Source: Styela clava
Lineage: Eukaryota
Assembly: GCF_964204865.1 (NCBI RefSeq)
Contig: NC_135252.1
Coordinates: forward strand, 1,178,001-1,242,000
Direction of reading: 5' to 3'
Length of the DNA stretch: 64,000 nucleotides
The translations under genes and the position numbers were made by a program. The notes below the pieces were generated by a model that saw nothing but the letters and a program-made list of their open reading frames with translations, was not told where the DNA came from and did no database searches. Shown in pieces: positions 1 to 64,000 of the stretch. Position 1 is the first letter of the stretch. Each line of letters starts with the position of its first letter.

Positions 1-10965: not shown

Positions 10966-13166
10966 TGGCGCAATACGTTGTACGAGGTGATGTTGGTATA
11001 CTATGTATTAACAATCCACCGGTAAACGCATTAAGCATAAGAACATCTGAAGCTATGTTGAAGTGTATTGAAGCGTCTATGAAAGACCACACCGTTGGCT
11101 TGGTTTTATGCGGAACGGGTAAACAGTTTTCTGCTGGGGCTGATATAACGGAATTCGAAACATCCAATGAAGGAAGATTGACTGCGTTGATAGATGTAAC
11201 AAATGCTTTGGAAGCAAGCACTAAACCCGTTGTTGCTGCATTGCATGGATATGCACTGGGAGGCGGTTTAGAACTGGCACTTGCAAGCCATTATCGAATT
11301 GCTGAAAGTGGTGCAAGGTTTGGACTCCCTGAGGTAAAGCTGGGTATTTTGCCTGCTGCAGGTGGAACACAAAGACTCCCACGGCTCATCGGACTTGATA
11401 TGGCAATGGAGTGGATTTCTTCCGGAAAGGTATATTCAGCAGAACATGCAGCTCGTGTTGGGATCTTGGACCAAATAGTTCCAGATGGATCTGATATTGT
11501 AGATGCTGCAGTAAGGTTTGTAAAGGAGGCTGCAAAACAGTCTTTAACTGAAAGAAGATTGTCTTCTCTAGTTGTCAAAGATCGGCACCAAGTTGAAGAA
11601 ATTACCGCTAAGCATTTGTCATTGCTACATAAAAAATCTCGTGGGCAGATTTCTCCAATTGCTTGTATCCAAGCTGTTAGGTTTTCTGCAATAGCCGAAT
11701 TTTCTGAAGGGATGAAAAAAGAAGCTGAACTATTCAAAACACTTGTAACATCAGGTCAAGCTTCAGGGCTGATGCACTCCTTTTTTGCACAGAGGCAAAT
11801 ACGAAACTGGAGTGTGCCTTCGAATACCAGCATAAATTGGGCGACTTCTAACGCTATTCAAGTCAAGAAAGGTGCTGTAATTGGGCTTGGAACGATGGGT
11901 CGTGGAATTGCTATCAATTTTTTACAAGCAGGTATCCCAATATTTGCGATGGAACATGATGAATTATTGTTGGCATCTGGTTTAAAAAATGTACATGCAA
12001 TAATAGATTCAATGGCAAAACACAAAGTCATCACAGCAAACCAACAAGAAAAAATGAGAAGATCTATTCAAGGAACTATGTCATACTCTGACTTAAAAAA
12101 TGTAGATTTGGTGATCGAAGCTGTTATTGAAGAGATTGAGGCTAAGAAAAATGTTTTCCAAAGTTTAGACCAGGCATGCAAAACATCTGCAATACTTGCT
12201 TCAAACACGAGTGCACTGGATATTGATGAAATTGCTTCTTTCACACGTCGACCAGACAAAGTGATGGGAATGCATTTCTTCGCACCCGCAGATAGAATGA
12301 GTCTCCTAGAAAATGTTTATGGTGCTAAGACATCAGGTGAAACAATTGCAACTTGTATGTCAATGGGGAAGATTATGAAAAAAGTGACTGTACTGGTAGG
12401 AAACTGTTATGGCTTTGTTGCCAACAGAATGTATGTCAACTACATGGTTGAGTCTGATTTTCTCCTGGAAGAGGGCTGTTATCCTCAAATTGTTGACAGA
12501 GCAATAACTGATTATGGGTTTGCAATGGGTCGTTATTTGGTTGGGGATCTTTCTGGAAATGATGTACTATATCGTGTAAGACACGCCGCTGGATTAACAG
12601 TAGATCAACAACCTCAAAGGGCACCCATAAGACATAGGAATGGAAAGCGATATTGTCCTCTTTCAGATTATCTATATGCTAAAGGGAGATATGGTTTCAA
12701 AACAGGCAAGGGATGGTATGATTATGAGCAAGGTTCAACTGTGCCAAAATCTTCTCCGGAGGTCGTAGAAATGATTGACAATTATAGAATGGAAGTTGGT
12801 GTGAAACCACGTAGAATTGATCATGAGGAGATATTGGAGAGAATGCTGTACCCCCTTATCAACGAAGGGTTCAAATGTCTCGATGAAGGTTATGCGTCGA
12901 GCCCACTTGATATTGACATGGTTTGGATACATGGCTATACTTGGCCAAAGCATACAGGTGGGCCCATGTTCTATGCCCAGACTGTTGGGCTGCCAAGGTT
13001 GCTGGAGGTTATAGAAAAATTCCATAATAAATATGGTGATGGTGCTCCACACTGGCAACCTAGTGAAATGCTGATTAGAATAGTGAGAGAGTGCGGGAAT
13101 CCACCAATGGAGGAATGGATGCGCTATGCGAGAGGCCACATTAGTCTTTTGCAGAGCAGACTTTAA
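10965..13166 (+). CDS. EHHADH: Peroxisomal bifunctional enzyme (enoyl-CoA hydratase / 3-hydroxyacyl-CoA dehydrogenase), intronless CDS
   Basis: Crotonase motifs FSAGADI, GGGLELA and GLPEVKLGILP. NAD-binding VIGLGTMGRGIA, ASNTSAL and GMHFF. C-terminal GYTWPKHTGGPMFYA..GNPPMEEW resembles the animal enzyme; ends in PTS1 SRL. First ATG is 10965 (the ORF-track start at 10902 is TTG). Confidence 0.96.
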   Translation: MAQYVVRGDVGILCINNPPVNALSIRTSEAMLKCIEASMKDHTVGLVLCGTGKQFSAGADITEFETSNEGRLTALIDVTNALEASTKPVVAALHGYALGGGLELALASHYRIAESGARFGLPEVKLGILPAAGGTQRLPRLIGLDMAMEWISSGKVYSAEHAARVGILDQIVPDGSDIVDAAVRFVKEAAKQSLTERRLSSLVVKDRHQVEEITAKHLSLLHKKSRGQISPIACIQAVRFSAIAEFSEGMKKEAELFKTLVTSGQASGLMHSFFAQRQIRNWSVPSNTSINWATSNAIQVKKGAVIGLGTMGRGIAINFLQAGIPIFAMEHDELLLASGLKNVHAIIDSMAKHKVITANQQEKMRRSIQGTMSYSDLKNVDLVIEAVIEEIEAKKNVFQSLDQACKTSAILASNTSALDIDEIASFTRRPDKVMGMHFFAPADRMSLLENVYGAKTSGETIATCMSMGKIMKKVTVLVGNCYGFVANRMYVNYMVESDFLLEEGCYPQIVDRAITDYGFAMGRYLVGDLSGNDVLYRVRHAAGLTVDQQPQRAPIRHRNGKRYCPLSDYLYAKGRYGFKTGKGWYDYEQGSTVPKSSPEVVEMIDNYRMEVGVKPRRIDHEEILERMLYPLINEGFKCLDEGYASSPLDIDMVWIHGYTWPKHTGGPMFYAQTVGLPRLLEVIEKFHNKYGDGAPHWQPSEMLIRIVRECGNPPMEEWMRYARGHISLLQSRL

Positions 13167-14018
13167 AAATGTATTTGCAATGTTTATGTTAATCTATGCA
13201 AAATTAATTTACAATGCTCTTTCAAATACCTGTCTATATGCATTTGCCAATCAATTAAAAACAATTTTTTCCCACAGCTACAATAAATCCTTTTAATTCA
13301 CTGTAAGCAAGATAACATAATATATGGGTCTATAATCAGCATAAAAAAGATTTCAGTACAAACATTCAACCATATTGTGCATAGATTGTTCTGAATTTAT
13401 GAAATTAGTGTTATGCGCTGTATGATCGCAGCTGTCCAAACAAGCTACAGAGGATGCTATCTTGACCGATAATTTCAATATCAGGCAAAGAAAAATTGGA
13501 GGCATAAGAACCAGTTGGCTCACAGGACAAAATACCTAATATTCAGATCAGACCCACGATATGGTAAAAACACATGGAGAATTATTTCAAGGCGAAATAT
13601 CTAATACAGACAAAAAGGGACGTTTCTCCATCAATGATGAAATACTTTTATTAGTATGGTGGTATATAACAATATTTGTGAGAGTCCGGGAATATCTGAA
13701 TGCACAAGGAGAGCATCCATCAATTTTTTAGTTCACATTTCAGACTAAAATAGTCTTATCCAGATTCCATTTTATGCTGTTTTTCCTAACACTAATGTGT
13801 GTTTTTAGGGCAGATACTCTATATATATATCCTCAGTATGAATAGACCCTATGGCGACCAAACTCTTTATACGTCCATAAAGTTTTGTGAAATCGCCCAA
13901 ATACACAATTGAATATAAAAAATGTACTTAAATTATATTCTAGTCAGAAAAGATAAATATAATATTTCCTAGCACTGTCCACCATCAAAGCAGCACCCTT
14001 GAAACATTGATAAATTCG

Positions 14019-17000
14019 TCATTTTTTCGCATCCTTTTCATCAGTTTGTGCCATCTTTACTGCTTTTCCATATTTTGCATCAAAACCGAGGCCTAAATAA
14101 ACGCATAACTCATTTAAATTCACAAAGTTACATCACCAAGTATATAAATAGTACAAAACTGAATGATTTTAGATGGAATTATTCTTATATATTGTAAAGA
14201 CACCTCACCTGCAAATACCAACAATGCTCCAAACCACTGCAATGATGTCAACGGGTTTTGGAATAAGATAACAGAACCTAATATAGTGAAAAATTTTCTT
14301 GTTGTTGTTATGATTGAACAAGTTAATGGCCCAAAATACACAACCTGAGAAATAAATATAGGATTAGAAATGTATCAAGGTGTAAGTGTAGAGTAAATTT
14401 AATGCACATGTAAAAAATCTACTTACTGTTAAAAATATAAAGTGTTGTCCAAACGCTGATGTTAGACTGAACATTGCTAAATGGCTTATTACTTGCGGAT
14501 GCTTGTATATAAAACGAAAACATGCTAATCCTTGGCCATTGACGCAAAGAGCTGTGAAACACAAATATGATTTTAAGTGAAACAGTTATAACATAATAAT
14601 ATATTTTAAGATATAACAATCCAAGTGTGAATATACCCATGAAAAGCAATATTGTCGACCATAAGTTTACGTTGTACATCATGTGATGTTGGTTAGTGGA
14701 ATGCTTAGAACGCATGTTCTCCTGAGTAACTCCAGTTAGGCCATCGAGTGTAAGTGATATAATCTGAAAAACACGTTATGGGCTTTCATTCCATATGGTT
14801 TCATTAGGAAATTTGTTTAAAAATAAAAGTCAATATTTTTCTATATAATAGACGGTTATCGCACAAAAGTACTAATACTGAATGTACAGGGCAGGCTACC
14901 AAAGCAGATGGAACATATTTAGGTAAATTATTCACTATTCTTCAAACACTACAATTAAGTGTTATGCCAGTTATGAAATAATGCCCTCCTTAGAAAGCGA
15001 CAGCAGGTTATAATATCTTCTTGTGATATTTTCTGCAGCTAGGTTCAATGACTACCAATGTGAAACTGTAGTGCATTCAACAATATCTTACCAAAAGAAT
15101 TTCACCGTATCCAAAAACTGAATCACTGGTCGTCTTATTATTGTTTTCTTTATACATGAATGAAGCTACTCCAGCAACGATCATTAGAACACAAAAATAT
15201 TTCGCCAATGGATATCTCTTCTTTGCTAAAATAACCCCTAATATCATCACTGGTATAGGCTTACACGATTTACCTAAAACCTGCAATGAAATTTATGAAT
15301 GAAAGAGTAAAATGAAATAATGATAATGTATGATTTGAGAATAATTCTTAATTGAGATTTCAAAACAGTAATAACATAAAAAAATTTAACTTTTATATTT
15401 GTCTAATACTCGAATGTAAACAAAATATAGCCACTGCCAATAACTGGGATCTTTAAATTCTGTTATCCAATAATTAGCCTACCTGAGTTGGATAATTGAT
15501 ATATTGTAAAGCTTGGTTGCTCGCTACCATCGCTCCCATGTAACATACAGAACATGATGCATATAACATAGTTGGAGTGGAGTCGACACCAGGTCTGGTC
15601 ACAAAATGAGAAACTGTAAAATAAGATTCAATCTCAGACAATAACCAAATTGTAGCCTGTAAGCAAAATCATATCAACTACTTACTTAATTTTGCAAATA
15701 TGGCATTGACAATGCATTGGAAAAATACAAGTGCTTGTGGAAATATAAATCTTTCGCCATCATAATCGCCACGATTTCTGCAATAATAATGTGGTATTAA
15801 ATAAGTAACCATCTGTGGCGTAACAGTATCAAATTATTCCGTAACATGATAAACTTGGACTAAGTAAAAATTAGTGATTCGTATTAATAGGTTATATTAT
15901 GGAATTCTTTCAAAGTTTGCATAGTCCACCATACATGTTAACAAGCCAATTGTAATAAAGAAATGAGCATATACCGTAACTAAGTTGGTGAGTGTCAAAT
16001 GTCCAAGAATAATGTATATTATCAACTGTGATAACAAAAGTTAATGGGTGCATATATTTTTATGTACCAATAAGGCAATATCTACCAAATCCTAAAGCAA
16101 TGCAAAAATAGCTTCAACAGCCCCAAGTATATGTAACTTATGTTATGTCTGCATGTAGACTAGCTGCTTGTCCACAGTCATGTTCAGAATGAAAAGAACC
16201 CACATGATAAACTGGAAAAGCGAATACCAGAAGTGCTATTGAAAAAAAACGTACATTTTTTCTTGGCATAATCCAAATAGAAGATAGAGGAAGAATATGC
16301 CAAAAAAGCAGACAAGAAGACGCTCCGATGATCTGGTATCTATGGTGGGTGCCATTGTCTGGAAACAGCTGACTTATAGTAACGCCGTCCCACCGCGGAC
16401 GCCTTCGATCAATTAAAGTTATTTACCGATATTCCCAACTACTTTTCCTATCTCACAATTTGCAATAACTGGCTAGGGCATAAGCGTGCAAACACGACAA
16501 ACGCTAAGCAAGCATTGATTTGATACTCAAGCAATATTGCCAACACGCGCCAGACAAAACGTCATAATACTATTCAAGCATGTCGTTTACACGTCGAATT
16601 TTTGGAATCACTCGAGTGGATCGCAAATTGTCAAACTGGCTTGCGGCGCTGGTCGGTGACGGCGATAGCCGTTATTGTTTCAACCCTGTGCTGTTTGTTT
16701 ACGGTAAGTATCGGCGATTGAACGCAATTGCACTTCAGGCAACTTGATGTGAAAGTTTATTCACAATATTTCGCTTTCGAGTATGTTGGCTATACATATA
16801 TATGGCGGAGATAAATATTCAATAGCTTTCAATACTTACAAAACTTCTTGTAAAATTCCGTACATAAGATAAAATACGAATATTCCAGTGGCATAGCAAA
16901 TCAGCTGAGGTATTTGGTGTTGCCTTGAATATTTCGTCGCTTGAGGAGACAGGTACTTTTCTACCATTCGATCCAAAATGTGGCTTAAATCGAGAAACCA

Positions 17001-17099
17001 TATTCGTTTTTCCGATGCTGTCGACGTAAGACCGTTTGCACTGTCGCCATGTATTGCAACGATCTGATATTCCGATGAATCGGGCTCAACTTTCATCAT
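14019..17099 (-). CDS. SLC35B1: Solute carrier family 35 member B1 (UGTrel1/AXER), spliced
   Basis: Exon 1a 17099-16840 or 1b 16355-16255, then 15777-15686, 15613-15483, 15280-15092, 14763-14637, 14551-14427, 14344-14209 and 14092-14019; all GT-AG and in phase. Motifs [56 protein letters not shown]; Lys-rich tail. Confidence 0.95.
16255..16355 (-). CDS. SLC35B1: Alternative first coding exon 1b of SLC35B1
   Basis: [33 protein letters not shown](I). Phase-2 donor GTACGT matches exon 2; encodes TM1, homologous to the end of exon 1a. Confidence 0.85.
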
Positions 17100-17861
17100 C
17101 TTTTTCAATATGAAATAGAGATATACAATCGTCCACGACGCATAACTGTAACTGCTATCGAATCACAATATGAAAATATTGATTAGTAACAATGACAACT
17201 TGAAACTCAGCTGCGAGTACTGATTTAATGGTCGCCCGTTCCACTTGAGCTGCGATCGATATCGAGAGGAAATTTGCTATCTAACGGTTATCCCGAGTGT
17301 ACGCAACAATACCGTCTTCTTTTTGAATATTGTACTTGAATCGTTTTCGTAAATCCATCAGGGAAACTATATTATTATCGCCACGGTCGCTTTCGTCATG
17401 TGGCTGCCCGAGGCCATGAAACTAACAATCCTAGGGTGGGATGCGCCGTGCGTTGCTGTTTAGTCGAAACCTTAGAATACATATTCTAATGCTTACCATA
17501 TATCTGAAGCAAAAACGGGATAGTGCGGATTGGACAAGCCAACCTTGGTTCGATTCCAGAGGCTTAGTACGGTAAAAGTTTACATGTTTTCCATACCATT
17601 GTGGGTAGATAACGGGCATCAAAATCAGCTGTAAATCCTATTAAAATATCCTCTATTCTTCTATTGGTCTTAGAAGACTTGGACTTTGTTTTCCGGCATT
17701 TTGATAATTTACCGACAGTACAGTTGATTGTTGAATGAACGCATGGTTCATACTTCATACCAATAACATAATAATTTTCTTCTCTATCTCAACTAGTGAA
17801 GTGAGAGTGGTGAATCGGCTGCATCCGTTTAAATAAAACAATTTTGTGATAGTATATAATT

Positions 17862-20189
17862 CCGGGGTCGCCAACACGTCGATCGCGTCTGATATTGGTA
17901 AATTTTATAACATACCCCAAAAAATTGCCTTGAAATAGTTTCACGCCTGTCGTGTGTTTTAAAACATGACCAATGCGGTACTTTACATGTATAAAAAAGA
18001 TACAGTATATATATATATATACAATATTTGTGGCTGGGCAAGCCCGATAAAGCGTATTATTACGTAACTGTTACGTTGTAAACGTACGTTTGTTGTATAT
18101 TTTGCCACTGTATGCAGTGCATCGTGCTCTGCCTTGTATCCAATCATTGTAGACCCATTATTACCCTTTTCCCCTTTGTTTTTAGCGTAAATTAGTATTA
18201 TTATCTATTGTCTGGTTTAGCGTTTTCCTTTTGGTCATTTGCATCACGTATCGTCGTGTAAAGAGTCGCAGATATTTGTCTGTATGGTGGACTGTTTATT
18301 TATCTGTTATATATTGTAATTGTATTAGCCTCCCGGATCGGAAAACGTTTGGTGAGAAATTTGCCTTTTGTTGTTGTTATATGCTTTGACTTATGTTAAT
18401 CAATTGTGTTTTATTTATTTAAGAAAACCGCTGTTCTTTGCCAAGTATATAAAGAAGAAGTGATTTATGCACGTGTCTTGTTTGTGGACAAAGGGGCTGA
18501 GAGTGGCGCGTTCGATACGTTTTCATTGTGTCTCGTCGATATAGATTCCGGGCTATCAAAAGACGTGACATAACAAATATAAGTTTCGCCGCTGCCGAGG
18601 GGTAAAATGAACGTGCCGAATATCGTGTGTCTCGACTAACAAATGACCCTACAATAATATCAATCAATCAATTTTATTTCGGTCGCTCTGGTATAAAACA
18701 AAACAACGACAAACGAACAAACACAAAACTGACAAAACGCAGAGGGCCTGGAGGACGGGCATAACTTAAAGACAAAGTTAAAAACGTGAAAATAAAATAC
18801 GCGCCCGTCCTCCAAATACAGTCAAATAATACAATAAAAAATAAAAATACACGATACAGAATCGAGCAATAACTTCAAATAAATTGATTCAATTATGCAA
18901 ACACTGATCAGAGGAAGAACAGGGCAACACTTTATAAGAAATAGAAAAATTGATAGATTTTTTGTTGACACGATTGTGATGGGGTGCAATATTAGCGGGA
19001 ATACAAAATGTTACATAAAAATTTTGTTGCAACTATATCAAGAAATATTATTGCATTGCCAAAAACACAAATACGACTAAATTTAAAAATACAAGGTTTG
19101 AAAAAACTTAATATAGCATACGAGTGAGCTTCTAGCAATGTCACACGAAACAATAATGCAAAAATAATGTGTAATTGTGTCACACTCCACACATCTAAAA
19201 AAATTAGCATATCAGTGATCTAAACATTCCCTGTTGCACCCAAACGACTGCAATTCATATGAACAAACTCACACACATAATTGTTAGGGCTGTCCAAAAT
19301 CGAATAATTTTTTGATTCGAATCGAATATTTTCGCCGAATCGAACCGAATAATCGAACATTATTGCGCAATCCTAAATCTGTCTCTATTATACAATAAAC
19401 GCCTGCCCTTCGATGTTGTGGTGATGTATGTGCAGTTACATCTTACTTACTGCAATACAATATTTTGCAATACAATGTTTTCAGATTTATGAAAGGAGAT
19501 CACACGCTTGTATGAACTGGTCAAAAAAATTTGAGAACTCCAAAATTTGGGTCTCGAAAATTGTTGAGTGTTAAGGGTAAAAATGGCAATCTCAATTCTA
19601 ATGGATTCAGTTTCAATAGGACATGAAACTGAATCCATTGGAATTGCGTGTGATCTGAACATATGCAGATTGCCAAGTTATTGTATCACTGTCAAGAGTA
19701 GTGTGATACATTTTATTTGCAACGTAAGCAGTGACATCAGTATGCCTATTTTTTTCCAATTTCAAGCCAGCAAAGAATCGGATTTGGAGGAAATTGGATA
19801 TTGAAGTTTGAGCAGATAATACATGGATACTTGGCAAGGCTTTTGAAGAATTTTCGACACTTACGACTAAAATCAGACTGGCCTCAGATCTGAATTTTTT
19901 GATTCGAATATATCTTAAATAAATGAAGACATTTACTTCGGTTACAATTACATAATGAAGTTAACAAATTGAATGGAACGTAAAAAATACAAATGTTTGT
20001 GGCGATTGTATAAAGAATGCGCCCACCGAGCCGAGGTTATTGACAGCGGTGCATTTTTTTGTATGCGTGTGTGCAGTTATATCTGCATACTCATTCGATT
20101 ATGTGTATGGCCTTATTGCCGATCAGTCGATCGCGAACCATTTTTAAAACTTTAGTCGATCGCGGTCGAAAGAAGGTTGGCCACCCCTG
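17862..20189. mobile_element. Non-autonomous hAT element carrying nested insertions
   Basis: TIR CCGGGGTCGCCAAC...GTTGGCCACCCCTG with gtcgatcg subterminal motifs. A related inverted copy lies at ~42454-43130. Confidence 0.7.
18069..18570. mobile_element. Solo LTR (Gypsy-type)
   Basis: TGTTACGT...ACGTGACA termini and 4-bp TSD TAAC. The flanks are contiguous in the related repeat copy near 43030-43100. Confidence 0.85.
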
Positions 20190-21394
20190 ATATATCAAAG
20201 AGAAAAATTATTTATGACTGCCATACTGAAAAACCGGGACATTTAGGTCTACCATCGGAACGGCGGAAAAACTTGCTAACCTACATATTCTAGATACCGT
20301 AATATACTTAATAATTGTTTGTTCGCCAACCACCACGATCAAAACACGCTGGTCACGTAGTAAGATAAATTCATCCTCGCTGTAAATCAAGCTCAGGTAA
20401 AGATTTAAACAACTCACCGCTAAGGATGTTTCACGCTAAGACGGTTGCTTGCAAGAGAATCTTCAATAGTGGCAGAAGTTTCGTGGTTTTTGTTTATTCA
20501 TTTATGTTATCGTAGTGCTATTTTTCGTTAATTTAAGTAGACACACAGCATCCTGTTTTTGAAGCAGCGGATGTCTGGTCGGAGCTGAATTAATAATGCT
20601 AATTACATACGTCAACTTATGGGCTCATTGTATTTTTTTTTATTTAATATCATCCCGAAATAGTTTCTGATCATGTATGCATTGCATCAATTTGCATGGA
20701 CACATTATCATTCTGGTGTAAGTCGCTGATCGACTATTACGGTAAATTATTTCAGACGCTACATAACAGTGGTGGATGTTTGAAAATGATAGTGAATCGA
20801 CAATATCTTCACATTGCTATATCTTACGATTCGTGCGGAGGAGCACGTTGCACGCGACCTTATTTTAAATAAACAACCGCATCCGGCGACAATTCAGCGC
20901 TGTGGAGTCAAAGAAGTTTTACATTCGAACTCCAATCCACGGTTGACATAATTGTGACCCCGAAAAAACAACAACTTTGAAATCAATAACTTTGGAGAGC
21001 AAACAAAGCCTTATTTTATAACTTTCCATAGCTCAATTATGCTCTGTTTCTGTCGGGGATTTGACATGGACTATTCTACCTTTCAAAATCAGATTCAGGA
21101 TAATTCAAAATTTCGACTCCAGCATGTTTGAAATAAGGCCCATTTATCAATAGGAACATGCCAAATTCGTGACTCCATAGCCCATATACCTGTAATCACA
21201 ACGATAATATTCCGCAACAGCCTTTACCCCTTATACACCAATACCTTGCTCCAAAGAGCAGTCAATGTACTAAAACATATATTCATTTCAAATAAAACTC
21301 AACACAATCAAAGATTGAAAACAGTTCCTATATTTAAATATACAATGAGGGGTTAGGTTACAAATATAACAATTTCTTGGGGTACCCATAAAAC

Positions 21395-21504
21395 GGCACT
21401 CCTGAAGTATGCCCATCAAGATGTCGCACAACCTGAACCCTAACTTGGTACACAACCACAGTTCAGGTTGTGCGCCATCTTGGTGCGCATACTTCAGGAG
21501 GCCC
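21395..21504. mobile_element. 110-bp palindromic MITE (Merlin-like)
   Basis: Long TIRs GGCACTCCTGAAGTATGC../..GCATACTTCAGGAGGCC; 8-bp TSD CATAAAAC. Confidence 0.85.
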
Positions 21505-22128
21505 CATAAAACATTGATGTTTAAACAGTACCAAAATACTTGACAATTTTATAAAAAACAATAACGCCAGCTGTAAACAGCCTGAAAAATAGCTTGTACT
21601 GGTTATCATCCATGTGTTTTGTGACACATCTCAGAGGTAACAAATATTGCAACAGATTCATATGAAGGAAGTCGGTTGAAGCATAAATACACAAACATAA
21701 GACTGAAATACGCTCAGAAAATTAGGTGTCTGTACGGATAAGTTGAATCCCAAGTCTAACGAATAATAAGTGCAATCACTGAGTTTTCCACAGTTACCTC
21801 AAAAATTGAAGAAAATTGGTGTGGAAATTTTCTCATGTTAGACTAGGGCTGAATTTTGACAAACTTTATTCACATAGTAAGGTATATTTTCTTGAGTCGT
21901 GGAAGTGATTTCTGTCAGCGTTAGCCATGATGCAATTCCGTCATTGAATCTCTTACTTGCATAAAAGATTTGTATGCAAAATATACATCTTACAGCAGTC
22001 ACTAAATATATTGACAGTGGAGGCAGTTATAAATGGTAGTCTGACATGGCTGAACAAATCAATAGACTCAAATATATATTAAAAGTACTATTAAATAATA
22101 TCAAGGTGAATGAGATAAACAAATATGG

Positions 22129-25100
22129 TCAAAATTCTTCCTGGTCATCGGAATCCCATTCACAACTTCTTTCATCATCATTGTTTCCAAAATCAACCTT
22201 CAGTAAAAAATAACAGGTTTGCACGTTTAAAAGTACTCAATGTAAAATGTCCCCTGCAAAAGCAGAGTCAAAACTTTTTAGCGATTGTAGCAACAGCATT
22301 GTATTACCATAACAATCAATGCCATGTTATATAGGAGTGTGAGTATTTGCAATTCAGTAAAAAATTGACACAAAAAGACTGCAACGCTCAAACATATGGA
22401 CACAAGCATCAAGTCTCAAAGAAAATTTGAATAAAAGCAAAAGCCTTCTAGTGTCTTCTAAAAATTTGAAATCAATTTGTCCAATAGTTAAAGAAAAAAG
22501 TGAAATTGAGCGTCCTAAAATATACTTACCGCATTACCGGTAATTGTGATTGTACTTGTGTAATATTTAAATATTGTAATTGTAAGGAACAGAAAATCAA
22601 ACGCAAAAGACATACGATACCAATTTAAAAGGATTGAAACAAAAAAAGTTCACATACACGTTCAGTCATTTCAAATTGAATTATGATTAAACTATTTTCA
22701 AATAAACTATTATGACTCTGAGGCCTTTAAATATGGTATTTTGTAGACATGGATGTCATAAGTTTGCAGTCATCCCAACATATTTTGCAAATATTAAAAT
22801 TACGTTGTTTAAAACTGCTGATTTCATTATTGGAATACAATGTGGTAGAAACAAAAACCTATGCATGAGATTAATAAAAACCACATACTTCGATGTCATA
22901 CTGAAATCCTGGATCTTCAGGTTTTATTCTATGGCTTTCAAAACTTTCATTCATGATTAATTTGGCTCGTTCAATCTGGAAGTGAAAGGATTAGAAACAC
23001 AAGATCAATATGATTTTAGGAGATCAGTCCATTTATATAGTCTCGCAAGATAGTGGTAAAGTTGATAGCAGGGATGGCCAAAACCGAATAGTTCACTATT
23101 TCGAATACATTCGAAATTATTTTTTTTCGAATATGAAATTTTGAATACTTAGAAAATAAAATCCATTAATTGAAGCTAACTAAATGTATGTAGGAATTTC
23201 CATACAATAAGCAATGGAATAACTGCTATCTACAAGTTACAACCTAGCTATATTACCAGGCATTTCATATTTGCAGATTATTGCAGTATATATATATTTT
23301 ATATACCATGAGTCATGTTAACAGAATTAAATTAATACGGCAATAGTGGTATCGATGATGGATTTGAATATTTGCGCAACACAAAATCATCCTAGAAAAA
23401 CGCCCATATATTTAAATACCAACCATTATCCAAATTATTTGCCAAAAAGCGGGATAAAGTATGAGCTATTTTTTCGACTTGTGACAATTTTTTCGTGAGT
23501 ACAAAAATACGATTCAAAAATTAATTATATTCCGGAACTTTACCACACATTTTAAGTCCTAAGATCGCCCTTGTATGTTTGAGTAATAATACTTTTATTA
23601 TTTTAGAAATATGAAAATAGGAATCAAATACTATTTATAATCGGGTAGTTTGCCACACAATTTATGTACACAGATTGACGTGATATTGTGCCGAATATAA
23701 TTAGTTTTTGATTCTCATGTTCGTACTCGCGAAAAATTGTCACAAGTTGGAAAAAGAATTTATATTTCATCTCGCTCTTGAGAACTAATTTGGATAATGG
23801 TTGCCATTGGTTTGTATTTAAAAGTATGCACTTTTTACTAGGATGATTTTGTGCTGCGCAAAATATTCGAATCCATGACCGATACCACTATTTAAAATGC
23901 CTTACCGTGTTAATTTAATTCTATTATCATAACTCAAATGTTGGTAAATCGGGCAGTTTACCACACATTTTAGGGTCACAGATCGCCGTTGCATTTTAGA
24001 ATTATAATAGTTTAAATATTTTGTAAATACGAATCCGAAATTATAATTGGGCAGTTTACCACGTATTTCATGTCCACAAATACCTGTGGTATTTGGTATT
24101 AATACTTCCATTATTTTATCAATATAAAAATAGGAATAAATATTTAATAAAATCGGTCAGTTTACCACACATTTTATGTCCACAGATTGTCGATACCAGT
24201 ACCAGTCATGGATTGCATTATTTTGCACAACAAAAAATTATCCTGGTAAAGAATCGATACTTTTAACTATCGTTATCAGAATTATTTGCCAGAAATTATT
24301 TTCTAATAAATCGACTTGTTTTTCCAACTTGTGACAATTTATTGGATATCGTAACAATGACTGCTATAAAAACCGTATTTCCCGGCTAATAAGTCTACAT
24401 GGCAAATAGGACGATGTCTATTTTTAGCACTCCAAAAAGGGGTTTTTCCATAGGCCTCCAATAAGACGGGTAGAAAAAATTGTGTCCCTGTTGTCACGGG
24501 TTATTTCACAGCTGTGTTTTCCTGTCGTGTTCTGCTGAATCGGCGAAACGAAAGGGTTACAAATCACTTTATCTCGGTGACCTAGAAAAGCGACTTATTA
24601 GCCGGGGAAATACAGTAATTGTCAATTTTTCGACGTTATGGAAATGAATTTGTGAATTAGAAGCCTCGTAGACGAATGTCGGCAATGTCCACCCACGCAA
24701 ACGTGCAAATGTGTCGCAACACTATGCGACGTACGGTCGCACAGAATATAAACAATCAAAGTGCCGATTCATCGTCATTACAATACGTGAAACAGCGTAA
24801 AAATCCGTTTGAAGATTCCCATAAAACGAAACACCACGTTTACGACGAAAAGTGGCTACTATTCGGAATTATTCGAAAATCAGCCGAAAATGTATTCGAA
24901 TACTTTGATATTCGAATATTCGATTCGTTTTGGACAACCCTGGTTGATAGCAAAAGAACTGTTTGCAATTCCACTTAAATACACTTTGGCTTTTGAACTA
25001 CTGATAGGGCCTATTGTCCGAAATATACCATTTTACTCATTTGCATTATTAAAATTATATTCAATTACGGTATTATTTATTTTCAACAGAATTGCTTAAA

Positions 25101-26450
25101 CATTTCTTGTGAAAATAAAAATACTGTTGTTGTAATGGTGTACAGTGATACCTCGTTAGTCTAACTTAATTAGTTCAGGATTGGTGTTCGACTACCTATT
25201 TGTTTGAGTACCGAAACTTTTTTGCCATAAAAAACGATGGTAATTATTTTAATTCGTTCTTGCATATTGGAAAATATTGACAGAAAGTGTACCCAAACGA
25301 CAAAAAGTTCTGTGGACTCTATGGAATTCGTTTTTTTGTGTACGATGAGGTCATCAAAATGTATACACCTTGCAGCGGTTCCGCTTTCTAGTTAGTCATG
25401 AAGATTGCCATACCCGAGGTCTACTGTGACTTGTAATAGTTCGTTTTGGCTTTTGTGTCCCTATTTGAGCATAGCTTTGTTGAATGGTCAAGGCAGCCAA
25501 TATCGAGTCGATCAACTACCAAGGTATCACTGTATATTAAATGGTATAAGAAGTTAGAACCTCCCGTGTCCCAAGCAAATTCAAGTCTTTCTCCGGATCA
25601 ACGGAAAGTTTTGTCTTTGCTTCTTGAAGAGATTGCTCGAGTGTATTTCCTTTCATATGGCCTTGAATAGTTATAAGGAGTCTTTCTAGTTGGGCTTGTG
25701 ATACAGTGTTTAGTAACGTTCTGTGTCTCTGAGTAGATTTCAAGTCTTCGGCAATCCTTGCAACATCTAAATAGTTGAACAACAAAGATTAAAAATGGCA
25801 GAAGTGGCGGATAGAAAGTGAAGAAATATAATATTTAGATTAAATAAGATTACACCAACCTAATATAAAGTTAACTTAGTTTAAAAAACTATTACCTTGT
25901 AATTATGCCAGATGAGAATACCTCAATACAGTAATAATAAAAATGGTCATAATGGAAGAATTCAGAAAATGTTAATACAGTAATATCGGTATTTATCTGA
26001 AACAGATATGCCTAGGACTCCTTATTTCAGTATTTACAAACTATGGTATGCCATTTTCCCACAGGCTTTTGTTTGTAGGCCTAGTCAAAGTGAATTTAAC
26101 ATTACACCTAATTCCAATCAAAGACCAGAAGACAGAAAGATGTGGACTTTAAATACCGTAGGTTTGCTGCAGTGATGAATAGAAGCTGTCATATATATGT
26201 ATTGGCTCGTAAAAGAAAGTTGTCACAAAGATCATACCGGTACTGCAGTAATGTCATACCGGAAAACTGTGCAGTACCGTACCGGTACCGTAGCTACCCA
26301 AGCTAGTCTCATTCACATCTTACTTGTGCTTTCTTTCAATTTTTTTATCGGTATGGATCTACACCTTTGTTTTTTCGTTGAGTTGTCAACATATGTCACG
26401 AGCAATGTTGCAGGTTTAAACTTTACGCCACAGCACTTGACGGTGTACAT
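22129..26450 (-). CDS. CEP19: Centrosomal protein 19, spliced (162 aa)
   Basis: Exons 26450-26324 (MYTVKCCGVKFKPATLLVTY..), 25766-25561 (VARIAEDLK..RHR..VSQAQLERL..VDPEKDLN), 22975-22889 (IMNESFE..IKPEDPGFQYDIE) and 22197-22129 (VDF..SCEWDSDDQEEF*). Matches the CEP19 layout along its whole length. Confidence 0.93.
23069..24942. mobile_element. Non-autonomous hAT element in a CEP19 intron
   Basis: TIR CAGGGATGGCCAAAAC...GTTTTGGACAACCCTG; perfect 8-bp TSD GTTGATAG; ttcgaa subterminal repeats. The right end recurs at ~29990-30246. Confidence 0.9.
24373..24615. mobile_element. Tc1/mariner-type MITE nested in the hAT element
   Basis: TIR CCGTATTTCCCGGCTAATAAGTC...GACTTATTAGCCGGGGAAATACAG, followed by TA. 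Confidence 0.7.
25143..25532. mobile_element. Tigger/pogo-like MITE
   Basis: TA-CAGTGATACCT...AGGTATCACTG-TA. Confidence 0.65.
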
Positions 26451-29400
26451 TATTTTGAATCATCGATGTTGTTACCCAGGTAAGGAACGCAATGTAGTCT
26501 ACTGGCAACGTCAACGAACAAACTGGATCTGGAGTTGATTTTCAATACTCACTTTATCGTAATTAATCAACGACAAATAATACTTTGACTGTATGCTAAT
26601 ATTTTGAATAAATCAATTTTTTATGCTAGATATTACCGTATTCCAATACTGCTAATCAAGCCTGGCAGCCTGGGGACCGGTGCCTGGGGACCGGTGCCTG
26701 GGGAGCTGGCTCGAAATCATCATGGCTCCAGCTCCGGAGTCGCAGTATATTCAAACTTTGGCTCCGGAGCTCATTTTTTTTATCCCGGAGCTGGGCTCCA
26801 GCTCCGGCTCCATATCTATATCAGTGGTACAGCCCAATAACGCATTTTATTGATTATTTTCTTGAGTGTTGCATGTTATTTAGGCTGTAAACACCTTTAG
26901 GTCGGTGTCATGATGATTCCCTTATTGTTCTTGCAAGTAACTTGTGAATCCACTTAACTTGTAACGTAACTTGTGAGTTGGAAGTTATTATATACCGCAT
27001 TTCCGGCGACGTTAAGACGAGACACGTTTTTAAGCTTACAAAAATGGGTTTTTGCATATAGCTCCCCAATAAGACGGGCAGGAATATCGGCTTCTGAAGT
27101 AGTCGCGGCGTTTGCGCATTCGTTAATATAGCTCATATTGAGCTTTTGTGTCGCATAATACAGTATTCAATTCATGACAACTGTCTTTCTATTTCAATTT
27201 CATTGTGTCAAACATAACTCGCGATTGCACCGACTTTCAACCAAATAAAGTATTAATCATTGGCGACCAGTGAATACACAATCCAAATTTTCTTGATTGA
27301 AAAGCTAAATCTAAAATCTAAATAAAACAGTGCAATCTAGGGATATAATAATGTAAGATAAACTGCTCGGTTATATTTTGTTTATTATATTCGCTCTTAC
27401 GAATTCGTTATCCCGTTATAAAAATTACAAGATCTGCCATAAATCATGTAAAGTACAATTTAATCAAGGACAGTAAAAATACATATTAAGTATATATTTA
27501 TATATCAGAAATACATCTTTATCGACTTGAAATCTCACGAACTTTAACGGATATGATATGATTTTGCTGTTGCATAAAACATTTAATTTATGACCGATAG
27601 GGGCATATTTAAAATGTTTTTTTTTTCAATTAAATTGTGATCAATTTAATCTACGATTGCGACAATATAAATAAAATACCATCACTAAGCCAAAATACCA
27701 CAGCAATCCGTGGACATGAAAATGTGTCGTACAATGTCCGATTATATCTTGTTTTGAATCATATTTTGCGAAATCGACAAATCTGAGCCGTTTCTGTTAC
27801 ACTTAGCTGCTCTACTGCAATGCTGGCTCATTATTTTGAGAATATCACCATAAGAAAAATCTTTAAGTCTGCGATAAAATCCAACAAAGTAAAATTTATT
27901 TGAAAAAAAATGAATATACCTTACAATAATTATCTTATATATATCTTTATAAGTCTGGTAAAACTCCGTCAGGTCCCCTCGGTATTTGTAAAACATAATT
28001 TTGCGATTTGTAATGTCTAAAAAAAGCGCCTTTAATCAGTCGCGGGCCATCCTAAAACAAAACTTATGGTTTAGCCGTTTTATTGTATAGATATTTTATA
28101 ATGTCGCTTTTTGATCAAGAAATGTGGGCTGCTTATCCACTACTCTATTTTTCTTACCATTTCGTCGCCGATGATTTCTCACAGGTATGGTGCGCGACAC
28201 AAAAACAGGAAATTTGTGATTTAGGCAGGATAAACACTGAAATAAATATGTTCACTGCCTAATGGCTATGGTGAGAAAAACAATCGGCAATTTTCACAAA
28301 ATGCAACACATGTGTGATAGTTTCGGCAATAGCCCTTCACTTGTGATGCACTAATGCAGCAATATGATAATATAAATTTTCCACATTGGAGCGTTATTAT
28401 AAAATACTCAAATGAAACGGAAAACATTATAAACTTTGATCTAGTAGACCCGCAGATTGAAAACGCCAAAATATCATAACTATGTGTGCCTATGACACAT
28501 ATTAATTACTGGTTGGCTTTGGAAATCATACAGTCACTGGAATAAATCTAAACGCAATCAATCATGTTCGCGATGTAGGTACCTTTTTATTCATTCTAAA
28601 AATACCGACGGAAAGTGATGAGACTTTCCTCCATAACATGATATGAAATGGATTGGATATTTTATTACACAAACAAATCATGATATGTTGCACGCAATTT
28701 AAAATTGATGCATGGACGACAGCATATCATAAAAAGAAACACCTCCGATGTTTGCTATACTCTCCGAACATCGTAGATGTAATTATACTTCCAGATACTG
28801 ATGTTTACTGTGCCCCATATGTATATACGTGTTAAACTAGGCTCATATGAAACTATTGGATATACGCGCCAATATACGAATTCTCATCTTAGTTGTCTCG
28901 CAGATTTATCATAATTTCATAAACATTTGTTCGCAATTAGAGCTGGGCATTTTCAAATACCTAGTGATTTCAGAATTGAATCGAATATTTTTCGAATGAA
29001 ATCTCGAATACTTGAAAGATTGGTAATTGAATTCGACTTTTTTTTTATTTTATTACTGAAAACATACACTCCTTCACTCAGAGAGTTGGCAGAATAAGAA
29101 ACCTGTTTCATCAATAAATAACTCGCATGTCAGTTTGTATTGTGAAAAATATGCCTCATGAAAAAATGACTCACCTAGCTCTTTAGTGAACACAAAAAAA
29201 AGATGGCGGCGATGCAAATTCAATTTTCGTCATGACCGATTCCACAATTACAATTACTTCGTCTATACCCAATAGTTTAGCATGTTCCCCTTCATGCAAT
29301 CATTGAAACATCTACTTGCAGATTTATTTTTCGTTTTTCAGGTTGCTTCCCAATGATCAAATAAATAAAAATTAAACAAAGACTCTTCCATATTATTCTC

Positions 29401-31296
29401 GAAGTGATCCTGTGAAATAACAATTCTAAATCTTATATTCTTGTCTCAGGCCAATGTCTAGGAATGGAAAAACCCTTACCCACACCCTTGGTGACCATTA
29501 TATATATATATTTCCATAATAACCTATTGTCCTATCTTAATTTATTATTACTAACTTATACTGTTACCGGTAACTTTAAATACTTATTACATTTATGTAC
29601 TATAATTTGGCAATAATTGGGTCTAATTCGGCCATTCGGGGAATTAAGTGGTCTAGTGAGCTCGTCATGCACCGAATTCTGGCAACTTTGGTTGGGCCAT
29701 TAGACATTTGACTCCAACTATAATCAGCAAGGAAATATATTTTTTATAATTGTTTTTCCTTACTGTTCACTCATGTTTAGAAAATCGATCAATTTGACCG
29801 TGGCAACCCTTATAAATAAAATTATTAATTTGGTGGGGCAAGTAATCTTTATATATATTTTTCTTATTATTTTGTTTACTATGTAATTTATCTTAAATTT
29901 GTCTCGTTTCCGCACTTTATAATATCTCTGTGGTTGTGTGTTGGTGCGTGTGAGCGTATGCGAATTGATTTAATAATTTTAGGTGAGTGCGACTTCTTTG
30001 TCGCGAATATTGTCGCAATCATATGCGGTGCACGGTCGCAAAATAGATAACAAACAATTAATGTACCGATTCTATTTCATCGTCATTACAATACGTGAAA
30101 AAGCGCAGAAAAACGTCTGAAGATTTCCTTCGAAAACGAAACGATGGCTAGTAGCTATCCTACGGAATTATTCAAAAATTTTCTGAAAAAAAGAAACGAA
30201 TACTTTGATACATATTCAAAACTTCGATTCGTTTTGGACAACCCTGCCTCGAATTATTTTAGCCTTCAAAAAAAAAAAACGTTACTAAAGGTAATCCGCG
30301 AAGTAACACTGCGTGAAAGTGGGCCGCGGTATAGAAAAGGTTGAAAAGCACTGTAACTAGCTAGTAGTGGCAGTTGATTCTGTTTTTCGTTATGGTATCC
30401 TAAAGTAGAAGTTGCACACGAAAACTAAAGGTTTTCTCACATGAATGACATTTAATAACGAAATCGGTTTTAATAAAATACTTCCATATGTCCGAATTAC
30501 GCTGCTTATATCTTACAGAAAAGCGACCATGAAACAAACTATCTCGATCATTGAATAAATTTCGAGCGATACCAGTGCTTCGGTACTATTGGGACGTAAC
30601 AAGCTTAAGAAAGCAGTTCTGGTGCACTGGAGACTGAAAACTCGATAGATTAAAATTTAAATATGTAGCGGGAATGGCGAAAAACTGTATGGAATCTTTC
30701 GTAAAAACTCAACTAATGCAAAAATGTGAGATTTAAGAAAACACGCCCTCCACGTTTTAAATAAGAAATATTAATTATCGGTAGTAGTTTTCGATGCAAC
30801 ATTATTCCACATGACGAACAGTTCTCAATCATTTTTTTTCGCTCGAACTATCTGCGAGTTTCAAGTCAAGCCTTCTGACGATTCTTTTCATGTCGGCGAA
30901 TCGAGCCACTTCGAAAACAGTGACTACAGTGCATGTAATACCCTGCCGAGCCGAAAATCTTCTTGCCGATAACGGTCGTCGTTTACCATGATGCGCCAAC
31001 TCATTCCTTATTCGACGTGACTTAAAATTGTATGCGCATTGGTTGCCCAATTTTGAATAAAAATTGTGCGTTTCTACTTTTGCTGTGTGTAGTTTTTATA
31101 TTTTAAACCCATTTTGCTGCACTAATAAACCTCACTCTCGCGTGCTGTTAGGTTAGCGCATCTTCTTCTGTATTGTGCGATTTTATGTTTAGTATTTTAC
31201 CTGCAAATTCAAACAGGGTTACTGGTGATTCGATGGTACGGCTTGTTCCCAAGGTAGAACCATCTATAAAATAGTATGAAAAAACTTTTATTAAAG

Positions 31297-31408
31297 ATTT
31301 TTATTAATTTATTAATTAATTATAATTAATTATAAAATTATTTTTTAATTAATTTATTTAATTTAATAATAATTAATTAATAATTAATTATTAAATTATT
31401 TTATTAAA
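31297..31408. repeat. Pure A/T low-complexity tract
   Basis: About 110 bp with no G or C, built of ttaa/taat units and bracketed by ttttattaaaga direct repeats. Confidence 0.85.
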
Positions 31409-33160
31409 GACTTTTATTAAACGCGAAAACCATTCCGTTTGCTGCAACTTTAAATAAATCAACATCGACCATATAAATCTTCTGCAATTTCTATCGTGAG
31501 ACAGTTCATGACAGGTCTTATATTCATGGCACTTTTCCGAGGTAAGCAGGGCACTGCCAGTACATTGAAATGGATTGTAAAAAGTCTAAAGACAGGCGAT
31601 TATTGGAGAAAAGACTGCTATGCACTATAATGGTACAAGATTTTTATTTACACTACTTTAATTTTGAAAAATATTACTGTACATATGAAAGAAGTTTAAA
31701 ATATCATTGAAATACTTCAAGTTAACATAGTTATGCAAGCACCAACATTTGCCTAATTGTTTCAAATATCTGCAAGTAATAGAAACCTCTTCAATACAAT
31801 CCACAACGCACAGGAAGGCTCTCAAGGGACAGAAGAGTGTATAAAATATATGATAAATCAAGTCCCTCATTGAAGCTGGAATAAAAAAAACTTTCACCTA
31901 GTATTGTGGGCTATGAAATACATACAACAAATAGAATTACCTGACCCCAAAAAAGATTATTCAATTATTCCACTATTGGTAAAAAAGAGGAATCATTGTA
32001 AACTTAATGATTCTTCATCATTCTTGAAATTCTAATTTGCAGGACTTTTACGCTACCAATTTTTTTGTTTTTTCTAAGTGCATTCAGTACAAACAACATT
32101 GAGCAGTTTCTCATTTCAGTATTGGATAAAATTAGATTGAGCCCAGGACAATATTTTTTTTTTAAATTGGACATAAATGGAGCCTAATACAGATAAAACG
32201 TTCAAGACATAATAAAAGGCAGTAGTAAAAAAAACAAAATTTAGAAGTAAAAATAAAATCAATTATCTTGATAGCACATTCGTATTATGGTAGAAACAGT
32301 TTATTATTCAGATGCATTTACCCAATTGTTAGAGAACTTTGTATTTGGAAATTTGATGAACAATCCTCATGATTAAATAGACAAAAACATTCAATCTATA
32401 TTGCGGTAAAACTTGGCATATTCTGAAAGATGTATCTAAATTGATTGAATACATACAAAAATGGCCCTTTGTTAATTTGCTAGTTCTTATTTATGGCCAT
32501 ACAATACCCAAAATCAAAAAATGACCGTAGTTGGCAAAAATTTATTCCATGAAAGAAAATTCTTGCTTTTAACATATATTGGTTAAAACTTTTTTATATT
32601 GGCGAGTCAATTAGCACTCTGGGCAGGAAACATGGTTTAATACGTTCCAAACTTATTGGATGTTTAACAGTTGTTGCCGCATATGATATAGTCATTTTCT
32701 ATTTGTTCCAAAAATAGTGTTCTTTAAAAAGGAACGTTTCACCGAACAAAGCCAATATTTAGAGTTCTTTCAGGTAAGATCAAGTCATAGTTTCCATACT
32801 GAAATGAATATCTGAACTAAGTGGTCTCCAATCATAACATTGAGCTCTGACGATCAGAACTTCCGTTATGTTTTTTGAGTAAAGCAAATCATTATGCCGG
32901 CTATCAACAAAGATCCACAATAGGTCATTTTATAAATCACCAACTTATGTATTCGACTAATTCTCAGTTTGCATGGTGAAGAAGGAAATTCAAAATTAAG
33001 AAAAAACAAGGATAGATTCAGGAGGTAACGTCCTGATCTAAAAACAGACTGTTGTCCCATTTTTCCCTTGGTTAGCCGAAGTGAAATCCTGGTGGAACTC
33101 GACATGGCGATAGTACCAGTTTTCAGTTTATTGTATTAACAAAACTGTATCAACATGGGA

Positions 33161-36100
33161 TCAGCTATGTAAACTGTCCTCGAGCAAAGAACTGGTAGTA
33201 TCTAATGATAACGAATTGTTCGGGTCGATAGAAATATTGCTTGTATTATTTGGATCCGTCATCCATGATGTGTGAGTATCAGGTGATGATGAAGATGACA
33301 TTTCCATTTGTTGCTCTGAAAAAGATTGAGTTGGACAATTAGGATAAAAGATTCCTTTGTTCGACGAGAACAAGAAATAAACATTACTTAATTTGTGTCT
33401 TTTTAATCTCCATTTCTTGCAATGTATTGAATGTTTCACTTTAATTGACAATTGCTTGCGAATGTAAGAATCGTTCATATGATCTTGAAGAACTGTGAAC
33501 CTGTCCATTATCTGAATAAATGAAAAAAACATAATTGACAAATATGGGACACGCAAGTAGATATGAACCAAACTTCTTTAGTACACACATAATGCTCTCA
33601 ATGTTACTCACCAAGATGGCAAAATAACATTCACCAAAAGCAGATATTTATTATTAATTCAAACATTATAAAGACCTTACCAAGCAAACAGCATCTTGTA
33701 CTCTGGCATCTCCAGATTCAACGATCCCAGTTGAATCAAGAATGGTTCGAATGGTATTCTGAATGTGAGAATATAATAATGAACAATAAAACATTAATTA
33801 AATTTATTGGGGGCTAAAGCTTTCTATTTCCAAAATACCGTAATGCATATTTACATTTAAAGCATTTTGTTCAGATGATTTCCTTTGTCTGGCCTTGCCA
33901 TGTTGCAACAGTTGCATAACGTCACATGATCCAGACACTGGAGGTTCCTAAAACGAAAATAAAATGAAAATACTCAATTCAAAAATTGCAAGACAACCCA
34001 ATGAAATAAAATTACAAAAACTTGTTATCTTGAAATCATACCTTTTTAATTTCGGGATATTTTTGATAAAGATATTCCAAGTGTTCTGGAGTTATCGTCA
34101 CCAATACAGTTTCTGAATTTTTAAAGCAATAAAGCACCTAGTTAGTGGAATGTGTTCGCAAAAAATCAGAAAGATCTAAATTCTATAAACGCTCACCCTT
34201 CAAAATTAAAAAAAAAATAAAATATGTATAAAATCTAGAATATTTACAGCATACCGGCAAGACTTCTAGATTTTCTGACGTTGCTATGTGCATGCAGTTC
34301 ATGAGTGTTGCCGGTTCCATCTTCAGACTTTGAAACTCTTGATGGCGCCCTTAATAGTACAGTTATTATCAGGAAAGGCTAAGATACAAAAATGTGATTT
34401 TGAATTCAAGTAACACGTGTAAAATGTTTACTTCTGTCAATTTTCCTGAAACCAAATTTTGAATAAGATTCATAATGAATGACTTCAACCTTTAAGGCTA
34501 GTCACAGTAGATAAATTTTCATAGAAGTCAAATTAAAGTTTCTGCTAAGACTTGACCTACTGAATACCCGTGGTAAGTCATCTGCTTTTGCAGCTTGGAT
34601 CAAGTCAAATTTAACCCATCACGCCAGATTTTAGGATGAAAAATAGACTTTGCTTTTGCAAATACCTATATTCTTCCAGAAATGTGGCTAAACAATGAAT
34701 GTAGGTAGTAAGTACTAGGTACATTAATCATCACTATGAATTTCCAAAATGATTCACACTCTTGGAAAATAAAACTGACTAACATGGACATCCTGACCAA
34801 AATATAAAATACTCTAGAACAGGGGTTCTCAACCTTTTTTATGTTAAAAACCCCCCGAGTCACAAAACCATCAACGCGAACCCCCGGTAATCAGACACTG
34901 AACAAAATTGTGATATATTGACTAATAATTTGTTGCAACACCAATTCATTGAAAATGTCTAACTAAATTAAATCGTCTTGTTGATATTATTGCCCTTGTC
35001 GTCTGCCTAACTAATGAATTCTTAAAATCTCTCCCAAGTTTCAATAAGCATAATCACTTCTCCAATGCTCGTAGCACACTGTTTTTAGAGATTTCACAGT
35101 TTGTACGCAAAGCCTTGAATTTCACATTGTTGTGTCACAATCAAAACAACGCAAGATCAGGGAAAATTCTACGTTTAAATTGGCGTCTAGTTTCAATTGG
35201 CACGCATTTTCCTCTGATGGTAATAAAGGATATTAAAAAACAGCAAAATACAAAAGCTCGACTGTCATCCAAGTACCCCTAAAAATCTTCTCGTGAACAC
35301 CTGGGGGTTCGCGAACCCCAGGTTAAGAACCCCTGCTCTAGAATAACTGAGATTATACACAAATCACATACTTTCTTTTGCGTTTAGAGGTTGCAAGTAT
35401 CGCTTTAACAGCATCTGCTTGCACAATATTCTCAGCAGGAGTAACGGTCACACCATTCTCTGATTCCATTTGCTGCAATCTTTGTAACTGCTGATGTTGT
35501 ATTCGAAGTTGTTCAACTTCAGACTAGAAACAGAAAATTACACTAATTCAATATGTCCCAAGTACATATATACTGACAGACTATCACCATTCATAAATTC
35601 CCCAACAGTGCCAATACCACATTTAATTTTTACAAATGAGATTAATATTAATTTTCTTCTAATTTCCTTTCAAGTTTGTTTAATAAAATTAATTATGTTA
35701 AGGGAAAAGAAATAGATTTATTTTTGTACTGTAAACATGTCAGACTTGGCTTATCAACTCAATATATGTCAACTTTTTGTTCAAGGGGATATTTAGCAGG
35801 TTTTAGGTCTATTCAATTTGCCATTTCCATCAACTTTACTCTATAAAATGCATGATGATGTGGAAATGTGAAAAGCAGTAAGTTTTACAGTAAGAGTGAT
35901 ATTCAGACATATCTTGTCATAAACATTTATCGGTACTCCTGAAGTATGCGCACCAAGATGTTGCACAACCTGAACCCTAACCTGGTACACAACCTGAGTT
36001 CAAGTTGTGCGCCATCTTGGTGCGCATACTTCAAGAGGTCCCAGTTATCCTACCTTTTTAAATAGAACAACGGAATTGCAAAATATTCATGTTGTCATAT

Positions 36101-39100
36101 TGAGAAGCATTAAAATTAATACCTGCATCATTATTGTACCAGTATCACATCTTGTACCGTCATCTCCACTTGAATTAGACATTGTTAGATTATTCATAAC
36201 AGCAACATGTTGAGGAAAATTTGTCGGTGTTGATGTGACAGGAGCGGACGTCAGTCTATTCAAAATAACACTAGGCGTTCAATGTAGTTGAAGCGTTAGA
36301 TTTAACTACATCCCAACTCAACCAGGGTGTAATAAATTGGTTAGGCAATTCTAAACAGGAAAGACTTCTGTCGTCCCAAACTATGGTAGCTATCTACCTA
36401 GCAGTTGTTTAGAGCCTCTTTCTACGCAAAATGCATCAAATAAATAAAGAAAATACTGACATGAAACTGAATGATAGTGATTGACTTACTATTTCTTTAT
36501 TTCACTAATAAATCTTTATTTATGTTTCTAGTGGTTAGTTGAATCTCAATAGAGTATAGATGAGAACTAAGGGTTAATTATTTAAATAAAACGCCAAAAA
36601 CCTTTTGGATAAGGGAGAGTGAAGACAGGAAATTATAACTGTGACTGTGAGTGCTCAAGATGGACTGTTTATAGTCATAACTAATCAGAATCTTCCGTAA
36701 TTAGAAACTATTGCCAATTATCACAAACATCTCTGTGTAAATCTGTTTACCTTTGCTGGGCATCATCTGTTGATATTTGCGTAAAATGGATGTTATCGAG
36801 ATTCAGTTCCGTTGGTATTACGGGCTGGTGTCGCTGGTTGTTAACAGGAGTACGAGATGGCACAAACACAGTCAAGGCCTGGTTTGTTCGTGTGTTTACT
36901 CCTGATGTTTCGACTTGAGCAGGAGTAGGCTGAATATGTAGTACAATAAAAGTGCATGAGAGATATTAAAGTACCTAATCATCAAGATCTGACACAGTAT
37001 TTCCGTGCCATAACTGCCATTTAGGGGGATATCTATACTGGAATATTGTGACATTTGACATATAAAATTTTTATTTAAAAAATTTTTAAATAAGCTTTGT
37101 TAACAATGAAGACATTATCTAAGCCAAAATGAACTTAAATGTGATATAAATCATGATTTCATAGGAAACAAAAAATCCTTATATAAGCGATATTAATAAG
37201 AAACATTTTGCGTAGTGATTAACTCACAGTTTCAACAGGTGTTGTATCAACTTCCACTCTAGTATCAGATTGTGGAGGATCTTGTGAAACTAAGGATAAT
37301 GTTGTATATGACATCGGTGAATTAGATCTTGCGCCACCAGAACCTCCACCACCATTGTCCGTTGTGTTTGTTGATTCTTAAAAATGTAATCAGTCAGAAT
37401 AAATATTGATCAAAGCTAAATATGGGAATAAGTAATTTATCATTATATGGTTTTTCATTTATTTCCCTTCATCCAGAAACACTAATTATTCCTACTATTT
37501 TTATGTACAGTGTGTTTTGTTGGAAGTCAGAAATTCAGACAAAACACTTTACCGTTGATTGAAAATTCACTGGTTAACCGTAGTTGGTTTATCATAGGCT
37601 CTACATTAGTGGTTCCCAAATTTGGTTGACCAGGGGCCAAAATTAGAAGCGGAATGATATTTTTGGGCTGAGAGAGGGGAGCCGAGACCGATACATATAA
37701 TTAAGATACTGATATAATTGAATTGTCACGGATGATATATACAAATGTTTAAACTGTGATAATGACTTAACAATTGGCGGTATCCACAATGCAAAAAGGT
37801 AAAAACAAAGTGTTTAACTGTTTCACTTTAGTTTGGCGGGCCATATTAAATTGTTACGCGGGTCGTAATTGACCCGCTGTTTGGGAACCACTGCATTATT
37901 ACACGAAATAATGTTACCTCAATTTGTATATAATATGGTAGACCTATCTTGATTTTTTTGATTGTTTGGGTATTGCTCAAAATTTCAACAGATCAAAATA
38001 AATAGTATCTCTGCTAAGTCTTATACAAAAGAGATGGAGTGTATTGTATACTGTAGTTCAGTGCTATTATAAATCGCTGATCAAGGCACCTACCGGCACC
38101 AAGCTGTACAGCAGTTGCAGGTGTTGGTTCAGGTTTGACATGAGAGGCGATTGGAATCACCCCAGTTGTTACAAACGGTCCTTTACCAACTTGCACCTGG
38201 GCCCATTGTTGCTGACTTGAGTTCCATAAGTTTGGATCAACAGGTCTAGAAATAAACGGAAATAGCTGAAAAGTATGACATATTTACAACATGATGCCTT
38301 ACATAAGTTGGAGAGAAAGATTACCGATTATTTACTCACCGTGACTATATCATGAAGTAACAGCGAAGACACTCTTCAGTATTGCTTTATTTTCAGTAAT
38401 TATTTCATTATATTCGCTATATCAGATATCATGAATGCTGCTGATATATACCTTAAACCTCTAAAGTCCAAACTTAATGTTTTTATCAATTGAACCGGAT
38501 TTTTTAAAATACATTTTTCAAAAACTTAGTGGCAACAATTTGGTACAATACAGTGATACAAAATTTAGCATAACACAATACATAGAAAGATTAGTCAACA
38601 TTCAGAAAAAAACGGGAAATATGTTTAAAATATGCTGCACAAATTCTACTGGGTGAACACTGCAGAGAATCTTATTAATCAAACCAGTAGCGAGATTTTT
38701 ACAATTCAATTCACTCATTTTAATAAATGTGTATCTTGAGACTTACTGATAAGCACCATATCCTTGTACAAGATTCACAACCACTTGTGGCACAGATGAT
38801 ACCGGCAGCGTCACTGATGTTTGACCTGATGTAGAAATTTGTTGCTGTCCATAGGGATTCCATGCAACGACAGCGGTCTAAATTTATTATGCATCTTATG
38901 GGAAATCAAAATTTACTGAACAAATTAGATACAGTTTACCTATATAAAATGTGATAAATTTGACCAGTTTACCAAAAATTTAAAACTCTACAATCTTGTT
39001 GGTTTTTACAGATAATATTAGTAAAAAAGAATTACATCATCTCCAGTCATCAACTTTGCCTTTTTAGACGAGTTTCTCGCGTTGATTGTTTTTGTGCTCG

Positions 39101-42100
39101 CATTTCCAGGATTCTCCCGAATTTCAAAAGGTTTCGGTGCTGGCACTAAACATAAATATAATGTAAACATGTTATTACATAAAATAAAAGTATAGCAGCA
39201 ATGCAAATATTTCAATAAGTGATTAAAATTAAACTTTTTTCAGAATGAATAATTTAGGATATTTTCATATGCTGATATAATTTCTGGCAAATTTATGATT
39301 TTAAATTTTTTTATACATTCCATATTACAAATATACTTTACTAATTTTAAAATAAGCATCTCAGGTAGCTAACTTGGCAGTGAAAGTTAATAATTATCTG
39401 AAAGGTTGAATCATATCTGGGCAACTAACCAACAGTTCCTTTTCCAGTGTTATCTCCGCTAGTCTGAATGATTGCTTCTTTAGGACTTGATTTTACAATG
39501 CTGTTTACTTTGGGCTGAGTAAGAAAAAATGAAATAAATTGTACAGAGCAATACGTTAATATTATCCTACTGCATAGTACATCATATAAATGACCATTCT
39601 GGAGTGAGAATTTTCTAAGGGCGATGATGATAAAATATTTTCGTCAAACAATTCGTGAATGGGGACCAAATTGTAATTACCACTAATACACAGATAAATA
39701 ACCAAAGAACACAATTTTAACAAACTGAATGTTATAAAATGATGAATTTTCGGCCAAGTTTATTCGGGCTTGAAAAACAAATTTACATAAAAAATAGTCA
39801 ATAACCATCAATGCTGCTTAAATTATCAACAAAATACCATTATCCCTTGTTTCATCATTTAGAACAGTCTTGAACAAATCATCATAGCAACTGTCGGGAA
39901 AATTTTATTTTCAATTATAAGTACTGAAAATTAAATAAATTGGGATTGTTTCAATTTATGTCTTACATTCATACGAAGGAAAGCACCTTCTATTTGCTTT
40001 GAATCATGACAAATTCAATTAGTAGGCAATGTATAATGAAATCATTGTAGAGGTTGAGAATGATCCTACATTCATTGATTCTCATCCGTGACACCAGTTT
40101 ACCTGATGTCCAGTTTACCTGGGTGTTCGTAGTTGAAATAATAGTGGAAGTAGAAAGTTGAGCAGCGACCAAATTTCCTGGAGCTTGAATGGAAGAAGGA
40201 GCAGCAGGAACATCCTGCAGAACAATGATATTCCCATTACTGTTCACGTCAGTAGGATTTGCAATTGCCATGTCCTGAAGTGCGCAAATATACTGGTAAA
40301 TTTAAGCTTAAAGACGACTCATACAAAAATATGTACAAAAATGAATCTTAACATTTCTTTTGCTTTGTTTAAATGCATTGATTTTGGCTCAACTTTTACT
40401 GCAACAAAATGAAATTCAACAACTGATGCGCACTATTTCTATAATTTCCCTGAAACTGCAACAAACATAAGACGTACTTTCAGCTACAAAAACTACCTCT
40501 TGTTATCCTTGTCCTGATTATCCTTGAATATTCATTAGTTTCATTATGAAATCAAAACATACCGTAATATATATTTTTTACAATGCAATCAGACAATATG
40601 ACTCTGAAATTCTGACAACACCAAAAAAAGGGGTGAACTAATTTTGTTTCAGTATTCAATTTGTCCAAAAACCATTATAACAAAATTAAATAAGCATAAA
40701 ATATCAGACCTCAGATTCAGATGCTGGAACAGCAGATGCTTTTGGATGAGCAGTGACAGTGAGTGTTTGCTGGCAATAAGCATTACATCGATTGATAATA
40801 TCAGGAAGACCGAGGTACACAGCAGTCATCCATGTGTTTGTCACTGTTGTTGGTTCAAGGCGGAGAACTCCAGTATAGAAGTATTCCAGTACGATCTGAT
40901 ATACAAATTTGCACAATTTATGTTAAACTTACTTAGATAACAAATAGACTCTTTGATAAAACTTGCGTATTGCAATAACATTTATTAAAGTTTAATTATC
41001 GCTCTGTGGCAATATTTTTCTAATATCAATCAGAATACTGTAGCAAAAAAGTATATTTATATCTCCATACTATCTGAAACCAGTAAAGCAGCAAGAAATA
41101 CAAATATATAAATTTGACAGAATCAAAATAGGATAAAACTATGCAATTGGTCTCGGCATATAGAAAAGTTCTAGCATGTGATTAGAACATTTACAAAATA
41201 CAATCACTGAGTCTCAAGATTTGTTGAACAGCTAAATAGTCAACAGATTTGAGTTCATTATAAAATGATTGGAAAGAATATAGACTCAGGACTAGTGATC
41301 ACTGTTCCTTGAAAGTGTTGAATAACTAAATAAAATCAATATTATATCTTCTAAAATAAATATAACATGAATTACCTCAAATCCAACAGGACTCACACCA
41401 TGAATTTCAATCTCGATATCATGACTTGTATTATCTTCATCAGTTGCATCCTGAAATTAAGAAAAAATATCAGAAATTTGATAAAACTTCCTGAATCAAA
41501 TAGTTGAAGCTTCATCATCTTTAATTTAACAATCTCTCTTCCCAAGCAAAACCTAATAAATATGATCATGCATAGGCCAGTTTAATTCAATATTCTGAAG
41601 CATCTTTTGTTATATACCTGTATACCGTAAAATAAAATGCTACAAAAGTGTGTTTATTATTATGCAGTACATTGTGTTGTGCTGTGAATTTTTGCGATGG
41701 TACAGCAGGAGCCCATAGTATTTTCTGGTGCAGTAGCTGAAGGACCCCTCTATGTGTTGCTCGAGTCACTTATTGTAACACTGTAAATCCATGCCAATAG
41801 TGTGCATATTGTATGTGACACTACAGGACGTGACACTACAGGACATTTTCCCACTTCGGAACGGCGGCCTCTATCATCTCTTAAAATTCTGGTAACAAAT
41901 CGTTAAATGGGTGAAGAAATGTCCTACAGCACTGCAGACATTTTAACTTTATTAACTTAAGTCCAGTGCGTCTATTTCATATGAAATAACTGTATAACAC
42001 AATCAAACACTTTGTGTCACGAATCATCACAAAATATCTCAATTATACCAAAATTTCTACATCTCTGGCCATTTTTTATAAACCATCAAAATCCTGGGTA

Positions 42101-45100
42101 AAATTGTAACTTTTTCGGTGAAATGAATGTCCAAAAAATTCCAATGTCATTTGATATAAAAAATAAAAAAAATTACTTTCACGACACTTTTAAAAAAATT
42201 GATGGAATTCAACTTTTGCTTGGAATGGCCCAAATAATAACATCATTTGCTCATTTTTGACTATGCTGAGTCATTACAGCATTACTAGAAATTCCATTAC
42301 AATCGAGCCATTCAATGTTGGTTCCTTTTCTGACATGCAGACGTGAGGAATGATCCAATTTTTTTTTGTGCACCACGGAATTTGATTTGTGACTTGTCAG
42401 AAATGAATCCTAATTATGAGCTATGAATTTTTCACAAATGTGAATGTTATTCACCAGGGGTGGCCAACCTGCTCTCGATCGACTTATCGGTAAAAAGGTC
42501 CTACACAAAGAAGAATAGGCACTGAATGTGCAGATAACTGCACACACGCATACAAAAAATTCCATCGCTGCCAATGGGAAGGCTTTGCGGGCACATTATT
42601 ATTAAAATCCATACAAAATTTATATTTTTTATGTTTCATTTAAGTTGTTGATTTGATTATTTAATTGTTGTAAATGTTCATTATTTATTTAAGACTTATT
42701 TAAATCATACAATTCAGATATAAGGGCCGCCTAAATTTTAGTCGTAAGTGTTGAAAATTCTTCAAGAAACCATCCATGTATTATCCAAACAGCGAAAATT
42801 AAATATTCTCGAACCATGAATGTTACATGACTGCCCAAACTTCAGTATCTAATTTACAATTTCCTCCAAACGCGATTCTTCACTTGCTTAGATTGGAACA
42901 AATCGGGCATTTTGCCACTGTTACCATTGCGAATAAAATTTATCACACTAATCTTGGAGTGAGACAATAACTCTCGAATATTGCGGAAGGTATTGTAGGA
43001 TCGTTTGTCAATCTAAACAGCGGCAGCGGGAAAACTTGCATTTGTTACGGAATAATATTCTTTGTCTGCTTGCCCAGACTCAAATACTGTATGTGTATAT
43101 TGTATTTTGCGCATGTTAAGTACTGTATTCACTCACTGACTCAACATCGCGCTATCTCAACTGTTATATACTGACTAAGCAATTGATAAGATTTATGATG
43201 ATAATACACAGACTAAATGACAAATGTTTAGTCATCGATGAAAAGATAAATGATATTTTAATCTTCAGAATGTCACATCAGCGATACAGTAAATAAGCTG
43301 CCAAAAATTGAGCGAAATTGAGGCTGAATTGAAGCATACACTGATACGATTATAAATTTCAATCAATAAGACGTACCAAAATTAATGCATCAAGCTGGTC
43401 GCTGTTTGCAGAAAGAACACATTTATGAGCAAGGAATCTTTGTTCCACAACGCAGACACAAACGTCGCAGTATTTTCCTGATGCACGCTGCTGTGATAAG
43501 TGCGTGACCTGGAAATGCAAAAAATTATGATGTCAGTAGTAGAGATGTACCGATACCACTTTTGTCGCCGATACCGATCAGATGCCATCTTAAAACGCCG
43601 ATACCGATACGCCGATACCGATACTACAAAAAGGCCAATATTTCCGATATTCCGATACTATGTAATTATTACTTAATTAGGTATGCTGTGTAGGGCAGAC
43701 GGGTTAAAACAATGGTCTTTGAGCGTTGTTCATAGTACTTATTATTTCAGATCGAAAAAAAAAATATATCACATAATATGAAATTAATGTTTGGTATCCA
43801 TATGCTGTAACTGATTAAGATACATTGTACAGTAACGCTAGTAATCTCAGTGTTCAATTAGAAAACTCATAAGCCGGGATGTCCAATTTGAATTTAATGT
43901 TAATATCGCGAGCTTCGAATATCGTTATTCGTGTTTAAAAGAATATAGAATATCACCCACACATTCTAGCGCCGCCGTCCTACGTTCAAATTAAAAGCAT
44001 TTTACAAATATTTTATTTAGTGGCTAATCGTAATCGTCGACGCAATAAGTCAAAGCCAACATGAAAGAATATCAATCAGCACTGACAAAAAGAAGGCCCA
44101 CCGATAACCGTTGAGGATGTTTTTTTACTTCACTATTTTATAATATTTTACAATTGCTATCATATATTTTGAGACAGTCTAGGGCTAGGCGGTCAAGTCA
44201 ATATATCTATAAAGAAATCGAGTAGTTAAGCAGAATTAAAATTAATACCTGTGTAGTGGGATAATTGTGTCGGAATTTAGTTTATCGATGTCGACGGACT
44301 AAATGACACTCGTACTTGATGACCAACAGTCAGAATTTATACCCGTGCCAAAAGTCCATGTGCCGTTAATAAGGAAGGACCCCAATTCCACTGTATGATT
44401 TAAAACTGGGCGCCTAGTTGCTTTTTGTTATGTGCTGTGTTGATATATTTCTTCATAAAAACTATGTAATATTAAAAATGTCAATATAAAAATTTGACAG
44501 CGAAAATAGCCAAATTAGTTGAGCTAGTTTAGCTGATAAATAGCTAAAAACACGTGAATCCTATTCTCTCGCGGGGGTGGGGACATGTATGGCTCATAGC
44601 TCACGATCTCTCCATACAAAAATAAATTAAAAAGTAGTATACCAACTTATCTTTTAAAACATTCTGGACCATATCAAAAAGGTAAATATATCGGGAATAT
44701 CGGCCTTAATCTAACCGATACCGATACATGGCCGATACCGAAAAATGGCCGATACCGATACATCTCTAGTCAGTAGTACTTATTTAAGTATGCAGCTGAT
44801 ACCAGTACAAATTCTGAACTTGCAATGAGAAACGGTAAATATGTAAACTGCCCAAGAACTTACCAGCCTAGCAGCATGTTCATGGTCCACAGCAGTCATT
44901 TCCTATTTGTTTAGGAGCTTAAATTCAATATAGTATAACGATATTCGGCTAACAAACGACCCCAGCGACCAGGCCCTCTAATATCAAACTAAAAACGAAG
45001 ATCAAGGAGGAGTAACGATAAAACGGGAGACTTCCCTAGTTTTTGGATGTTTACTCCAGAGGCGACCCTGATGCTGGTACCGGAGTCAAGTCTTACTATC

Positions 45101-45117
45101 CGACGGCGTTCGGTCAT
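33161..45117 (-). CDS. BTB/POZ-domain nuclear protein (ZBTB/NACC-type BTB, no C2H2 fingers; basic helical C-terminal domain), about 20 exons
   Basis: BTB exons 44902-44864 (HAARL), 43508-43377 (LSQQRASGKYCDV..FLAHKCVLSANS), 41450-41376 and 40895-40710 (IVLEYFYTG..AVYLGL..C). Low-complexity S/T/Q/P exons ~40274-35372 (KRKRK NLS-like), then exons ~34350-33161. Start is either ATG 45117 (tentative first exon) or ATG 44899. Confidence 0.85.
34820..35335. mobile_element. hAT Charlie-type MITE
   Basis: TIR CAGGGGTTCTCAACCT...AGGTTAAGAACCCCTG; perfect TSD CTCTAGAA. Confidence 0.92.
35932..36041. mobile_element. 110-bp palindromic MITE, second copy
   Basis: Same family as 21395-21504; TSD CATTTATC/CAGTTATC. 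Confidence 0.85.
37608..37893. mobile_element. hAT Charlie-type MITE
   Basis: TAGTGGTTCCCAAA...TTTGGGAACCACTG termini. Confidence 0.7.
42454..43130. mobile_element. Truncated hAT-family repeat (inverted relative of 17862-20189)
   Basis: CAGGGGTGGCCAACCT terminus; matches the reverse complement of ~19680-20189 and of the sequence flanking the solo LTR. Confidence 0.7.
43540..44768. mobile_element. Non-autonomous hAT (Ac-like) filling most of a BTB-gene intron
   Basis: TAGAGATG...CATCTCTA termini, ccgata subterminal repeats and perfect TSD GTCAGTAG. Confidence 0.92.
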
Positions 45118-45789
45118 TTTTATCCGTAATATTCAGGTATCAATGTGTCAATCATGATATGTTCGCAATGCTCACAAGCTGAAATCATGTTGAGAGATCA
45201 TCACATTGTATTTTTTCTTTATATTCTGTGTCAGAAAGTGAAATTGCCCATATAGTACTTTTTGGAATGGTAGGATTTCATATTTACTTCGAGGGACAGG
45301 AAAGTTGATTGTTTGTCTTAATCGTCCGGCGTACGATCAGCGGCGTGCCAATATTTTATTCTGCACAGGGCGAGTTTTTGATAATGATGCCCCTTGTACA
45401 TAACTTCAAATATGATTCGGAAGATAAATAAATTGCAGATGTTGTTACCTTGTTATACATTTAATGTCATTGATGGGAGTGAATAAATTAAAGATCAAGT
45501 GAGAGTGAAATGGTTGTATTATTTATCAAATCATCAAACTAGGCAACAAATCCACATGTCTAAGATCAGACTCTTTTATTAATAACAAAAAGCGAGTCAC
45601 CTGCTTTGATGTCTAATCGCAATAATCGTAGCACCGATATCGAACATAACCAATTAATTAGCATAGTGAACGCGCGAGTAGTGCGCGTGAGTGACAATAT
45701 CGTCATAATCGATTGCGTTAAATCTACAACTTGGATATGCTGGCCCCTATAGCTTGCTACCTTCCATGCCCGCCCCTGCGGCTTTTTGC

Positions 45790-46397
45790 CCGGCGAGATG
45801 TATCATGCTAAGTGTTAGGAATACGCTTACCGCCGCATTTCCGATTACCCTGCGTGGGTTCGCAGGTTAGAATCCCGTTGGGGGTATTTATGAGCGAGAG
45901 GATTGCTGGACTGATCCTCGCCGCAGGGTGGTTCAAGTTACCGCTGGTCGGTTACGGCTCCGTCCTCCATCAAGTCCATGCATTTGAAACAAATAACTGA
46001 TAATCCCATACCCGACATCAATGTTCTCTCTAATTTTTCGTAGTATGTGTGCGCAGAAATTTTGGTGTGTGCGCACTTTTTTGGAAATGACTAATATTTG
46101 TGCAAAAACCAATGGAGAAATTTTGGCGTTCTAACCGGGTAATGGGTGGGCCAACAACAAACTTTCTCAACCTGCCAACCGAGAACATTGTTACATTACA
46201 TCGAAATACGTCTGTGCGCAGTAAATCTATGCGTGTGCGCAGCCCCTGAAAGCTGTGTGCGCGCGCACACGCGCACACCTTAGAGGGAACACTGCCCGAC
46301 ATGGACTGGTAACCGAAGGAGAGGCCGTGATTCGCCATAAGATAATGCCGTATCATTCAGCCTTCCTCTCCTTCATGATAAATATGTAAATCCTATC
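45790..46397 (+). mobile_element. tRNA-derived SINE interrupted by a MITE
   Basis: B-box-like GGTTAGAATCCC; body shared with the copies at 51165-51502 and 62440-62728; tail aaatatgtaaatcctatcc. A fragmented inverted copy lies at ~46400-46840. Confidence 0.8.
46019..46294. mobile_element. hAT-type MITE inside the SINE
   Basis: CAATGTTCTCTCTAA...TTAGAGGGAACACTG; perfect TSD CCCGACAT; tgtgcgc repeats. Confidence 0.9.
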
Positions 46398-46871
46398 CGA
46401 TTTGCCAGGTATTTGTTTCGGGTGCCTGGACTTGGTGGTGGAGAAAGCCGTAACCGACCAGCGGTGACGTGAACCACCGAACGGCGGCTAGGTAGGCTAA
46501 TCCGTATTTTATTTTATTACCGTGTTGAAAAAGCACTCTCGAAATACAGATTTCAATAATATATATATAAAATTGCATTTCAGGGTGGAGGAAGACACGG
46601 AAACCAATATTGGTTTGGCTTTGTAACACTGTAAATATTGTCCATAAAATGTAACTTTTTACGTCACACTTACATGGCCCGCCAGACTAGGTGGGCAAAA
46701 TTTTTGGCACCTGTTCCAAAAACCTTGCTCTAGAATATAATTATCCCCACGGGTTTCAGACCTGCAGATTCAAGCAAGGTAATCAGAAAAGCGATGGCGA
46801 GCGTATTCCTGACGCTTAGCACGATGCGCCACACCGCCGATCTTATTTTAAAGTTTTGCAACTTTATAGTA

Positions 46872-48667
46872 CAGTGGTTCCCAACCGGTGGGAAATTTAC
46901 CACTAGTGGGAAATTTGGAGGTTGCCGGTGGGAAATAGAATGCTCATCTAAAAATGTACGCACAACAACACAATTATTAAATATTACACAATGAAAGTCA
47001 CAATATATGCCATAGAGCGGAAAAAGATTCTCATTCAATTAATGAAGCTTTAGTAAAATATCACGTTGTTGGGCATGATATTCTGATCGTAGTACGAAAC
47101 TGATTTTAATTTTTGGTCGGCCGATAACAACCTCACAGGCATGTCTCGAACGAGCACCAATGCTACGTTACGCATGCAGATTTTCATTGCAGATCCGCAA
47201 AAGAGAACAGTTGTTATTCAAATTTTTCAGAGATATTGGGTAGGCACGCGCTCTGATGAACAAATATTTGACCCGTCCCTCCATTCTGCTAAATTGTTAA
47301 TAAAAGGTAATGGCTTATGTAAAAATATAGTACGATCATAGTCATCTCGGCTACGTTTCACGTTTTCAACGATATTCTGCCGAATAAATTTGCGGCGTCA
47401 AAGATGACGGATCTCCTTGTCCAATAGCAATGCGCATTTTCAAAAATAGATTCATACTTCCGGTCTGTCATATAAAAAACAGCAGAATTGATATGGACGG
47501 TGTAATGTAACGTAAACTTTGATGCGTTTTTTGTAATTTTAAGCGTTGAATTGTTCTATTCCAGGGATGGCAAACCTTTTTCAATGGATGGGTCAAAAAT
47601 TATATTTTTATCGCGTAACAGAAGAGAGTGGGTCACAGTTACTTAATCAATGTTTGTATCTACAATTATGAAACTTCTGGAACAAATCTTATAAATTTTG
47701 TTGGCGTTGGTGTAGTTTTGGGCTTTACTTATGCAACGCTTCTAACAGGGAGTTTATGTGGCACTCGATTTTATGAAATTAGAGTATAAAAACACCCATA
47801 TGAATTACCAAAAACGTTTATGATGATGCGGCAAACTATTTTAAGGTTCCAGTGTTTGGAGGGAACTCTAATAGTGTTATATATATTTTTTGATCAGCTT
47901 TCAGCCACATTAACCCACTTTTACACTCCCCCATTGTTATTTTAGATTTCTAGGTTTTTATTTAAGGTCTGAAATATTATGTTTTCTCAATGGCATTGCA
48001 GGCGAGAAACTAATAAAATGCAAAGTAGCATCTAGTTCTCGTATAACCCCTAAAACAGTATACAGATGCACTTCCGAAAGAGACAAGACGTCGCGAGAAA
48101 TGAACATTTTAATTGCATTGTTATTTCATAAACGATGTAAGAGCCAATAAATGAATAACGGTACACAGCAGTGCAGACATTGAGACATGCGTTCATTTGA
48201 ATCCACATTTGAATATGAGCGATCTCAGTCCTACTGCCCAACTGACGGTGAATTATTTATAATAGTTTAGTTATTGTTAAATTAATTTAAGGCCGGTTTT
48301 ATAAATTTTTATCACTGATATGTTAGCACTTTTTAAATTTTATTCGTACCTTGGTGGGTCACGGATAAAACGCGGTGGGTCACTTTGTGATCCGCGGGTC
48401 TGTGGTTCGCCATCCCTGTTCTTTTCGATGGGTAACACTGATTTTCTTTACTCGGATCGTCACTGTCTTGAGATGCTAGACGGCGCAATGAATGTTTTCA
48501 CTGGGTTTCAACCTCTACACAAATTGAAAGCTTTTATCATAGAAAGTCATACCAAATATTATTGACATGAAAATTATTCTTTTTAAAATAAGTCCATATG
48601 TAATGGGAAATAACAGCTCAGCCTAATCGGAAGTGGGAAATTGAGATAAAAAGGTTCGGAACCCCTG
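46872..48667. mobile_element. hAT Charlie-type non-autonomous element
   Basis: CAGTGGTTCCCAACC...GGTTCGGAACCCCTG; TSD TTATAGTA/TTCTAGTA. Confidence 0.8.
47562..48418. mobile_element. Nested hAT MITE
   Basis: CAGGGATGGCAAACC...GGTTCGCCATCCCTG; TSD TTCTATTC/TTCTTTTC. Confidence 0.85.
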
Positions 48668-48957
48668 TTCTAGTACCTTCCGTCGTATGTGTTTGTTCTG
48701 TATATTTCAGTCTTTCAGATTCAGATATTTATTTCGTCGTGCAGGAAGTATTGTAACGACACAATTAAACAAATATAATAATAAAAGATCAATTTCATTA
48801 AACGGATATACAATATTTCCGCAACTGTTATTAAGTTATTAAACGCGAAATTGACCTATGGATAGCTTTGTTATTTTGTTGTTGATCATCACGTTAGTAT
48901 TTCTTATCGTTTTCTTTTTTTTCATTATCTATACATAATACAGTACATATAGACTAA

Positions 48958-49885
48958 AGAGGATTTGCACCGATCACGTGACTTTGTTTACACCGCCCTT
49001 TTGGACGGCAAAAAAAACGTCCAGACCCTGCTCTTGCCAGTTGCAAGTCGCGTTATTCGATTCCGTTTTGTTGGGCTGCAAAAATGGTTAATTCGTATTG
49101 TGCCCTACGTATAAACAACAAAATAGATCTTCAGTTATATTCCATTGTTATCGAAATATCCGGAACGTCGCGCAAGGTGGATATCATCTATTGAGAGAAC
49201 TGGTTAGTGTCCCAGCCATCTCGCTCGTGTTTGGGAACAGCACTTCGTTGGTGGTGGATGATGATGTGCCGTTATTGATTTATTTAAATATTCCTAAGCT
49301 CCGTCATTTTAATGGCAAACATATGACAAACTACCGTTATTGGTAGGCATATTTGCGTTTCAAATTGGTAGGAAATCTTCCTCAATGGTCAGCAGACATT
49401 GTTTCGTTAGTTGGCATGTAATATATTAATAAGCGTGAAAAGTTAATTAGATCAAGTGGTCAAATGGAAACCCAAGTACGCCTAGGGCCCTAGGCCTGGA
49501 CCAGACTAAAATTTCCAATGCGGAGCTAATGAATATTTGAAGAAATTGATAACGGCACATTATCACTCACCCCCAACGGAGTGCTGTCCGCAAACACAGG
49601 CGAGATGACTTGGACATCAAGCACTCCTGCTAATAGATGATATCCGCCTTGTTCGACGTTCCGAATCTATTGGAAACTTATGAAATATAACTGGAGATCC
49701 ATGTCGTTACCTATAGGCTACGTACAGTCAAACGGCACAATACGAAATAACCATTTTAACAGCTGAGCAAAACGGAAACGAATAACGCGACCTGCAACTG
49801 ACAGAAGTGAGGTTTGGACGTTTTTGTTTTTTTGCCTTCCAAAATGGCGGCGTAAACAAAGTCACGTGATCCGTTCAAGTCCTCT
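48958..49885. mobile_element. Foldback element with long inverted arms (PIF/Harbinger/ISL2EU-like termini)
   Basis: AGAGG..GATCACGTGACTTTGTTTAC mirrors GTAAACAAAGTCACGTGATC..CCTCT. Inverted similarity continues inward to about 49305 and 49515. Confidence 0.8.
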
Positions 49886-49889
49886 ATAT

Positions 49890-50775
49890 CAGCGGTTCCC
49901 AAACTGTGGGTTGCGACCCACGATGGGGTCGCGTGAAGATTTTACGGGGTCGCCTAATTTCTTTCAAACATGCGCACATAAATGACTTGAACATAAGGAT
50001 TTGAAAGTTGGAAAGTGAAATTTGTTCTGGTTGGCAGGTACCATAAAAGTTCAGAAGTTTGATAAGTCTTGACCGAGCAATTATTATTCTTTAGGTTTCG
50101 ATAGCGCTTTATTAATACTACTAGTAGGCTACGTGTTTGGTCCACACCGCCTCCACATAACAGTGACAATTTTCGTATTGCAATTTACGTTTTTCAGACG
50201 TTTTACACAAAATTTCGAAGCGTTCCGAGTAGTCAAACACAAAACCACAACAAGTTCTAGCATAATAAAGGCACTTAAAAGATGTGATTCCGTACACTCT
50301 TTTCTTATTTTTACATTCATGCCATGTTTTACTTTCGAATTAAAAATGGAGCAATTTGTAATATGTTAATATAGAACTGAAAATAATAAACACGCTATTG
50401 GAATATAGCCTACTAAATACTACTACTAGTACGCGTCCTTACAATCTACCACATTTTATCAAGTACATCTATGTTTTGCCAAAGAACCGTTATAATTTTG
50501 ATCTAAGAGATTATAACATCGTGGTTTTCATGCAATGCCATGTGTTGTCCAGTCTTCTCAGGATTTCCCGTTTTTCCGACAAATTGCCGGACTCGTTCGT
50601 ATATTTTTTGGGCCAATGTTCACCGACGCCAACGTCTACTTGCAGTCGATATACAGGTACGTTGTAATTAAACATATATATTGATTTTTAAATTTGCTGA
50701 ACGTTTCTAGTTGTGGGGTCGCGAGTATCTGTAAGCTTTGATTTTATGAAAATTGGGGTCGCGAAAAAAAGGTTG
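49890..50775. mobile_element. hAT Charlie-type non-autonomous element
   Basis: CAGCGGTTCCCAAACT start, ggggtcgcg subterminal motifs at both ends, aaaaggttgg at the right end. Confidence 0.7.
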
Positions 50776-51164
50776 GTTATATAACCAAAACACCGCGAGG
50801 TGACAGCAGCGAGATATTTTTTACAGATTTCTACTGTGGTTGTATTTTCGTTACATTTGTTTTTCTGAACGTTACACAAGCCTGACTTTTACAACAGTCT
50901 GACAGTACAGTGCGAAGAGCATGGCGCTGCAGGATGTTTGGTTACCTCACGGCAAGGAAATACTAAATTGTTGGTGCTATATGCCATATGTCTGTACGTC
51001 TGTATATGAGTCGTTACAACGTTATTTGTGATTAGGTTCATTTCAAGTCCATGCTTGCCAAAGAAATACTAAAATAGCCTAACTACTGGTAGCTAACTAA
51101 TCCCATACCAGTACAGCAGTACCGTTATAGCCTACTTCCATTTCCATACCCGACATAGGACTGT

Positions 51165-51502
51165 AGGATAGGATTTACATATTTATCCCGGTGGAAAAGA
51201 AAGGCGATAAGGCGGTTTAATCATATGGCGAACCACGGCCTCTCGTCCGGTTACCATTCCATGCCGGATTGTCGGGTATGGGATTAGTTAATTATTTGTT
51301 TTTGGAAGCGTAGATTTGATGGTGGAGAAGCCTGAACCGATCAGCGGTCACATGAACCACCCTACAGCAATCCTCTCGCACATAACTATCCCGCGTGGGG
51401 TTCGAACCTGCGAACCCACGCAGAGTAATCAGACTGTCAGGGGTGCGGTGGCGAGCGTCTTCCTAACGCTGTAACGCTTAGCACGATAAGCCACACCGCC
51501 GC
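51165..51502 (-). mobile_element. tRNA-derived SINE, near full length
   Basis: Minus strand has A-box-like TGGCTTATCGTGC, B box GGTTCGAACCC and tail aaatatgtaaatcctatccta. Confidence 0.85.
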
Positions 51503-52656
51503 GCGACATGGATCCCCTGATTAAATAGGCTATGTAAAATCCTATCTTACAGTCCTACCTAACCATTTCTTGTTGGCTTGTATTTTTTGTCTGTTTGTCT
51601 CTTGTTGACTGTCTTACTGTGTGTTTGTATTTTACACCTCTGTTATTGATTCTTGATTAACTGATTCATTCAATTTATTTTTACAATGAGTATGATAATA
51701 CTCAATGAATACTAGGGTGGTGTAGTCAGTCTGCGGACGATTTCATTCAAACCGCTATAAAACAAAAACCAATATTTCTAACCCGTTAATTTTTTCACCG
51801 TAGGTGCATTGGCATTTATTCTACACGCTGAACTTCGAATTAACTTTCTACGACCAGGGGTTAAAGCTATACAAACCACCAAAGTACGACACTCTGAAGA
51901 CGTATTTGCGACCGAACGACCAGTGTGCGACCACGGCCTTGAACATCGTTTCTGCTGCGTCGAGACTAGAGCATACGCAGCCATGCGTGAAAAAATGGGC
52001 TTCTAATTGCATTTCTGACCGTCATATATTTTAAGAACACGATTATTTCAAACAAAATTCTTCAAATTATAAACAAAGCACCGCATCACAGCAATCAAAC
52101 AGACAAAAACACGGTGGTCGCAAATTGGTTGACAAAGATATTATTGACGTATTGGAAATGCGCACCCCCCTACTCCCCCTCCTTTGAAGATAGAAACGCG
52201 AAACTTTAAAGATGGGTGAAAGAAATTAGTGTGTGAGATACTGAGATACAAAATATTTTGTGATGTAATCAATTTTAATTTATCAATCAGCAATTGAAAT
52301 ATCATTTTTCATAATTTCATGCTGCTTATAATAACGTCAGAACTTACTGTTTTAAATGGGGTTCATGCTTGATTGGTCCTAATACTGTAATATACTATAT
52401 TTTTATAATTTGTTGCGAACCATGCATTCAAATACATTTCTAATAATTTGAAGCTATACAGTTTGTTAGACTTTCTAATATTATATAATGAGTATATTCA
52501 ATTTTATCAAGCCTAAATTTTCATCCTTGATTTCAGTGTTAATATATGCAGTAGAGTATTTTGAATTTGCAGTGTTTCGTTCAATTGCGTTGAAAGTCAA
52601 GTCAGCCATGCTGATGGTGTGATCTTACTACTTATTGACTGGACCAAGAATCCCAA

Positions 52657-55600
52657 ATGGCATTGGTCACCAACAGACAAATATCAACTAATTCCCAGGT
52701 TAATTGATTTGTGTTCTCGTTATATATCTTTTCATTTTCATGCTATATAAGTTAGGTTTTTTATGTTAATTGTATAAGTGCTAAATAGATGATTAATATT
52801 TACGTTCAAGTCAATGTATTCTATAGTCAATGTATATCATCAGTCAAAACTAGCCTTGAGAGTAGGGATGTTTAAAACACTTAGTTTTTTATATATGATA
52901 TTTTGAAAAAGTTGCTTTCAAAAATCAGTGTTTTTGTGTAAAATTTAACTATTTGTGGTGAAGTTGTGATAAATATCAAGTAAAAGTAGATCCATATAAT
53001 GTTTTATTTGAACATTCGGCATATTTGCCATTCCTAATATTTTCATTCTTATTTTATCTAGTCATGGTTGGGAGCTGTTGACGTAGGATATCTGACAGAG
53101 TCAGAACGAGATGCAATTCTTGATGTTTTGCAACGAGATGAAAGTGTTCGTCAAAAAGAAAATAACAGAATATCGTATGTTGTTGTACTTGATAAATCAT
53201 AATTATTTATGGCCATGAGTTCACGAAAAAGTTGCAAAATGATTACTGAATAAGGAATCAAATAAATAATATAGTAACCTAAAACAAAATCTCAGTATAC
53301 TGGTATAGTCGTACATTTTTGAAATTAAAATTTAAAGAAATCAAATTTTCTACATTACTATAATACACAGATATAAATATTCATCGCTTTATTGAAGAAT
53401 TTTCCTCACATATAATTTTTCAATGCATGTTGTAATTACCTCATTAATCGACGGACAGGAAACATCATTCAATCCTTTCCAATTCAGAGTATTGAAGTCT
53501 GAGCTTCGTGATGTTCGAAGAAAAGGTGCCAAACGAGCAGAGAATTCATATTCAACAAGAATTTGTGCAAGATGTAATAATAAAACTGGAATTATATTTA
53601 ATTCGGCTGCTCAGTGTCCTATTTGCAAACATAAGGTGATATATTCAGTATCATAATTGTACCATGGCCGATATTTTTCAACCTGTGATAATATACTTAT
53701 TTTTAATACAAACATATTTTGAAAAAAAAATATGTCTTTACTTGCCTAATGCTTTGGAGTTCACAATATCAGTTGTAATAATCTTCAGTAAATTTGTATT
53801 TCTGTTTTAATCCAATATCAATTTAATAATGATAAAATAAATGGACTGTGTGAAACTCCCAGCGCTTCATGTTTTGTTCGCGCTGATCACTTATACATAC
53901 TTCTGTAGTTGTCAAATGCAATTACCGGTTTTAATTTTTTTATCTTTATAATACAAAGGTCTGCCAGCAGTGTAGGATGACTGGAATATTCAGTAAAGAA
54001 TGGAAATGTGTTGTCTGCTATCAAGAGGCGTAAGTTTAGTCTTCATATTCCTTTTTTACATGTGGATCACATATTGCATGGGCAACATTATATCTTTTGG
54101 ATAGTTCAGTGTTAAGTTAGCTTATGAAAATAATATCATGTCACAGTATATCAGTAATTTGCTCAATTCGTCTGGTATTAGTTTTACAAAACAGGCTTTC
54201 TTATCCCGAGTTTGTTACACAGGATGTTTTACAAGTTCCACATCTCATTACTTGATTGACAGACATATATGTCACTACTGTCCTAAAAAAGAAACAATAG
54301 GCCTATAGAATTTCAACCTGCTACAATCATATGAATGAATTTCCTATAAGCTATTCAATATTCTAGTCAAGTGTCAATTGAATAATATCGCTCTGGTATG
54401 AAATACACATTATAAAAGAAAGATTTTTCTGTAGTGATATTCTAATTAGGCAACTTTAGTACTGCTTGCATTTGTTAATGAAGGCTATAAAATTATTTGA
54501 TTATAAATGTCTATAACTAATCAAAGATTCGATTCCATTCGGAATTATATTATATTCTTTCAAATTTTTAATTTTTGGTTTAAGAGGTATTTCTAAGTAG
54601 CCCATTTCATTTGAAAATTATTATCATGTTGAGTAGTTAAATCTCACAGTATGACAAAAATGGTGTTCTGAAAATTGAAGAAAATGGAGAACCAATCAAA
54701 TTATTGTTCATCCTAACTTTCCTGAGAGCACGCTCTTTAAAAAGTAGTGTGTAGTTTTTATTTTATTGTTCATAACCATGTGGGTGGAAAGGAATTCGTA
54801 AGTATTTGATAAATGGGTGTGTCATGTTTGTTGCTATCATATTTTATTTGTGCCAAAATGAATTCGACTCATTTTAATAACTTTAGTATTTATCTAATGT
54901 TGGTAAGTGATCCACCCATTGTTCTGATGCTCAAACAATATTTACCACAACATTTTACAAAAAATCTTGGAATCTGCTACAGAATCTTATTCTATTTCCC
55001 TATTTAGTTTTAAAATCTCATATTCCAATTGCTTCAAGGCCGATTCTTAGCTGCATTACTTAATAATATCCTTTAAAAAACTGTCTATGTATTTATATTC
55101 TACAAGTCGTACACATTCTATTTTCTGCAATTTATATCCTATAATGATCATCTGACTTTTGGTTATTTTCCATTCTACAAGCATTCTTATTCATTTTTTT
55201 TTCATTCAAGCAGCTGTTATGTGGATTCATGTAAGTTGATAAATGCAGTGTTGATTACAAGATATAAGTGGTGTTCATTAGTTAGTGGCCTGGTTTAAAA
55301 GTTAGATTTTGCATGACATTTTGTGTTCTTGTTTCAGTTGTATTACTGTTTGAATGAAAAACACAAATTTTAATTTTGAATCCCTATGTATAAAATATAG
55401 ATAAAACGACACAACATACTTGTTTTAGGTATCCAACATATTAAATTTGTACATTTATTCTTGTAAACATTTTCCCTTTTTCTAATGTCTTTCCACATAG
55501 ACAATTAAAATTCTGCATTTTCAAGTAATTTTTGTTAGACAGTTTCTCTACATGCAGGCCAGTCCGTCTGTTTTCAACAATATGGTATTATAAGTATGGA

Positions 55601-58600
55601 CCAGTAATATATATATATCAATAATTATTTAATATGTGGGTTCTCTAAGAAGAAAAAGAATTTTTAAAAGTTTCTGAAGCCTAGGTGAAAAATTGAGTGT
55701 AAATCCTAAATCATTTCATTTTAAATAGCTGAATTTTCTAAATTTGCAGATATCATAAGATTTGTAAGGAATGATACTTCTTGATATTTGATACTTTATA
55801 TTTATTATTTCTGCATGAAATCACGAAAATTTCTAAACGAAACATTATATGGCTTTGAGATATAAAAATGATGTGTTATAACTGATTCATTATTTTGTTT
55901 TAGAAAAAAAAAACGCTTCAGTTATGTTTTCTGTGTTCTGTTCTGTTAGAATATAAATATTTATTTATCAATACAATTGAAAAAAAAATGCCAACCACTT
56001 GAACATGAGAATTTCATATCTGAATTATCTTGACTTAAGAATTGAAACATCATTTCCTGTCTAGTTCGTGTTGTCAACCTATTTTGAACGGAACTGAGTT
56101 TCATATTTCTGCAATCATGCAATATTTATAATTTGTTACAAAACTAGCAAATTCATTGTTATAGTAATCTATTTCTACCAGAAATATCATTTTGTCAGAT
56201 GTTCTTTGGTATTCTTACTCAGTCTTAAAATGTTTTTTTACATGTCATCCAAATAGCAGCAAATTTGTAAAATATGCTTATTTTTCTGTGTAATCCGACA
56301 TCAACCATCGTTTTTCCAAAATCGTAATATTTCGCAGAAACAAAAACAATATATTTGCTTATAATGCATTTGTTTTAAACAAAATTGTGAAATATATTTC
56401 AGGGAAGTAGGCCTACTACATAGAGCGCAAGTTTTTCAAAATTATTTTACTGAGTTATGATTCAAAATTTTATTGTTTATTTTACCTATTTTATTGACAG
56501 TGGCCAGTAATAGCTTATCCATTTTGTATCTTCTGAAAATATTGCACTCACTATGGGATCATAATTTAGAAAAATACCAGTAAATATAAAGTCTATGTAA
56601 AAAATTTTTATATAATGTATACATTTTTTAATTCTAATATTTATTTATACAGATTGTTCATAGAATCTTTTCTTTAATAAGTAAACCGCCCTTTTAACGC
56701 TTAGCAAAACAAATTGTGTGGAGTACATGTTTTTGTTGTTATGGTTATCACCTAATTAAAATTCAATCTTTTTAGTCCACAAGTCACAGGAAAAATAATC
56801 ATGGTTTCAGACACAATATAATATTTTATATGCGATGTTTGAAATTTGTTTCAATTTTGACAGAAAACTTAAAGCTGAGACTGGTGAATGGTTTTATGGT
56901 TTGATGCGACCTGAACTTCGAAGTATGCAAGATGGTCCAACCTTAGTTAAACAAGCTGTGAATACAAAACCCATCCATTGTAAGTCTATTTCACTAAAGT
57001 CGTAAGAGTGCAATACTATAATCCAAGATGGAAACAATTGTTTACCTGATACAGAATGACTTAGCAGGGAGTGAGAGTTTGACATGTTTTTATTGATATT
57101 AGAGCCAGTGTTGTATTTTGAAGCTCTCAGGATTCTGCGCCAAAGTAGAAGTTCTCGAAATCATTATATCTAACTTCTCGTCATATTTTTTGTGGAAACT
57201 ACAAAAAGCATGCAGTTCACCAAGCATCCTTAATTAATAACAAACAATAATAGAAGACTTGCATAGCCAAAATTTTTATAAAATCCGTGAGCTATGATAC
57301 GAGTTCAAAATTGTTTATAGCCTGGATTCAAAAGTCTATGTTGGAGCTTGGAACATTTTTTATTTGAATTTTGTTATCTTGTTCAATTGAGGCCACAAAT
57401 TGTACATTTTTATGATTGGTAATTAGCTTTTTATCTTCTTTTAGTTGATCAAAGATCAGATGAAGTTTCAAATCATTCAAAATCTGCTCCTGAAATAACT
57501 TGTACTCCGGCATCTTCGTCTATTTCCAAAAGCTCTAAGAGAGGTATATAGTCTGCCGTATAGTTGTGTAGTTTTGTCATATTTTTGATCACACCAGCAA
57601 ATATTCAGCAACCAGAAAAAATTTTCTTGTCAACTTATTTTATATATAACAACAAATATATTTTATCAAATCTTATTTACCAGTCTTAGATTTCAGAAAA
57701 ATAAAATCTGTTATTAACATCAATAACATAATAATACAATCAGGAGATTGTGTATCTGCCAGTTTAGCAAATGTTTCTTTAATTCCTTCAGATACAGTCA
57801 GTCTGAATAGTTTTGACACCGAAGATACAGGCAGTTCTACAGAATCTAGGAAACAGAGATCTAAGAGAGGAAGACTAGGTCCTGCAGAGACTGGTTCTAT
57901 AGGTGAATTGAGAAGGTATGAAAGCTATTACAATTTGTTGTTCTTTTTGTCTGGATGTGATCTTTGCTGAATGTTAGTAAAGCTTGCCGAAATAAAGAAC
58001 TTTATTGGTTTGGATGATTTGACCAACTTTCTACTCAAAATTTTTTGCAACGAATTTTTCAAGACATCCATTACTTTTTGGTATGTGTTTCTGTACATAT
58101 TTCATATTAAATGCTCGAAAAGTATTTCTGAGGTGTTCTGTGAATAGCGAGTGAGAGGTAAGCAAAATTATTTTATTTGTTTTAGACCAAGTCCGGTTCG
58201 ACACACACGTTCAGGTAGTCCTCATGGAAGCCCTACTCTTTCTCCCAGACATAGAAGAACAAATACTCTACCTTCAACTTCTAATACGCCTCCTGGGTAT
58301 TTTTATTTATTTTTTCTTATCTCAAGCATTTAAGTCAGATTTTCCTTAAAAATCAATTTTTATATATACCTTCGTGTATATGAGTGTTAATAAATTAATC
58401 GCCAAAGTCGGAATGAATCATTTGCTTCTTTCAGATTCTTGCAGTAAAATGTTCAAAAATTTAGAGCTTAGATTTCAATTTTTTGTAAGGATTGTTGTAA
58501 CAGAAGATTTTGCACAAATAAATTTTTCTTTGTGACGATGAAAAGAGATAATGAAGGAGAAAAAGGCTCTGTCAGTGTAGAACCTATTTTGTGTGTATAT

Positions 58601-61600
58601 TGATAATTATTCAAATTATAATAGTCTGAAATTCTTATGAAGTAAATAATTTTACCAATATCTCAGACCTGCTAAACCACCAAGAATTGCTGACCTTGCA
58701 ACTATTATGCTTGCTAACAAAAAGAAACAACAACAACAAGAACAACTGCAACATACTAAACCTGAAGTTAGAAGACAATACAGTGGGATTGAGGAAATTA
58801 ACACTCAACCATTCCTGCTATTGCCTCGCAACAAAGCTGGGTAGGCGTCTCCGAGTCCATCTTGTTTTCATCATACAATATAATCATTGAGCCGCTATAA
58901 TTTATAAAAATTTGCTTCATTTTTATACACAAATACACACCAAGATTGATGTCAAAGTAGAAGCTGATTTTATATAAAATGAAATTGATTGATATGAAAT
59001 TGAGAAATGTGCTTCCTATAAATATATTTGTGTTAAGCAGGAATTACTTATACACTCACATATACAGTATAAACTCGAAGTAGAAGCGAAATTAATTCGA
59101 CCCGGAAGCAGTTTTGTAAGCAGAAAATTCCATAAGTAGGAACTCATTTACCCTATTATTGCCCTAATCTGTTCCAAGCCCTCACAAAAGTGCGTTTTAC
59201 AAATTTTCGGTTTTCTGCCTTTCGTATTTAGAAGCATCCTTATTATTCGGAGCAAAATTCTATAGAAAGATGTCTCGTAACTTGGAAATTTCATAACCGG
59301 GGTCTTTCGTTAGTGGAGATTCCACTGTACTTGTCTTGAACCACAAGCTTTTATTCATGTAAAAAACTCGATACTGACCATTGTTCATGAATTTTGCTGT
59401 ACATTTATGGCAAGTTTTTAAAGAATTACGGTAGTTGTTTTTACTGTCATTATTTTTTCTTCTCAGAATTGAGATGGCAGATCCTGCAAATGACGACAGA
59501 TACTCTGAACATGATTCTATCAGTTCTGCTGAATCAAAAAGCATAGATGGTGTGTTTGAAGAATATATTTCTCAGAAACAGAGAGGTATGATGCATTTTA
59601 ATCTGCTGTTATTTCGAAAAAATATTCATTTCTAGCAGATTTTGTATTTGTTTATTTGTTAGACTAGGGATGTACAAAATTTTGAATTTCAAAAGGATTG
59701 TGAATAAAAGAAGGCTTTTAAAAATGCAATAGCTGAACTTATTGAATGTCCTGTAAAATCTGTCGTTTCACTGCTGTGGTTTTCCAAAATAATCTTGTAT
59801 CCTATTTGTTTTAAGCTGAATATAATTTTACAGAAGTCCAGAATCCATGGCAATTATTAAATCCGACTTTACCAATGTTGGAATGTTTAGTTTTCAAGCA
59901 TTTCTAGTTGATTTATTCTTTTGAATTGTAACATAAACATAGGAGGTGTATGACACCCTTGCATAAATAGTTGATGCCAAGTATGGAACAATAAAATATA
60001 GCGCACATAATATATGCTGAATAACAAAGAACCAGAAAAAAGTATTTGTTAATGGATTATTTTACCACAATCAGTGTATGGCTGTTTCAACAATTTCCAC
60101 GCTTTGTGTGACCTGAAAAGTAATCCTATAAATATCAGTTTTCGATCTATGTTAATTAATAATTTAGAGAATTTAGCACTCAGCCGCCATTAGCTCGGCC
60201 CATGACTCTAATGGAATGCGTTATCTTCAGGGGAGTATGTCACTGGCCTTTGTGAAAATTATATGGAGCGTACTCTGCTAATATAAGGAAATTTCATGCA
60301 TTGCGTTTAAGCTTAGTGAAGCATGAGGTGACTTATGTTTTGATTAGCAGTGTAGTATCAATGATTAATATAAGTATGATGTGTATATAACTATTACTGG
60401 CCATATATTAAATTGCACTCCAAGATTTATGAAGTTTATACTATAATACAGAGGAGCAGAGGCAGAATTCGGCTTTGACAGAAAGATCTGACAGTCATTA
60501 CTCATCAAATAGTAGTCTTTCCAGGTGAGTTTTCATAGATCTGTTTTGATTTTATGCTTGATTCAAGTTGTCATTTGTTGTTGTGTACGTTTTTTCCATT
60601 CTTTCTGCTTGTTCTTTTTGATTAATATAGTGTTATTACCGCTAGTTCCTAATGCATGAAAGTATAGTTTCTATCAATGTAGTCTATGTCAATATTATAC
60701 ATGAAATTAGTCTATCTCTGGGGAAATATACCGGTAAGTCAAATATTCCAATAGATGAGCAATGGCAAGATAAACCTTTTTTAATATCTAACTTGAGGTA
60801 TTTTTCAAATGGAACTACCATAGTTCTTATTTAGTGGAAATCCTTTTTTTATTTTTCATATTTGTTCTGCCAATATAATGCTTGACTAAAAGATTATGTG
60901 AAAAGGATTATTTGAATTCCTGTGTCAGGGGGAACATGAGAAATCATTTATATTACATCTTAGTTTCAGATCTGCACAATCAATGCCTTTTCATAGTTTT
61001 GACTTGATTTACAAAATTATTCGTTTAGGTAAATTAACTCATATTATGCTCTAGGTTATTTTATCTTATTAATTATCACTTATCAGTGTCTTATCTATTT
61101 CCAGCAAACACAAGAGATCGCACAAGTCTAATCACAGTGAAAGATATCTAGGAGAAACTGAAGATCAAATATCACAACTTCCAGAACCAAGAGTTTCTAC
61201 TTTACCAAGAAGATTAAACGAGAAATTACTCCGACAAAATAAACTGAGCGTATCAGTACCTACTGTATATGAACCAACAAAACATAATAGAACGTCACAA
61301 CCTGGATTGGTAAGTGGAATTAGTCACCTCTTCAGTATTGTGTTTCTTTGTATTGTTGTTTCTAGTATTTAAAATATGTCATCTTAAAATTGGGGAATAT
61401 GGAAAGATGAATTGTTTTTGATCCAGTCCAAACCTAGAATCATCAGCATTTCCTGTTTTCTTGAAGCTGCCTTGGTTGGGTGACTAAACTAAAATGGAGA
61501 GAGGTCATTAAAGCACACCGTTTTTTATTTACTCATAACGATTATCGTTATATATTTGAATATAAAAGTCTTTCAACTTCTAGGAATTATCTTTTCCTTT

Positions 61601-63087
61601 GCAACATTGGTAGAATACATGAATGTAGGATTTCGGAATCTGTCGAAAGTCTTATCTATTCCTAGTGGCATATCAGGACATTCGAAACAATTTTAGAACA
61701 TTTTAAAGAAAATAATGTTGTGTTTCATAAATTTTTCCAAATTCAGGTTGAGACAGCTAAGTCATCGAAGGTATATCATGCAATAACATTGTCATCCATT
61801 TCTGTCGATTTAATTTTTCAGTTTTTGCTTGTATAATTTTTTCAACATCGCTAATCTACGTTTTTATCTCAGTATTATTTCATTTATAGTTATTAAATTA
61901 AAGTCAATGTTTTAGATTTCATATCGATTATGCTTATATCATGAGATTTCATTTTATTACTCTGATATTGGTATTCCTATTTTTACTTTGAACGAAGCTT
62001 AATAAAGGTAATCTCAAGAGATTTCAGAATGTTTTGGGATCAGAAAATTAAAAATGTTATGTTACCCCATCCTCAAAGTACTCAGGCAGTACTGAGTAAG
62101 TACCGAGGCACTAATCACCAGGCAATATTGTTATATATATACCAGACAGGAGACATAAATTTTTTACATTGTTGATTCATCATTATGCTATTCCATCAAG
62201 ATTTTGTTGTATGCGTCCCACTTTTTTGTGAAAAATGCATCATGGATATTTATGATCACTTGAAATTTCAAAACAAATTTGTCAAATTTGCCTGTCATCT
62301 ATCGAGCTTTCACTGTTCCATATCATATTGCTAATTGCATGAAAGGAAAAAAATCCTGTGCTACTAAATGCGATGAATGTTCATATTTGATATGCTGTGG
62401 TTTTTATTCTACCTCATAATAGTTTGGCCAATTTCGATGAGCACACCTCTGATTACCCTATGTGGGTTCGCAGTTTCAAATCCCATGTGGTATGGTTATG
62501 TGCGAGAGGATTGCTGGACTCCTCGCCCGCCGTAAGGTGGTTCACGTAACCGCTGGTCGGTATGGCTTCCTCCATCATCAAGTCCATGCTTCCGAAAACA
62601 AATAACTGGCTAACTAATCCCATACCTGACATGGACTGGTAACCAGACAAGAGGCCGTGGTTCCTCATATGATTAGGCGTCCTATCGGTTTTCCTCTCCC
62701 TTTGGATAAATATGTAAATCCTATCCCTATACTATTTTGCAGTAAGACATATTCATTTTTCAAGAAAATTTGCTTTTCTCACTCAGAAGTGAACTCATCT
62801 GACTCTGAGCAAAGTTATGGACTACAACTGGAAATTGGTTTTAAATGATATCATTTCGAGTTTGAAATTTTCATAAAAAGGAATTTTTCAATACTGCTTT
62901 TTATAAACTAAATGTTATGGACACTCTCATTATGTATATATCATTTAGCATGCACATAAACCATCAGCAATTTTGTTATCACTATTTCATTTAGGTTGAT
63001 GATAATCACAGTAATACAGATCATGAAAGCATGGATTATTCACTTGCTATGAACAGAGATTTATCAACATCTGTACCAAATCTTACG
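52657..63087 (+). CDS. SYTL5: Synaptotagmin-like protein (Slp4/Slp5-type Rab27 effector), 5' part; C2 domains expected beyond the window
   Basis: Exons 52657-52698, 53062-53174 (YLTESERDAILDVLQRDE, SHD1), 53488-53635 (RRKGAKR..CARC..CPIC), 53959-54029 (VCQQCR..WKCVVC), 56864-56979 (TGEWFY, SHD2), 57792-57915, 58186-58296, 58667-58840, 59467-59585, (60184-60234), 60452-60524, 61105-61309, 61747-61770 and 62995-63087. SYTL4 versus SYTL5 cannot be resolved. Confidence 0.85.
59066..59328. mobile_element. Tigger/pogo-like MITE (degenerate)
   Basis: TA-CAGTATAAACTC...GAGATTCCACTG-TA. Confidence 0.5.
62440..62728 (+). mobile_element. tRNA-derived SINE, 5'-truncated, in an SYTL intron
   Basis: Body and tail match the 45790-46397 copy without its MITE. 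Confidence 0.85.
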
Positions 63088-63284
63088 GTTAGTGAGACAG
63101 AATTTTAGTTCTTTCAAATTGTTATCATGTATGGACCCGAACATTATTTTTTTTGCTGATTTGCTGTAAAAATTCTTGTTTAAAACATTGTCATAGTCTT
63201 GTGTATTTATTTTATGAATTATTTGTTACAAGTTATGTATATGGTGGCATGATTTTTTGTAATATAATTTCCAAATTTGTTGTA

Positions 63285-63483
63285 CAGGGCGACCCAAAAA
63301 AACAGGCAATTTCTCAATTTTTTTTTCATAAATTTCTCAATTATTGATTCAATATTTGAACATTCGAAACTTCTGTTTGTGTATGACTAGGATTGTACTC
63401 AGAGGTTTTAGTAATGTAGACGAAAGTAATTTTCTCCCTAGAGTGTTCCAAATTACCTGGGTTCTGTTTTTTTGGTCATCCTG
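63285..63483. mobile_element. Tc1/mariner-type MITE
   Basis: TA-CAGGGCGACCCAAAAAAACAG...CTGTTTTTTTGGTCATCCTG-TA. Confidence 0.75.
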
Positions 63484-64000
63484 TATATATTTAGCCCTAT
63501 CTAGTAAGTGTTAACATTAATAGTCATTATATGCCAATGTTTATTCAATTTTCTTTGACTCAGTATAAAAGTTTAATTTCAGGCTTTTCTGGTATTACAA
63601 ATTTTTAGAGGAAATTGAAATAATGTAGCAATAGGATAAGATCACGAATTTACCAGCTACTTCCATTTTTGCTGTTTAGGAAAATTGATAGTAAAAATTA
63701 TTGGTTTCCGGTTTTGTTACTTTTTTGTTAAACGTCCATTACCATGATGATTTCTGTTATCAATTTTAGAAAAGTACAACAAGCTTGAACAGTGTTGGTC
63801 ATCATGATTTACCCATCACAGGAGAAATCAAATTTTCTTTGAATTTCAATTATAAGTAAGTACCAATATAAATGGAGGGGTCAATGTGGTAAATTAAACT
63901 AGTTATCAATAAGGAAATTTGCCTCGGCTGCCAATAATCTGTATTTCACATATATTCGCCTGGTAAACTCCCAAGATTTGTGGTTATGAAATTATGTCAT

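Follow-up and report, generated by a model that had tools for sequence, protein, structure and literature searches.

Two paralogous first coding exons give the Styela clava SLC35B1 transporter alternative first transmembrane helices, a pair also found among proteins of other tunicates

The window, that is, the whole stretch of DNA that was analysed, comprises 64,000 nucleotides of the Styela clava genome (assembly GCF_964204865.1, contig NC_135252.1, positions 1,178,001 to 1,242,000), and an SLC35B1 gene on its minus strand has two candidates for the first coding exon, 1a and 1b. In human cells, the SLC35B1 protein is essential and is the route by which ATP enters the endoplasmic reticulum (ER) (PMC12267056). 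Each of the two first exons encodes a first transmembrane helix (TM1), and residues are numbered throughout as in human SLC35B1, the register being set by the match of exon 1b to human residues 13-34. The parts of the gene are the following.

17100..17302 (-): transcribed leader of exon 1a; upper end approximate, from contig ends
17099-16840 (-): exon 1a coding part, 260 nt, 86 codons + 2 nt, with a phase-2 GT donor at 16839; a cytosolic tail of ~64 residues, then the long-type TM1 (TM1 core 16907-16842)
16356..16540 (-): transcribed, unspliced leader of exon 1b; upper end approximate; holds an AG at 16360-16359
16355-16255 (-): exon 1b coding part, 101 nt, 33 codons + 2 nt, with a phase-2 GT donor at 16254; an 11-residue tail, then the short-type TM1 (TM1 core 16322-16257)
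15686..15777 (-): exon 2, the first shared exon, starting at 15777 after AG; its single acceptor is used by both first exons
15483..15613 (-): shared exon 3, from RNA contigs and frame check
15092..15280 (-): shared exon 4, with the K117/K120 region and a Pfam UAA match (E 1.6e-12)
14637..14763 (-): shared exon 5, from RNA contigs and frame check
14427..14551 (-): shared exon 6, from RNA contigs and frame check
14209..14344 (-): shared exon 7, with the R276/K277 region
14019..14092 (-): last coding exon, shared, with the stop codon, from RNA contigs and frame check

Joined to the seven shared exons, exon 1a gives an open frame of 377 aa and exon 1b one of 324 aa, all introns are GT-AG, and the two products are identical to the RefSeq S. 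clava isoforms X1 and X2 (XP_077966481 and XP_077966482; P0121 and P0001). An earlier note, made from the letters alone, had proposed these exon coordinates and frames, with an ATG of its own for each first exon and phase-2 donors matching exon 2, and all of this agrees with the sequence. A genome search returned one match each for exon 4 (15092-15280) and exon 1a. Small upstream open reading frames are also present in the leaders: one of 12 codons, out of frame, runs from 17143 (-) in the 1a leader and overlaps towards the 1a start region, and two of 3 and 2 codons lie at 16515 and 16481 (-) in the 1b leader. Immediately upstream of exon 1a, at 17491-17569, there is a short repeat of high copy number (depth ~2000-2500 vs 61, DNA-like run X10).

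Thirteen sequencing runs were listed, and the contigs of seven of the nine RNA-like runs, from three studies, and of one of the four DNA-like runs were examined; "RNA-like" is a guessed label, no run being recorded as RNA, and is backed by the GT-AG joints. The joint 15777/16255, from exon 1b to exon 2, occurs in all seven RNA-like runs, and the joint 15777/16840, from exon 1a to exon 2, in five of them, the other two carrying exon-2 letters loose at 16840. The DNA-like run X10 has no joint, and one of its contigs extends across 15881-17554. Both first exons are thus spliced to exon 2, rather than only one of them, and one exon or the other, not both, precedes the shared body in the seven runs, both joints leading to 15777; a joint from 1a to 1b is absent among the joints listed in these runs, whose contigs drop rare forms. 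The term "mutually exclusive", which the earlier note had applied to the two exons, does not hold in the strict sense, since they share no upstream exon and each has its own ATG and unspliced leader, and alternative first exons are excluded from strict mutually exclusive splicing as it is treated in PMC8373072. Splicing of 1a onto the AG before the 1b ATG was considered and rejected, as the frame meets a stop after 92 codons. With a second AG, at 16370-16369 (-), as acceptor, 1a would be joined to 1b in frame and the protein would have two TM1s; no such joint is listed in the seven runs.

The contigs containing exon 1b end at 16460, 16477, 16477, 16492, 16536, 16603 and 16808 in the seven runs, five of these ends falling within 16460-16536, while the listed ends of contigs with exon 1a lie at 17079-17302 in six runs and at 17514 in X6. 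Coverage of ~16540-16840 is low or absent in most runs, and one X2 contig together with low-depth pieces in X1, X3 and X5 covers the interval between 1a and 1b; given this coverage and the scatter of the 1b ends (16460-16808), part of the 1b RNA may begin farther upstream. The ratio of observed to expected CpG reaches 1.61 at 16541-16839 and 1.50 in exon 1a, the gene body having 0.58, and high CpG has been reported near start sites in Ciona (PMC3333190). Contig ends and CpG profile are compatible with two starts, although contigs cannot show start, strand or level, and from them we infer two promoters, an upstream one at ~17.2-17.3 kb for the 377-aa form and an internal one at ~16.5 kb for the 324-aa form. 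A scan for the ER-stress elements ERSE, ERSE-II, UPRE and AARE found none in 17700-17100 or 16839-16356, and only one short ACGT core. The depth of 1b relative to 1a contigs ranges from ~1.2:1 (joints of X5) to ~20:1 (X6), ratios that are not taken as tissue regulation because depth in contigs gives no ranking of the parts within a gene.

The AG three bases upstream of the 1b ATG had been regarded as compatible with spliced-leader (SL) trans-splicing. The AG is there, at 16360-16359, but its use by the main 1b form is not supported: in all seven runs contigs cross it unspliced and run 100-450 nt beyond, and no loose ends at 16358 are among those listed. Such reading through the AG indicates that the main 1b RNA has an unspliced leader and is not an SL trans-spliced transcript at this site; a small share of trans-spliced RNA may have gone unseen in the contigs. 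The 1b contigs of X5 and X6 end at 16460 and 16536 in loose letters (31 and 122, respectively), which match nothing in the examined stretch and do not lie at an AG, and are possibly allelic insertions or library artefacts.

Paralogy of the two exons over TM1, as the earlier note had proposed, is well supported. A TM1 profile built from 99 distinct homologues, with the window's own two proteins left out, was run over the 34,865 stop-free 22-mers of the six-frame window, and exon 1b ranked first (46.1 bits) and exon 1a second (34.1 bits); the third-best 22-mer scored only -20.3 bits, so that the window holds no third TM1 copy. The TM1 parts of 1a and 1b share 38 of 68 nucleotides and are 41% identical over 22 residues, so that two adjacent homologous coding exons are present, as in N-terminal tandem exon duplications. 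A one-residue gap placed by a pairwise aligner at 17-18 of the S. clava long form was rejected because a gap-free register suits all eight long copies of the tunicate set. Exon 1a alone has no Pfam match, no match among PDB sequences and none among 23 longer candidate proteins, and an ESM Atlas search with the long N-terminus gave no result. A HMMER search of representatives with exon 1a gave three matches, of which P0145 is a true relative, the S. clava tail being 42% identical to it over most of the exon (E 5.3e-9); P0146, an unrelated repeat protein, and P0147, which has no aligned stretch, were rejected. Polymorphisms in the first exons, namely T4N and one silent change in 1b and R44Q in 1a, spare both TM1 cores and are too few for a selection test.

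The identity of the gene as SLC35B1, with the ten-helix DMT fold of the UAA family, likewise stands, on the Pfam UAA match to exon 4 and on structural comparison. With the model of the long isoform, the top seven Foldseek matches are human SLC35B1 (E 2.7e-24 to 5.5e-21), and the next family follows at 4.9e-9; the structural alignments to the human protein have 57-61% identity, with a TM-score of 0.96 over 9gs5. Structure models, which the earlier note had named as a check, come from AlphaFold and contain a full TM1 in each isoform, at residues 59-89 of the long one (mean pLDDT 82.6, with a low-confidence tail) and at residues 8-36 of the short one (mean pLDDT 85.9). Nineteen nucleotide-binding or gate residues were taken from PMC12267056 and placed on the S. 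clava proteins by way of marmoset P0190, with human numbers (Y25, E33, R37, N109, Q113, K117, K120, D183, Q190, R194, Q254, I257, F258, V261, C269, T273, R276, K277 and N290), and both S. clava isoforms keep all 19 unchanged. Seventeen of them fall in shared exons; the swapped exon contributes Y25 and E33 alone, neither of which varies among the 20 tunicate TM1s. PMC12267056 describes for human SLC35B1 a single bundle of TM1-TM2 with TM8-TM9. At the ribose, Q254 is supported by Y25, and the Y25A mutant has no activity; in the luminal gate, E33 forms a bond with N290, and the E33A mutant is shifted to the lumen-facing state. Since all 19 residues are kept, both isoforms are likely, as far as their sequences tell, to be ATP/ADP exchangers, and a change of substrate between them, one of the consequences that the earlier note had drawn from the duplication, is not favoured.

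Long and short isoforms are also found together in other tunicates, with 380 and 318 aa in Clavelina lepadiformis, 364 and 322 aa in Ciona intestinalis, and two pairs among plankton sequences (P0211/P0150 and P0215/P0154). After TM1, the body of the long form matches that of the short form at 290/291 residues in S. clava, 287/288 in Clavelina, 291/291 in C. intestinalis, and 286/286 and 279/286 in the plankton pairs. Outside S. clava the evidence for the pair consists of protein sequences. Long-only records come from Phallusia, P0218 and the fragment P0145, and short-only ones from C. savignyi and six other proteins. The pair is therefore present in five tunicates including S. clava, and the TM1 set, with one row per cluster and type, holds eight long and twelve short TM1s, after P0002, P0031, P0048, P0125, P0129, P0130, P0156, P0208-P0210, P0212-P0214, P0216 and P0217 were left out as near-duplicates or for want of a TM1. 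P0209 and P0210 stop two and one residues after QEK, respectively, ends that hint at genomic DNA read past the same donor and would fit it. Judged at the protein level, both copies are conserved across tunicate species, and neither of the two exons appears to have been left without purifying selection.

The long and short TM1s group by type rather than by species. TM1 identity is 52% between long copies, 65% between short copies and 40% between long and short (36-50% within species), and in a TM1 tree of 22 columns the long clade (88/90) and the short clade (76/79) have moderate support. Constrained trees that unite the two Clavelina copies (p-AU 0.0155) or those of the stolidobranchs (p-AU 0.042) were rejected, and with them independent duplications in Clavelina or in stolidobranchs. 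A single tunicate TM1 clade was neither rejected nor established (p-AU 0.134, on 22 columns). Position 26 is L or I in 8/8 long copies and L in 9/12 short ones (L or I in 17/20 tunicate TM1s), against F in 156/157 non-tunicates, and this shared change points to one duplication on the tunicate stem, which the change would predate. Both exons are thus likely to descend from one duplication in a tunicate ancestor.

In the tree of the body, which supports all tunicates together at 100/99, the stolidobranchs lie on one side and Clavelina, Phallusia, Ciona and the plankton clade on the other. The plankton sequences we infer to be thaliaceans, because their place in this tree matches that of thaliaceans in PMC5899321, where the split of these tunicate lineages is dated to 389 +/- 32 Mya. 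As the pair recurs in Clavelina, Ciona and plankton tunicates, it is likely to be older than this split of ~390 million years ago. Among the homologues no appendicularian sequence was identified, so this age is a lower bound. Two metagenome scans yielded no genomic contig from a tunicate: the one with P0211 returned no relatives, and the one with alignment A5 returned 80 loci, 40 of them with a long frame, none of these 40 falling in the tunicate clade. Long-type and short-type TM1s are put forward as a candidate shared character of non-appendicularian tunicates.

Four TM1 columns (17, 18, 28 and 31) fully separate the eight long from the twelve short copies, a number reached in 0 of 20,000 label shuffles, in a test that ignores relatedness. 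Position 17 is Y in 8/8 long copies and C in 12/12 short ones, C being also found in 155/157 non-tunicates. At position 18 the long copies have A, S or G and the short ones F in 11/12, with one T; F is present in 138/157 non-tunicates. Position 28 is Y in the long (8/8) and F in the short copies (12/12), with Y in 153/157 non-tunicates, and position 31 is L, I or V in the long copies and in 157/157 non-tunicates, as against A, C or S in 11/12 short copies, with one F. Each copy thus retains part of the common state at these positions and alters the rest. A hand count of 36 non-tunicate metagenome TM1s found Y17 with A18 in nine and F28 in eight, which marks these as tolerated variants that need not change function, while a small residue at 31 was seen in 0/157 non-tunicate proteins and, by the same hand count, in 0/36 metagenome TM1s, so that the short exon bears the more unusual state. 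The G22/S24 and Y17 pattern seen in the long TM1s from plankton recurs in two non-tunicate homologues, L033 and L039, a sign that they may have converged on the same alternative packing.

The difference that the earlier note had singled out, K versus V at the GxxQEK motif, is not the one that sets the two types apart, since position 34 is variable in the family (among 157 non-tunicate TM1s, 81 have T, 49 have K and 21 have S) and K occurs in 3/8 long tunicate copies. In the main text of PMC12267056, K34 has no occurrence and Y28 was searched for and is absent. Side-chain facing was read from a helical wheel only; on it, position 18 falls within 20 degrees of Y25 and position 28 within 60, positions 17 and 31 are lateral, and position 34 is 180 degrees away.

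The reading that we consider probable is that the gene makes two ATP/ADP exchangers with the same substrate, which differ in TM1 packing and hence in rate or in the balance of the gate, are chosen by promoter and carry different cytosolic tails. Transcription from the upstream start would include exon 1a and give the 377-aa form, and that from the internal start would include exon 1b and give the 324-aa form; as the choice would be made at the start of transcription, no exon-exclusion mechanism would be needed, and the promoter would decide which version is made in a given tissue or stage. Y25 and E33, on which the nucleotide site and the luminal gate rely in the human protein, are kept in both TM1s. 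The differences adjoin these two residues, the long TM1 having Y17, a small residue at 18, Y28 and an aliphatic one at 31, and the short TM1 having C17, mostly F18, F28 and mostly a small residue at 31, and they would alter how TM1 packs in the moving TM1-2/TM8-9 bundle; we propose that altered packing changes the rate or the inward/outward balance. Human SLC35B1 also occurs with a 37-residue tail or without it, and the two forms are reported in PMC6113206 to be similar in transport in E. coli or liposomes, which argues against a tail acting directly on the carrier.

That each type has held its own residues for ~390 million years after the split (8/8 and 12/12 at positions 17 and 28), and that the small residue at 31 of 11/12 short copies is matched in neither the 157 non-tunicate proteins nor the 36 metagenome TM1s, speaks against a second explanation, which we regard as rather unlikely, in which only regulation is at stake: two promoters would put a long or a short tail on an essential gene, and the TM1 differences would be compensatory changes in packing that became fixed early in either copy, with no effect on transport. 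This explanation draws on the 19 of 19 checked functional residues common to both isoforms, on the presence of Y17-A18 and F28 in non-tunicate homologues, on the lack of a transport effect of tail length in the human protein (PMC6113206), and on the tails of 43-78 residues that precede TM1 in 8 of 14 outgroup proteins and make a long tail ordinary.

A bolder form of the reading with two exchangers, which we hold to be unlikely, would see the ~400-million-year-old TM1 duplication as a two-state device, with a standard ER exchanger on one side and, on the other, one whose gate has another set-point and whose tail directs sorting, supplying ATP to, for example, the Golgi; if this is true, nature itself would have performed a TM1 swap with which the stepwise mechanism of ATP translocation could be probed. 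It is quite improbable that sorting is the whole matter, with the long isoform sent elsewhere (Golgi or later), or its tail binding a regulator, so that one gene serves two places. Of the long tails 4/8, and of the outgroup tails 0/8, contain a YxxPhi or acidic dileucine pattern (Fisher p 0.077), but the motifs are absent from the Ciona, Clavelina and two plankton tails; the S. clava tail resembles P0145 over most of exon 1a, as given above, yet long tails, of 25-70 residues, are not alignable across orders; and a low-confidence helix is predicted at residues 33-50 of the long form, although no more than 2/8 long tails have a best amphipathic helix that outscores shuffles (p < 0.05), the S. 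clava tail giving p 0.12. Moreover, the C-terminus, where PMC6113206 places the ER-retention dilysine of mammals, is common to both isoforms. A difference in substrates, such as adenine nucleotides versus UDP or a nucleotide sugar, through K34/V or other TM1 residues, seems to us very improbable, for although Y25 of TM1 contributes to the site (PMC12267056), positions 18 and 28 lie near it on the wheel, and selectivity can move, UDP and UTP being reported in PMC9010763 as counter-substrates in an NDP/NTP exchange broader than that of PMC12267056, position 34 varies across the family, is K in 3/8 long copies and faces away from Y25, and the residues that bind phosphate and base are encoded by shared exons.

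Human SLC35B1/AXER (PDB 9GS5, 9I20) is orthologous to the S. clava protein by sequence and fold, with the 19 residues in common, and it too has a long and a short N-terminus; nevertheless, the human long form adds its 37 residues before the same TM1 (PMC6113206), whereas S. clava swaps the whole TM1 for a paralogous copy. As a class of event, N-terminal tandem exon duplication is known. In human, 39-40 of 236 events are substitutions derived from such duplications and arise from alternative promoters, according to PMC8373072 and PMC9741552, surveys of human genes whose main text has no occurrence of "SLC35". These events, with the protocadherin and UGT clusters among them, resemble the present case in their homologous N-termini on a shared body, their alternative promoters, and their ancient and conserved character, but S. 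clava SLC35B1 has two copies and no array; the human N-terminal events, moreover, are described as mostly solvent-exposed, whereas in S. clava the exchanged part is a core helix, within the moving bundle of a carrier with ten helices. The S. clava gene adds a core-helix example to a small class of duplicated first exons.

Duplicated exons swap part of a solute carrier also in SLC12A1 (NKCC2; exons 4a/b/c) and SLC25A3, and those of SLC12A1 encode a membrane helix and tune affinity. The SLC12A1 exons are, however, internal and mutually exclusively spliced, as given in PMC8373072, while in S. clava the duplication is at the first coding exon and requires no exclusion by splicing. The isoform sequences themselves are already in databases as automatic models, RefSeq holding both isoforms as X1/X2 for Clavelina (XP_076824161/162), C. 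intestinalis (XP_002125771/XP_009858933) and S. clava, under names that, as seen, carry no note on paralogy, conservation or function. A literature search, from which most subscription papers were out of reach, found no description of twin TM1 exons in SLC35B1. Two versions of TM1 on an identical body, likely kept since ~390 Mya, make a matched pair for questions of TM1 gating and rate, and direct attention to positions 17, 18, 28 and 31.

Downstream of SLC35B1 and on the opposite strand, at 10899-13166 (+), the window has an uninterrupted frame of 755 codons for an enoyl-CoA hydratase / 3-hydroxyacyl-CoA dehydrogenase bifunctional enzyme, which ends in SRL, a peroxisomal-type signal; its coding part is without intron, in a region of genes with short introns. 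RNA contigs of 3963 and 3012 letters begin in SLC35B1 exon 2 and far exceed the remaining coding part, and coverage goes past 13500. To judge from these lengths only, the transcripts of SLC35B1 (-) and of the bifunctional enzyme (+) may share sequence at the 3' end, within ~10870-14019. A further frame of 244 codons, at 206-937 (+), resembles a retrotransposon integrase fragment.
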